Assembly: GCA_036867785.1 (NCBI GenBank) | Contig: CP145420.1 | Location: forward strand, 868,001 to 932,000 | Direction: 5' to 3' | Length of the DNA: 64,000 bases | Source: Plasmodiophora brassicae | Taxonomy: Eukaryota | Shown: one piece after another, positions 1 through 64,000 of the stretch | Layout: each line of letters opens with the position of its first letter | Numbering within the stretch: position 1 is the stretch's first letter | The notes under the pieces: model-generated | The model's input: the letters and a program-made list of their open reading frames with translations, nothing else | Database searches by the model: none | Told to the model about the DNA's origin: nothing | Translations under genes and position numbers: made by a program

Positions 1-292
1 CGATGGACGCAGTCGTGACGCATGGCTCGCGCACCTCACCGGCCACGGAGCACGCATTGACGAGTCAACTTGCGAACACCAGTGACGTACGTGCGAACTG
101 CGAGTGCGCATCACATGACGTCATCGGTCGGCATGCGCGCGACGGGGCGGCTCTGACGTCCCGCGCTGCCCTCCTCGTGCTGCCCATTGCCCAAACTATT
201 GCCGTGTGTATACGACCCGTCGCTTATACGTATTTGATAACACCCGTCCACAGTCACATCCTGATACCTAAATCGCCATACCGCCGGTAACG

Positions 293-1163
293 ATGACAGC
301 AACAATGCCGATCAGCCCGATCCCCCCTCGTCGTCGTACTTCGTTCACGGTCAGCGCCCTGCTTCGCCTGACGCAGGATGTCGCCAAGTCGTCCAGCCCG
401 ACGGCCTGGCGGCGCCTGGCCTCTGACAAGCAGAAGAGGGAGGTGTCCACCGATAGCAACGACACGTTCCAGTCAGCCAGGCGCATCTCCGAGACGATGA
501 TGAAGTTCCCAATCGCGAGGCGCATCTCCCAGCACCTGCTAGAGCAAGCCAAGGACGCCCTGCAACCGAAGCAGGCGCCAGTGGTGACGCTGGTGCCCAA
601 CAATCGCGCTGAAACGGCGTTCCTGCCGGTGCGACCGCGCCCGATGCCAAGAACGCCAACAGCAGATGCGACAAGCGGGGATACGAACGCATGCCCGTAC
701 TGTGACAGATCGTTCAAGTACCCGTCGATGCTCCAGCAGCATCTGACGACGCACACGGGCGTGAAACAGTTCGGGTGCGACGCCTGCGGGAAGACGTTCA
801 CGCGCGCCTACACCCTCAAGGTCCACAGGCGCCAGCACAACGGGCAGCGGCCGTACAGTTGCCCGAGTTGCCCGAAGCAGTACGTGGAGATCGGCAAGCT
901 CAACATGCACGTGAAGCGCGTGCACGAGAACATGAAGCCGTGGCAGTGCAACCTGTGCCCGAAACGGTTCCCGTGCCAGTCGCAGTGGACCGTCCATCAA
1001 CGCGTGCACACTGGAGAAAGGTACGATGCGCATAGGGTCGCGCCCGCTCGGGATCGCACACTGAACCGATCCGGACAGGCCGTTCCAGTGTGGGCAATGC
1101 CCGAAAGCGTTCTCGGTGAACAGCAGTTTGCAGAGGCATCAGCTGACGCATGTGACTGTGTAA
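293..1163 (+). CDS. C2H2 zinc-finger transcription factor (5 fingers, 1 intron)
   Basis: Repeated CxxC-x12-HxxxH fingers with HTGVKQF/HNGQRPY/HTGER linkers. GT-AG intron 1021-1078 restores RPFQCGQCPKAF...HQLTH and the stop at 1161-1163. Confidence 0.9.
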
Positions 1164-1295
1164 CGGGGGGTCCACCCTCATATCCTCCATCTCGTAAAGC
1201 GTATCAACAGGTTCATACGGACGAAACAACGGCCAGCGCGAGCGCTATATGTACATTGGTTTAGAGGACCTGGGCGATCCCCCCCCCCCCCCCCC

Positions 1296-2868
1296 CTAGA
1301 CTTGCGTCCAGGCGCAGGCGTGCGCCCTGGCCGCGTTCAGTTTGTCCTGCTGCTTGGACAGAGCTGACAGCAGCCGGGCAACGGCACCCGTCCGCTTGGC
1401 GTTTCGCCGCCGGATGCGCATGTTCAGGAGCTGGATGATCGCATATCGAATCAGGGGCACCGCCACGTACGCGCACGCGTACACGGTCATGACGGTGGAC
1501 AGGCCCTGCCCCAGGCGACCGACGTGGCGAAACACGCCCGACAGCTGCCCACCGATGCTGGACGACAGCAGCCTCCTCATCACGACGACCTCAATGATGT
1601 TGACGATGCCGAGGCCTGTGCAGACGGAACGTTTGGGTACGGGCGCGAACTGGGGAAACGACGTGGCCAACCCAGACCGATCGCGTGTTGCAACCTCGAC
1701 ACGGGTGCCGCGCTGAACCGCCATTCACGCTCCAAGATCGGTGGTGACGTGACCGCGTTCAGGGCGCTGTCCTCGTCGTCGGCGGTGACCATCAACACTG
1801 GGAACCTGCGACACGATTCAGCAAATACGCACCCGGAAGGGGACGTCGTCCGCCCGCGTGCCTGTACACGAGACGCCCATCGTCCGTCGCGATCGGTTCG
1901 CCGTCGAAGCGCGCCAGAAGATCCAGCATGTGGTGCTCGTGGCGGTCGGCCGCCTCGTCCAGCAGGCACTCGTCGTAATACGGCGCGGTTTGCTCCGCGA
2001 TAATGCAACCGGCGTGGTGCTGGATCAACGCGTCTGCGATGGCGCGCGGGTCAGCAACCCAGGTACGCGCAGGCAGGGCAGCACGAACGGATCGCATGGC
2101 ATCGCCGATCGTCCCAGTCGCGATTCGGGTCGCCGTCTCCGAACAGCAGCGAGAAGATCGCCAGAAGGAGCCCCATGTCGTCTTCGTTGCGATGGCGCCC
2201 TGCCTCGAGATCGACACCAGGAGGCGGCGGCGGGTCACCCGGGCCAGGTCGCCCCGCCTATGACGGCACAACGCCCCGAATCAGGGTTCGACATGAACGT
2301 GCCATTGGCGAACAGTGCCTGCCCTTGGACGAGGGGGAACGCGTCGATACTGGTGGCCTCGCGACGGAGACGGGACGAAGACGGGCGGTTGCAACAGGTA
2401 CCACCAGGCCATACGGTCGAAACCGGGGAAGAAGTCGTCGAACCCGTGGTGGTGGTGGTGGAAACGATCTCGATCGGCGCCGTCCTGCGTGCACTTGGCG
2501 ATCCAGACCGCGATGATGATGACGGCGGCGATGACGATGGACAGGAACAGGCAGACGCCGAACGACACCCGCAGCGCGTACCATGCATAAGACGCGATGC
2601 GAACAAGGCCAGACGTGCACCTCGCACGCAGCCGCCTCTGGCGAACCCGGTCCCGCGCGTCCGCATGCAGAACGTAGACGACCCCGGCCGGCGTCGGATC
2701 GATGGACCCGGCGCCGCTCGCCAGCAGGCCCTGGAGCAAGGCGCGCGCCTGCCCTAGGTCGGTGGCGCAGCCGCGCCCGACGACGTCGCCGGCCGTCAGG
2801 CGCAGGGCGCCATCCGATACCAGGTCGAGGATGGCGTCCTCGGCCTGGTGACGTGTCAGGATCGCCAT
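1296..2868 (-). CDS. Membrane protein resembling the plant-plastid/cyanobacterial At5g03900-type family (multi-exon)
   Basis: Motifs across spliced ORFs: LTAGDVV, ARALLQGL, LRVSFGVCLFLSIVI, FSLLFGDGDPN, IIAEQTAPY, LLARFDGEP..DDGRLVYRFP, ERxWRFS, C-terminal RRRNAKR. Their order matches the family as I recall it. Confidence 0.7.
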
Positions 2869-3041
2869 CGGCACCCGCCGCCCCGGTGCGGAGCTGCAGG
2901 CCGCGGACTTCCGGGGGGCGACGCCGACGATGGATCGCGACGGGTCGCCTGCGGACGTCGGCGATGACCTGCCGGCGCGGATCACGCGCGATAGGCTGAT
3001 CGCCAAGGTACGCGGCACGCGTTCGAATTGACCGACAGGAG

Positions 3042-6000
3042 ATGGTGATTCCGACCCGGGTCAGTCGCCGGCGCTGTTCGCGCGCGCGGCGACTCTGGCA
3101 GATCGGCGCGCGTCGTTCTCGGGCGCGACGTTCGCCGACCACGGTGCGGTCACCAGCCTGAACGAGAAACTGCAGACCGCGTTGCGACATGTGTAAGGCG
3201 TGTCGTCGCGATGGACGTCGACGGCCGTTGATTGCGTTCGCGCAGGACGGCCTCACAGACGGAAGTCGAATCGATGCGGTTCAGGATCGACGCGCTGACG
3301 CAGGAGCTGAAGCGGGTCGAACGCGAGAAAGCCGCGTTACGGAACGACCTCGAAGATTCGCAGCAAGCGGTCCGGTCGGTGGATATGGTGATTCGGCGGC
3401 GTCCCTGATGAGTGGTCCCGTTTTCAGTTGGAATGCGCGCTTCTGGACGTTGAGATTCTGAAAGAGCAACGTGATTCCATCCGGTTGGAGGTTACGGCCT
3501 CGCTGCCTCCTTCTGAGAGGTACGAGGCCTAGGATGCGCCTACGTCCCTTTCTGATAATGCTCTAGACAAACCGCTGCCCTTCTGCAACGTATCACTGAC
3601 CTGTCGTCCGCGGTGAAATCGTTACGACAAGTCGTCCTTTCGCAACAGCATCAGGCCGGGTTGCTGCAGGCCGACCTGTCGGCCGAACGTGATCGTGCCG
3701 CCATCCAGGTCGCGAGGATCGCCTCGCTGGAGAACGCGGTGGCGCAACGGGATGCGCGCATCGATGAGCTGGCATCAGCGGATGCTCACCAGCATGCCGA
3801 GCGGGCTCTTCAGTCTGCGTTCAGTCAGCTAGAAGCCGTGAAAGAATCGAACAGGTATGCGGTGTGGCCGATTCGGCGATGGACGGTTCCTCAGTGTCCG
3901 TTGCGTTCAGTTTCCTCGAGGCGCTGACCGAAGCGCAGTCTGAGATTGAGCTCGGCCACATGGAGCTTGAGACCGAGCTCCAATCCGAACTTGACGAGAA
4001 GGTGCATCTGACTGTTGGATGCACATTGCGTTTGGATGGCCACTCATTGCCTAACATGTGCAGGATAGAGAAATATCGGCGCTGTACCGAACGCTTCGCC
4101 TGCTGCAACAGCATGCACACCGGCTGTTTTCCGACGTCAGTAGACTGTCGCCGTTAGGCTCAACGAACGTGGATTCTAATATACGCCACGCTATCCAGGG
4201 GCAACGGTCCCAAGGTCTCGTCGAACTGCTTCAGAAAGACAATATGGTAGATCGGCTATACTGGGCACGCACGTTGCACTTACGTGAAATACAGGAGCTT
4301 TCAAACATGTTGCAGCGCTTGCAGCATAGTCATTCCGAGTTGCACGAGAAGTCGCGGCTACAATTGTCGCGAAACCTGGACCTAACGAGATTGTTAAATC
4401 GCGCACGTCAGTCGCAGATCGCCCTTCAGCTTCGCGAGCTTCAATGCGTGCAGAGCCAGTACCAGCTATCGCTTCTCAAGGTACGGTGACTTGACTGCCT
4501 TCAAGTGAAGCACTCAGTCCTGGCAGGCCTATCTGCCTGATGCGGTGATGACGCCGGCAGACCTTGCTGCCATTACCCTTGTCCAAGTGGTTCACCGAAT
4601 TCTGTTCAAGTCAAACGCCGCAATTATGTTTCTGGAGGAATCGCTGTCTGGGCTTGATACGGGAGCACCTGAATTTCGAACAGCGTATGTGTTCCCTGTC
4701 GTGCCACTTATGCGCCCCCTCCTCCCCCTGAACTCGACCGTCGTAGGTGTCATTGCGCCCAGATTTGTACATGGGCGCGGTGTGCAGCCAGCGAATTGCT
4801 TGTTGCTCTCTCAGGAACTACTAGCGAACAGTACCTTGCAGTGGTCAGCGCTATTCGATGTGGTTGCTTTGAGCCATTGTTTACTGATCCTGTGAACTAG
4901 GGCGTCTTTCATGGTGAGCTGTTTCCTGCCGAAGTTGCACTGGACGACCTGGTGCGTATCCTCGGCAACGACGAACTGACATATGCGTATTCCACAACAG
5001 ATCTGCAGCAGTCCACTGACGCTATATCTGTACGCTATGAGCGTTTCCTTGCCCGGCCGCCAACCTAACAATGGGACAGGCATTCCTGCAGTCTCGCCTA
5101 GGGTGGGATTCATTTCAGAGAAGATCTGACGAGGATCTCCCTTCCCATTTTATCGTCGCCACTCTATCTGGCATCTATTTTGACCAGCTCGAACAGACGG
5201 CCACGTGGAACGATATTCGGTGTCGTCTTACGGACGGTATGGTTTGCAAGGCGGTTCCCGTCGCGAGACTTACTGTCTTGTTGGCAGGGGCACCATCAGA
5301 TCCGTCCTCCGAGTTAGGGCAATCATGGCGTTACACGGTGGAGGCCGAGCTCGACAACCTGCTTGCCATGCATCATCGAATCCGATCAGTTTGTCATGGC
5401 CTGGCACATTCGAATCACATGTTGGCCAAAGCGGATCTGGATCGCGCTAAAGCTGTATCAGATGACGCTTGTTCAGTTACTAAGAGGTTCCTAAATGAGG
5501 TATCGCCTCTGTACGCTCACCTTCTTCGCTGTCTAACGTCACCGCCTGATAAAGGTTGTAACTGCAAATCGTTCAACTGAGGTGCTCCACGTCCTTCTTG
5601 TTGATCGTCGGGAGCCCATTATGCAGGCCCTTAGGTAATGTCCTGGTGTGGCATTGTCCTAAAGCTGTATGTCGATCTCAACTCTTACCGGGGCAGCAAC
5701 GCGCGCTCGACACTTTCTGCGCTGGTCAACAACAATTTAACGGTGAAGGAACCTGATGATGAACGTCAGGATCTGCTTCAGCTGCGTTTTGATGGTGAAA
5801 GGTTAGTGGCCCTGTCGGTATGTCCACTTGTGGCTGGTGCTTATTGCGTGTATAGATTCCCTTGGTCGACTCGTGCTGTCGATATCAGGACCCATTTTGA
5901 AGGATTGGAAAACTACGCTCGGGTTCGTCGTTACCGCTCTTGCAATGGAATCGTATTAAACGGGATGCTGTCTAGCAATTCCATGAGGCGGCCACAACGA

Positions 6001-6790
6001 TTAGTGTCATGTCCTCGACCATTCTCGACAAAGAACAGAGACTCCAACAGGCGACGACAATGTGTGCTACGCTTTCCGAGAAGGTCAACGACCTCCGCCA
6101 ACGTGAGCAAGTGAGTCGGAACAAGATTCAGCATCTAGAAGAGCGCCTGGTATGTCGTGCCTATTCCTGTTTCGAATGTTGCTGACCTTCAGTGAAGCGT
6201 CTACTGCAGGACGGCCAACCCTTCGAGGATGCAGGACTCACTGTATCAGTTCGACCGCTCGGCACTCTTTCCTCGGCGCTCAATGGTGACGCTCCGTTCT
6301 ATGAAGAGGTACCTTCAACAGACTGTCTGGCCATGATGCGTCATTTAAACACTGATGATGAGCATAGTCATCGCAATATGTGGAGGACTCTCTTCGTCGG
6401 GCATTGCATGTAACCAATGAGCGGCTGCGGATGCAGCGCCTGCGTTCATGTTCTATTGTGAGCAAGGCGCGCCAACTCAGGCCACTGCTTTTGGACCCTC
6501 CTTCGTAAACACTACCCCCGCATGGTTGCAACTGCCGACAATGATATTGTGTCAGGTCCCCACTCCAAGGCCTAAAATCGGCGGTTGATGCGCTGGCAGG
6601 CAGAGCCTTGCATGTTGCATGCCGACCGGTCATGTACTCCGTTACGTCTTCAACGGCCCAGCAGTTGCAGTTGATCGGCGACCACGACCGTCAACTTCGT
6701 GCGACGAGATCTGAATCCAACCGGTTAATGCTCCAGGTCCGAGCGGCCATTGGTTCTGCCAAGTGGCAGGCCGTTGCGCTGAAAATTTGA
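3042..6790 (+). CDS. DCTN1: Dynactin subunit 1 (p150)-like coiled-coil protein, many introns, start approximate
   Basis: Coiled-coil exons (LEALTEAQSEIELGHMELETELQSELDEK) and the spliced segment QIALQLRELQCVQSQYQLSLLKAYLPD..DLAAITLVQVVHRILFK, which resembles the dynactin-associated domain of p150. Confidence 0.55.
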
Positions 6791-6890
6791 CATTATTTCA
6801 ATGAATTAAGAAGCGTACCTCAGAATACGCTACTATCCAGCTCAGACCAATCCACTGGCCGCACCCACATCGGGTGAGCCTATCGTTTTG

Positions 6891-8030
6891 TCAAGTTTCA
6901 TTATTTTGTCGTGGTAGGACGGTAGTAGGGTCACAAAACAATGCGCGCACTGCGCACGTTGGCGTGTGCATACCGCCAGGAACGCATTGCCAGCTGGGAA
7001 CGCAGGTGGGCCCGGTACGAATCATCCAGTTTATTGGGGCTCCACACAACCGCATCCTTTCGAAAACCGGGAGTGTGAGAAGTTGGCCCCCCCACTTTTC
7101 GACGAATTCGGTCAACGACGAGCCGCAGTGTGCACGATAGCACCGCTGTACCGGCGTCAGGACCTGATTGACGAACGTGCGTGCGCGCTCGGTCAAATCG
7201 TTCTTGCTGTCCGGCATCGACGCCATGTCCCCGCCGAGTTATGGGCGGACGCCGTTGTCGGTTTGGGCCCTGTTCGTCGCCGCCTTCGCGTGTCGGAAGG
7301 AACGAGCCGCCCCGTCACCGGGAGCAAGCCCCTGGCCAAGAACTCGGTGCATGCCTACGGCAAGCACATTCGTGGACTCAGGTACTATTGTTGCCTGGTG
7401 GGTGACTACGACAGCCTGCTTGTCCTGCAGGACGATGCGCCATCTGATCACTGCCCGTCCATGAGTGCGAAGACGTTATCGAACTTTGTTCGGTTCAAGA
7501 GGGGCGTCAAGGGGACGCCGCTTGTCGTGGAGAAGATTGAACTTCTTCTCTCCATCGAGGCGTCGATGCCGGACAGCAAGAACGATGTGACCGAGCGCGC
7601 ACGCACGTTCGTCAATCACCGACACCGGTACGGGCACGCCCGAGGCATCGACAAGCGGCGTCCTCTTGACGCCCTTCTTGAACCGAACAAAGTTCGATAA
7701 CGTCTTCGCACTCATGGACGGGCAGTGATCAGATGGCGCATCGTCCTGCAGGACAAGAAGGCTGTCGTAGTCACCCACCAGGCAACAATAGTACCCGAGT
7801 CCACGAATGTGCTTGCCGTAGGCATGCACCGAGTTCTTGGCCAGGGGCTTGCTCCCGGTGACAGGGCGGCTCGTTCCTTCCGACACGCGCAGGCGGCGAC
7901 GAACAAGGCCCACACCGACAACGGCGTCCGCCCATAACTCGGCGGGGACATGGTACTTGGACCGGTTGCTGACACAGATCTGGGCCGCTGTGCGCGTTCG
8001 TTGCTCTCCAGACGATCGTGATCGACCCAT
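6891..8030. mobile_element. Rearranged fragment of a repeat-encoded protein, possibly a tyrosine-recombinase (Crypton-like) element remnant
   Basis: The peptide YGKHIRGLxYYCCLVGDYDSLLVLQDDAPSDHCPSMSAKTLSNFVRFK is encoded on both strands (7223-7527 and 7649-7953). No introns are apparent and it lies next to a hAT element. The family assignment is from memory only. Confidence 0.35.
7165..7953. repeat. Two nested inverted duplications (about 305 bp and about 60 bp)
   Basis: 7223-7527 is the near-identical reverse complement of 7649-7953, and 7165-7224 is the near-identical reverse complement of 7559-7618. Confidence 0.9.
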
Positions 8031-8069
8031 GACGTCGACAATGCGGTGTGGAAACCTCCGTGGGATGCG

Positions 8070-8245
8070 TGCGGACTGCGGCGGTGCGCGTGGTTGTACC
8101 GGGCCGGGTGGCGGCGTCTGGTAGGATCCGTGGGTGCGGTACGAATCCGTGGTAGGATGCGGACTGCGGCGGTGCGCGTGGTTGTACCGGGCCGGGTGGC
8201 GGCGTTTGGTAGGATCCGTGGGTGCGGTACGAATCCGTGGTAGGA
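8070..8245. repeat. 88-bp direct tandem duplication
   Basis: TGCGGACTGCGGCGGTGCGCG...GAATCCGTGGTAGGA occurs at 8070-8157 and 8158-8245 with one visible mismatch (C/T). Confidence 0.9.
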
Positions 8246-8261
8246 CCCTGGTAGAGATGCA

Positions 8262-8421
8262 GACGACTTGAGTCGAGTTGTCATGAAGTCGACTTGGGTC
8301 GACTTGACTCGACTTACGACTTGGCTTTGAAATTTGGTCGACTTGAGCGACTTGGCCTATCGTGAAGTCGACTTGAACGACTTGAGGCGATACTCAAGTC
8401 GACTTAAGTCGACTTAAGTCG
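8262..8421. repeat. Left subterminal repeat array (palindromic AAGTCGACTT / CGACTT motifs)
   Basis: More than 10 CGACTT/GTCGAC copies are clustered directly inside the left terminus, like the subterminal transposase-binding repeats known from hAT elements. Confidence 0.8.
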
Positions 8422-8547
8422 TACCCAGTGCGCCACGGAGTGCGGGGTGGGATTGTGCAGTGCGGGGTGAGGATTGTGCAGTGCGGGGAACGGCTAGCAA
8501 GTGGCAATTCGCAGGAGGCAGCGCATCCGACTCTATCTCGAAACACA

Positions 8548-11114
8548 ATGTCGTCGTGTGCGGATGACGATGGCGACGTGGTGGTGGTTGATGAAGCAAA
8601 CGGGGAAACGCAGCCACAGTCTGACGTGTGGGCTCATATCGAGGAGTTTGACGAACGCGGTTCCGTGAAGTGGAGGTGCAAACATTGCACAGTGGCAAAG
8701 ACGTCAAAGGTAAAACGGAAGTACTCATCTTGTTCTTGTTAGACAGTTGTGGAAGCGTAACAATGACTATTAGGTTTGGAACACGAAGAATACGTTCACG
8801 TTCCGGGAGCACCTAAAAAGAAGCACCCTGGTTTCTACCAACCTGATGCACGGCAAACGAAGTTGACGGATGGATTTGTCAAGTCGAAACGGAAGGAACT
8901 TGATCGCCTTAAAATTGATCGCGCCCGCGTGGACCAGATCAACACTAACTTGCTGGGTTTCATCATTAATGCTTCACAAGCATTCAGTGTCGTCGAGCAA
9001 GAGGATTTCGTCGAGTTCTGTGCCTCAATGGAACCTGGATATACACTGCCGTCTCGCACGACAGTCCGCGACGTCTGGGTGCTAGAGCGTTGGTGGCAAA
9101 CTCGGGATCGCGTTCGCGCTATTGTGAACTCTGCTACGAAAGATCGCCGGTGCAGCATCACCACCGATATGTGGACGTCTGCCGCTAAAAGAGGTAATCG
9201 ATGCGTAGAGTACGTCCATTATCGACTACCTTTGACGATGTCAGTGTAGGTTACATGGCGATTACTCTTCATTACCTGAATGATGAGTGGGAAATGGTGT
9301 CCATCGTTATCGGATTTGTTCGTGTGCTGTATCCACACACGGCGGATCGTCTGGCGGCAGCCCTCTTCCGGTCTATTTTTGAATTTTCTCCCGACCTGCT
9401 GAAATCGATCTGGACGATAACTACTGACAATGCGTCAACCAACCCCGCCATGGCTGCTGAGTACAACAATATGCTCATCGACTACCTTTCGATGCGCAAC
9501 GATGACGCGAATGGCGAAACGGCTGACGATGAAGCCTTAGATGTGTTTCTGGACGCTTCCCTCGACTACGATGATGAGTCAACCCGCGTTTCGTTGGTGC
9601 GTTGCTTCGCGCATGTGCTCCAAGTGGCCATCAAGGACGGTCTCCAGAAGGTTACTCCTGTCGACATGGCTATCGGCCGTATTCGCGACACCGTCAAGAA
9701 GATCACTGATTCTCCAAAATTGTTGGAAGCGTTTCAGGTATCTATAGATTGCGTTCGCGATTGGGTATCTTCTCACGAATGAACTCTAACACGTTTTTAG
9801 GATATTTGTACGGAGCTCAATGTCATGAGCACGGATCCCGTTCTGGACTGCGAGACCCGATGGAACAGCACGTTCGACATGCTTAAATCTGCCATTCGCC
9901 TCAGAAGACCCATTGAGGAATTGCTGAAGCGAATTCGAGAATCACGAAACGGGTACACCAAGTTCACCATCAATCCACGCGACACCTTGGCCAAAGCTGT
10001 AGGTGATATCACGTGGAACCCTATCCGGGACTTGTGCGATTTCCTCGAACCTTTCAAGGACGCCACGGAGCTGATGTCGGGATCATCTTATCCAACCCTG
10101 GGTCTGATCGTTCCTGTGTTTAGCACACTCATGGAACATGTCCACGTGACGATCGATGCGCAGACCGGATTCCGGTCTCAGCATCCAAAGAAGTTCGCTA
10201 CCGTTGTCAAGGATAAGTTGATTGCTTAGAGCATCTCCACCGGTGATCCATATCCATATATATATCCGCAAATTTAATGATAATGATAGAGAATCTGTAC
10301 CCCACTCGTTGTCCATATCTATAAACGGATATGGATCGTCATTAAATCCGTCGCAGATTTGAACAGATCTGGAACGGATTTGAGGACAGCAAAATGGCGG
10401 ACAGCGCGCTGCGAACAGCGCACCACGGACTGCGCGCCGGCGTCGGACAACCCCTCCCGTTTAAAGACTGACTGGTGTCCCGGCCACCGCTGGGGAAACC
10501 CCTACCTTTCACCAAATCTGGAATCCATAAATTGCGCGGTTAAAGATATGGATATGGATCACCGGTGGAGATGCTCTTACCAGTCATTGGTACTATCAGA
10601 CCATGCCCTTGTTGCTTCGATATTGGATCCACGTTCGAAATCAAGTCTTGAAGAGTGCGGGGTGGATATTGCCGCTCTCAAGGCATCTGTTATCACGTTG
10701 TATGAGGCCCGGTACCGGCACAAGTACGTACATGTAATCTGCGTGAACGTTGACACCACAACTGATTACTCCATTGTTGCGGTGATTCAGATTCGAAGGC
10801 GACCTCTCCCATGGAACCAAGGCCAGCGAGGATCCCCCTAGGAAGAAAAGCAAGCTATTCGAGAAATTCATCAAGTCTACTTCGAGCGCAACTGCAGTCG
10901 GATCCACTACTGAGCCTTTCCAATCTGAGCTGGAGCGCTGGATGACGCACCCATCAATGTGTCTGTCAAAGTCAAGCCGGGATGCGTGCCTCTGGTTCAA
11001 GGTCAACGGCCATATGTATCCTCGTATATCCTTAATGGCACGAGATTACCTGTCAGTTATGTCGACGTCAGTTCCCTGTGAACAAGCGTTCTCCCGTGCC
11101 GGAACCACGGTCAG
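8548..11114 (+). pseudogene. hAT transposase (BED finger, DDE core, dimerisation domain), disrupted
   Basis: SDVWAH..WRCKHC (BED finger), SITTDMWTS, TITTDNASTN, RCFAHVLQ, DCETRWNSTFDML, YPRISLMARDYLSVMSTSVPCEQAFS. It has a -1 frameshift in the A-run near 8814-8819 (EHLK/KKHPG), a MITE insertion at 10229 and a truncation at 11114. Confidence 0.9.
10229..10576. mobile_element. Tourist-like MITE (PIF/Harbinger superfamily), 348 bp
   Basis: Terminal inverted repeats GAGCATCTCCACCGGTGATCCATATCCATAT ... ATATGGATATGGATCACCGGTGGAGATGCTC with a TTA target-site duplication (10226-10228 and 10577-10579). Removing it restores the transposase frame LIAYQSLV. Confidence 0.92.
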
Positions 11115-11280
11115 TAGGGGTGTCAAGTCGTGCTAATGACTTGAGTCGACTTAGGATATTTCGAAGTCGTTTCAAGTCGACTTCGATGCCCGGCCAAGTC
11201 GTTTGAAGTCAACTGGAAATTGTCAAAGTCACTTGAAGTCGACTTCTAAGTCGACTTCAAGTCGTGAAGTCGACTTGAGA
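11115..11280 (-). repeat. hAT right terminus and subterminal repeats (inverted relative to the element)
   Basis: TAGGGGTGTCAAGTCG followed by multiple AAGTCGACTT copies. On the minus strand it lies downstream of the intact transposase stop codon at 11364. Confidence 0.8.
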
Positions 11281-11363
11281 ACTGTAGGAGCGATGAGGAG
11301 TGAAAACAAGGCCAATCAGACCATGCGAAGGTGTATTACTTGCGGGACTTGACAAACAGTAAT

Positions 11364-11623
11364 TTACTGTTTGTCAAGTCCCGCAAACAGCTTGTTCCAC
11401 GATTGCAACTCGCACACTGCTCTAATGCATTTGTCGGCTAGGCGAGCGCGACGCTTGCTGACCGTGGTTCCGGCACGGGAGAACGCTTGTTCACAGGGAA
11501 CTGACGTCGACATAACTGACAGGTAATCTCGTGCCATTAAGGATATACGAGGATACATATGGCCGTTGACCTTGAACCAGAGGCACGCATCCCGGCTTGA
11601 CTTTGACAGACACATTGATGGGT
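11364..11623 (-). pseudogene. Inverted copy of the transposase 3' end (complete C-terminus)
   Basis: 11458-11623 is the reverse complement of 10949-11114 and continues TVSKRRARLADKCIRAVCELQSW to a stop, a typical hAT dimerisation-domain end. Confidence 0.9.
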
Positions 11624-12500
11624 CGGATCCAGAACCCCTGGTAGTAGGGGTAGGGACGATACACGGCGTATTTTGTGGTAGTTGTCATCGCCTGCGTGAT
11701 TGCTGCCATGGCGTGACCGTAAAGACGCGCCTCACCTTTACATTCCCTTTGTTTTTCATTCATTGCATGCGATCGTTTCGCCAACATCAGGACGTATGTG
11801 TCTGCCAATGTTTATCGCCGCAGACATATCGGCAGCAGCGTCGATTCATAATCGTTGGTGGAATGCTCCCACAACTTCAGGGTGTCCTCAGTACTGTTGC
11901 GAATTCAAGACGTCGTCTCTCAGTGTGATATAATCAACTTGTACTGTATGCCATTGAATGCTCTTGCGAGTGTACGTAACCGTCAGGATGTATATGGGCA
12001 GCATTGCGGCGCGTAACGCGGTGGGGACGCGGTTTCATGCGACCTTTGTTGTTCACATCGCTGCCAGCGCGCTATACTGGATCGTCGGGGTTTTACCGCG
12101 GTCAACAGGATGGCGAAACGCTTCATAACGTGGCCTGATTCTGAAGAAAAACGCAGGCGTTGCGCGGGATCAGCTACTTGTGGATTCCGGTATGCTGTTG
12201 GAGCAGTCGACGGGTCGGCCTGTGTCTCGGCCTTGAGAGACTTCTTCTTCGCGCACGTGGCATAACGCGAATGAACATCCGCAATATTGGGTGGTGTCCT
12301 GGCTCAGTCCATGGTTCGACCATGCATCGGGGCGACTTCGTCAGACCTGCAGCATCAGCCAATGCGGCCTGGCGAATCACCCAAAACAAAGGTATACCTC
12401 TTTTCCCAAAATGGGGCGCTGCCGCGGGCCATCATTGGCGGTGTGTCGATTCGCCAATCGGCACACAGCCCCAAAGTCCCGATAGAAGGGGTTCCGTTGA

Positions 12501-14156
12501 ATGATCTCGCAGTTCTACGTGCTGTCGCCGCGAGGTGACACCATCATTTCTCGCGACTGTCAGTGATTGGGCTCGGCTGCGCGTGCCCGGTGTGTGCTGA
12601 CGTGCGGGTGGCGTACAGTCCGGGGCGACGTCGCCAAGGGCACCGCCGACCTGTTCTTCCACGAGGTCAAGTTCTGGCGCGGCGAGCCGCAGGAAGCGCC
12701 GCCGATCTTCTCGATCGACGATGTGCATTACATGTACCTGCTGCAGAACGGGTTGTATTTCGTCGCCACGACGCGTTCGAACACGTCTGGGTCGTTCGTC
12801 CTGGAGGTCATCAGCCGCATTGCCCGCGTGTTCAAAGACTACTGCGGCGTCCTCTCAGAGGAGGCCATTCGTCAGAATTTCGTCCTCATTTACGAGCTCC
12901 TGGATGAGATGATCGACTTTGGCTTCCCACAGGACACATCCACCGAATTGCTCAAGGTGAAATGTGCGACTTCATTGAAACCCCCCATATTGACGCCGAG
13001 ATGCCACGATAGGCGTACGTGTTCAACGAACCCGTTGTCGTGCGTCGGCGCGATGGCGCATCCTCGATCGGCGCCAACATTGCGGGCAACATTCTCGGCG
13101 GATTCAAGCTTCCCGACATGAACCCGAAGACTGTGCCAAGCAACGCCGTTGACAAGCCGATCACGTTGGCCGGGTCGGGTGCGAAGCGCCGCAACGAAAT
13201 CTTTGTCGACATTTTCGAGCGCATCCACGTGACGTTCAACAGCGACGTATGCGATACGATCTGCAGGCTTCTCTGCATTGTCCCGAATTGACCAACGCCC
13301 CCTCAGGGAACCGCAATCCGATCGGAGATAGACGGGACGATCCAGATGAAGAGTTACCTGTCTGGTAACCCCGAGCTCAAGCTGGCACTGAACGAGGAAC
13401 TCGTGATCGGCTCGTCTGCGTCCGGCAGCAATTACGGGTCGATCGTGCTGGACGACTGCAACTTCCACGAGTGCGTCAGGACAGACGACTTTGACGCGCA
13501 TCGCTCGCTGCGATTCATCCCGCCCGATGGCGAGTTCGGCGTCATGAACTATCGAATGGCTGGGAATTTCCGTGTCCCTTTCCGCGTCTTCCCGTTCTTT
13601 GAAATGCCCACTGCGTTCAAGTGCGAGTTGATTATCAAGATCCGCGCCGACGTCCCCGAATCCAACTATGGCGCCAACGTCGTCGTATCGGTCCCCATGC
13701 CTAAAGCGACGTCAAGGTAATGCCAACTAACGTGCGTACCCGAGTTTCGTTTCTGACTGGCCCGCCAGCGTGTCATGTGACATGGATATGGGGGCAGTTG
13801 GGCAAGCCAACGAGTACATCGCCAAAGAGCATAAGCTGTTGTGGAGGATCAAGAAGTTCCCAGGCGGCAAGGAGCACTGTCTGCGGACAAAGGTCTGGCA
13901 ACGAGTCGTGTCCCTTTGTCGTCCGCGCGGCTGCTAACCGCTCCCGTTGCTCCACCAGATCGTTCTCGCGTCGTCCCACTCCGACTCGGTCCGGAAAGAG
14001 ATCGGCCCGATCAGCGTCGAGTTCGAAATCCCAATGTACAGCGCGTCCGGGCTCCAGGTTCGGTACCTGCGTATCTCCGACCAGCACAAGTCGTACAACC
14101 CGTACAGGTGGGTGCGGTACGTCACGCGTTCCGGTTCCTACATCTGCCGCCTATAA
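12501..14156 (+). CDS. AP4M1: AP-4 complex subunit mu
   Basis: MISQFYVLSPRGDTIISRDFRGD, KDYCGVLSEEAIRQNFVLIYELLDEMIDFGFPQ, NEIFVDIFER, LDDCNFHECV, PPDGEF and C-terminal PYRWVRYVT. Confidence 0.92.
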
Positions 14157-14336
14157 ACCTGCATCGACCTGCGTCCCACTGGACTCGTCCTGCCTGTGGT
14201 GTGGTTCGCGGTCGACGTGCCCGACACTTGAGGGCCTCGGACGTCCCGATAAACAGGCACTTCCTTTAACCCGTGGTACTTCCATCGATCTGTAATCTGG
14301 GGCTATCCATTTGGAGGTGCCCGGCCGGCGCGCGCT

Positions 14337-15327
14337 ATGGGCTTCGAAGCGCACGACGCTGGTAACCTGCTCAGCGCCCTCACGTTCTGGTTCCTGCTCG
14401 GGTACTACTCGTTCATTTGCCTCCGGTTCAAGCAGTACGACCATGCGACGAATGTGCGGCTGGCGGTGCTGAACATCGCCGCCGCCGTCATTTACCTGCT
14501 GTCGGCGCCGCTCCCGTTCATCCCGGGCGGCTGCGATGTCTTCTACAACGCAGTCGCCACTCTATGTATGTCTCAGCGGCGCGCCGCCCGACGCCCATCG
14601 CTGACTGGCCACTGTGATCGCAGACCTCGGATCCCAGATCCTGCTCTTCAACAACCGCGTCATCTTCTCGTTCTACCAGATGAACCGCACGGCGCAGGCG
14701 GTCCTCAAGGCGGTCCTGCTCAGCATCCTGACCGTCGGGTCGGTCACGACCACAGCCTACCTGGCCCTGGGGACCGAAATGATGGGCACGATGACGTCCG
14801 GCGAGTACGCATGCTACCTGGTTCGCAATGGGAGCGCGCAGAGTCACTCAGCGGCGTCAGACCTGGCGGTCACTGCGTCCATGATCGCCATCGTTGCCGG
14901 CATGGCGGTCATCTTCGCGTACGCGCTGATAGGGTTCCTTCAGTTCAAACGGGTGTCCGCGAGGAAGGAGAGCCTGACGACGCTATACCTCGTGCTGCTG
15001 TCGTTCGGGTCGTCTGCAATCAACATGTGCATGAACACCATGGACCAGATGAACATGCTGGTGGGCCTGTCCGCTGTTCGTAAAGTGCAAGAGGTGCTGG
15101 ACAGCGTCATCGCCCTGTCGTTGGCGTTGGTGGTCCACCGCAAGATCGCCGCCCGAGCGGCCCGGGTTCGTTCCGCCGCGACCGGCGAAACGTCACTACA
15201 GCGTGAATCGGGTCGCCAGAGCATCACGACGGCCAACACCGTTCGACCGAACCACAACCCCCAGGCCAAATACGCCGTGTCATCATCGGAACAGCAGGGT
15301 GCACTCGCGCCAGCCCGCCCTGAGTAG
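14337..15327 (+). CDS. 7-transmembrane GPCR-like protein, paralog A (intron 14566-14623)
   Basis: Seven hydrophobic segments, with QYDHATNVRLA, GCxxFYNA, NRVIFSFYQM, YACYL and MDQMNML shared with neighbouring paralogs. Confidence 0.8.
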
Positions 15328-15508
15328 ATGTCGGCGAATTACCAGCAAGCGGTCCCATGCCGGAACCATTGAGCACACATACAACTTCACATCCAGACGG
15401 CAGCGCCGACCTCGTTCAATAAACCACACACACACACTGCGAGCGGCTACCCGGGTGTCATTCGGCTCAGGCCCTGGCCCTGATTCCTGCAGACTCGGTC
15501 TTCGATTT

Positions 15509-15717
15509 ACGGGCGTGGAGGCATACGGCGTCTACAGCCGCTTGAGTGCTTTGGCGTTCTTGCTCCTCCTGGCATACTGCCCGTGTATCTGCTTACCGAC
15601 GCGACCAACGTCATGCTGTCGACAGCGAACGTCACCGTCGCCGTGGTCTACCTGCTATCGCTACGTCTGCCGTTCATCATGGACGGGTGCGACGTCTTTT
15701 ACAACGCTGTTATCGAT
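15509..15717 (+). pseudogene. Truncated, frameshifted paralog B of the 7TM family
   Basis: ACG in place of ATG, then GVEAY..LAFLLLLAY.CICL. A deletion/frameshift removes RFKQYD, followed by ATNV...VYLLS..LPFIMDGCDVFYNAV. No exon 2 is visible. Confidence 0.8.
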
Positions 15718-16002
15718 CGAAGTAGGGCGACAACGAACCTGGTTCGTAGGAGGCAGTATAGTTCATCCTGGTACACTTCAATGGGACGTCCATACCGCCT
15801 TTTCAATGGGTCGGACAGAGAGTGAGCAGAAGATATAGAACCGCGATATTGCCCAGGATCCTTGATTCAGGAAAGGATACCTTCTGATGGGCGCCCAGTT
15901 TGGATATTCGGGTCGGATCTCACCGACAAGCGATATATCGGTATCTACGTCGATCTGAACACTTCATCGATCGGCAGCTAGGGAATTGACGCCCTCACAG
16001 CC

Positions 16003-16953
16003 ATGGATGTGGAGGCATACACTGTAGGAAACGCGTTGACTACCTTGACGTTCCTGTTCGTACTTGGGTACTACTCACACATCTGCCTACGATTCAAGCA
16101 GTATGATCACGCGACCGACGTCCGGCTGGCTCTGCTCAACGTCGCTGCCGCCGTCATCTACTTGTTGTCGGCGCCTCTGCCTCTCTTCAAGGATGGATGC
16201 GCCGTCTTTTACGACGCTGTTGCCGGTCTATGTAGGACGACGGTCCAGATCGTTTGTATGTCGTCTGACCGCCGGTCTCCAACAGATATCAGTTCCCAGA
16301 TCATGATCTTCGGTAACCGCGTCATCTTCTCGTTCTACCAGATGAATCCGAAGGCGCAGAATACCCTGAAGGTGGCCGTGCTCGTGATGCTGGGTGTCGG
16401 AGCGGTGACATCCGCTGTCTACTTTCTGTCTGGGGCCGAGATGGTTGGCGCGATGGCAAGTGGCGAGAGCGCGTGCTATTTAATCCGCGATGGGAGCCCT
16501 CGTAGTCCCTCTGGGCACTTGGGCATGGTGATCACCGTGTCCATGGCCGTCGAGGTTGTCGGCATGGTCGTCATTTTCGCATTCGCATTGAACGGGTACC
16601 TGGAGTTTAAGAGGGCGGCAGGCAAGGAGGAGCGGTTAACGACGCTCAAGCTCGCGCTGCTGTCGTTCGGATCTTCCGGGGTCAGCCAGGTCATGAACAC
16701 ACTAGACCAGATGAACATGCTGACCGGCCTCTCCGCTCTTCGGAAGGCTCAGGCGATTCTGGACTCCATCATCGCGCTGACGTTGGCCGTGATGGTCCAC
16801 CGCAATATCGCAGCTCGGACCGCCCGGATCGGTTTGCAGGCCCAGTTTCCGCTCAACCGAATTAGACATGAAGACCAACCCGGTGCCGACGACGACACGC
16901 CGTTGGAACAGCTAGACCAGCCGATTCTTCTAGCAAGTGTCTTGCGGGCGTGA
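16003..16953 (+). CDS. 7TM GPCR-like protein, paralog C (in-frame intron 16232-16285)
   Basis: Same motifs and intron position as paralog A. Confidence 0.82.
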   Translation: MDVEAYTVGNALTTLTFLFVLGYYSHICLRFKQYDHATDVRLALLNVAAAVIYLLSAPLPLFKDGCAVFYDAVAGLCRTTVQIVCMSSDRRSPTDISSQIMIFGNRVIFSFYQMNPKAQNTLKVAVLVMLGVGAVTSAVYFLSGAEMVGAMASGESACYLIRDGSPRSPSGHLGMVITVSMAVEVVGMVVIFAFALNGYLEFKRAAGKEERLTTLKLALLSFGSSGVSQVMNTLDQMNMLTGLSALRKAQAILDSIIALTLAVMVHRNIAARTARIGLQAQFPLNRIRHEDQPGADDDTPLEQLDQPILLASVLRA

Positions 16954-17410
16954 AACAAGTTCGCAGCCGACGAGACAAATGCACCAGACCTGTGGCTGGC
17001 GATGAATGTGACAATCGCAGTGATGATCGCGGCGAGGATGATGATGAGGACGGAGGCGACGACGGACCTGTCGATCGTGCTCCGGATTCCGGACGACAAC
17101 GACGACCCGGACAGCAACGGCAACGGCGAGAGGCGCGGCAGAGCAACTTAGGCCAGACAATACTAAAGATGCCCTAAGTCGTAGAGAGCCGATCGTTTAC
17201 GTCCCGGAGGTGGCCGCACTCAAAGCAAGGTGACACGGGCGGCAGTACTTACCTTACCAGAAAGACGATGAGGTCGCCTGAGCGGAGTGGTTCACAACAA
17301 TGCAGACGGGCCGTCGTCGGACGACGGGCCTCACAAGGCGGTCGGGAAGAATCAAACTGTGGCACCCACTCGCTCACCCTTGGCAATCGAGTAAAACCGC
17401 TGATGTATCA

Positions 17411-18121
17411 CTACGCGCTTCGAAAGATGCCACGTCTGCAAACGGGACATTTCGCATCGTCATGCGCCTTCATCCAGGGGTCAAGGCATGCCGCGTGGAA
17501 GACGTGCTCGCAGGGTAGGCGCCGGACTGAGTGGGTATCGTCGAAGGCCGCAATGCAGATTGGGCATTGGTCGTGTCGCGTTGCTAGCTCGGCAAACGTG
17601 GTCAGCGGTACGCTAGCGGCTATTCTGCGCTCGGCGGATGCTTCAGCTTCCGCATCGATGGCGTTGTCCCTGTCCTGCGCCTCCGCGAAAATGCTACTAA
17701 CCAACAACTGGATTGCGAACTCGACGGAACGCCAAACGGCAAAGATCACAGCAACCGGAAGCCATGATGGAGTGGGAGAGTGACGGAGGAAGTGCAGTAC
17801 GAGAGCGTACGTTGCCAAGATCACGACCGTCAAAAGTAGGTCTGCGATTGGGGATGATCGGACAGCAAACAGGATGGTGAAGGCGGATATCGAAGCGACG
17901 ACGAGGGCCGTTTTAGAGACCTCGAACCCCAGAACCTCAATAGCCATATACGCGATCTGGGCAGCGCTGACGACCATCGACATGATACGCATACAACTGG
18001 ATTGGTCGAACACAAAGTTAGCAAGGGAAGCATCCCCCTCTCGAACCAGTATCGGCATGACGCGATACTGGACAATGCTACACTGGCACGAAGCGGAGGC
18101 GGCGGCGAGAGAAACCGGCAT
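17411..18121 (-). CDS. Transmembrane RING-H2 E3 ubiquitin ligase (start uncertain)
   Basis: CPICIAAF..VRRLPCEHVFHAACLDPWM..KCPVCR preceded by about 3-4 hydrophobic segments. Confidence 0.85.
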   Translation of the reverse strand: MPVSLAAASASCQCSIVQYRVMPILVREGDASLANFVFDQSSCMRIMSMVVSAAQIAYMAIEVLGFEVSKTALVVASISAFTILFAVRSSPIADLLLTVVILATYALVLHFLRHSPTPSWLPVAVIFAVWRSVEFAIQLLVSSIFAEAQDRDNAIDAEAEASAERRIAASVPLTTFAELATRHDQCPICIAAFDDTHSVRRLPCEHVFHAACLDPWMKAHDDAKCPVCRRGIFRSA

Positions 18122-18428
18122 CCGCCACGGTGTATAGTCTAAAATTAGGCAGGCGCGGACTGCGTCCAAGTGCCGGTGATGCTTCGTGGCGCTGCTGACT
18201 TCGCCCTGACAGTTCCAGGACACCAATTTGCTTACCGAGCTTTACCTGGTTCGAAGCTACGGAGCTTGCGACCTGGAAGTATACGTGTCTTCTGACCCGA
18301 TGATGGCGCGGGCTTGCCCGACTAACTGCTGTCGTGATCATATTCGGACCCCCAGTTGTAGAGTGTCACGTGCAATTGGTAGGCGTACCGATCCGCTGCT
18401 CAGTCACCTCGTGCGAAGTGGCGCTACT

Positions 18429-19360
18429 ATGGATATGGAAGCCCGGGACGTTGGTAACCTACTGTGTGTCTTGACGTTTCTGTTCCTACTGGCGTACTAC
18501 TCGTACATTTGCCTCCGAATCAGGCAGTACGACCACGCAACGAACGTCAGGCTGGCCGTGTTGAATATCGTGTCCGCGGTCATTTACCTGCTGTCGGCAC
18601 CTCTACCGTTCATCAAGAATGGCTGCGAAATCTTCTACAATGCCGCTGGGACTCTCTGTGGGTTGGCAACGTTTATGGAACGCGTTTTGACTGTCTGACA
18701 GATACGTTCACAGATCTCGGCTCCCAATTACTACTGTTCAGTAACCGTGTCATCTTCTCGTTTTATCAGATGGACCTCAATACGCAAGCCGTGCTGAAGA
18801 CGATCGTGCTGGCGATATTGGTTGCAGGATCGGCGACGACAACGGCATACCTCGGGATGCGGACAAACTTGGTGGGCGTGATGACACCTGGAGAATACTC
18901 GTGCTATTTGATTCGCAATGGAAGCGCCCAAAGCCTCTCGGGATACTCCCGCATTGCGGTCACAGTCTCAATGGTTGTTGTTGCTGTTGGCATGGGTGTC
19001 GTCTTCATTTACGCAGTGATTGGCATCATGGAGTTCAAGAGGACACCAACAGCGAGGAAACAGCACCTGGCGACGATCCATCTGGCGCTGTTCTCATTCG
19101 GGTCGTCAGCCATCAACCAAGCCATGAACGCAATGGACCAGATGAACATGCTGACAGGCCTGTCGGCTGCGCGTAAAGCTCAAGAGGTCCTGGACTCGGT
19201 TATCGCTCTGACGTTGGCCGTCATGGTTCACCGGAATATCGCCGCAACCCGGTCCTCTCGCATCCGCTCTACAGAATCTGCTCAGTCGAGGCATCGTCAG
19301 CAGGTGACGCAGGTTCGATCCGTAACGTCAGAGGACGCCGCTGTGGAATCTATTCTGTAA
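18429..19360 (+). CDS. 7TM GPCR-like protein, paralog D (1 intron)
   Basis: MDMEARDVGNLL...QYDHATNVRLA...GCEIFYNA / LGSQLLLFSNRVIFSFYQM...MDQMNML. Confidence 0.82.
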
Positions 19361-19578
19361 ACGATGCGCTTTGCGATTCACACACCTGTAGTCGCGCGCG
19401 CGCCTCAGGGGACATGCTCTTTCGAAGACTCCGCTGCACAACATTCGAATTTAGTAAAGCATTTTAGTCTGCTTTCGTCAACTTCAACGCTCGATGTTAA
19501 GACAGTGTACTCACATCGATCCTCAGACATATTGTACTATATATCGATCAGCTGCTGCTGTACCGGAGCTCGTGCGCG

Positions 19579-20557
19579 ATGGATGGCGTGGAAGCCCACG
19601 ACGTTGGAAACCTGCTGTGTGTCTTGATGTTTATATTCCTGTTGGTGTACTATTCATATATCTGCCTACGATTCAAACAGTACGATCACGCCGTCAGTGT
19701 CAGGCTGGCGGTGTTGAATGTTGTCGCTGCTGTCGTCTGCCTTCTATCAGCGCCTCTGCCTTTTATTCCCTCCGGGTGCGACATATTCTACAATGCCGTC
19801 GGCACATTGTGTACGACGACACTGCTCATCGTTCGCGGCTTCATCTAACCGAACTGCAATAGATCTCGGTTCCCAGGTCCTGCTCTTCAATAATCGTGTC
19901 ATTTTCTCCTTCTATCAGATGCGTCCTGGCACGCAGACCGTCCTAAAGGCGGTCGTGCTGATCATATTGGTGGACGGGACTGCCGCGACGACTACCTACC
20001 TCGCAGTACGAGCCAGACTGACGGGAACGATGTCATATGACGAATACGCATGCTATCTGGTTCGCATTGGAACTCCCCAAAGTTCCTCAGGATATTCCGG
20101 CATAGCAGTGACACTGCCAATGACCGTCGTTGTCGTCGGTATGGCGGTTATCTTTATTTACGCCTTTACAGGGTTCGTGGAATTCAAGAGGTCAACGGGG
20201 AAGAAAGAGAGCTTGAAAACGCTCTACCTTGCATTGCTGTCATTCGGATCCTCGGCCATCAACCAGGTCATGAACACGATGGACCAGATGAACATGCTGG
20301 CTGGGTTGTCAGCATTTCGACAGATCCAGAAGGTCTTGGACTCAATTATCGCCCTGACGCTCGCGCTTATGGTCCATCGCAATATCGTCGCCCGAGCGTC
20401 CAGAACAGCAGATGTCCGTCGACTTTCGAAAGCTCATGTGGCAAAACCTCTGCAGCAGGCGTCAGTACAGCGGTCTGTCACTGTAAACGCCGGCCATCCT
20501 TGCATACCACACGAACCTGCAGATGCTGTCAATAAAATGAGCATTCAATGGCGGTGA
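19579..20557 (+). CDS. 7TM GPCR-like protein, paralog E (1 intron)
   Basis: MDGVEAHDVGNLL...QYDHAVSVRLA...GCDIFYNA / LGSQVLLFNNRVIFSFYQM...MDQMNML. Confidence 0.82.
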
Positions 20558-20691
20558 GGGTATCAATGACCCGTCTGCGCTGTCAGGGCCAGAGGCGTGG
20601 TCGAGTGTCGACTCACAATCAGGACCGCCTCCTCAGACATTGTGCGGAACGCCGTGGCACGCGAAGGCGCGGCCGACGTCGCCGCCCCTGA

Positions 20692-21405
20692 ATGAGTGAC
20701 GACGACAAGCAGAAGAAGAAGGACGATGGCGGGTCCCCACTGGACTGTAACATCTGCTGGGATGTCGCCAAGAAGCCCGTTATTGTACGATTGCCCTCTT
20801 TCTGACTCGCCCATGGCCATGGCTGACGTTACTGTCCCGTAGACGTTATGCGGCCATATGTATTGCTGGCCGTGCCTGCATCAGGTTAGGACGATTCCTG
20901 GCAGGGATTGTAAAACAGGGATTGATTCGTGTTATCGGATAGTGGTTAGAATCAAACCAGACAACGTGCCCGGTATGTAGGGCGGGTGTGACGCGTGAGA
21001 ACGTCGTGCCCTTCTTCGGGCGGGGTTCGTCGTCAAGAGAGGATCCGAGGGATGACCCGACAATCCCTGAGCGACCCACCCGACCTCGCGAAGAGCCACG
21101 CCCTAGACGACGCGCCATGCCCGCGTTCTCCGACATCTTCCATACCGATTTCACAACGGGCGGCAACACAAATGGCGGGCTCACGTTCTTTCCGGGCCTA
21201 TTCGGTTTTCAGATGGTGCTGTCCGTGTTCGGTGGTCTCTCCTTGCATCCACGTCTGACATCAGTTGCAGAATTTTGGCGACGGTGCCGGTGCCAATAAC
21301 CAGCCGGCTGGTCGCAACGAGCCATACGATCCCGCCCGTGACCTGCTGTCGCGCGCCTTCCTGCTGTTAGGCGCGGCCCTGCTGATCTGTATCCTGTTCA
21401 TGTGA
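20692..21405 (+). CDS. RING-HC E3 ligase, RNF5/RNF185/RMA1 family
   Basis: Spliced [46 protein letters not shown], a Pro/Arg-rich linker and a C-terminal TM anchor. Confidence 0.88.
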
Positions 21406-21682
21406 CTGATCCCATATCCCAGCCGCCTAACTTATTCATACAACCGGCCCGATCATCGTTGCGTTCGGGGCCTACCTGGGCACCGTATGCTGGGGGGAGC
21501 GGGGCATCCGTCGGTTCGGAGGTTCGCCGCCGGGGCACGGCGGGCGGAGTTTGTCGCAGCGTCGCGGCGTGCGACTGCGCGGATGACCGTCACCACTCAC
21601 CAGTGGTCAGACTGTTTTTGGGAAGGGCGACCGGCGGTAGTTCGTTCATCGCCGTTGGTGACTGGCGGCGTCGGTCCTCGAC

Positions 21683-22138
21683 ATGCCCGAGTCGGGCGTT
21701 GACGTCGCCATATCCGACCTGCACGCCCATGTGGAATCCGACGCGTTCCTGTCGACGATGGAGCGGGCGAAGGATCGCGCGCGTGCCGGCGATGGCTGGA
21801 CGGATTTGATGTCCGCGCCGTTTGACGACGAAGCGTTCGTCGTTGTCGACAAGGCGGACGCCGTCGAGGCCATGGCCGAATTCATTGCCGCGTCGCTCGC
21901 CAAATTGCCCCAGACACGGAATGTCCCCGCGCGAAGTCTGCAAGGCATGCTGACATCGGCATTCGTCGACATACGCGGTGGTGGAACGCTGTCCCGCCTC
22001 TGGAGCTGGGGCTCATTTTTTTACACGACGTACGGGTGGACGACAACCGCCATCGGCATCTATCGGGAACCTGCCGTTGCCTATATCCTGCTGCGAACTA
22101 TCTGGAAGGCCGTCCGCTGGGCCATCATCGACAGATGA
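21683..22138 (+). CDS. Conserved hypothetical protein
   Basis: Intact 151-aa ORF. The FVVV..DAVEAMAEFIA..LW.WG..Y....W..TAIGIY..P pattern is reminiscent of an uncharacterised family also seen in plants. Confidence 0.65.
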   Translation: MPESGVDVAISDLHAHVESDAFLSTMERAKDRARAGDGWTDLMSAPFDDEAFVVVDKADAVEAMAEFIAASLAKLPQTRNVPARSLQGMLTSAFVDIRGGGTLSRLWSWGSFFYTTYGWTTTAIGIYREPAVAYILLRTIWKAVRWAIIDR

Positions 22139-22435
22139 ACGGTTCGATCAGCCGAGATACCTTTAACACTCATAGGGTCCGTATAAACTGTCGGCGAACG
22201 TCATCAACTCGGCCTCCAGAGTCGCCCGAAACTGGCACGGTTATTGCCGAACGCGTCTCAGCTGCACGGGAAACTCCGAGACTGTGGGCGAATTCCGCGA
22301 CTGCAGGCACCGGGAATCTCCGCGGATATAGGCCGGCAGAGACTGGCAGCCAGCCCGACGTTTCTTTAGTTCAGCCGAAGCTCAGGAGCTTGGACCAGGA
22401 GCAGCGGGGCGGCGCAACCTCCCACAGTCACACCG

Positions 22436-23703
22436 ATGAGATGGTGTCCCCTGCTTTGCCTGCTCGTCATCGCCGTGCAGGCGCTGCTTTTCGCGTTCCT
22501 GCTGATGAGCACGTCTAGTGGATCTCGTGCTTCGCCGCCATTAAAGCTCGCCTCCGTGCGAGGACACCCGGCCTGGATCGTGTCATATGCCACTCGGCAT
22601 GGCACGCCACGGACGAAGGACACAAAGTACATCGTGTATCGGTGCCGACGTGGCGACCTGTGCGGAGGTATCGGGGATCGCCTACGAGGCATCATGGCGA
22701 CGTTTTACCTGGCCATTGCAACGGGTCGTGCCATGATGATCGACATGGACGCCCCAATCCCTTTCGATACCGTCATGCACCCTACTACATTTGACTGGCG
22801 GTACCGGGCCGACATTATCGAGCCGATTTCCAAAGTCTCCATTGACTCCATGGATCATCTGAACCCTTCGATTCTGCAACTGCTTAGCCCCGAATTTGAC
22901 CAATGGTACGCTTGGCCTATGGGCAACGCGATTCGTTCTGGCTGATCATCGCTCAGGCAGGCTATCGTTCTGAACATCAACCGGATCGCCTGGTGCGATA
23001 TTCTGAATACACACGACTACCAAAAGGCGTTCGAAGGAGCAGGCGTCCCTGGAACCGGGTCCTGCCGGCAACGAGAACGCGAAATGCTGTTCGCATGGGC
23101 ATTCCCGGCATTGATGGTTCCCAGTCCCGGATTACGACTAGCTATTCAACGCAAACGAGAGCGTACTGGGCTATCTGAACAATCCCCATTCATTGGTGTT
23201 CACATCAGGGTACGCGGTGCGTCATTTCGTGTCCCATGAGTAACGGGATGCCTGTTCAGGTCGGGAAGCAATTGGGCGATCCCGTTCGGCACAGAGAATC
23301 TGACATCGACAAGTTCGCTGAGTGTGTCAAGAATGTGTCGAGAGTCATTGGGGATCATCCGGTCTTCCTTGCCTGCGACGACGACGATGCCAAGCAACTG
23401 TTTCTGAAGGCGGTGCCTGGATCCGTGACGGATTCGGTGCCGCCATTCCACATTGATAAGCCACAAGGAGACCATCTTTCTGGTACGCTCAATGCATGGG
23501 CCGAGTTCATGCTGCTATCGGAATCGTCGTGCAACATCCTGTCCAACAGCGGGTTCTCCTACTGGCCGACGGTTCTGTCCAGAGACCCGGACACGGGCGC
23601 CAGGTGCTTCGCCCGGTACGACCGGTGCTCCCAGGAACTCATACAAGACGCCGCCGCCGGTCGCGAATGGGTCCTACGATCGTTGACTGCACACAACCAA
23701 TAA
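22436..23703 (+). CDS. Type II membrane fucosyltransferase-like glycosyltransferase (GT23/GT37-like)
   Basis: N-terminal TM anchor and the motifs GGIGDRLRG, IGVHIR, VFLACDD and AEFMLLS...SGFS typical of GDP-fucose transferases; 2 introns. Confidence 0.8.
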
Positions 23704-24568
23704 ACAACGTATACGTCAATCGTAATGAACGTGCTTGCCAGTAATGCCTTTCCATCTGACGCGCTGCGGCACGCGCCAACGCTGCCCGTGATCCCACAAC
23801 CCGGGACGAGGTTGCCACTCCTTCGCAGCAGCGAAGCCGTTGACCGTGTATAATCGATGTCAAGGTCTCAGCTGGTGCCACCTGCACGGAAAGGACAATC
23901 GCCACTGGCCCCCTGGGGGCCAGCCAGACCAGGAAACCGCAGTCTGTACGCTAGACCACGAAACGAAAGCCATCGGCTATTGACAAAGGTTCGAACACAA
24001 TGGAGGATCCGAATCTGGTGGAGGCAGGCGGTCGCCGCGAAACAAATACCTAATTGATGCTGACATGGTGGTAATTCGCGCTTGTGACCAGTCCAAGCGT
24101 TCAATATCTTGCTGGGGCAAGTGCCAAGCCTTACTCCTCGCCCTGATGACGCTTATTAACAGGTGCTTTGCAGCGGTCCATGTCTCATGAAGTCATTCGC
24201 TCTTGGCCATATTATTGTGTAGCATGCCAGCCATCCCGTTCTGTCTCTCGATGATGAGCAGATTACGGCCATGCTCGTCTTGAGCCGACAATCATATGGG
24301 CATTTCTACAGCGTCTGCCTATCGTCATTGTCAGCATCGACGACCTGATTTCGTCATTCAGCTCTACACCCGCCATGCATATTGCGTCCAACTAGTAGCG
24401 AACATTCCAACGCTATCGAGATTCAACCTCCTGCGACTGGCTACCCGACATCAGCAACAGCGAGGCAATGCGGATTGCAAAGAACGATAAGCTGTTCGGC
24501 TTAGAGTAGGTTAATACGAGGACACGTTCAAGCCACCCAAACCCTCAGTTCTATGACCAAGGATATCT

Positions 24569-25234
24569 TTACTTCTTTACGATATCAGTGGCATATAGCA
24601 GGGAAAGGCTCCTATGCTTCGTGTGTGCCTTCTCAGTATGGGCATCCAGAGCAGACCGACGACTGAAAACCCTCTTGCAGATATGGCATGCAACAAGCCG
24701 ACGCCGTTCATGCACACGCCGGATGTGCCTGAGAACGTAGTCAGGGCGGCAAAAGCTTTTCGAGCGTACTGGACAAGGAGTACTGATCACTTCTTTGGCC
24801 TGAGGACAAGAATATCGCGTGTGCCTTTTGAGGTGGGACATCTGTTCGAAAGGCGCCTTACATAATGAACATTTGAATCGACGCTGAGTATCGGGCATCG
24901 CTGCACCAGACGCAGTCGTACTTGGGCTCATATAACCGGACACCTCTGCCAGGGTCGAAGATGCCACTGGATCCGGCGTTGCGAAGACTGGGTTGATTTC
25001 GGAAAGCTTAACGAAACGCAGCGAATCCGTCGAAAGGTTGGAAACGAGGTCGTATCCAACGTCATCTGCGGGATCCGCGTGCCCGTGTAGATTGTCGTCG
25101 GTCGCGTTGACGCCACCGTCGGACGGCCAAGTCAGCATGACGGCATCGGCATCGTACGACTGGCCCTGGACGAATTCGTCCACGTTGAAGAAGTATGCCA
25201 CAATGTCATCGTCGTCGCTGGCAAATGCACCCAA
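24569..25234 (-). CDS. C2H2 zinc-finger protein (3 fingers, one degenerate)
   Basis: FKCSLC..HLKRH..C, CPVRSKSF..HIRRVH (second Cys missing) and CHICKRVF..HTEKAH, with an acidic N-terminus. Confidence 0.75.
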   Translation of the reverse strand: MGAFASDDDDIVAYFFNVDEFVQGQSYDADAVMLTWPSDGGVNATDDNLHGHADPADDVGYDLVSNLSTDSLRFVKLSEINPVFATPDPVASSTLAEVSGYMSPSTTASGAAMPDTQRRFKCSLCKAPFEQMSHLKRHTRYSCPQAKEVISTPCPVRSKSFCRPDYVLRHIRRVHERRRLVACHICKRVFSRRSALDAHTEKAHTKHRSLSLLYATDIVKK

Positions 25235-25434
25235 ACCGGACAGCAGGCGATGTCCAGAACGATATCGTGCAATGGCGGACTCGCCGCTGCAGACGCAGGC
25301 CGTCGCCCGTCAGGACCGGAACTAATAATAGACCAGACCTCTGCAGTAGCGTCGCAGTCGTGGTTTCGCAGACCTGGACCTGCCTGATTGTCGTTGTAGA
25401 AGTTCCGAGGCCGCATTGTCAGTGGGTACTCCAT

Positions 25435-26584
25435 TCAAGGCAGCATCTTGCTCTCGAAGAATGTATTCAATGACGTCGGTTGAATGGCTGCGATTCGATG
25501 CTGGACGTCCGGGTTGCCGTCTGTCAGGTGCCGAATCGCGACCACAACCCATTCCCGCATAAACGGGTTCTCGTCGTCAATCTTACACTACATGACAAAC
25601 GACGTCAACCTACACAATCCACAATGCGAGATGCAGTGCCCTCACCTGATTCAGCAGAAGCATCAGAGCGTCATCTTCGCCAACCCGCGTTCGAGCATCC
25701 CCATCGACCGCACACAGGTTTGCCAGCAGACGTACCAGAGTGCATTTCATCGACATTGGCGACCTCTGCTCGTCGTCATCCGGTCGCCTCCTTGGCTTGG
25801 GTCCATCATCATTGCCGCATGCGGCCAGCAACGACAACGCCACGTCGGCCACATTCCGGCCTGGAATGATTCCCAAGCACGTCCGGCAGATCACGAACGT
25901 GTTCGCCAGGTCCAACCCGGCATACAGTCGATCCAGGTCGTCCTCATCAATATCGCCGGTCCTCCCCAGCAGTCGAGCCCCGAAAGCGTCGTGCCAGTCC
26001 GTTAAAAGCGCAACAACGAAATCGGAGATGCCTCGAATCGCGTCCCGGGACAGGGATGAGGCGTCGTCCTCGATGAGCTGGTCGATGACTTCGACGGCGA
26101 CACGAGCAGGTGGGAGACGTCCCGCATGACCCGCACGAGTTATACATTGGACAGAAAGCATGGCCCACTGGAGTTCGGCGTCAGTGTCAACAGTCAGGAC
26201 AACGTTCATCGCGGCACGACCAGCGTCCGCCGTCAGCAGCAGGTCGATACACGAGGTACTGCATCGGATGCAGCTGAACAGCAATGCACGAACCGCAGAC
26301 GGAGCGGTATCATCGGTAAACACATTCGCGTCGAGCAATCGGCGGAACACGACCTCGGCATGTTCGGGAATGTTTTGGGCGAGGTTAACGAGCGCCTGAG
26401 CCGCAGGGCGCCGTGCGTCTCCAGCGCCGATGGCAACGTCGATCAGCGGGTCGATGCACGCCGACAGGCGACGTCGCTCGTCAACGGATTCGGTGGCCGA
26501 TAGATCGCGCACGCTGGCGCAGGCCTGACGACACTGGGCCGGTGTGCGGATGGCAACGAGAATGTCGTCGAGGTTGTCCAGCAT
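25435..26584 (-). CDS. ATXN10: Ataxin-10-like armadillo protein
   Basis: MKCTLVRLLANLC...LLLNQ / CKIDDENPFMREWVVVAIRHLTDGNPDVQ, the ataxin-10 domain signature. Confidence 0.85.
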
Positions 26585-26916
26585 GACGCGCACTCCGTGG
26601 AGCTGCAACCGCCAGTGCAGCCAATGAACGCACCAGGGCTGGTGATTCGCAAACTAGTGAATACGGCACTGCGGGTTGGAAGGGACGAAAAGTTACGACG
26701 CGTACCGACAACGACAAGTGGTCCGTCTGTCCACCTCGACGATGTCGCTTTGACAATGTCATCCATGTCACAATTCGCAGTAAACCATGCTTGGGGCGGC
26801 GCCTGATCGATCCTGTTTTTAAAGTCACGTTGCTGCAGCTATTCTTGACCACCCACCCCTGAAGTCTGGGACTCGAGGGGGGCCATTCGTTCGGACCGCA
26901 GAAAGAATCGTCGTCC

Positions 26917-28413
26917 ATGCCGGGTAGGAAGAGGAAGGCGCCGGCTACCAACGCCGGCGAAACTGCCCCAGCGAAGACGTTGGTTGCACCAACATCCGTA
27001 ACTTCGCAACCCGTCCCTGAAGTCGACCAAATGTTTGGCCATACGACGGGGACGATCGTCGCTCCGTTCTTTGCTACCCTGAACCAGACAAACATCGCCG
27101 CGAACAACAACAAATTCTACAGACTGCAATTGTTCCAGGACGGCGGCAAGTATTACGTCGGCACCCACTGGGGCCGTGTCGGTGAAGCGGGCCAGACCAA
27201 GGTCGCTGTCCAGAAAGATCGCGCGACGGCCGAAATGGAATTCGGCAGGATCTTCGAATCGAAAACGGGCAACAACTGGCGTGACCGAGATGCTTTCGTT
27301 AATCGTCCTGGTAAATACGATCTCATCCAGATCGATCCTAATGCGCCACCATCTGCTGAACCAGCGTCGAAATCGGCGCCACTTGCGGCCAGCGAACTCG
27401 ACGACCTGACACGCGATCTCATCGAAATGGTGTTTGACCGGGACATGTTCAAGACAGCGATGAAAAACCTGGATGTGGATGTGGCCAAGCTGCCGCTGGG
27501 CAAACTTCGTCAGTCGCAGATTGATGCTGGGCACGCTGTCCTGGAACAGATCGAAGCTGTAACGACCGGTTCCGAAGACCGAAATGAGCTCGTTCAGCTG
27601 TCTTCCAGGTTCTTCACGATTATTCCGCATTCGTTCGGCCGGCAGCGCCCTCCTGTAATCGACACGAGGGACTCCCTGCAGAAGCTCTATGACCTCATGG
27701 CGGTTCTCAGTGACATCAGTCTGGCTAACAACATACTTGAATCGACGACAAGGGGATCGCTACATCCAACGGATACCCTGTACCGCAAACTTGGAGCAAA
27801 GCTGTCACTCCTGCAGAAGACGAGCCCCGAGTATCAGACGGTACGTGCCTATGCTGAAGTCAACGGCAATCCCTGGAAGGTTGTCGCTGCCTGGCGTATT
27901 GACCGGCAAGATGACGCCAGGCGTTTCGCTGCCCATGACGCGATCGCGAACCGGAAACTGCTGTGGCACGGCACCGAGGTCGCCGTCGTAGCCGCTATTA
28001 TGAAAAGCGGGCTGCGAATCATGCCTCATTCGGGCGGACGGGTTGGGCGCGGCGTGTACCTGGCGTCATTGAACGAGAAGAGCCGGATGTATACGCGTGG
28101 AACGAACTGGAATGGGAAACACGCCAAAGTCATGTTCCTGGCGGAGGCTGCGCTAGGTCGCGAACATCACATCGTTCATGATAGCTCCTGGCTGACACAC
28201 CCGCCTGCTGGTTTCGACTCCGTCGTTGCCAAAGGGCGTGTGGACCCCGATCCTCAGGGCAGCACGACGTTGACTCTCGACGGCAAGACCGTTGTTGTCG
28301 ATACTGGCCCACCACGCGTTACCCCGTTCTCCCACAGTTCGTTCCACCATTCCGAATACCTCATCTATGACGAGAGCCAGCACCGCCTTCGTTACCTGGT
28401 ACTACTGGAATAG
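26917..28413 (+). CDS. PARP3: Poly(ADP-ribose) polymerase, PARP3-like (WGR, regulatory and catalytic domains)
   Basis: NNNKFYRLQL..HWGRVG (WGR), LPLGKL..SRFFTIIPHSFG (regulatory), and LLWHGT, IMPHSGGRVGRGVYLAS, SEYLIY (H-Y-E triad). Intronless. Confidence 0.93.
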   Translation: MPGRKRKAPATNAGETAPAKTLVAPTSVTSQPVPEVDQMFGHTTGTIVAPFFATLNQTNIAANNNKFYRLQLFQDGGKYYVGTHWGRVGEAGQTKVAVQKDRATAEMEFGRIFESKTGNNWRDRDAFVNRPGKYDLIQIDPNAPPSAEPASKSAPLAASELDDLTRDLIEMVFDRDMFKTAMKNLDVDVAKLPLGKLRQSQIDAGHAVLEQIEAVTTGSEDRNELVQLSSRFFTIIPHSFGRQRPPVIDTRDSLQKLYDLMAVLSDISLANNILESTTRGSLHPTDTLYRKLGAKLSLLQKTSPEYQTVRAYAEVNGNPWKVVAAWRIDRQDDARRFAAHDAIANRKLLWHGTEVAVVAAIMKSGLRIMPHSGGRVGRGVYLASLNEKSRMYTRGTNWNGKHAKVMFLAEAALGREHHIVHDSSWLTHPPAGFDSVVAKGRVDPDPQGSTTLTLDGKTVVVDTGPPRVTPFSHSSFHHSEYLIYDESQHRLRYLVLLE

Positions 28414-28467
28414 GTGCAACATGAAGTTTGATGAAGTGCATATAAGTATTTCTTCCGTGAGACGTAT

Positions 28468-29304
28468 TCATGGGTGGTTGTTCGATGGACTGGCCAGGCG
28501 GCGAATGTTTCGTACCTTGCCTGTCGTCGTATTGCGCTGCGTGCCGTTTCCTAGGTCGATGGCGTATTGGTATTCACCGCTAGCGACGATACGATGGGTG
28601 AGGATAGCACTCAGGTTCTGATTGCCGTACAGGGCGGCGTGCAGCTCTTCGACGACATCGTTGCCCTCGGCATCGTAATTGTACCATCCGTTAACCTTGC
28701 CGTCCACATTATCCGTAACTTCATACTGCCACTGCACGCCTCCTTGACGGGACGCTGCCACGGCCGCCGCAGGGTTGGATGCCAGCAGGCAGTACTTGCC
28801 GGGAATCTGCGCGAAACCCTTCCGATCGCAGACTTCTTTCCAATTGTGCCCGGTCTTGTCCAGGAACTTCTTCTCGAACAGCGACACCGCCTCATCGGGT
28901 GCGGAAAATGGCCCCGACACCTGGTTCTGGCCTTTCGTACCAGTACGCCCCCAACGATTGAAGAAGTAGAATTTCCCTCCCTGGTTCACGATCTGGATAA
29001 TGTAGAACTAAAGGCAATGTTAAACAATGCTCCTTGTTGTTTGCCGTCTCTTGACCTTGTCACTCGTCATGTCCACGTAACACAGCGCTGCATCGTATGG
29101 GGTCCCGTCGTCGTTTTCGTAGACAATAGCACCAGGACCGGCGATGGCGCCGAACACGACGTCCACTGGAACGCCTGGGCCATACACTCTCGCGCGTGAC
29201 GCACGCTGCCTCTGCTTGGTGACCTTCTTTACTGTGGGCGGTGGCGGCGGAACATTCGCGCGATGGTTCGCCTGGTTGGCAATACGTGTCGAGCGGCGAA
29301 GCAT
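28468..29304 (-). CDS. WGR-domain plus WWE-domain protein without catalytic domain
   Basis: FYIIQIV..FNRWGRTG..FEKKFLDKTGHNW..GKY (WGR), then VQWQY..GWYNYD..VEE..YQYAIDL..QRNTTTGKVRNIRR (WWE); 1 intron. Confidence 0.85.
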
Positions 29305-29474
29305 GAATCGGACTGCTGAGGTGACCTCAGAAAATATTATGCGCGGCATTCCGCATTCGGCATGCCGCGTGCGTGACATCGTGACGGGTACCGTATTTGT
29401 TGACGTCGGCGGCCGGCGGCCTTGACCGGGGGTTTCCGGACAGTTGTACAATGGGCGTAGATCGGAGTCCTTGA

Positions 29475-30825
29475 ATGTTCAACGGCGTGTGTGTTGCGAT
29501 GAAGCACGCGGCCGTCGATTCCTTCTGGGTTGGATCGCTGCAGCGAACAGTATTCCCTGTTATTAACCTTGTGACAGTTTTCTGTCCGACTATTTGCGTC
29601 GGCGTGGTGCCTGTCGTTTATGGCGGGATTCGTTCTGGTCCTGTATTCTGGCACGTTTCCTGCGTCGGATGTGCTCCGGTTGGTTCTAATTGCGATCGGT
29701 TGCCTCCTCTTTGTTGCGTCGTTCGTTATTCTCTTCGTGGTACGAAACGCGGTCGTCCAAATGCTTCGGAACCAGAAATCAGATGATGATGATGATGACG
29801 ATGATGACAATGGAGCCGGCCGCACGCTATCGTTACCTTCCGGACTGGTTCCCGATTCCCTTGACCCAGTTGACCCAGAACCCGCTGTTCCCGGTGAAAT
29901 TCGACGCATCATTAATGAGGTGCACAGTTGTGACTTGGGCGATGTCCCTAAAGGAATGTGGACGGCGTTTTATGTGAGCGACGGCGGCGCTCTCGCGCGA
30001 AAGTACCTCTCCCAGAAACCATCAGTGAAAGAAGCTCGGCAACTTGTTATGCGGTCGGACCTCATGAAGAAACCGTGCGCAATCTTTCGCGTGAATGAGG
30101 ATCTCGATGACGTACATGATCGAGTCGGCGATGTCTTCGGAGACGATGACGAGGCGATGGGATCTGTTGTCGAGGACTGCCGGGCTTTACTGCCCGTTCA
30201 AGTAAAGGTCGACCGGGTGACGGACTCGTTCACGTTGGTTGATGATACGGGGTGTAACTCCTTATTCCTGTATAACCGCAGACGCCTGCCGATGCCAGCG
30301 GGCGCCATCTTTTTCAAGCGTGTCAACACGGCCGCAGGTAAACAATGGGTTATCGAAGCCGTTTCCGATAGCCGGATGGTCGCAAGCCTTGTGAATATGC
30401 ATTTTAAGCCTGTTCAGCAAATATCGTTCCTGCTTGACCCGCAATTAATTCATGAAATGTACACGCCGGGGATTCGTGTTCATCCGACGGTTCGCCAAAG
30501 TGCATTTGCGGCACTGGACGCGGCGTGGGCAGATCCTGTTCTCACCCATTGGCTGGGCCACGTGTTTGCCCCGCCGACGAATGCTGAGACTGACGCGTTA
30601 TTATTGCGTCACCGCTTGATCCCGGTACTGACAGCTCCTGCACCCGGCGCACCCTTAATCGATGGTCTACTGGGAATGCAGTACCGTTTGCAAATTGGCG
30701 TATTTCAAGATTATGTTGACGGTAAAGGTTTATTGTATTTCGATAAGCCTTCCGACCGTTCAACGCGAAAGGCCATCCGTGCAGCTTTTGAGAACGTGAA
30801 AGGAATTGCGCCTCTGAATCTTTGA
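29475..30825 (+). CDS. Hypothetical protein with N-terminal TM helices and poly-Asp tract
   Basis: 401-aa open frame 29620-30825 with a probable upstream exon joined by intron 29529-29577. No family recognised. Confidence 0.65.
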
Positions 30826-30829
30826 GCGA

Positions 30830-32957
30830 ATATAGCCTTGCCAATCGAACCAGCCAGCTACCTATGCAGTCAATACGTTCCCGACCCACAGACCGGCAGA
30901 TAGTAGTCACCATCATATATACTACTTTACTGTATGAATGGATACGATGCAAAGCTGGCCGTGACATAACAGATTGCTGGCAATATACACGATTACGTCA
31001 GCCGACAAGTTGCCGCAGGCGGATGATAATCGGTATGAGGTTGTGCCAGCGAGACAGCAGAACGGAGAACAGGTCATCCGATGGCGGTGGTCGTAGTGAA
31101 CGATATATGCCAGGGCATAACTCCAGCATAGTCCCGAAAGCGACCAACAACTTGATCATCAGAGCGTCTTGCGTTGTGCGCATGAAACAAGCGTTCAGCA
31201 ACTCCCTCAAAAGCGTGCGCTTATCCGCATCGCCCATTCGAGGTGCCATTAGGGCGTAATTGCCCATCAGCTCGATCGCAAAGAACGAGTCCAGCCCGTC
31301 GCCTTCGCAAATTAATGGCTTGCAAATGCCCATCATCTATGCATTGACATGAGCGGGGCTATGAAATAGACAAATGCGAATCTTACATGAGAAAAGGACG
31401 ACAGGGCAAACGAATGTGCAAAGTTGTGCTTAATAGCACACGCGGTCAAGTTGATAGCAAACGCGAGACCGATCTGCGTCACCGCCTCCGATTGCGTTTC
31501 GATGCAGATCGACGTTATTCGAGGGATCAGCGATGATGCCAGGGGGGATGACAGAATGCGTTCAGTGCCTGGTGACGGTGATGGTTAACGTTCGGACCGA
31601 AACATTACGCTCGGAGGAGGCACACCTGAACGATGTCGGATGACGCTGGCGAACAGCCCGATTACGTGGGCAGGAGCAATGACCATCACATCAAGCAGAA
31701 GCGTCAGGACGGCGAATTCCACATCCGATATTTCTGCACTGCTATCGGGAGCCGATATCCTTTAAACCCATTGTCAGATCCAGAGAGACCGGAGCTAACG
31801 CCATGCCGCACCGAGTTGCAAGGTCAACGAGGACATCCATTTGGTCTGGTGACAGGCGATCCAAGAATGGACGAGCAAGACGAATCGTGGAGATCACGTC
31901 TTGCAGCATTGATGCATCGACAACGATGAACGGCTGGCGCGCCGAGAAGATGTTCTGCTCTCTTGATTCCGCCCTGGGGGACGCCGACCCGCTGCGAGGA
32001 GCTGCTGACAATGTGTCAACGACTGACGCGACGCATCGCACACGACTTACGCAGGCATCGACATCGATGTGCAGAATTACTGCCGCAATCGCAGTAGAAG
32101 GCATCCGATGTCACGACCTCGGACAGATCGTGCCCTTCATGGCAGACCGCTGCACACGACAGGCACACGCCCCGTCCTTCGACTAACCCGCACGTCCTAC
32201 AGCACCGAAACTGCTGCGGGACGAAACGGTCTCTCGTGATCGAATAGGTACATATGCGGGCCCGAACAGCATGGGCTATGGCCATCGCTAGCCTGTCAGG
32301 TCTTCGGCCGCCCGCGCCTGACGACCACGTCAGGCATCGTCGGGAGGTGATCGACAGGCAGGGCTTACGAGGGGAGTTGAACAGGATGCCAACCAGTTGC
32401 GTGATCTGGGGTGGTGTGAGGGGCGTGTCGATGTCGGGATCGTCCTCATGATCGAGCAGCCATTCCATGGCGGCCTGCGTGTCGCGGTTGTTCAGGAGCA
32501 GGGCCTTGACGACACGGGATTCGGGGAACCCCATGGCAACGAGTGGTTCGCGAGCGGCCGCCGTAACGGATCCGTGCAGCAATGCGATCGCCTCATGGAA
32601 CGGAATTTCGACGTAGCCGTTGGACTCTTCCAGCGCAAGCCCAGACGCCCTCTGCAACGGGGTCGTTTCGAGCGAGGGCTCTATGCGGACCGCTTCCGCA
32701 GCCCTCGTCCGCCGCTCCGGATCGATAACGAACGCGACAACGTGCACATTCGCGGACGCGTCGGACGGGAACGACGCCAGTGCGGCGTCGTCGTCGAGAA
32801 GCGACCCGGATCGGACCACGGCGACGAGCTCGGGCGCGACGCCCAGTCGCAGGGCGATCCGCTGGCGAAGTTGCCGTGCAGTCGCGCACCCGGACAACGA
32901 CAGCAGCTGCCGTTGCCGGTCCGGCTGGACGACGCGCACGACGCAGTCAACCGCCAT
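30830..32957 (-). CDS. UBL-UBA-UBR-box zinc-finger protein with helical C-terminal region (3' end approximate)
   Basis: Ubiquitin-like N-terminus, LVAMGFPESRVVKALL..AMEWLL (UBA) and CTY..CRTCGL..GVCLSCAAVCHEGHDL..FYCDCG (UBR box). A GTAAGT donor after HRCRCL links in frame to downstream exons. Confidence 0.75.
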
Positions 32958-33246
32958 ATTCGGTCGGCAACGGATCACGCCGACTGCATCGACAAAATGG
33001 GTACTCGGCCCACGCCAGCGGCCTTCGCCCCAAAAATCCCCATGGCGCCGCACCGTTGGAACGCGTGCGACGGCCCGGGAAGGTGGCCTTCGACCACGGA
33101 TGTGTCAACAAGGCACGCCCGCGGTCGACCGTGTCGGACAGCCATCGGCGATATCAGCGCGCCGTAGGCTGAGAAGCGCTTCAGGCGCCGGATCGATACG
33201 CGCGTCACGGCTCGTGAGGAACGGCGGCAACAATCCGAAACCGGAC

Positions 33247-34000
33247 ATGTGGCGCGTGGACGTCGTGTGGATGCCGTGCTTTCGCGTCTGGGGTCTTGCT
33301 GTGCATTCGTAGCCGTGTCCTGAAGTATGTATTTGGTCGCGTAATGCGTTGTTGGTCGTCTATGGCCGGACCGTTCAACGTCTCCGGCCTGTAGAACCCA
33401 TTGTCGCGAGATCAGGACACGATCTGTCCGATCTCGATCAGCGGCGAGATCGCCTGCTCCCGCGTGGGCTTGCACTGCGTTACCGTAAATTCCTGATCTG
33501 TGACGATGACCAGAAGGAGGTGAACGTCTATCAGTACCTCCCCAACACGACCCAGCATGCATCCGGTGCGGTCCGCCAGGGTGCTGTACGAAACACTGTA
33601 CTGTTTTAGTTGGTGTGGCTGGTTGTACCGCAAATGCCCGTTAAGGTCGTCAGGGGTATGTACTTCGATGATCACGCCAGTGGGGTGTACGGGTTGTTCT
33701 TGGTTGACTCCCCTTTCCTGCGCTTGTACGCGTTCATCAGCGGCCAGGAGAACATTCGAGAACAACCGCGGGCGTTCTGAAATGCAAGTCGAAATGTCAC
33801 GTTGTTGTCGGCCGACACACGATGATGATCCTGACCCGCCTCTACGACACACTGTGAGGGACACTGGACACAATGCTTCAGAACCACCCGGACACAATCA
33901 ACTTTGCGCATCGCATGCTGTCCTTATCTGCGAACCCAGCTACGTTCAGTACGGCACGCACGTATTCCAACAACGACCGCCGTTAGCGCCCATCGATACC
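33247..34000 (+). CDS. Possible small multi-exon hypothetical protein
   Basis: Short open segments separated by plausible GT-AG introns; no recognised motif. Confidence 0.25.
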
Positions 34001-34667
34001 TGACCGACTTTAAGAACGTTCACGAGCCCCGGTTCGTCGCCAGTGAATTGGTCATTCTATCGAAACCTTTTCGCATGGGCCCGTCAAAGTCGGTCATCTA
34101 TAGATTGGCGCTAATGACAGAGACGTAGGAATCCCGGGCACCGCATTGCTGTATTCGTGGCCGATACGTCCCATATCGCTGGCCTGGCGGGCCTCCAAAC
34201 GCCGTTCTCGAGTTGGCCAATCAATCTACCTCGGGATGCAGATCCATCATCAGGCGCCTGTCGTGACTGGGTGGTCCTCGATGGTGACGACGGACACGAT
34301 AACCATAGACGCCGAACATTTCAGCAGAGGTGCCCGGCAACTACGGGCCCGGTGCTGCGAATATCAGGCGGCGTAGCAGAAACGTTTCTCTGCTACGACC
34401 AGGTCGGGCACCAGCCAAGCGACACACTATCAGGAAGGATGTGTGGCACTCAGGATAAGAACCACAAATTGGAGGATCTGTGGCAAAGGTTGCCCCTTGA
34501 AGACGGCTGCCAATGGCACATCGTAGACTCATTCCCCAGCGCGCGTCGGGCTGCAGATGCACTGTGGTTGTGGTCTCCTGTCCTCCAAACAGTCGAACAA
34601 CACGCTCCGTAAAAATGCATTCAATATTGCGGGTCGGCCAGCGGGCGTCTGGGGTCGCTTCGACGAT

Positions 34668-36863
34668 ATGACAATGACGATCGTGCCGCTGGGCGAACCG
34701 GTACCGGCGACGTTCGATCGGCGCGTTTCGCCGTTGAACGTGTGCCTGTGCACGCTGGTGATGCACTATGCGGAGGTGGCCGGCAGCTCGCTGGCGCGGG
34801 CGCTGCTGGACCTGACGCAGCGCAGCGCGGGCCCGTACGAGATGTCGCTTGGGGAATTGCGGCAGTGCCTAGTTCGACGAGGTCTCAGCGACGCCGAAGA
34901 ATACCTGTCGGACATCGTTGGCGGTGTCCAGTACCCAGACGACATCGTCGACCTGTTCGCCGACTTTGACCGGACGATCAACATCAGCACGTCGGAAAAC
35001 GAGTACAGCTCGCCGATCGTCAGTGGCACTGTGTCCATCCAGTCGTCGCATTGGTCTTACGCTTGCTAATGTAGCATCGGGCGTCGCCGTTCGGCGTGTT
35101 CCTCAGGGAGATTGTGCTGGCGTTCAATTTGCTTCCATTTTCGGGCGTCGCTCGACTCTTTGACGAGTTCGTCGCCTTCTGCGCACAAGATTCGGGCAAG
35201 CCAAAGCCGGCTACCCGATTATTGTCCCAGTACGTTCACGAGCAAATAGCTGCAATTCAAGGCAGGCGCTTGGTTGGTCCGGTTGACGTCCCCGAGCACT
35301 GAAACATCGCCCTTGTAGCGTCGATTGGCCATGCCTCGTATGGAGACACGGAGGACATGATCGGCAACTTGTTGGCAGCAGGGTGCGCTGATGCTATCCC
35401 TCAGATCCACTATCTTCGGTTCTTGAACTGCATGTACCACAAGGAATTTGCTGGTGCGGTTGCCAGCCTACACCGTTTCTTTGATCGCAGCGGATTGCTC
35501 GGCGGGTCTTCGCCGCAGAACCAGTATGCGCTTCTCAGCCTCTCTGTGCTGCACTATACCTTCAACAACACGTTGCTTGCAAAGCAGGTAGGTGCGGTTG
35601 CCCGCTCTTTCCGCACAGCCAAACCCAATGTTGGTACAGGCCCTGAACGAATGCACCAGAATCGCGCTGCAGTACAACGATTCGAATTGTTTGCTTCGCG
35701 CACTGTCAATGGCGTCCGCCATTGAAATGGACAGCTGCCAATCGGAAAAGGCTACTCGCCTGCTTCTGAGAAGTGTGTACCAGGTCATCGTTGATGGTGT
35801 CCATAACCCGAAGTAGGTCTTCGCGGTGATGCTTGCGGAACCCACTTTGCTCTGACATCCTTGTCAGTCGTGCGGCAATTGCAAGTCTCGATGCTGAGAA
35901 CTTCCTCAATGTAGCGTCACACCTTCTTCAGGGAGGTGACGCTTGTAACGTCGGTAGGTCCCCTTTCCTCCGCTCATTATCTCCCGCCGAGGTCACTAAT
36001 GCTGGGTTTTGACAGATTTCAAGGTCGTTTGGGATCGGCTGCACAGCAGCCTTCTCTGTTTGGATAACTTGTCGCATGCCGATCCGGAACACTACCTCGT
36101 GCAAACGAAACAGGACGGTGTCCGATCTGCAATCTGGCGTGCCATTTCCAATCGGGCTCTGGAAAGCATTTACCAGGATCGGCAACGCAATCGAGTACCA
36201 ACGGACACGCAGGTCCACAGCCTGAACGCAACGTGCAGTAAATCGGCGCCCTTCGAGACCGATTTCTGTCGCGTTCGGCGTCGAGTTGAAGACCTGCTGG
36301 ACGCGCGCTCTTTCAGTAATGCCCTGGCGGTGGCCGACTCTCTCCGGGAACAGTGCAATCGCCGGAGGGAACTATCGCTTCAAGCTGGCGCGAGTCTGAT
36401 GTGCATCCACATCCATCATCGTGCCCGTGCCGCTCTCCAATACGTTCATTTCCTATTGCAATGCGGATGCATTGCGACCCATATGCAATCACTGACGCTC
36501 AACCTCCTTGGCGCCATCAACACCGCCATGGTGCACCTGTCGATGGACGCCCCTGAACTCGCATTACGACTTCTGAAAGGCGCTATGCCCGATATTCTAG
36601 AGCAGCTGCCTCCTGACGACAAGGCCAGGGCCTTCATTCTCGTGGCGAAATGCTACATCCGCCTATCGCTGCAAGCGTCATCGGCATCGGCCTTTGACCG
36701 GGCGGTTCAGGTGCTCGCTGCTGCGCGGCAATGGTCTGACGCGCCCCGTCAGATGGAGATCGCGTACTACCTCGCCCTGGTATGGCATCACCTCGGGCGC
36801 CGGGACAAACGCGACCGATACGCTGCCGAATTCAACCAGCTCCGAGCCCTGTCATGCCGATAG
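34668..36863 (+). CDS. ANAPC5: Anaphase-promoting complex subunit 5
   Basis: GVFLREIVLAFNLLPFSGVARLF, IHYLRFLNCMYHKEFAGAVASLHRFFD, QYALLSLSVLH..ALNECTRIALQYND..CL and a TPR-like C-terminus. Confidence 0.88.
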
Positions 36864-36947
36864 TACACACACACAGACACATCTGGGATTAACACACGTT
36901 GCTAGGTGTATTTAATGGGGCGCGTTTGTCTTTCGGGTCGTCATCGA

Positions 36948-37520
36948 TTACCAGTGATTGCCGTCCTGGTGCGGGTCAAAGCTGGGGCCGCCGCTGCCGG
37001 TGGGACCTGTGAACGACCCGGTGCCAGGGTTGGGTCCACCGAACAGGCCACCGCCGGCGCCACCCATGCCTGAAGGACCGAATCCGCCGGGACCTCCTAC
37101 GCCGTCCTGGCTGCCGAAACCTCCAGGGCCGCCGAATCCGCCACCGCCGCCGCCCATGCCGCCAGCACCACCAGCGGAGCCGAACGGGTCAGATCCAGCG
37201 AAACCGCCGCCTCCACCTCGTCCACCACCGAACATTTGTTGCTGCTGCTCTCGCGGGACGCCTTTCACGTACTCGCCGAGCGGGCCGGTGACGTTCGACG
37301 CCCTGATCCGCCCGTCCTCGCCTTTCTCGACCTCGAACTCAACCTGCTCGCCTTCGGCCAGCGACCGGAACCCTTGGGCGTGGATCGCCGTCTGGTGCAC
37401 GAAGACGTCGTCGCCGCCGTCGTGCGGCGTTATGAACCCGAACCCTTTCGTGACGTTGAAGAACTTGACGATGCCGGACGAGCGGCTCATGTGGCGCACG
37501 GATCGACGCAGGGACAGCAT
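36948..37520 (-). CDS. Cold-shock domain, glycine-rich RNA-binding protein
   Basis: [44 protein letters not shown] followed by a Gly-rich tail. Confidence 0.93.
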
Positions 37521-37942
37521 GGCGGGGCGATGCGAGACCGACGACGACGGCTACGACACTCGACGACGATCAGCGCAATCGCAAACTGACCGCTTGCGCA
37601 ATGCAGCAACCCCCGGGAAGATGCGGGCGTCCCCTTGCGGACTCCGCGACGGCGTTCGCGCCAGTCGCACCCCGCGCCGCCGCCTTAACCGGCCATCCCC
37701 GGCTTTTACGTTACACCGGCTACGCAGCCGCCAATGCGTTCCCGTGGTGTTGTTGCCCGGCCGGATCGGGTTTGCTTTGCGGCCGGTGCGACGGCGACTA
37801 CCTGCTGTGTATTGCAGGTGACGTTTTAAGCTCGCTGCGGCTTGCGCGATATGACCACGCCAGTCTTGCGTAGCAACATTCCAGAATGGAATGACGTTCT
37901 GCGTGTCGATCCGTCGTTCGAGTGCGTTCTCGAGTGTCTAGA

Positions 37943-38502
37943 ATGGGCGGGGCGACGACGATGACGTGCCATTGGTGTATGCGACAGGTTGGGCGAGCAG
38001 GATGAGCAACATCGTGAGCCAGGGCTGGTATGGGTTGTGGACATCGGGACGCGGCGACGTCCGCGCCTTGATTGGCCTGGTTGGCCTGCTGCAAGTCTTT
38101 GCGGCCGGGTTCGCGATTTCGTCATGGGTGGCGGCCGGTGCGATCATGAAGGCCGCCGGGTTCCAGTTCGCGCTCGTCTGGACATCGTTCCTCGTCATTG
38201 GTGTCGCCTTTGGCGTGGCGACCTTCGTCGTGCGGCCTGAGTTTCGCGCACACTGCACCATGGGCGCCATTGTTGCGTTGTCCGCGCTAATGGGCCAGGT
38301 CGGGCTGATTTCCGCCGTCCAATTCGCGAACACCACGGTCCAGTCGTTCACCGCCGTCTCCGTCTTCTCGGCGATCCTGGCCATCCTCTTCACGGCGACC
38401 GCCGCCCTCGTCTACCACCTGCGCCACGATATCGTCCCGGAACCCGCTCTCCGCGTCTCCGATCCTCTGCCCGCGATCCCATCCCCGCACGTCATCGTTT
38501 GA
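37943..38502 (+). CDS. Hypothetical 4-5 TM membrane protein (5' exons uncertain)
   Basis: Open frame with several hydrophobic helices; an AG acceptor near 37940 suggests upstream exons. Confidence 0.55.
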
Positions 38503-38885
38503 TCCTCGAATGGATCATCGCCCTGCGCTATTATTAGGTTCAGACCCGTCCGCCCGCAATCAGTAAACGGCAGCGCAGCAAAAGCATTCGCGAAAGGTAT
38601 CTGGTTTATTATTCCAATGGGGCGCCTGCGGCGCACGTCGTAGAAGAAACCCCGCGAACCTGCTCCGGACCGGGTACGCGGCGACGCGCCGGACAGCACG
38701 CCGCCTGCGTGGGCGGGGTGCGAGTGGGCCACCCGAGACGGCGCCGCCGCACAATTCAGCGCGGGAGGGGCGAAAGATTTTGCGGGCGATGGAGAGAAAC
38801 GTCGATCTTTTGGTCTGGGCAAATCTGGCTTGGGGCGCGCCGGCGCGGACGGCATTCCGATATCGACCGGCGGCGGCGCGCGACA

Positions 38886-39970
38886 ATGGGCGGGGGCGGC
38901 GCTCATCATGACCAGCAGGGGCCGTTCGGCGCCATGCACTTCGTCAAGGGCGCGCTGTCCGGCGGCATCTGCTGCGGGATCACGCACGGCGCCATGTGCC
39001 CGATCGACGTCGTCAAGACGCGGATCCAGCTCGAGCCGCAGACGTACAACCGGGGCATGATTGCAGCGTTCCGGCAAGTCGTCGCGAACGAAGGCGCCTC
39101 GGCGCTGGCCACTGGCCTGGGCCCGACCGCCGTCGGGTACTTCGTCCAGGGGTGGTTCAAGTTTGGCGGCGTCGAATTCTTCAAGGTGCAGGCCGCCGAC
39201 GCCCTCGGCGTCGAGCGCTCCTGGAACCTTCGTTTCCCAATCTACCTTGGCGCCGCCGCCGCCGCCGAATTCATTGCCGACATCTTCCTATGTCCGCTTG
39301 AGGTATGATCAGTCGAACCGTCGTCGTCGTCGTCGTCCAGCGCGCTCACTGCCGTCCGCCCCTCCACAGGCGACCAGAATTCGGCTCGTGTCCAACCCGA
39401 AGTACGCGTCCGGTTTGATGACGGCGTTCCCCAAGATCCTGAAGAACGAGGGCGTCATCAAGGGGTTCTACAGCGGGTTCGGCCCGATTCTGTTCAAGCA
39501 GATCCCGTACACGATGGCGAAGTTCGCCGTCCAGGGTTGGGCCGCCGAGAAGATCTACGTCGGCATGGTCCGTTTCGGCGCGTCGGTGCATGAGCGTCCC
39601 GTGCTGACGGATAGCGTTTCTGCAGAACAAGACGCCGACGGAATGCACCGACGGGCAGAACGTAGCCGTCAACCTCGGCTCAGGCGTTATCGCCGGTGTG
39701 GCGGCGGCCGTTATCTCTCACCCGGCCGACACGCTCCTGTCGCTGGTCAACAAGGAGGGTGCCGGAGGCACAGGCAGCATCGGCAGCCGCCTGTGGAACT
39801 TGGCGAAGGAGACCGGGTTCAAGAAACTGTGTGTGAATGGCCTCGGCGCGCGATGCATCATGATTGGTACCTTGACGGCCGGGCAGTTCGCCATCTTCGA
39901 CTACATCATGACCGTCACGGGTGCCACGAAGTTCCACTTCACGGACCCGAGCGGCGACGGGCACCATTAA
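38886..39970 (+). CDS. Mitochondrial phosphate carrier (SLC25A3/MIR1 family)
   Basis: [66 protein letters not shown] and SHPADTLLS; 2 introns. Confidence 0.95.
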
Positions 39971-40300
39971 GCGCATGGGGTCGCTGGGCCATCGCGATCG
40001 GTTCCCCGCGCGCCTGCATTATCATCACTGTCCTAATACAACCCCCAGTGCACACATCGGCGGGGGCGACGTGCGCAGACCCTGCCGTCTGCCGTGATCC
40101 CGGGCAGGAGCGCGCGTACGTTGACTCACATCGAGTTCCCCGCGTTGACTCACGTCCTCTGAATATGTGCCCCTTCGCCTGGGCCGTATCTTCTGCCCTC
40201 AAAACGACAACTCGATACGTTATTCAAAGACGGCGTCCGCTCCCCAGGTCACCCGGGCAAGCACGAAGTCCCTCGCGACGCAGGGAACGGACTGTCGTTC

Positions 40301-40807
40301 ATGTGCGGTCGCTTCACCAGCTTCATCGTCGTCCCAGTAGTGCTAGCGGTAATTGGGTTCTCGATCTATGTCGCGGCGACCTATAAGCCGACGGCTGCCC
40401 GCCCGGAAGACTCGCCGTACGCTATGGACGAGGAGAACTGGTCGGGCACCAACCTAGTGTCCGCCCGGTTCCATCCGGATCGCGCCAGCCCGGTCCAAAT
40501 TCAAGGCGTGATGATCGCCCGGGATTCCCCCGACCACGGGCAGTACCTTCGCTTCGAGAACGTGAAGGTGGATGGCGGCGACCCGCCAAACATGGTCCTG
40601 TTCCTCACGGGAGCGTCGTTCCCCGTTGCTCCGACCGGAGACGTCGTGTCGCCTGTCGAGCTCGACGGCACACCCGATGGGCTGTTCTTCAAGACGGGAT
40701 CCTTCAACCAGCCGCTCAACTTCGAGTTCAGCCCGGCCCGCTACCACGGGGCGATTCTCTGGGACATGGACCAGAACGTGCTCGTGGCGAATGCGTCGTT
40801 CGAATGA
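40301..40807 (+). CDS. Membrane-anchored DM13-domain-like protein
   Basis: N-terminal TM, then [30 protein letters not shown]. Spacing resembles DM13 but the usual WC cysteine is Asp. Confidence 0.6.
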
Positions 40808-40914
40808 TGACGACAACCTGCTCATATATAAACCTGTGGACACTTTCGTTTATTAGCAGCGCAAGTGCCCCCAGAGACGGGGAGGGGCACAAAGGTCGCG
40901 CGATTCGTAACGCT

Positions 40915-41854
40915 CTACAATCCTTGGATGGACAGGAAGTCGGCACGTCCATCGCTGACAGCCGGCGATTGCTGGCCGGAGCTGATATGCCGGCGGCCGC
41001 GTACGACATACGTGCCGAGGCGAACGACAACGCCGCCCACCAATGCAGAGATGGCGTACATGCTGGCCGTCTGGACGAGGGACGCCGCCTGGACCTTTGC
41101 TTCGATGGACATTGCGATCAGGCCCCAGAGAGCGCCGACCACGTAGACGACGTCGGTGGCGACCGACAAGGCCAGGAGCCCGAGAACGGTGACGACGCCG
41201 ATGGCGATCTCGGCGTCGAGGTCGGTGAAGACCTTGTGCTCGCTGACGACCACTGCCGCGTTCGTGCACGCGAGCACCGTCACCCAACCAAAGTACAGCG
41301 AGAACGGGGACAGGACGGTCAGGACGTTCTACACGACGGCGCATCAGCCACGTCAGACAATTCGGGGGCATGGACGGATGATGCAGGACGCACCAGGACG
41401 GACGAGCGCACAGGCTTGAACACGCGCGTGCAGGTCCAGATAGCGAGCAGCGACGCCCACAGCGCGGCAATGACGATCAACGCGAAGGAGACGTAGTCAT
41501 TGGAGATGAGGATGAACCATCCGGCGTTGAGGAAACATGTGACGGGGAACAGGATGTCCAGGTCTACGACGACAAGTCAGTCGAGGTGCGGGCGAATCGG
41601 GTCCCCGAACGAGACCTACCCAGGCGACGATCCGTGGTCCAGAGGAACCTGGTGGCGAACGCCAGCAGGAGAAGATAGACGGCACCCCAGGCGTACGCGA
41701 ACGAATACGACGCCAGCGAGATCGGCGTCGGGTGCCGGTCGGCGACATTGGCGGCCGCGTTCGGGAAGACGGACGACGTCCGGGTGATGGCCAGGCCGTT
41801 GACGGCGAGCATGCCGGCGAACACGACGAGGTTGACGATCGCCGGCCAGGACAT
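40915..41854 (-). CDS. TspO/tryptophan-rich sensory protein-like membrane protein
   Basis: VNGLA..ADRHPTPISLASYSFAYAWGAVY, FLNAGW and PFSLYFGWVTV motifs with multiple TM helices; 2 introns. Confidence 0.65.
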
Positions 41855-42095
41855 TGCGGCGCCCGGGCCACCGCACGGCTTCCCCAGCGCCATTCGGGGC
41901 AACAGCAATTCGTGTTATCGACAGCGGCAGCACGCCGGCGGCGACGTTCCGCTGTGTGACCGACTGGCGACGCGATGTCGTTCCGCCCAATGCGCTGCCC
42001 CTGCCGTTACAGCCGCGGGCGCTGTCGGCACACACAGCGCGCCGAAACGCGACGACTGGGGCGGGGGCAGCAGAGACATTCATTCGTGGCGCTGT

Positions 42096-42686
42096 TTACA
42101 GAAGTTTCAGGTGGCCGGTGATCTGGTCGACGGCGTCCTTCGGGGCGGGGCCGATGGCGAGGACGGTGGCGGACCCGGCGGCGACCTGCGTCCGGCCGGC
42201 ATCGTGGACGACGTAGGTGCAGAGGCCTGCCGCGTCGGCCTTGGCCTTCAGGGCCATCCTGCGCGCGCGCCCTCATCAGTCGGTAGTACAGGGATGGCGA
42301 ATGCGTCGTTGCCTACATGTCCTCCTCGTCAGGGACCTGAAGCGCGATTTTGGCCTGGCCGAACGTCTCCCAGGCCCAGAGCGCATCGGGGAAGTGCTTG
42401 ACGGCTCGTCTATACGCGCCAAGTGTGGCGTGCGCGCACTGTGCTGTACCGGGACTGAGGACCCGGTACGCGCAGGCACATCAGCGCGACACCGACCACA
42501 TTGCTTGCCCTTGTCCATTCGCAGGTCCTTGCGAACCAGCAGCACCATCTGGCACCTGCTGAATTTCATCGAACGATACGACGGCGGCGGCGCTGCCCAT
42601 CTGCCCCTGGACCATCGCCCCAGGCAAAACCCGGCGATGACGGACCCGATGCCGACAGAGACGGTCGTCAGCGTCGTCGGATCCAT
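42096..42686 (-). CDS. PTH2: Peptidyl-tRNA hydrolase 2
   Basis: [30 protein letters not shown] and [32 protein letters not shown]. Confidence 0.93.
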
Positions 42687-42788
42687 GTTCGACCGCCCTG
42701 CGCAGTCCGTTGGCACTACACTGGACGGGCGGCTCAGTGCGGTGCGGCCGTGTTCCAAGTCTGGCCGTCAAGCGCAGTCGTTGCTAAT

Positions 42789-42842
42789 CGTGGCGCCATG
42801 ACGACCAACGTGGCGCCATGACGACCAACGTGGCACCATGGC
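42789..42842. repeat. 20-bp tandem repeat (about 2.7 copies) in a divergent intergenic region
   Basis: CGTGGCGCCATGACGACCAA twice, followed by CGTGGCACCATG. Confidence 0.8.
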
Positions 42843-43009
42843 GCGCTTGCTGTGGTCGCCCGGTTCCTCAATCTGGCCCAGTCCTTCCCACAGCGAAACT
42901 GGTGGGAATATCGCGGACCTATTGACCCGAACCTTGATCGAACCGCTCGAAACAAATCTGCCGTTCGGATCGGAACCCGACGACCTATTGGGCTAAACGA
43001 CAGCATCGG

Positions 43010-44146
43010 ATGCCGCGCACGAAGTACGACGAGCTACTCGACCGGCCGAAGGGTGGCCTGGAATACAACCCGGAGCAGACGTTCGCGCTGCACGTGTTCT
43101 GGGTGGTGCGGTCGCGCCGGGCGGCCATGGAGATGGTGGCGCGTGGGTTTCGCCCGTGCGCCGCCGCCACCGAACGCGACACGCCGACAACGCTAGCGTA
43201 CCTGTTCCGCGTGGCTCACGATCAGCGGCTGGCGGAGCGGGTGCGCGCCAACGTCAAGACCATCGGTGACCACCCGCACTACTCGCCGGCGATACGCCAG
43301 ATGCAGATGGGCATTCCTCGCGCCGCCGTCGAACTCAAACTGAGGCAAGGCGGCATCGACATCGGACCGCTGGCGTCCAGCCCCGATCAGGCGCTCGACG
43401 CCGACGCCCTCGACTTCGACCCGGTCGTCCTCGAGTGCACCGAGGTCTACCTGGACCGGCGCAGCTTCTACGAGCACGCCGCATCCCGCGACTGGATGAA
43501 GCACTCCGCGGAGATTCTGCAGCCGGCCCGGTCACTGCAGGCGACGACGCACTGCGTCGGCGCACCCGGCGATGTCTGGGACAAGGCCCTCGAGGGGTAC
43601 CTGAAGGCGGTTCGGTTCGACATCAACCCGGGCCCCGTCGTGTCCGCCATGAGACCCGGCGTGTTCGTCGGCGACGCCGTCGCAGTGGGCGCGCCAGCAG
43701 TACCGTGGGGGTTCCTGGAGGTCGACGCCGGCGCTGAACCGCAGCAATGGCGAGTGATTCGCCAGGAATTCGACTCGCTGCAGACGGACCTGCAGGCACG
43801 CCTGATGGTCGTCGTGCCGACGTCGTCGCCCGACGACTCAGAGTCGCTGTCGTGCCCGGGCGCTCGCGTGATGGTGTCGTTCGCCTTGCGGGATGGCGTT
43901 CAGACGCGCGCGTTCAGCACGATCCGAAACGGGTGCCGCACCTGGCTCGCCCGGCTGATCGTCTTCGGAACGGGCAGCGTCGACGCGGGCCGTGCCCTCC
44001 TGGATCGGTCCGACGCCGCCGCCGCCGAGCTGGTCACCGTGCTCGATGGCGACGCCGCCCGATCCGAACACATCCTGGCCGGATACCCCGTCCATCCCCT
44101 GCATCACGGCCTCGTCAGCGACCCGAAGTTTGACTATCGTTTATGA
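43010..44146 (+). CDS. Intronless hypothetical protein, possible ABM-like (dimeric alpha-beta barrel) fold
   Basis: 378-aa ORF with strong GC3 bias; DTPTTLAYLF..TEVYLD..FYEH resembles ABM-type domains. Confidence 0.7.
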   Translation: MPRTKYDELLDRPKGGLEYNPEQTFALHVFWVVRSRRAAMEMVARGFRPCAAATERDTPTTLAYLFRVAHDQRLAERVRANVKTIGDHPHYSPAIRQMQMGIPRAAVELKLRQGGIDIGPLASSPDQALDADALDFDPVVLECTEVYLDRRSFYEHAASRDWMKHSAEILQPARSLQATTHCVGAPGDVWDKALEGYLKAVRFDINPGPVVSAMRPGVFVGDAVAVGAPAVPWGFLEVDAGAEPQQWRVIRQEFDSLQTDLQARLMVVVPTSSPDDSESLSCPGARVMVSFALRDGVQTRAFSTIRNGCRTWLARLIVFGTGSVDAGRALLDRSDAAAAELVTVLDGDAARSEHILAGYPVHPLHHGLVSDPKFDYRL

Positions 44147-44264
44147 ACGTTGCGTTGTCGCGTCGAGCAGAAGAAACGCGGCGGACGGCATTTTGCAATA
44201 GCCGACGACCGCACGCGGCGCAGTCCATTTTGCGTCGGGCGGCGGCGGCGTTGCGGTGACGGCG

Positions 44265-45414
44265 ATGTCGTTCGGGAGAGCGACGTGGGCCATCGCGGTC
44301 GTTCTGGCGGTCGGCATCGGAGCCGTCGTGGCTGACGACACGACGACGCCGGCGAAACGGGTTCACACGCTTCGCGACCAGCTGAGGAATGTGTCGGTCG
44401 GGTGGCCGGAGGCCGTCGCGGCCCTTGCCATCGTCGCGTTCGTCTACGTTTACCTGGGCGGGTCGCGTGAGAACGAGTCCATCGCCGACGCGTGGTTTAA
44501 CGTCGTCCGTCCAACCTTGGATCTGCAGTTCGCGAAGGTAGGCGCGTATCAGGGCCCGCCCCGGGACCGGCCCCTTATCAAGGACAGCTGCTTCTCCTAC
44601 CGGGTGTACTCGTCCGGCAGGCGAAATTGCAGCGGACTTCTAGCCTCCCTTGAGCTCCGGAAGCGCCAGGATCTCCTGTCCATTGTGCTATCGTCGCTGG
44701 GTGTCATCACCTCGCAGGACAAGTGCACAATCGAGATCCCGCTGGAGGCCTCGACGATGGAACCCTTCGTGCTCCTCCTTTGTCGGCGCCGGGATGAGAA
44801 ACGCGTGCGCAAGACGTACTCGGATGTCGAACAGTTCGCGGTTCGTGCCTCGCAGCCCGCTGCGCTGAAATCCATTGGCATCACCGTCCTGGCTGATACA
44901 CCCGAAGTCGTTAGCGAACTTCTCGATCAGCGCGTCCTGAAAGGTCAGTCAGTTGGTCTGCTGGTTATGCGGTGACCGAGGATTGAATCGAACGTGTGCA
45001 GTCCTCACCGAACATCGAGATCTGTTCGTCTCGTTGTACATCTCGGATCAGTCGACGTATCCGATGGCGTTGTCACCCGCATCGTTACGCATGGATTTCC
45101 TGCTGCCGAAGACGCGCAGCATTGAACGTGTTCGTCGGCTAGTGGAAATGTCGGTCTTCCTCATCGACCAGGTCGCGTCCCTGAAGCTGTCCGCGGTGGC
45201 GAAGAGCCGCGCGACGGCTGCTCGTGCCAAAGTCGCCCAAGCCCAGTACCGCCTGACGCACGAAGAACGTCAACAGCAGGTCATGCAGCGCAAAATCGAG
45301 GCGCTCGAGAAGGAGCGTGACGGCCTGTCGGGCGAGGCGCTCAAGAAGTTCGAGCAGCGGCAAGAGAAACTGGCGATGAAGCGCAGGGGGCCGAAGATGA
45401 AGATCATGCGGTGA
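44265..45414 (+). CDS. CCDC47: PAT complex subunit CCDC47 (DUF1682)
   Basis: Signal peptide, TM, G..EN..IA.AW, YSSGRRNC..LELRKRQDLL and a basic coiled-coil C-terminus ending PKMKIMR. Confidence 0.88.
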
Positions 45415-45564
45415 TGTTGCATAACAGTAGTACAGCGATCTACCCTTCGGGCCCTGCCAAACCAAGCGCCGCACTTAAACGCTTAGCACAGCAGAAACGC
45501 TGAGAAGGTCACACAGCTCGGCCGGTTGATCGCACCGTACGTGCACGCTCCGATCGCCGTCCCT

Positions 45565-45905
45565 ATGAAGAAGGTCGTCGCTAGGCTGCGTCGCTTGGTA
45601 ACCGGGGAAGACTACGCGCGACTCATCCTTCTCGAGCGGAACTCGTCGGGTTACGTCCCAAGCAAGGTAACGTAGTCGTGATGGAGATCGAACACTAAGT
45701 CGGCAGGGTCGACGTGCCGCATGTTACATCGACGGTTGGAAAGGCAAGTGCTTCCTCGTCTACAAGAAACGGGAACGACGTTCGCGACCGCCAGTTTCGT
45801 CGCCATAAAGTGCCTCTGCAGGTCTTCCAACTTAAAATCACGTTGGCACGTACGGCTGCACACCACCACATCAAGCACAGCAATAGCATCATTTTCTCCC
45901 AATGA
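45565..45905 (+). CDS. Possible small hypothetical protein (2 exons)
   Basis: ATG frame MKKVVARLRRL...PSK with a GTAACG donor and a downstream open frame to the stop at 45905. Confidence 0.3.
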
Positions 45906-45930
45906 AGATCCTGCATTGTACTTTCATTCG

Positions 45931-47484
45931 TTACGCTCGTGGAGCGGAATACAAGTTCAGATGGCGGTCGAGCGAGACGGACGCAATGAACTGGGCGTTC
46001 GCACCGAAGCACGCGCCGGTGATGTCCTTCTCGTGGCCCTCAAGCTCCACCAGCGGTGTCCACTGCTTGGCGACTTCGATGACGCGAACCGAGTCGCCCG
46101 CTATGGCCAAGTAGTGCCCCGTATGGTCGAATCGGACCGAGTGAATGTAGCTCTGGGAGGCAAACGCGTGCACCGCCTTCAGCTTGCGCAGGTCCCAGAT
46201 CTTGGCGCTGCCGTCACCGTCACCCGCAGCCATGTAGTACCCATTCTCACTGAACGCCAGACTCGTAATTTTCCCAGAGTGCCCCTACACGACGATCAGT
46301 GGCCCGTCCCTAGCTAGTACGTAATAGTACCTCGAACGGCTGGACAGCAATCTTGTTCTCCCGAGGGTCCCAGATGACCAGCTTGGAATCCGTTGTCCCT
46401 GTCGCAAACAGAGTCCCGTCGGGATGGAAGGCGCCGCACGTGTACCCAGCAGTTCCATCAGCGAACTTGTGGACGACCTTGGACTCGTCCACGTCCAGCA
46501 ATGCCCATGACGCATCGACGGACGTGGTCGCCAGATGACGACCCATGCCATGGAACGCGACACCCGTGCATGCGCCCCCGTGCAACTCTCCAAACGCAGC
46601 AGCTTCCTTGAACTTGTCGTCACCTTTCCAGATCCGAAGAGCACCGTCTTCGCTGCCAGACGCAATGACGCGCTCGACATTGTGCAATGCCACGGCGAGA
46701 ACCTATCCACGTTTGAGCCACATCGACGGGGATAACCATACATCAAATCTACCTTTCTCTCGTGACCTTTGAGCGTGTCGCGAACCTTCTCAGACGACGC
46801 GTCAAAGACAACAACACGGGCGTCGACGCCACCAGTGACGATCAGCGATGGGTCGACAGCGTGCGCGTCAACACACATGATTCCGGGCTTGCTGACAAGG
46901 TGAAGGGCATGTGACGACGTTTTCTCATAGGTCCCGATCTGCTCCTTGGTTGCCAAACTCTCTGGCGGCGATCGGAACGCCTCTTTGCGACCAGCAGACA
47001 CCTTCTCGCTGTACACCTGCCACGATTTGGCAAGTTCGGAGGGAACGACAGGCGCTCCTGCTGCTGCGGGCTCCTCAACAATATCCATTTGAGCCGAGGG
47101 CGAGCGTGCGGTATCGCGCTCGGCTTTCAGCCTGGCGATAACGCGACAGGCGGCATCGTAGCGGTACAGCGCGTGGCTCAGTTCTTGACGCGTAGAATGA
47201 AGCTGCTTCCGTAGAGAGTACGTCTCCAGCATCAGGGCGTCCCATTCGTCCTGGAACGTGTTGATCAACGCCGGTAGAGAGTTCGCCGTCGGCCGCGGCC
47301 GGACAATCGGGTTGGCCGTCTTCACGGCGATGATGTCCGTGTCGGGAGACATGTCCTCGCCGGAGACCGGGTCCTGGCCCGTCCGCTCCAGGTGCTTCAT
47401 CAGCAGCGACCGCTCGAAGACGTGCCCGGACTTGACGCTGATGACGGGATCGCGCGCCACATCGCCGCTCAACGAGCACAACAT
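45931..47484 (-). CDS. PRP19: Pre-mRNA-processing factor 19 (U-box, coiled coil, WD40)
   Basis: MLCSLSG..PVISVKSGHVFERSL, FQDEWDALMLETY..RQELSHALY.YDAACRVIARL and WD40 repeats. Confidence 0.96.
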
Positions 47485-47755
47485 CGTTGTATCGCCACGT
47501 CGCCAACTCCGTGCGCACACCTTGACCTGCGTGTTGCATCGTCCGGGCAGTACCCGGAACAACTGCACACCGAGGATCCGCGGCGTGGCTGTCCTTGCTG
47601 TGCGAGCTGCATCCCGACTCGTGACGGGGCCAGAGTCTGAACTGCATCTTTAGATCTGCGCCGTTGCCCATAGACAGAACTGCAGACGTCGCAACGGCTG
47701 CTGGCCTGCAGCGGGAAGCTGCATCGGGATCCGTGACGCGTTCGCTTAGGCGGGC

Positions 47756-48391
47756 ATGATGTCTGGTCAGCGTCTGATCGCATTTGACCTAGATGGGACG
47801 ATATGGTCGCCCGAGATGTACGAACTGTAGGGCGCGAACGTTCCTTCAGTGCGTATCGCTGTGGGCTAACCCCGAGCCGGAGGTAGATGGGGTGGTGGAG
47901 GGCCACCCTTCCGTCCACATGCGACGACCGGTGATGTTGTCGACCAGCAAGGGACTCGCGTGCGAATGCTGGGCGATACGCGGTCGATTTTGGCACGCGT
48001 ACATGAAACGAATGACCCGTCCGTTGTCCTGGCGATTTCATCAAGGACGGACGAACCAGACTGGGCGCAGATCTGCCTGAACACGATGGAAGTCCGGCCT
48101 GGCATTGCACTCAAGCGGCTGTTCACTTATGAATGCATATCCAAATCCGCCAAGGTGACGTTACTGCTTCTGCCCCCCTGGCACCACGTCTGATCTGTTC
48201 TAACGCAGACGGAGCATTTCAGGGCGCTCAACCGGAAGACCGGCATTCCGTTCAGCAACATGGTGTTCTTCGACAACGAGCCCGGCAACATCCGCCTGGT
48301 CAGCCAGCTTGGCGTGCACTGCATCCTCACACCCGATGGCGTCAAGCACAGCCACTGGCAGCAGGCCATGTCCCGTCTTCAGAACCCATAA
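47756..48391 (+). CDS. MDP1: Magnesium-dependent phosphatase 1 (HAD subfamily IIIC)
   Basis: LIAFDLDGTIW, AISSRTDEPDWA, K..HF..L..KTGIPFSNMVFFDNE..NI..VSQLGV. Confidence 0.88.
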
Positions 48392-48439
48392 AATGCCCAA
48401 GAACGATGGGAATGACAATGTGTTGGGAGTGTATGGAGA

Positions 48440-49021
48440 TCAGTAGCCGCCACGTCCGCGGCCGCCTCTGCCTCCACCCCGGCCGCCGCGAGGTCCGCCT
48501 CGGCCAGCGCCTCGGGAGAATCCCCCGCGGCCGCCACGTGCCTGGAAACCGCCACGCGCCTGGAAACCGCCACGGCCACCTCGACCTGGGCCACCACGAC
48601 CGCGAGGTGCCCCACGACCTCGGAACGCGCCGCCACGTCCAGCTGGCTTCGGTTTCGGCTTGTCTTCGTTAAGAAACCGCGACATGGGCAGGAGCTTGTC
48701 AGGAGCAATGTACATTACATCGCTGGGTTTGAACGACGTGCTCTTCATGCCTTCCATCATCTTGATCGTGAAATACACCTTGTTGATGGGTCCGAGCACT
48801 TCCTCGACCTTCCCGATCTGCTGTTTGTTCTTCAGGTAGATCGGCGCGTTGAAGTACGGAACCATGCTGTTCGTCGATTCGCAGACGATTTCGCCTTCGC
48901 AGTCATGGCTGACCGTGCCCATCTCGATGACACGCTCCGGTGGGCCCGCATCAAACCTCTGCTGGAATCCACCACGACCACCACCGCGACCGCCGCCGCG
49001 CCCACGCCCACGATAGCTCAT
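48440..49021 (-). CDS. GAR1: H/ACA ribonucleoprotein subunit 1
   Basis: RGG-rich termini and GPPERV...[27 protein letters not shown]...KLLPMSRFL. Confidence 0.96.
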
Positions 49022-49126
49022 GATGCTGACGAAGCGGTCTGCCCGGCAGGCTGGACAGCGATCTCCGTACGGAGTCCGCGGCGGACTTACCCGATGGTTT
49101 AGGGGGGTTCCACAACGGGGACCGTT

Positions 49127-49844
49127 ATGGACCGCACCAAGCGTGTCGTTGTCGGATCCAACAACCCGGCCAAGATTCGGGCCGTCCAGATTGGCCTCGA
49201 GGCCGTCCTACCTGGGGAAAAGTTCGATGTTGTCGGTGCGGGCGTTTCGTCCGGCGTCAAAGCGCAGGTGTCGCCCTAGAACCGGTACCTGCTACCGAAA
49301 CTGACGCGGTGCTGTTGTAGCCGATGACGATGCAGGAGACATCGGACGGATCCAAGAATCGCGCGATTGCTGCGATGGCGTCGGACGGTGCTGCCGAGTT
49401 CGGCGTCGGGCTTGAAGGCGGTATTGAAGAAGGACCTGACGGGAAACACTTCGAATCTGGATGGTGCACCGTTGTCGATCGTGGCGGTATCGTTTACCGA
49501 CCACCTTTCCCGGTCCTCTCGTTTGACATGGTTGCCGTACAGGGCGTATAGGGCAAGCGTCTACAGCCAGAATGCAAGTTTCGGAATCGGTCTTGGAGCG
49601 TATCAAAGCCGGGGAGGAGCTCGGCGACATTGTTGACGATCTGTCCCTGCAAACCGACGTCCGATCCGGCCAAGGATTTATGGGTCTTATCACGAACGGC
49701 GGTGCGCGTGAACGTGCAACGGTTTCGCTTGGTCACGTACACTGACGTGACCTCGTAGGTTTGCCCAGGGATGCATGCTATTCGCACGCCGTCATGCTGG
49801 CTTTCGCGCCCTTCGTCAGCAACCCAGTGTTCTGGAGAGAATAA
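49127..49844 (+). CDS. Non-canonical purine NTP phosphatase (YjjX/DUF84 family)
   Basis: [45 protein letters not shown] and GLITNG; 3 introns. Confidence 0.88.
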
Positions 49845-49893
49845 CCATTGTTGGGTAATAACTATGGGGCATGGCCGTTTCCTAACGAGGCTT

Positions 49894-52771
49894 TCAGCTG
49901 TCCGTCCGCCTCTTCGTCTGTCGTCTGGTCGTCGGCTCAACGGACGGGTCGTTATCGTCCTGGTTCGACGGCGGTTCATAGGCGTGCAACGTTAACCCGG
50001 AGGCCATGGTGCCCAGGTTGATCGTGTCGACCTGGCCGCCGTTGTCCATCGTTCCGACCGTTACTGTGTGTGGGTCTGGTACGGCTGCCGGGCCATGAAT
50101 TTGCCTGGCGTAGTACCCACCCATCTCTGGCGTCCTGTCCAGCATGCCAGGCAGCGTTTCCATGTCCATAGCCATTCGCGGGCGCTTACGTTCCCGTACA
50201 GGCGGCGCTTTCATCATGGCGATCGTCGAGGACGCGCGCACGTACAGTATGACGATAATGACGATGACGTGGAGGCAGACGGCGGCCGAGGCGAGACTCG
50301 TGCGCTGTGTCGCAGAGAACGATGCGCCGTACAGGAAGACCCCAGCGAAGCAGACGTTCAGAACCTTGATCCAGGCCAGGGGCGTCGCCACGCGCCCACG
50401 ATACGGTTGCCGAACAGCGAGGGCGATCGCATATCCAATGCGAAGCACCATCGCGAGCGCCACTTGCGACTTGGCCGTCTTCGTCAGGACGCAGATCGCA
50501 AGGCCGTCGATGGCCTGGACGGCGACCTTCAGCGTCAGGAAGCGACGGTACCGATCTGTGTAGTCGGCCACCAGCGGTTCCAGCAGCGGGCGCCCGTCAG
50601 AGTGCCGCGTGGAACAGTAATAGACGCAACATGGAAAGCCGATGACGAGAACGACCATGGTGGCGAAGCAGGTCCCGGCGACCACGAATACCCTGTGGGT
50701 GGCATGATACTCAGCGACAGGGTGCGCATGGTGCAACAAGCAATGGGACGAACTCGCTGGAAACATATTGGAGATGGAGGCCGCAGACGATGACCATCGA
50801 CTGCAGGAAGAACATCTCGACGCGGAACAGCCACTGGACGATATGATCCGTCAGCGACGGCATCTCGTCGATGTACGCCTGGAACGAGTGCCCTCCCAGG
50901 CACGTACGGGCGATCGACGCCGCCACCTCCATGAGCACCCTAGCGGCAACGCGTCAATTGCGAATGGCGTTCAGATGGGGACGACCTGTGGACCTGAAGG
51001 CGGGGACGACGACGACGACGGACGTGATGACGAAGACGTTCGTGAAGATGACGAAGAGGACGAGGTCAGCGGGGTCAACGCCAACGGCAGCGGCTGCCCA
51101 TTGCAGCGGGTATTCCGACGACATTGTCGCAGATCGCAACCCGGCCGCCCAGGCGCCAAACACGCGATTGAACGGGGATGGTGCCGACAGGCCCGTCATC
51201 CAGCCCATCTGCTGGACGGACTGACGGTAGACGGGCGGCAGCGTCAGCGTCATGGCGCTGACGGCAACCATGTCCCGAACGTAGTCGATGACGTGCCACA
51301 TGCTACAGGGGCGCGTCACCGCCAGGTTGGAGAACGCACCTAGGGGCACGTTCAGGACAGCGAACCGACGACGAACGAGCGAGCCGGGGCACCTCGATAG
51401 ATTCCCGTCATGAAGATCGCCACGATGGTTATGATGACGATGGCATCGACAGCGGCAGATGCGAGCTGAGCGGCCACTGCCCAGCCGCTGGCATCGATGC
51501 CAGCGTAGGCGATGCAATCGCCACCGTTGGCGTTGCATCTGGAGCGTGGACCCGGCGTCAGCCGCCGGCTCGTCGTCGGGGACGGCACCTGCGTCGTCGT
51601 CGTCGTTCTGTTCAATGACGTGCCTGATGGCTGAGCGGCAGAAGCAACCGGATGGGCCAATGCCAAGCTGGTCACAGCATGTGGCCTGCGCCAACTCAGA
51701 TTGCAGGCCTACGTCAGACATGCTGAACCTACGGGGTGGACATCACCCTGCTGTTCGTCGTGACGGCGTTGCTTGGCGCCCCGATGGGTTTGCTCGTTGC
51801 TGCTGCTGCGTTTGGGATAGTCGTTCTCGGACGAAACCGGCTCGTTACTCGGTTGGCAGCAGAGGCGGCCGGCACCAGAGCCGTTTGCCGCGCCTGCCCA
51901 GCGCTCGATGATGCCGAATGCATCGTTGGTGGCGGCGGTTGCGGGATGGTCGTTGTTGCCGGTGCGCATATGGGATACGTCGGTTGCGGGTTGGCGTAGA
52001 AGTGTGTTGTAGGTGGCTGGGGTATGCACACGATTGCAACACTGGGCTGCTGAGTGATGTCGCTATAAGAGTGGCATATATCAGGGTCCCCGGTGCGATC
52101 CAGCGGGTTCGATTCCGCTCCCACTTACAGATTGGTCACCTTCGTCAGGTAGCGAAACAGGTCGTACGGGAAGACCCTGACGAGGTTGTAGCTGATTGTC
52201 CTGTCGAGCGGATCGTCCGTTACAATTCCGAGGCGGCATACTGCCAAGGGCAAGCGGGGACATACAGAGTTCCCAGCGACGTCAGCGGGTCCAGCAGGCC
52301 CGATGGAAACCCAACGAGGGAGTTGGACCCGAGGTCCCTGACAAGGGAGATGCGCGTCAGGACGGCACACTCAGCAAACGCGGGTACACAAATATACAGG
52401 GTGGTCAGGCTGGTCATCTGGTCGAACGACGCCGGCGCAATGTACGATAGGAGGTTCCCGTCCAAATACCTGGCAGCAGGCGCATTGGCGACACGCGTCC
52501 GACGCACGATCACGCGCGCACACGTTACAGGGCTTTGTAGTTGCTCAACCCAGAGAACCAGGACGCATTGACGCGCCCTGTGAGGCCCTTAGCGCTGAGT
52601 TGTCTGATCGAACGACCCACGTTCAGCGCTGCAAATACGAGCGCAGGTCGCGACTTACATCGCATTGGCGGTGCAGGAACCCGGGTACCATGCGCAAACG
52701 TTACTAAGCGCCGCAGGCGCCAGCGCCATCGCGAGCAGCGCGGCTCTCAGCACGCGGGTCGCCATGATCAT
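49894..52771 (-). CDS. Signal peptide + LRR + Ser/Thr/Pro stalk + multi-pass TM receptor-like protein
   Basis: Hydrophobic leader, single-LRR exons (LDGNLLSYIAPASFDQMTSLTTL; LGSNSLVGFPSGLLDPLTSLGTL), a stalk, a Cys-rich patch and a TM region with WHVIDYV..LPPVYRQ and PLVADY..RYR.F motifs. Confidence 0.7.
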
Positions 52772-52967
52772 CAAGCCACAGCGACACGTCCACCCATTGG
52801 CACGATCGCGCCCGGATACCCCGGGAGGTGTACGCTCGATCCACACTGCGCTTCCGCGTCTCCTTGATCAGACACGCGATCCTCCCGGAACCCCCTAAGG
52901 TCGAGCAGCTGACCATCGCGACGCGTGGAGCCCAGCAGATGGTGCTTGGCGTGATGTATATGAGAAA

Positions 52968-53532
52968 TCAGGACGCAGGAGCGGCGACGAGGATCTCCGA
53001 CAGGTCCTGACGGAGGTCGGCGGGGAGAGGGATTGGCCGGTGCGAATCCCGATCGACGAATACGTGGACCAAGGTGCCAGACGCCGCGGCTGAGTCGCGA
53101 TCGCCATCGGACGTAAATATGCCGATCTGATACGTCACCGATGAGTTACCGAGCTTGCTGATGGAAACGCCTAATCAGACGCGCACGTCGTCAGCACACA
53201 GACGCCAGGCAGCGAGCGCGGGCCGCACCGGCGTTGATGACGCTGGGGTGGCTGATCTGACGATGGTAGTTGCATGACGACGCGACGACGAACGGGATGG
53301 CCGGCAGGGCATGCGTCGGCGTCTGCCCGATCATCATGTTGAACCGTCGGATCAGGACATGCGTGATGGCCGTGTCGAAATACGAATAGAACACGCTGTT
53401 CGTGACGTGGCCGAACGCGTCCTGGTCGCTCCATCGCGTCTGGATGTCCACCCAGCACTTGTACGCCCCACGATTCGGGACGACGCGGGGCGCCTGGCTT
53501 ACAGACGACGTCGACAGCGCGCGACGCCACAT
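52968..53532 (-). CDS. Acyl-CoA thioesterase, 4HBT/YbgC hot-dog family
   Basis: TRWSDQDAFGHVTNSVFYSYFD, SSCNY, KLGNSSVTYQIGIF and VHVFVD; the MWRRALS leader resembles a mitochondrial presequence. Confidence 0.9.
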
Positions 53533-53839
53533 TGTCGGCGCTGTGCGCACCCCCATCGGCAAAAGCCTATTTCGGGTCATTGCAGGCCGACCCGAAGAGC
53601 ACCGGCCTGTTCTGTAACCCAAAACTTCGTCCACGTCTGCAACTGCAAGAGGCCAAGAGTGCGTGACTACAGCTACGTACAGGTCCGGGTCGTTCGGCGG
53701 TGGCGCAGACTTGACTGTCATTTGTCAACCAGACTGCGCGACAGCATATTGCGACATGACATATCGCGTTAGCCGGTGCCCCGGACCGAATCTTGGACGC
53801 CTTCGTTGTCTGATCACTGGCCCTTCCTTTAACATTATA

Positions 53840-54847
53840 TTAGACGTGGGCAGCGGGATCTGGGACGTCAGCATGCGCGTTAGAAACGTTGGCAGGCTGG
53901 GAGGCGTTAGCGTAGCGAGGGGGTTGCATGAGTAGCTCGGGATTTGGAACGGTTTGGGATGGGGCTCGCATGCCAGCCAAGGTCCTCCACAGGTAGACGG
54001 CTGCAGCGATAGAAATGAGCAGGGGGATCACGAGGAGGTATTCGACTTGGCTGGGAAGGACGTCGCTCTGCCCGAACGATGCTAACGTCAGACAGAAATC
54101 AAACGTGCCGTGGATGACCATTTGCGGCCAGATCCTGGAGAACCGAACGGCGAACGGGGAGCCGCCATGCATTTGAAGTTTGGCGATCTCCTTAGCGGAC
54201 CTTGCACCCAGCGACAAGTGCAAGGGAAAGAGCACAACGCGAACCACGATGGTAAACAGTGCGAGGCCGAATCCGCCACTGAATAATGACGCGGCAGCGT
54301 AGATCATGTCCTCGCATGTTGCGAATCCCAGGGCGCTTAACACGCCGAATGTGACGATCTGGTGATGGGTCAAGAGGGGCTGAGGGGGCTGCAAGCTCCG
54401 ATGGTACTTGATCGCAAAACTGGTCAGCCACCATTTGTAGAGCTCCTCAACGACTCCTGGCGTGATAAACATCGTGAGGAAGGTGAAGATTAACTTGCTG
54501 GTCAGGCCGGACACGTCCGAGAATGCTAGGGAGACGATCAGGCTGATGACAAGTTCAACGACGAAGGCGCCAATGACGAGGAGGAACCCTCGCCAGTAGG
54601 CGATCTGGAGAGTCAACGAATCCATCTGGCGCACATCAGCTGACGACGTATTCCGTGCCCAGAACGCGATGATCGCCGTTGGTATAAACGAAATGATGGC
54701 AATGAGCAGGCCAGCGATGACCGATCCCGACATCAACGCGACAAGAAGAATCAAGACCAGCAACGCAATCCGAATTGGCCATCGGAAGAGCGCGCCAAAT
54801 CGGTGCTGCGGCCGGTCAGCCACAGGCGCTGGATCGCCCGTGATCAT
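53840..54847 (-). CDS. PrsW-family glutamic intramembrane protease (5' end may extend)
   Basis: PGVVEELYK (EExxK), ALGFATCED (FxxxE), R..LFPLH and IHGTFDF motifs in a multi-TM ORF. Confidence 0.85.
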   Translation of the reverse strand: MITGDPAPVADRPQHRFGALFRWPIRIALLVLILLVALMSGSVIAGLLIAIISFIPTAIIAFWARNTSSADVRQMDSLTLQIAYWRGFLLVIGAFVVELVISLIVSLAFSDVSGLTSKLIFTFLTMFITPGVVEELYKWWLTSFAIKYHRSLQPPQPLLTHHQIVTFGVLSALGFATCEDMIYAAASLFSGGFGLALFTIVVRVVLFPLHLSLGARSAKEIAKLQMHGGSPFAVRFSRIWPQMVIHGTFDFCLTLASFGQSDVLPSQVEYLLVIPLLISIAAAVYLWRTLAGMRAPSQTVPNPELLMQPPRYANASQPANVSNAHADVPDPAAHV

Positions 54848-55667
54848 TGAGTCTCTGAAACAGTAATAAAGACCTGCGGTGAGTCACTCGTTATGGCACG
54901 AGTCCCTCATCCTCCGGCGTTCCAGACTGATCCGGATAATGGAACCATTAATCCCTTTGTTTCTAGGTGTTTCATTCCTGATGCTGGCGACATCGCGCCT
55001 GGGGCGTCCTCGCTGACCTGTCGTCGAGGAATGGAAACGACGGCGCCAGTGCGCAGGAGGCGACGTCATAGACCCGTCCGCCGAGCTGAACTCACGGGCA
55101 CAGCATCAACAGAATCATCTGCTTTAGGTCCCATCTGGGGCAGGTCGACCCGTAACGGGCTCGTCCTTCAGCAGGTTGGTGACCTGTGTCGCCATCTGCC
55201 TGTGCGATTGCGACTTGATCTCCATGGAAGCTGTGCGTCGAGCAGCACTGGGGCCCAGACACATAATTACACCTCAGGTGATCCGAAAGCCGGTGCAGTG
55301 TGTCAAACTCTGGCGATGTTAGACCCCAGGCGGCGCGGGTAATCGAACTCTGGCATTCTCGCAGGTTTCCAGGGTTTTCTGCAGTCAGCTTCAGACATGT
55401 GATGTGGCCCGCAATCGCCATCCAGGTTTTGTCACACTGATACAGAAGTATCTGCTGTGGGCGATGCATTTTCTCAAAACATATCACGTATTTCCGAATG
55501 CGACAGAATCGCACGACGAAGTTTACAGGATGCGAGCAGCGGACGAGGAGCCCCGGCGTGCATGACAGACGGGTCGACGTCACTTAAGCACGCCCGGCAC
55601 TCGGCAGCGACGGGTGATGACTGGAGGATGCAGTTACGGAGTCCGTGGGGAATCGCGACGCGCTCGA

Positions 55668-58582
55668 ATGGAAGGCAACAACATGTCGGCGGGCGAAGTC
55701 GCCACCGATGCCGCCCGCGACGTCGCGCCGCAGAACGGCGCTGCCAAGCGACAACGCGGGAACGATGGCCTGCCATCGAGAATCGAGGTCCGGCTCGATC
55801 AGCCATTGCCGCCAGCTCCGTAAGCGGTGGCGATGTCGTGCTAAGACACTGGCAACTAATCGTTCCCCAAAGCCGATATAACGAATCGAGGCGCGGAGGC
55901 AAACGTCATCGTTCCCACGATGCCGGTTTTACCCGCGGTGATAACTACGCTGACGAGGAGGATACTGTCGCCCAAGTCAAACAGTATATTGCCCGGTATG
56001 GTACGTCGCGACCTGGAGAGCGATCTGTTCTGAACGTTGTGCTTCAGGCTTGCCGATCGGGAAGACCCTCGAGCACGCGACGACGAACTTGTCGACATGT
56101 CGGCGGTTCTCCTCCACGACTTGCAGCAGCGTCATCGTGGCGTCGTCGTTGATACCATTGTCGAATGGTGAGTGCGGACGGGCGCTGCTCATAGTAGGCG
56201 GCAAACAATAACGTTCCGTTTACAGTGGGATGTCCATGCCGTTAAAACAACCGTACTTTGCTGTTCTCGCCGGCTTACTTGCGAAACGCGATGCCCATCT
56301 GGTGTCGGACATAACGACATCGATCGAAGGGCATATGAAGAAGGCGTTTGAGTCCGGCGAGACACGACACATTCGTCTGCTGCTATTCTTCCTATCTGCA
56401 TTGGCCGAGGTCTATGTTGCCGCATCTCTCTGCATCCGGCCGGCGTCTAAGTCTTTTCCAGGCCCGCGTGTTTTCTGTCGATGACGTTGTCGATATGCTG
56501 GTTGACCTCATGCAAGTCGGGCAAGCTTGTTCGGCGGTGGGGTCACCTCAGGCGGATTGGGCTGCGCACGTGACCATGTCGACGATGGCGCGATCGTGCC
56601 CAGGTTAGTGTACTACTGGACGGTTATATGCGATACTCATATTGCTCACGTTTCTGCCAGAAATATTCAACAATGAACTTCTGTGGCTGTCGCTTCGCGA
56701 CTATTTCGAGGCTCGTTCCGCCCTGGACCAGCCCGCAGCCAACCGGCTACTCACCGCGATGGTAGCCGGTGAGGAACACGTGTTCTTGTGCGATCGCGAC
56801 CTTCTTCAGGTCCTATACGATGCGCTTCTGGACATGAGGTCGTCGGAGAAGTTCCACGTCTCTGTTCTTCGCTCTCCGCTCCAATCCGTTCGGGACTCGC
56901 TGCCGAGGTACGTCCGGTGTCGTATCATCAGCAGACGTATAAACCAATTGGTGGTTTTACAGGAGTGCTCTGGGCTCGTTCATGTTCCGGGTTTCTCATG
57001 TCCATGGCGATTCTGGTGCATCGCGTGGGCTTGGGCAATGTGCAGCGAGGTGGGCGATACCCCAGCGGTTCCATTTGATGTTGGGCCAGAACAACCCGGA
57101 GCATCGGCTACATGCTGGCCTGAGCGTAATGGACGCGATAGTCCTTGAGCAAATTGTGGGGAGCGCTTCCGGGAGCAGTCTCCTCTGCGTCTAACGTTTG
57201 GGTTACAGATTCTCGACCAGCTTTACATGTGGCATGAGGCAGCGCGTGAGTCGATGCTTATGCTGGCTGATTTCATCACACCCTTTAACGGACAGGTATG
57301 CTCGTTAACCTGTATGCATGTTACGTTCTGACCTATTCATGTCAGCAATTGCTCATTGAAACTATCCTGTCACGTGTCCTGGATGTCAATCCCAGCTCAC
57401 TGCCCGGCGTCTACTGGCGTTCACTTTCAGTCTGGTGCCTGCGGGCCGATCCTAAGATGGCCGTCTTCCTGGGCCGTTCGGTTCACCGCCTGTTCCAGAA
57501 GCTGGACGCTCTGTCGCTTGCTGCTCGGGAACGTTTCGCGACATGGTTCGCCTTTCACTTGTCGAACACTAACTTCGAGTGGCCATGGTCTGCGTGGAGC
57601 GAAGTGGCAAACGTAACAGATCCCAACGAACCCCGAAGGTACTTCGTCCAGAGCGCGCTTCATCAAGGTATATGTGCTTTGGCCCCCGAACGGATGACCC
57701 TGGTCCTCAGTCGTGCGTCTCAGGCGTTCGGCTGTGCTATTACGAGTGCGTCGACGATGCGCTGAAGGATGCCCCGTCGCTACGACCACTTCTTCCTAAT
57801 GCGGAAGCAGTGCCAGTCATGACATGCGACGATGAAGGGAAGCGCGAGGAACTGTGCCAAAAGATTCATTCGCGGGCCCCGTTCGACGACTTGCTCGAAG
57901 TTGCCCAGAACGACGTTGAGCTCATCGTCAACTGCATCCTGTGGCATGGGCAGAAGTCGTACTCGCATTTCTTCTCGCGTTTCGTGCTCTACGAAACGGA
58001 GATCGCCGATCGGTTCAAGGAGAACCCGGGCTCGTTGATCGGCGTGGTTGGCAAGTTCTGGGCTCAGTCGCCCCAGAGGATTGCCGTCATCGTCGACAAG
58101 GTAGACCTGCCATGCTGAGCCCGCGAGCTGGAGCCCTTTCTCATCCATGTGTGTGCCTCCAGATGATGCGCCATGCCGTTGTGCCTTACGAGGGCGTCGT
58201 GGATTGGCTCCTGGGGTCATACTACCGGGAGACGGCGCAGGACGTTCAAGCGCGATCTTACGTGTTCTGCATTCTGCACAACGCCATCGATTGCGCCAAA
58301 CTGGACGGAGCCGACGTTGCTGGTCGGTGCGTCATTCAGGCACTGCGAGGTCTGGCCCGGATCGCCGGCAAGGACCCCGAACGCGCCATCGTCCGCGAAC
58401 GGGTCGCCCTGCTCATCCGTCACGCCGGCGACGTCTGCACCGCCGACGCCGACGCCATCCTCGGCATCGACTTCGCCGACCCGGAGGCGGCCACCGTCAA
58501 GCACGAGATCGAACACGCCCGGCGCCGGATGCCCGCTGACACGGCGTCGTCCCGCGACGACGCCATGCTGGACGACGCCTAG
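55668..58582 (+). CDS. NCBP1: Nuclear cap-binding protein subunit 1 (CBP80)
   Basis: MPLKQPYFAVLAGLL, ERFATWFAFHLSNTNFEWPW..W, GQKSYSH and FW..SPQ...VIVDK; multi-exon. Confidence 0.9.
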
Positions 58583-58886
58583 GACGACCCGGCGGCCGGC
58601 ACTGGCTCCAGGGTGCTTCTACCTCGCCGCCCGGACCTGGAACGCTATCTCTCTCTCTATACACAGTGTAGGCCGCTGCTGTTGCTGCGCTGAACGGCGG
58701 CAGTCCAGCCCTGACGTGACGTCGGAACAACGCACATCGGAGCGGGGTCCCGAAAGCATCAAAAAAGTGGTTCAGACCTGTGGTACTACGAACGGCGGTT
58801 CACGCCGCGTCGTGCGTGACGTGTCCGACATTTTTGCGCCGGGGCAGTCCGGCCGAGTCTGCGCTCTGTCTCGAGGCGCGCCCCAG

Positions 58887-61103
58887 ATGGCGACCGCGAT
58901 CGACGAGGACGAGGTGTGTGTGTGTGATGGGGTCGGGCGCGGGTCGTCGCGCACGGGCTGATGGGCGTGAGTGCAGATCCGGAGTCTGATGGCGGCGGGG
59001 CGTGGCGGTGACGGCGGCGACGAGGGCGCCGTCGCAGTACCCGGGTCGATTATGCGGGACCTGCACAGCATTGCCATTCTGGTCCTATTGTGTACATCGT
59101 CGCGCGTGCGCGTGTTCCCCATGCCCGACGGCTTAGCGTCCGACGGCTAGATACGATTCAGGGCGTCCCGCTGGGCCTGACGTTCGGCAGCGTGCCCTTC
59201 ATGCTTCAGTCGTCGAGTTCGTATACGGACATTGGCGTCTTCAGCTTTGCTTCGTACCCGTACAGCCTGAAGCTGCTGTGGTCGCCGGTCGTCGACTCGG
59301 TGTTTGCTCCAGATAAGTCGCCCCCGTCTCTGTCGTCCCCCGTTCGTGCCAGGGCTGACAGTGGCGCGCGCCTTACGCATGGGAAGGCGGAAATCGTGGA
59401 TCGTCCCGATCCAGATCGCCGTTGGCATCCTTCTCGTTGCATTCTGCGACGTGTCAGTACCGCCGTCACTGGAGGGGTCGTTTGACAACGCGTGCTGAAC
59501 GCTGCAACAGGATTGAGGGGTACGTTAACGTTGCCGGAGGGGCAGAGCACGAGCGCAACATCAGGATCCTCACGCTGATGTTCTTCGTCGTCATCCTGCT
59601 TGTGGCCACGCAGGACATCGCAGTCGACGGTACGTCACCCGCCCTGGTCCAGTACGTCTCCGTTGACACATGCCGATCGCAGGATGGGCACTGACGATGC
59701 TGAGCGAGGGGAACAGAGGGCTGGCCTCTACGTGCCAATCCATCGGCCAGAATATCGGCTTCTTCATGAGCTATACGATGTTCCTCGCCCTCAGCTCGCC
59801 CTCGTTCTGCAATAGGTGGCTTCGTACGGAACCACGTCGGTCGCACATGTTTCTTTTGAAATTGGATCCACTGTGGAACCTGAACTGACAAACCTCGCTG
59901 CAGTGGCTGTCGGGATGACATCGCTGTCCTCCTACATGCATTTGTGGTATCTGATGTGCCTGCCGGAGCCAGCGTGCGCCCAATGCCAATGACTGCCTTT
60001 GGCAGGGGATGGATCATGGTCATATCCACAGTCTTGATTTGGGCGTTCAAATCCGAGGCCGACGATTCAGTGAAGCGGTCGCTGACCGGCGTCTACTACG
60101 ACATTTGGAATGTGATCCAGCTGCCTGCGATGCGGTCGCTTCTCGTGGTCCTGCTCACGGCTAAGCTTGCCTTCAGGTATACGCCAGGGCTCACATGTAT
60201 GCGGAGGTCTAAGTTCTGTGCGAACCGCAGCGCCGCCGACAACGTCACTGTCCTAAAGCTCGTCGAGAAGGTCGCTTCGATGTTGCTGTCGTATTGACGA
60301 TGCTGACCGCGTATGATCCGCAGGGGTTCCCTCGGGAAACGATGGCATTCATGGTGTTTCTATCGTTCCCGTTCGACATTCTGCTTCCCATCCTGATCAG
60401 CAAGTGGGCGCGAGCTGAAGGCAATGCCCCGTTGCGCGCGTTCGTATTTGCATACCCGTTGCGGATCGTACTGACCGTGGTCGGTGCTGCGTTGGTTTAC
60501 GTCTTCCCAGTACGTCCTCGCGCGTGCATTCCCCACCCAATCCCAACCATCCCGATAACGTTTGCGAGAACAGACGGATCCCAGCGAGCACACAACGATC
60601 TTCTACATTTGCGCATTCGTCGTCCAGGTTTGCTGTCACGCCCGCTCACGCATGTGTAGGACGACCCCCTGATCGCACGAACGGAACAGGTGTCCTACTC
60701 GTTTACGTCGAATGCAATGTTTGTCGCGTTATGCACGTTCTTTGCAGAAATCGCCGACGCCTCAATAGGGTACGTGTGCTGACGTTCAGCAACGCAGCCG
60801 TAACTCAGTGTGCGCAGGGGAACCTATATGACTCTCCTGAACACGATAACGAACTTGGGCGGCACGTGGCCCAAGTTCTTCGTGTTGGCCTGTGTCGACT
60901 GGTTCACAGTGAGGTCGTGCGACGACCCGGCCGGTACCGACGGATCCGGGCAGTGCCCAGCGCAGCTAGATGGGTACTACGTCGTCTGTGGCCTGTGCGC
61001 CGCCTACGGGATCGTGTGGTGGCTGCTGATGAGATCCCGGATTATGGCAATCCAGTCCATGGACAAAACGGTCTGGCGCGTCCAGGCCGTCAAACATGAG
61101 TAA
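58887..61103 (+). CDS. SLC33A1: Acetyl-CoA transporter 1 (SLC33A1/AmpG-like MFS)
   Basis: LYTIQGVPLGL, YPYSLKLLWSPVVDS, GRRKSWIVPIQ, ATQDIAVDGWALTML and GTYMTLLNTITNLGGTWP. Confidence 0.93.
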
Positions 61104-61243
61104 TGTACGATATCGATCAAGTCAACGGGCGTCGTCCGCGATACACAGCATTCCTGTACGCATGACGTCGTCCGGCGTCGTTTCACGGCTGCTCGGGCTG
61201 TGAACCCTGCGTGCGGCGTCAGACGCAAGCAGCGCGTTGCACT

Positions 61244-62609
61244 TCACGCCCGCGGGTTTACCTGGCGTTCTTCGCTCTGCGATCGTTCGAATGCTTGGTA
61301 GGGTCCACCGTCCGCTGGCACATTGTCGACGACGGGGTTGCTGTTGTTCGCGTTCTTCGGTGTTCCCGTTCCCAAACGATGCCCTCCGGTTCGGTTCTGG
61401 GCAGGGCATGTGAGTTGTGCATCGAACCACCGTGGCATTATGGGCGAACCTGCCAGGCCGACCGCCGCTGCGACAATGCCGTCGTCGTGAACCTGCCCAA
61501 GGTACCCCAGTCAGAACGTACGAACGGTCGACGGCGTTGGCCATGCATTACAGGGCAACAGGGGATGGTGGCAATGGCGAACGTTCCGGGCACCGCACGT
61601 AGAACGGCTTGTCCGCAAGGAGCGACAGCACGTTCGATTCGAACGAGCGAATCCACGATCGCTTCAGGGTGAGGAAGTTGACGAAGCCGTAGGAATCTGT
61701 ACACGCGCGCCATGTTACAGCCGCGAACAGACAGGCGCCACAAGGCGTACAGATAAACCCGGCGATGATCCCGCACAGGTGCCCCATGATGGAGGCGTTC
61801 CAGAAGACGAGGGATGCGACCAGGACGCTGACCCATGGGTACGCCCAGTTCGGGACGTGGAAACCAAACAGGCTGCGCGTGACGCCTGGCGTCACCTTGT
61901 CCTCGACAATGATCATCGAGAAGAGGACACTGATGGCAGCGTTCATCGCAATCGCCCCAACGGCCACGCTTCGCATAGCTCACCCTGACAGCCCAACAGC
62001 ACATTCGGCGGCGATCCACTGGAGTCTCACCGACGTCGTTAACGAAGCCAGGTACGCGATCAGGCTGTTTACGATGACGGCGACAGACCCGAGCAGGAAC
62101 ACAAGACCTTGTTATGCATACAGGGTCGGTCAGGTCGCAATGAGGATACCAGTCGCCCCGGCCGCTACCGATAAAGCAGAGTGTCCCAAAGCGCGGTTCG
62201 AGAACGCGGCCAAAGTAGAGCAGGCCGAGCATGTTGAACAGGATGTGCAGAATGCCGGCATGGAGGAAGTCGCCCCAGAACAACATGTACCAGTCTGCGG
62301 GTCGGGTCAGTTGTCGACGGGGGGACAGAACGTGGACCGCAGGGGCGGACTCGTGACAGGATCGCTGATGAATTGCAGCGGGCACGTTGGCAGGAACAGG
62401 TACCATGCCGCCCCAACGTTGACGTTGATGAAGACGATCACTTCCACTGCAGCGATAAGCAAGGTCCCCGCTGGCGGCAGCTGTCGTAACGCGGACGGCG
62501 ACGACGCCATCTCGTCCTTGACCCGACCCTCCCCACGAGGGCCGTCGGTCACAGAATCTGGGCGTACCTCCCGGATCTCACCTCGAGGGGCACGCATGTC
62601 GAAGCTCAT
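61244..62609 (-). CDS. Rhomboid intramembrane serine protease (RHBDD1/RBL14-like)
   Basis: HAGILHILFNM, LEPRFG, CAVGLSGVLF (GxSG), YPW and SIMGHLCGI; 3' end approximate. Confidence 0.88.
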
Positions 62610-62757
62610 GTGTGGGTGTATACATTCTACGTACAGTGGGATAAAATAATGAGGAATAGTTCGGAACAGACGGCGTCGTCATCGTTTCAACAGCGACTGG
62701 ACTCTGGCGATAAACGAGGCCTGATCGCGCTCGAAACGCTTACGAGCGTCGCCGGGG

Positions 62758-64000
62758 CTAAACCGGCCATCCGGCCGTGGTCGCTTGACAGGAGGCGGCT
62801 GGATAGAACGTCAGGACGGGGCAGAGCGTGCGCGACGAACGGATTACCGATCGGATGATGGCATGTGTAAACGCGAGCAGGGACGACAGTGCCGGTAGCG
62901 GCGTCGTACGATAGCATTCGATTTCCGCCAGGCCTGCAGACAGCAACGACGTGATGGCCAGTTCGCAGGCCGACTCAACGTCAGACGTGGTCGGTAACGC
63001 AGACACGATGTCCCGTCCCTTCTGCAGGGAGCCAGCGGGCGTTAATGACGGAACAGGCGCTGCCCATACAGGAGGCCATCGAACGTGCTCGGAAAACGCA
63101 CGGTTGAGCCAGGTGACGACGAATTCCCAGCTTCTCTGCGAATCAATGCGAGAGCGATCGCTGCCTCGCAATGCAGACAGGAGCAATCGCAATGGGGCAA
63201 TAACTGAATGGCGTTGACGTTGCGGCTGAGAGGAGATCAGGGAAGCTTGCCACGCAATACAGTCAGCAAGTTCACTGAGAGACGAGACAACCTTGGCAAG
63301 ACGGCCAAAGTGGCGAACGTCAGGAACGGACCCCACGATAACGGTTGGAATTGCCAGATCATCGCCGCCGATGGATGACAACAGTGAACGGTGGCGTGCA
63401 CGATCACCGTCAGATGAGGGCGACTGAACGAACAGCACGCCCTGGACGCTGGGAACGATTTCACCGCACGTCGATGGAGTGATCAGCACGTGAAGCTTGC
63501 CCTCCTGTAGGAGAATGTCAGAGAGGACGACGACCGCAGCGCACTGGAATACCTCGATCCTGATCCGTTCCTGCTTCTGAAGCTGCAGGAAGGCAAGTGC
63601 ATCTCGACCCAAATCATCTTTGACATGTTCGGGTACGGATACAACGAGATGGAAATAGAACTCGTCATTGTTTCCACGAGCGCTCGCGATGGTGGATGCC
63701 AACGCGTCGTATTGGATAGCGCCAGGGCTTCTAACGATGTTCATACCCTCGATACCGTCAACGACGCCATTCAGGTTAGGAACGCTCACAGGCGCAGGTC
63801 TGATGCGACGAGCAAATAATCAGCATTGGCAGAAGCCGGAATCGTCAATATCGGCAACATACGTTTGGTTCAGCAAGCGCACAAACCTGTCACGGTTCTT
63901 ACGTTCGCGTCGAGCATTCAACGATGCGGTTCGCCAGGTTCCAAACGCCTTATGGAGAACAAAGAGGTCTGCTTTGGCGTTGTCCCGTCGTACCCGCCAG
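62758..64000 (-). CDS. 3' part of a large hypothetical protein running off the window (possibly SAC3/GANP-family C-terminal region)
   Basis: 343-aa open frame plus an upstream exon with W/R-rich helices (HKAFGTWRTASLNARRERK). The family guess is weak. Confidence 0.45.

What the first reader, a model, noticed from the sequence alone, without database searches (positions are those of the whole stretch)
14337..20557. Tandem array of a divergent, unnamed 7TM receptor-like family (4 intact genes + 1 pseudogene)
Seen: five co-oriented paralogs, the four intact ones with one intron at the same position. Each has almost no extracellular N-terminus, seven hydrophobic segments, conserved QYDHA, NRVIFSFYQM and MDQMNML motifs, and variable C-tails. 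Established: GPCRs typically have a disulfide between a Cys at the top of TM3 and a Cys in ECL2, an Arg at the cytosolic end of TM3 (DRY position) and a basic helix 8. Here GCxxFY, CYL, NRV and VHR(N/K)I occupy those positions. Inference: a lineage-specific chemoreceptor or GPCR expansion undergoing birth-and-death evolution, possibly sensing host or environmental cues. I do not recognise it as a named family.
Basis: partly seen in the sequence, partly recalled or inferred. Interest (0 to 1): 0.8.

Follow-up and report, generated by a model that had tools for sequence, protein, structure and literature searches.

The report
Clubroot pathogen orphan receptor gene cluster
Four neighbouring genes of the clubroot pathogen encode small seven-helix membrane proteins that look like G-protein-coupled receptors of no named family, so they are candidate sensors whose signal is still unknown.

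The parts
14337..15327 (+). g1, intact 7TM gene, 310 aa; exons 14337-14565 and 14624-15327, intron 14566-14623
   Evidence: protein P0002 = XXQ37219.1; intron skipped in contigs of 2 of 4 runs
15509..15731 (+). pseudogene remnant: exon 1 only, start codon lost, 16-nt deletion, no exon 2
   Evidence: DNA alignment and blastn; profile search finds no exon-2 remnant; closest to g3, 143 of 213 aligned bases
16003..16953 (+). g3, intact 7TM gene, 298 aa; intron 16232-16285 (54 nt, in frame, no stop)
   Evidence: P0001 = XXQ37220.1
17411..18121 (-). unrelated membrane-anchored RING-finger gene interrupting the array (start taken at the first Met; introns not checked)
   Evidence: Pfam zf-RING_2 E 3.5e-14
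18429..19360 (+). g4, intact 7TM gene, 291 aa; intron 18658-18713
   Evidence: P0003 = XXQ37221.1
19579..20557 (+). g5, intact 7TM gene, 308 aa; intron 19811-19862
   Evidence: loose ends matching the spliced junction in 1 of 4 runs

Best explanation
A small, lineage-restricted family of orphan G-protein-coupled receptors. Each protein is a bare seven-helix bundle (N-terminus outside, about 8 residues; C-tail inside). The conserved motifs (QYDH in ICL1, NRVIFSFYQM at the end of TM3 and ICL2, the TM5-TM6 ends, VHR(N/K)I at the end of TM7) form a cytoplasmic pocket that takes the C-terminal helix of a G-alpha subunit. With no ectodomain, a small ligand would bind inside the bundle under ECL2, probably pinned to TM3 by a Cys-Cys bond. 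The faster-changing TM4-ECL2-TM5 block would set ligand or partner specificity among paralogues. Shown: gene structure, splicing of g1 and g5, purifying selection, seven helices in models. Modelled: GPCR-like fold and G-alpha docking. Inferred only: disulfide, ligand site, signalling and any role in sensing host or soil cues (about 0.35 for that role).
Confidence: 0.72

Rival explanations
1. GPCR-fold proteins that do not signal through G-alpha, such as endomembrane scaffolds or cargo handlers of the TOM1/THH1, GPR137, GOST or RSF type.
For: Atlas features: unnamed oomycete cluster 0.94, THH1/TOM1/TOM3-named chytrid cluster 0.92, DUF7703 0.90 for g1; DUF7703, THH1_TOM1-3 and GPR137_N at 0.85-0.88 for the Spongospora protein. 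A relaxed form of the RSF motif lies between TM6 and TM7 in 6 of 10 members. PMC12716839 says G-protein competence of GOST proteins is unproven (passages). No class A activation motifs.
Against: No Pfam THH1_TOM1-3 or DUF7703 hit at E up to 5. The exact RSF motif is in 0 of 10 and the models show no separate helix between TM6 and TM7. The G-alpha helix docks on the conserved cytoplasmic motifs, 0.63 against 0.00 (caveats as in the best explanation).
Confidence: 0.18
2. A non-GPCR seven-helix protein: a retinal-less microbial-rhodopsin-like protein, or a small channel or transporter using the polar TM3, TM6 and TM7 faces.
Against: No conserved mid-TM7 lysine (pattern recalled). A Cys at the top of TM3 is in 10 of 10 members and an ECL2 Cys at or near one column. 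Foldseek on the better model gives 49 of 50 GPCR rows.
Confidence: 0.07
3. Decaying duplicates with little function, transcribed only by read-through or antisense activity.
For: One dead copy; neutral tails, pN/pS 0.97; spliced antisense contigs overlap g1 and g5; 5 of 10 coding differences in one run's g1 allele change the amino acid.
Against: Four intact frames with dS 0.7-1.4 and dN/dS under 0.5 in all 15 pairs; sense splicing of g1 and g5; a homologue in Spongospora.
Confidence: 0.03

Closest known systems
Class A (rhodopsin-like) GPCRs, nearest solved structure MRGPRD/MRGPRX
   Different: No 7tm_1 hit; no E/DRY, CWxP or NPxxY (0 of 10); Cys-to-Arg spacing 20-22 rather than 25 (recalled); no helix 8 in the models; about 10% identity in structural alignments.
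P. brassicae class C (7tm_3) GPCR expansion and GPCR signalling (Bi et al. 2019, doi 10.1186/s42483-019-0018-6; not read, known from passages of PMC9180986 and PMC7415369)
   Same: Same organism and the same G-alpha pool; the reviews report that GPCR-pathway genes are highly expressed in the second infection phase and that an inhibitor reduced symptoms.
   Different: None of 70 7tm_3 matches falls on this family's loci; profile-profile probability 0.18%, score 15.2 against 14.5 for the best of 30 shuffles; no large ectodomain.
THH1/TOM1/TOM3, GPR137, DUF7703 and RSF orphan 7TM families
   Same: Bare 7TM proteins; nearest by language-model features; a relaxed RSF-like N-x-(L/M)-..-(M/I)-N-x-L stretch in the six close paralogues.
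   Different: No Pfam hit; exact RSF motif absent, and the relaxed one absent from the four distant members; no sequence comparison with RSF proteins was possible.

Membership tests
GPCR superfamily (fold level) | Seven membrane helices, N-terminus out, C-terminus in | tested here: met
   Two models; positive-inside pattern in six paralogues. No dedicated topology predictor was available.
GPCR superfamily (fold level) | Helix arrangement closer to GPCRs than to other 7-helix folds | tested here: inconclusive
GPCR superfamily (fold level) | Cytoplasmic pocket accepting the G-alpha C-terminal helix (in a model) | tested here: met
   0.63 against best control 0.00; 51 of 78 solved and 2 of 108 mismatched pairs reach the mark; may pass by likeness to solved complexes.
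GPCR superfamily (fold level) | Ligand-driven nucleotide exchange on G-alpha | not testable with these tools
   Needs a cell or biochemical assay.
Class A (7tm_1) | Pfam PF00001 match | tested here: not met
   0 of 9 proteins at E up to 5.
Class A (7tm_1) | E/DRY, CWxP and NPxxY motifs (named in PMC12716839) | tested here: not met
   Each in 0 of 10 members; NR (SR in one) stands near the DRY position.
Class A (7tm_1) | TM3-ECL2 disulfide | tested here: inconclusive
   TM3 Cys in 10 of 10, ECL2 Cys invariant in six close paralogues; ECL2 pLDDT under 50 and coordinates not available.
Class A (7tm_1) | Amphipathic helix 8 after TM7 | tested here: inconclusive
   TM7 is one unbroken helix, 226-270 and 242-267, in the two models; models lack a membrane.
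Class C (7tm_3) | Sequence or profile similarity to PF00003 | tested here: not met
   No Pfam hit; hhalign against 9 own-genome class C domains, probability 0.18%.
cAMP receptor / GPR157 / Git3 / class B / Frizzled | Pfam match; WCW in ECL2 and QGxxN in TM7 (GPR157 motifs) | tested here: not met
   No Pfam hit; motifs in 0 of 10. HHpred against these profiles was not available.
RSF (PMC12716839) | NxLQxxMNxL on a short extra helix between TM6 and TM7 | tested here: inconclusive
   Exact motif 0 of 10, relaxed 6 of 10; no extra helix in models; RSF sequences were in supplements that were not held.
THH1/TOM1/TOM3, GPR137, DUF7703 | Sequence-profile membership | tested here: inconclusive
   No Pfam hit, but Atlas feature scores 0.85-0.92.
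Microbial rhodopsins | Retinal-binding lysine in mid-TM7 (pattern recalled) | tested here: not met
   No conserved Lys at that position; pattern in 0 of 10.

The most novel reading that the evidence does not exclude
These are a distinct GPCR class of plasmodiophorid plant parasites, with a TM3 about one turn shorter between its Cys and Arg, no ectodomain and their own G-protein-binding motifs, and they are the receptors by which resting spores or zoospores read root-derived small molecules. The C11/C13 duplications would then track host-cue specificity in clubroot.
Probability: 0.2. Interest if true: 0.75.

Novelty: new member of a known kind. Interest (0 to 1): 0.45.

Why it matters
Clubroot is a major disease of brassica crops, and GPCR signalling is reported to be needed for it (Bi et al. 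2019, via PMC9180986), but in the papers I could search no receptor-ligand pair turned up. Pfam-based inventories see the class C receptors and miss this family. Eight small ectodomain-less receptors are a short list that can be expressed in yeast or cell lines and screened against root exudates, which bears on germination stimulants and control chemistry. For GPCR evolution it adds one more orphan protist family; such families are common (76 unclustered receptors in choanoflagellates, PMC12716839), which limits the surprise.

Tried and rejected
Pfam, NCBIfam and PDB sequence search (one row, an antiporter subunit, E 0.15) named nothing. Own-genome searches for 7tm_1, 7tm_2, Dicty_CAR and THH1_TOM1-3 found nothing, but nothing rang in the controls either, so absence is not shown. 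Own-genome searches with P0017 and P0020 found nothing. A profile search of the whole own genome was not possible, so 8 genes is a lower bound. Two alignment searches of 5.8 billion proteins added no new family member (only 8000 candidates scored each). The metagenome scan gave 111 pattern matches and no confirmed relative. The viral structure library gave no match at E 0.001. The hhalign of A4 against P0020 was circular and is discarded; leave-one-out profiles replaced it (54-108 bits against at most 6.8 for about 290 shuffles each). The tree did not resolve the order of duplications; long branches meet. No RNA holder is listed on record as RNA; contig depth cannot rank genes, and the thin cover of g3 and g4 is no evidence. 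The NCBI labels 'family 1' (C11, C14, C10 genes) and 'family 3' (C13 genes) were rejected as evidence: they disagree among close paralogues and neither Pfam family hits. The 571 bases around the pseudogene match nowhere else in the genome. Ten literature searches found no description of this family; Bi et al. 2019 was not held, and its gene lists may include these genes.

Full report
Observation. The stretch holds four intact, co-oriented genes: g1 14337-15327 (310 aa), g3 16003-16953 (298 aa), g4 18429-19360 (291 aa) and g5 19579-20557 (308 aa). Each has one phase-1 GT-AG intron of 52-58 nt at the same codon in TM3, and the cores are 60-69% identical. Public proteins of the same lengths exist for g1, g3 and g4, named to Plasmodiophora brassicae. 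Of 4 public runs laid, 2 have contigs that skip the g1 intron exactly, and 1 has loose ends matching the g5 junction (RNA status is a guess by the tool, but neighbouring genes are spliced in the same runs). The fifth copy, at about 15509-15731, is an exon-1 remnant with a lost start codon and a 16-nt deletion; no exon 2 was found. A minus-strand RING-finger gene lies between g3 and g4.

Family. Single-protein searches of the own genome found two close paralogues in tandem on C13 (51-56% identity, same intron), one distant gene on C14 (same intron position, 26-28%) and one on C10 with several introns. That makes at least 8 intact genes on 4 contigs. A profile search of 1.84 billion representatives returned 10 proteins: P. 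brassicae proteins or unnamed pieces matching these genes, one Spongospora subterranea protein (E 4e-9) and one unnamed NCBI protein (E 5e-6). Leave-one-out profiles score the four distant members at 54-108 bits against at most 6.8 for shuffles. Where a source is named, the family is confined to plasmodiophorids. The g1 tail resembles that of the first C13 gene (17 of 50 identical), which suggests that both clusters come from a g1-like ancestor (inference); the tree does not resolve the order.

Selection. Among the six close paralogues dS is 0.71-1.42 and dN/dS 0.16-0.46 in 15 of 15 pairs. Tails are neutral (pN/pS 0.97); ICL1, ECL1 and TM3 are the most conserved segments. TM4-ECL2-TM5 is the variable block (identity 0.44 against 0.67; 0 of 5000 shuffled minimum windows as low). 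This fits duplication, divergence and one loss. It shows no positive selection.

Coupling. The genome has 85 G-alpha matches, grouping into 23 places, two of which look like gene pairs, and 70 class C receptor matches, none at this family's loci. I folded g1 residues 1-268 with the best-scoring own G-alpha (307 residues, N-terminal exon missing). Score 0.63, best of 3 controls 0.00; runs agree in at least 81% of contacts; partner pLDDT at least 68. The mark was reached by 51 of 78 solved and 2 of 108 mismatched microbial pairs, and by 39 of 65 solved and 2 of 126 unrelated eukaryotic pairs. The last 12 residues of G-alpha insert between receptor residues 33-39, 88-98, 184-200 and 247-254, which is the usual GPCR-G-alpha geometry (recalled) and covers the QYDH, NRVIFSFYQM and VHRKI motifs. 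By my count 15 of 28 interface residues are invariant in the six close paralogues, against 94 of 262 overall. GPCR-G-alpha complexes are solved, so the pass may be from likeness; it supports a GPCR-like cytoplasmic face, not binding of this pair.

Mechanism. Most likely (0.72) these are G-protein-coupled receptors with an intramembrane small-ligand site and a conserved G-alpha-binding face. The disulfide, the ligand and the biological cue are inferred. Rivals are a non-coupling TOM1/GPR137/RSF-like protein (0.18), another 7-helix fold (0.07) and decaying duplicates (0.03).

Membership. It works like a GPCR but is not class A: E/DRY, CWxP and NPxxY are in 0 of 10 members, and the TM3 Cys-to-Arg spacing is 20-22 against 25 (recalled). 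It is not class C. GPR157 motifs are absent; the RSF motif matches only in relaxed form, in 6 of 10. Atlas features point weakly to unnamed oomycete, TOM1 and DUF7703 clusters (0.90-0.94). NCBI names three array proteins 'GPCR family 1 profile domain-containing' and the C13 paralogues 'family 3'; I take these as automatic labels, since they disagree and Pfam supports neither.

Literature. Seen: passages of PMC9180986 and PMC7415369, which report Bi et al. 2019 on GPCR signalling in P. brassicae; that paper itself was not held. Reference-list or unrelated passages only in 10.1101/2024.04.03.587992, PMC9831288, PMC8595600 and PMC9409056. PMC12716839: passages and section 23; its sequence supplements were not held, and they bear on the RSF comparison. 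Ten searches, one with five accession numbers of family members, found no description of this family.

Verdict. The finding is real and is most likely an undescribed orphan GPCR family of plasmodiophorids, locally expanded in P. brassicae. It is a new member of a known kind. Interest 0.45: a short list of testable candidate sensors in a crop pathogen, but orphan 7TM families are common in protists, the expansion is small, and a sensing role is untested.

Noticed in passing
window 14926-14988: A 63-nt minus-strand GT-AG intron is skipped inside g1 exon 2 in one contig of 1 of 4 runs: a spliced antisense transcript over g1.
   Followed up: partly
window 20132-20600: Minus-strand introns (20450-20507 in 3 of 4 runs; about 20514-20569 in 1) and deep contigs overlap the 3' end of g5, next to the start of the downstream RING gene: possibly an antisense RNA from a two-way promoter.
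   Followed up: partly
G000, genome-wide: About 23-25 G-alpha loci and 70 class C 7TM matches in a 25 Mb genome, several in local pairs.
   Followed up: partly
G000:C14:261011-265712 (L015): The C14 paralogue lies 2.7 kb from a G-alpha gene, with one gene between; a weak hint given the number of G-alpha loci.
   Followed up: no
L019 (G000:C14:251513-251593): A short copy of the 3' end of the C14 paralogue, about 80% identical over 26 codons, sits 9.5 kb away inside another reading frame.
   Followed up: no
window 14337-15327: A g1 allele in one run differs at 10 coding positions, 5 changing the amino acid, the same 5 as in protein P0008.
   Followed up: partly
window 16232-16285: The g3 intron and the intron of one C13 gene (54 nt each) and that of the C14 gene (66 nt) are stop-free multiples of three, so retention would give an in-frame insertion in TM3.
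   Followed up: no
window 12567-14156 and 20690-21400: Flanking genes: an adaptor-complex medium (mu) subunit upstream (Pfam) and a spliced C3HC4-type RING gene downstream (read from sequence; splicing).
   Followed up: no
window 16954-17150: Behind g3 lies a short hydrophobic, repetitive open frame on either strand with no assigned gene.
   Followed up: no

What the first reader, a model, noticed from the sequence alone, without database searches (positions are those of the whole stretch)
26917..29304. PARP3-like writer tail-to-tail with a catalytic-less WGR-WWE reader: possible ADP-ribosylation module
Seen: an intronless PARP with an intact H-Y-E triad ends 54 bp from the stop of a convergent gene encoding a basic N-terminus, a WGR domain and a WWE domain, with no catalytic domain. 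Established: WGR domains of PARP1-3 sense DNA breaks, and WWE domains (e.g. RNF146) bind iso-ADP-ribose. WGR and WWE normally occur in different PARP subfamilies. Inference: the WGR-WWE protein could be a coincidence detector for DNA breaks plus ADP-ribose and a dedicated partner, adaptor or decoy of the adjacent PARP. Such functional clustering is unusual in eukaryotes.
Basis: partly seen in the sequence, partly recalled or inferred. Interest (0 to 1): 0.75.

Follow-up and report, generated by a model that had tools for sequence, protein, structure and literature searches.

The report
Split PARP3 with break-sensing reader partner
Two neighbouring genes of the clubroot parasite are the separated halves of a DNA-damage enzyme that many algae and protists make as one protein; the non-enzymatic half, which looks built to grip both a DNA break and the ADP-ribose mark the enzyme writes, belongs to a widespread, apparently unstudied family.

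Summary
Observation confirmed. An intronless PARP3-type gene (H-Y-E intact) ends 54 bp from a convergent, spliced two-exon gene encoding a basic tail, WGR and WWE and no catalytic domain. The genome is Plasmodiophora brassicae; these are its only WGR, WWE and PARP-domain matches (lower bound). The pair is the split form of a fused WGR-WWE-linker-WGR-regulatory-PARP protein of algae and stramenopiles (7 of the PARP's 8 best foreign hits). Stand-alone WGR-WWE proteins are a widespread eukaryotic family (oomycete, chytrids, metagenomes), and sit beside a PARP3-type gene in two more eukaryotic contigs, in other orientations. The two WGRs are not local duplicates (p-AU 0.003). Best reading: a non-activating break binder recruited by this PARP's (probably mono-) ADP-ribose. 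Binding is untested. No paper found; the scan had not noted this family before.

The parts
26917..28413 (+). PARP3-type ADP-ribosyltransferase gene, intronless, 498 aa (WGR-B, regulatory helical domain, catalytic domain)
   Evidence: ORF; Pfam; covered by single contigs in all 4 laid runs; best hits PARP3-type
27073..27297 (+). WGR-B domain of the enzyme; keeps Asn at the PARP2 N127 and N129 positions (N63, N65)
27391..27783 (+). PARP regulatory (helical, autoinhibitory) domain
27823..28401 (+). Catalytic domain with H351, Y381, E480 and the short PARP3-type D-loop
28414..28467 (.). 54-bp gap between the two stop codons; transcript contigs of the two genes meet or overlap here
28468..29007 (-). 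Exon 2 of the WGR-WWE gene (most of WGR-A, helical spacer, WWE, stop)
28498..28737 (-). WWE domain with conserved ADP-ribose pocket (Y203, Y256, Q265, N267, R274 in P0001 numbering)
28828..29097 (-). WGR-A domain (interrupted by the intron); keeps DNA-break contacts, has Asp107 at the PARP2 N129 position
29008..29055 (-). 48-nt GT-AG intron
   Evidence: joint 29007/29056 in runs X1 and X7; ends checked
29056..29304 (-). Exon 1: basic, predicted disordered N-terminus and start of WGR-A (the public model starts at 29379)

Best explanation
The two genes are the split halves of a protist PARP3-type protein that elsewhere is one chain: basic tail, WGR-A, WWE, a flexible linker, then WGR-B, regulatory domain and catalytic domain (shown by homology and trees). 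The enzyme half binds a 5'-phosphorylated DNA break through WGR-B and, with its Asn relay intact, switches on and writes probably mono-ADP-ribose (inferred from PARP2/PARP3). The other half is a reader: its WWE binds that ADP-ribose, and its basic tail and WGR-A bind DNA at the break, plausibly the second nick of a bridged double-strand break, which in PARP2 needs two WGR domains. Its relay residue is Asp, so it holds the break without activating an enzyme (inferred). In the fused form a flexible tether supplies co-localisation; in the split form the shared break and the ADP-ribose mark do, with no stable protein interface needed. The convergent layout is what one inversion with a breakpoint in the linker would leave (inferred). 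Odds: split/fused relationship about 0.9; joint binding of breaks and ADP-ribose about 0.7; the whole mechanism about 0.55.
For: 14 of 120 listed PARP homologues, and 7 of the 8 best foreign ones, carry two or more WGRs plus WWE; P0001 aligns collinearly with their N-terminal WGR-WWE at 33-45% identity over about 180-240 aa. WGR-A and WGR-B are separate clades (100/99; 99). P0001 lies in a 7-member clade with 3 fused proteins (97); fused and stand-alone forms interleave, with 9-11 changes forced by strong branches. 32 of 70 metagenome loci are stand-alone with a stop within 20 aa of a whole WWE, 9 fused (duplicates included). PARP3-type genes neighbour the stand-alone gene in L041/L042 (head to head, about 270 bp between starts) and L029 (same strand, about 1.7 kb upstream, own stop). 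Positions matching PARP2 K130, W151, R153, K183, Y201 are kept in WGR-A (K 89/95, W 85/95, R 88/95, K 92/95, Y 93/95); the N129 position is D in 94/95 WGR-A and N in 71/71 WGR-B; N129A keeps DNA affinity but is inactive, and two PARP2 molecules bridge a break (PMC8190142). WWE Y203, W216, R247, Y256, Q265, N267, R274 are invariant in 154 of 154 domains. WGR-A to WWE spacing is tight (median 24 aa) while the linker to the enzyme is 35-152 aa and Ala/Pro/Lys-rich and disordered in a model of a fused protein.
Against: No binding, localisation or genetic test exists. Linkage is not general: no PARP was seen in the available flanks of 3 of 5 distinct metagenome loci of 3.9 kb or more (L023, L070, L074; flanks one-sided and short), and the two near-identical chytrid records carry the halves on different contigs. 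None of the three linked cases has the layout that a simple in-place stop codon would give. P0001 itself has lost the N127-equivalent (T105, in a shortened loop), a residue needed for stable DNA binding in PARP2. The WWE loop facing the distal phosphate is acidic, so polymer binding may be weak. The direction (fission or fusion) is not fixed: sampling was driven by my queries, trees are short (117-472 columns), and some stand-alone calls may be truncated gene models. Absence of other PARPs in the genome is a lower bound.
Confidence: 0.55

Rival explanations
1. Same origin, but the freed WGR-WWE protein is a general break and ADP-ribose adaptor, not tied to this enzyme; adjacency is only a relic.
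For: Unlinked in chytrids and not seen linked in 3 of 5 longer loci; many stand-alone members have long, varied N- or C-terminal tails.
Against: In this genome the neighbour is the only PARP-domain locus found, so it is the likely writer; every fusion with a catalytic domain whose D-loop could be measured is PARP3-type (37 of 38).
Confidence: 0.17
2. A brake or decoy: once ADP-ribose accumulates, the reader takes over the break and, unable to relay activation, displaces or caps the enzyme.
For: DNA contacts kept but relay Asn changed to Asp in 94 of 95; the WWE would make loading depend on prior enzyme output.
Against: The same module is covalently tethered to the enzyme in many lineages, which fits retention or bridging more simply; no direct data.
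Confidence: 0.15
3. The halves form a stable heterodimer that rebuilds the fused protein, with WGR-A acting on the regulatory domain in trans.
For: Repeated fusion and fission; the invariant Asp could make a different contact.
Against: Long, variable, low-complexity linker; the model of a fused protein has a disordered linker and pTM 0.61, close to the enzyme block's share of the chain (no inter-domain error is given, so this is a hint).
Confidence: 0.1
4. A local duplicate, broken fragment or mis-called part of a longer PARP with no function of its own.
For: Public records name it an ADP-ribosyltransferase; one run shows an unspliced contig.
Against: AU test rejects one clade for the two WGRs (p 0.00277); no DNA similarity beyond a 12-base word; intact spliced frame; opposite strand to the PARP and no strand-changing joint in 4 runs; invariant pocket residues; stand-alone family in several lineages.
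Confidence: 0.03

Closest known systems
Human PARP3 (ARTD3), Clade 1H of Citarelli et al. (PMC2964712)
   Same: WGR-regulatory-catalytic layout, H-Y-E triad, short D-loop, 43-48% identity to animal PARP3s
   Different: The window enzyme falls outside the animal/choanoflagellate PARP3 clade, among fused forms, sister to a chytrid PARP; no animal PARP3 among the listed hits carries WWE.
Fused WGR-WWE-WGR-regulatory-PARP proteins of Ulva, Bryopsis, Myrmecia, Ascophyllum, Hondaea and unnamed eukaryotes (database entries; no family name found)
   Same: Both window proteins align to them in order, end to end
   Different: Here two convergent genes, with no linker.
Human PARP2 WGR domain (PDB 6F5B, 6USJ, 7AEO) and WWE-bearing non-mammalian PARP2 (PMC4245714)
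   Same: Best structural and profile match of WGR-A; basic N-terminus; DNA-contact residues kept; WWE and WGR in one chain
   Different: Order is WGR then WWE; relay Asn129 is Asp; no regulatory or catalytic domain follows; the associated enzyme is PARP3-type.
WWE readers RNF146, HUWE1, TRIP12, DTX1, PARP11
   Same: Fold and adenine/proximal-phosphate pocket
   Different: No ubiquitin-ligase domain; an acidic insertion with a near-invariant Lys (150/154) and an extra invariant Arg; joined to a DNA-binding WGR.

Membership tests
PARP3-type Clade 1 PARP (gene 26917-28413) | WGR + regulatory + catalytic domains | tested here: met
PARP3-type Clade 1 PARP (gene 26917-28413) | H-Y-E triad | tested here: met
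   H351, Y381, E480
PARP3-type Clade 1 PARP (gene 26917-28413) | Shortened D-loop without the proline-rich polymerase motif | tested here: met
   same length as PARP3, 4 residues shorter than two PARP2-like controls; criterion from PMC13507078
PARP3-type Clade 1 PARP (gene 26917-28413) | Groups with PARP3, not PARP1/2 | tested here: met
   separated from two PARP2-like rows by 99 support, but outside the animal PARP3 clade; no PARP1 row was included
PARP3-type Clade 1 PARP (gene 26917-28413) | DNA-break-activated mono-ADP-ribosylation | not testable with these tools
   needs an assay
PARP / ADP-ribosyltransferase (WGR-WWE gene, as public records name it) | Catalytic domain | tested here: not met
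WGR domain (PF05406), PARP2/3 break-sensing type | Profile match and fold | tested here: met
   68 bits; Foldseek rmsd 1.8 A to PARP2 WGR
WGR domain (PF05406), PARP2/3 break-sensing type | 5'-phosphate contacts K130, W151, K183, Y201 and R153, Q159, K179 | tested here: met
   K108, W127, K159, Y180, R129, Q135, K155
WGR domain (PF05406), PARP2/3 break-sensing type | Activation relay N127 and N129 | tested here: not met
   T105 and D107 in P0001; N129 position D in 94 of 95 WGR-A
WWE domain (PF02825), ADP-ribose reader | Profile match and fold | tested here: met
WWE domain (PF02825), ADP-ribose reader | Adenine-binding Gln, stacking aromatic, proximal-phosphate Tyr and Arg | tested here: met
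   Q265, Y256, R274 aligned to RNF146; Y203 placed by motif position (inferred); roles; invariant
RNF146-type iso-ADP-ribose (polymer) reader | Basic pocket for the distal phosphate (R110, W114, K175) | tested here: inconclusive
   Tyr at the Y107 position and a near-invariant Lys, but an acidic loop and the HUWE1-like Tyr/Asn/Thr/Arg spacing
WWE domain (PF02825), ADP-ribose reader | Measured ADP-ribose binding | not testable with these tools
   needs an assay

The most novel reading that the evidence does not exclude
The WGR-WWE module is an ancient dedicated subunit of the eukaryotic PARP3 pathway, kept either tethered or as a separate gene across algae, stramenopiles, rhizarians and chytrids and lost in animals: a second, non-activating WGR that clamps the other side of a double-strand break once the enzyme's mono-ADP-ribose appears, so that one enzyme plus one reader does what two PARP2 molecules do. 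In Plasmodiophora this two-gene unit may be the whole PARP system, and may have moved as a linked pair between zoosporic lineages.
Probability: 0.3. Interest if true: 0.8.

Novelty: new variant of a known kind. Interest (0 to 1): 0.64.

Why it matters
Readers of PARP3-type mono-ADP-ribose at DNA breaks are poorly defined (my own knowledge). A module that evolution repeatedly fuses to and splits from PARP3-type enzymes, with an invariant ADP-ribose pocket and one diagnostic swap at the known activation relay, names a candidate reader and gives a direct test of how DNA-end bridging and activation are divided between two WGR domains. It also corrects database labels that call these proteins ADP-ribosyltransferases, and offers a minimal two-protein system in an organism where only one PARP locus was found.

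Tried and rejected
Complex prediction of the two halves gave no verdict (score 0.01 against a mark of 0.34; alignments were not used); it counts neither way. Word-indexed homologue searches were insensitive for this family: exon 2 found only its own protein among 222 candidates, the 48-row alignment found 8; the full HMMER scan was needed. ESM Atlas gave one WGR cluster at 0.77 for P0001 and no usable hit for P0158. No WGR-WWE relative in viral contigs (0 of 34 pattern matches); in prokaryote genomes only 2 weak WGR-only matches of 180. A single-sequence search of the WWE against PDB was not significant. No listed holder run is on record as RNA. Local duplication rejected. Trans-splicing to rebuild the fused protein: no strand-changing joint in 4 runs, though contigs drop rare forms. 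A hidden PARP1: 10-kb stretches around the three zf-PARP matches hold no WGR, regulatory or catalytic piece. PARG: one weak match under cut-off, not followed. Literature searches for WGR+WWE+PARP (55 papers, 30 listed), with protist terms, 'WGR-WWE' (0 papers), 'two WGR domains' and WWE-PARP2 showed no description of this family in the listings; most subscription papers and all supplements were unseen, and supplementary domain tables of PMC4245714 or PMC2964712 may list such proteins.

Full report
What is in the sequence. [quoted passage not shown] H351, Y381 and E480 are invariant across 55 aligned homologues. On the other strand a two-exon gene (29304-29056, 29007-28468) gives an intact 262-aa frame, and its stop lies 54 bp from the PARP's. 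Its 48-nt GT-AG intron is skipped in contigs of runs X1 and X7, from two studies; X2 has a contig entering the intron unspliced; no joint changes strand (the runs are only guessed to be RNA, but all four skip the next gene's intron). The product has a basic N-terminus, WGR and WWE and nothing catalytic. The matching database protein is named for Plasmodiophora brassicae and labelled an ADP-ribosyltransferase. Its model (pLDDT 84.8, pTM 0.74) matches PARP2 WGR structures first and then WWE domains of TRIP12, HUWE1 and RNF146; a pTM that high with about 65 disordered residues suggests WGR and WWE form one rigid unit (inference). In the 25.3-Mb genome, searches for WGR, PARP, WWE, PARP_reg and three protein queries returned this locus only; these are lower bounds. 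The 54-bp gap is unremarkable in a genome with overlapping UTRs (PMC4815078, passages).

What it is. Of the 120 listed homologues of the PARP, 14 also carry WWE, including 7 of the 8 best foreign hits. All 14 have two or more WGR stretches, WWE, regulatory and catalytic domains; named ones are from Ulva, Bryopsis, Myrmecia, Ascophyllum and Hondaea. The WGR-WWE protein aligns to their N-terminal WGR-WWE and the PARP to the rest. So the window's pair is a split form of one protein. A full scan with P0001 (best 150 of 1504 listed) gave 146 new proteins, of which 108 have WGR-WWE only by my profiles. Of 10 looked up, three clusters carried organism or transcript names: Aphanomyces astaci, Clydaea vesicula with Lobulomyces angularis, and one marine transcript. 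The two chytrids also have a stand-alone PARP3, the Lobulomyces one being the window enzyme's best foreign hit, on other contigs. Of 70 metagenome loci, 32 end within 20 aa of a whole WWE, 9 are fused and 29 are partial or other (duplicates not removed). No relative with both domains was found in viral or prokaryote collections.

Linkage. L041 (identical to L042), an intron-rich eukaryotic contig, has the stand-alone gene head to head with a BRCT-like-WGR-regulatory-PARP gene, about 270 bp between the likely starts. L029 has a PARP gene with its own last exon and stop about 1.7 kb upstream on the same strand. Both enzymes score far higher against PARP3-type than PARP2-like proteins. Three other distinct loci of 3.9 kb or more (L023, L070, L074) show no PARP in their one-sided flanks. 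With the window, that makes three linked cases in three orientations, and linkage is not universal. One inversion with a breakpoint in the linker would give the convergent or the divergent layout (inference).

Trees. WGR domains that precede WWE (A) and those that precede the regulatory domain (B) are separate clades (99 in 166 rows; 100/99 in 40 rows), and holding the two Plasmodiophora WGRs together is rejected (p-AU 0.00277). P0001 sits in a 7-member clade with three fused proteins and the Clydaea protein (97); fused and stand-alone states interleave, with 9-11 changes forced by strong branches (truncated gene models could inflate this). The enzyme is sister to the Lobulomyces PARP (99), outside the animal PARP3 clade and among fused forms (28 stand-alone rows were hand-picked and two other searches, so direction is not established).

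How it likely works. In PARP2, K130, W151, K183 and Y201 read the 5'-phosphorylated end, R153 and N127 the 3' side (PMC6294510, passages); N129A keeps DNA affinity but is inactive, and two molecules bridge a double-strand break (PMC8190142, passages and section 6). Mapped through, WGR-A keeps the phosphate contacts in 85-93 of 95 rows, but the N129 position is Asp in 94 of 95, against Asn in 71 of 71 WGR-B rows. P0001 also lacks the N127 equivalent, which most of its family keeps (79 of 95). The WWE has Y256, Q265 and R274 aligned to RNF146 Y144, Q153 and R163 (numbering fixed by R110, W114 and Q153 in PMC10877565 and PMC11269756, passages); these and Y203, W216, R247, N267 are invariant in 154 domains. 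The Tyr/Asn/Thr/Arg spacing given for HUWE1's ADP-ribose site recurs (Y256, N267, T270, R274), and the loop near the distal phosphate is acidic as in HUWE1 and TRIP12, which prefer terminal ADP-ribose. The enzyme has the short PARP3 D-loop, as do 37 of 38 fused proteins (criterion in PMC13507078, passages), pointing to mono-ADP-ribose. In fused proteins the linker is 35-152 aa and Ala/Pro/Lys-rich, and disordered in a model. I therefore read the second gene as a non-activating break binder recruited by the neighbour's ADP-ribose mark, plausibly on the second nick of a bridged break. Domain content, homology, residue patterns and linkage are shown; every binding step is inferred.

Against what is known. 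The enzyme passes the tested PARP3-type features. Subscription papers and supplements were not seen. The scan's earlier notes hold no look-alike sequence and only analogous PARP-WWE neighbourhoods in giant viruses, which I did not check.

Verdict. A real, spliced gene pair: a new variant of PARP3-type signalling in which a conserved, unstudied WGR-WWE module is either tethered to or split from its enzyme. Interest 0.64.

Noticed in passing
Not settled by the contigs.
   Followed up: partly
window 29475-30825 (+): Gene head to head with the WGR-WWE gene; a 49-nt intron at about 29528-29576 is skipped in all four runs; hydrophobic N-terminus, acidic run, no Pfam match over cut-off.
   Followed up: no
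window 28479: T>G difference in runs X2 and X3 near the C-terminus of the WGR-WWE gene, probably a strain variant.
   Followed up: no
G000 whole genome: Only one PARP-domain locus and no PARG over cut-off were found, but about five macrodomain loci: possibly a mono-ADP-ribose-only system. Lower bounds.
   Followed up: partly
P0126 / P0294: A 1573-aa protein with repeated WWE-WGR units in front of a PARP3-type enzyme.
   Followed up: no
L059-L061, ORF ending at the WWE match: A roughly 950-aa ORF ends in this WWE type without WGR and has a weak PARP-like stretch inside.
   Followed up: no
L041:5435-4743 (-): The PARP3-type neighbour has an N-terminal segment that looks like a BRCT domain (recalled resemblance, not scanned).
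   Followed up: no
P0005 with P0007; P0001 with P0139: Both halves are close to Lobulomycetales chytrid proteins, and P0001, P0139 and P0128 share a shortened loop before the Asp-Lys motif; transfer between zoosporic lineages is possible but unproven.
   Followed up: partly
tree: The animal and choanoflagellate PARP3 clade nests among fused forms, hinting that PARP3 once carried the WGR-WWE module; sampling is biased.
   Followed up: partly
window 32016-32957 (-): ORF with UBA and UBR-box zinc finger matches, preceded by a ubiquitin-like-looking segment; a ubiquitin-pathway gene near the pair, probably unrelated.
   Followed up: no
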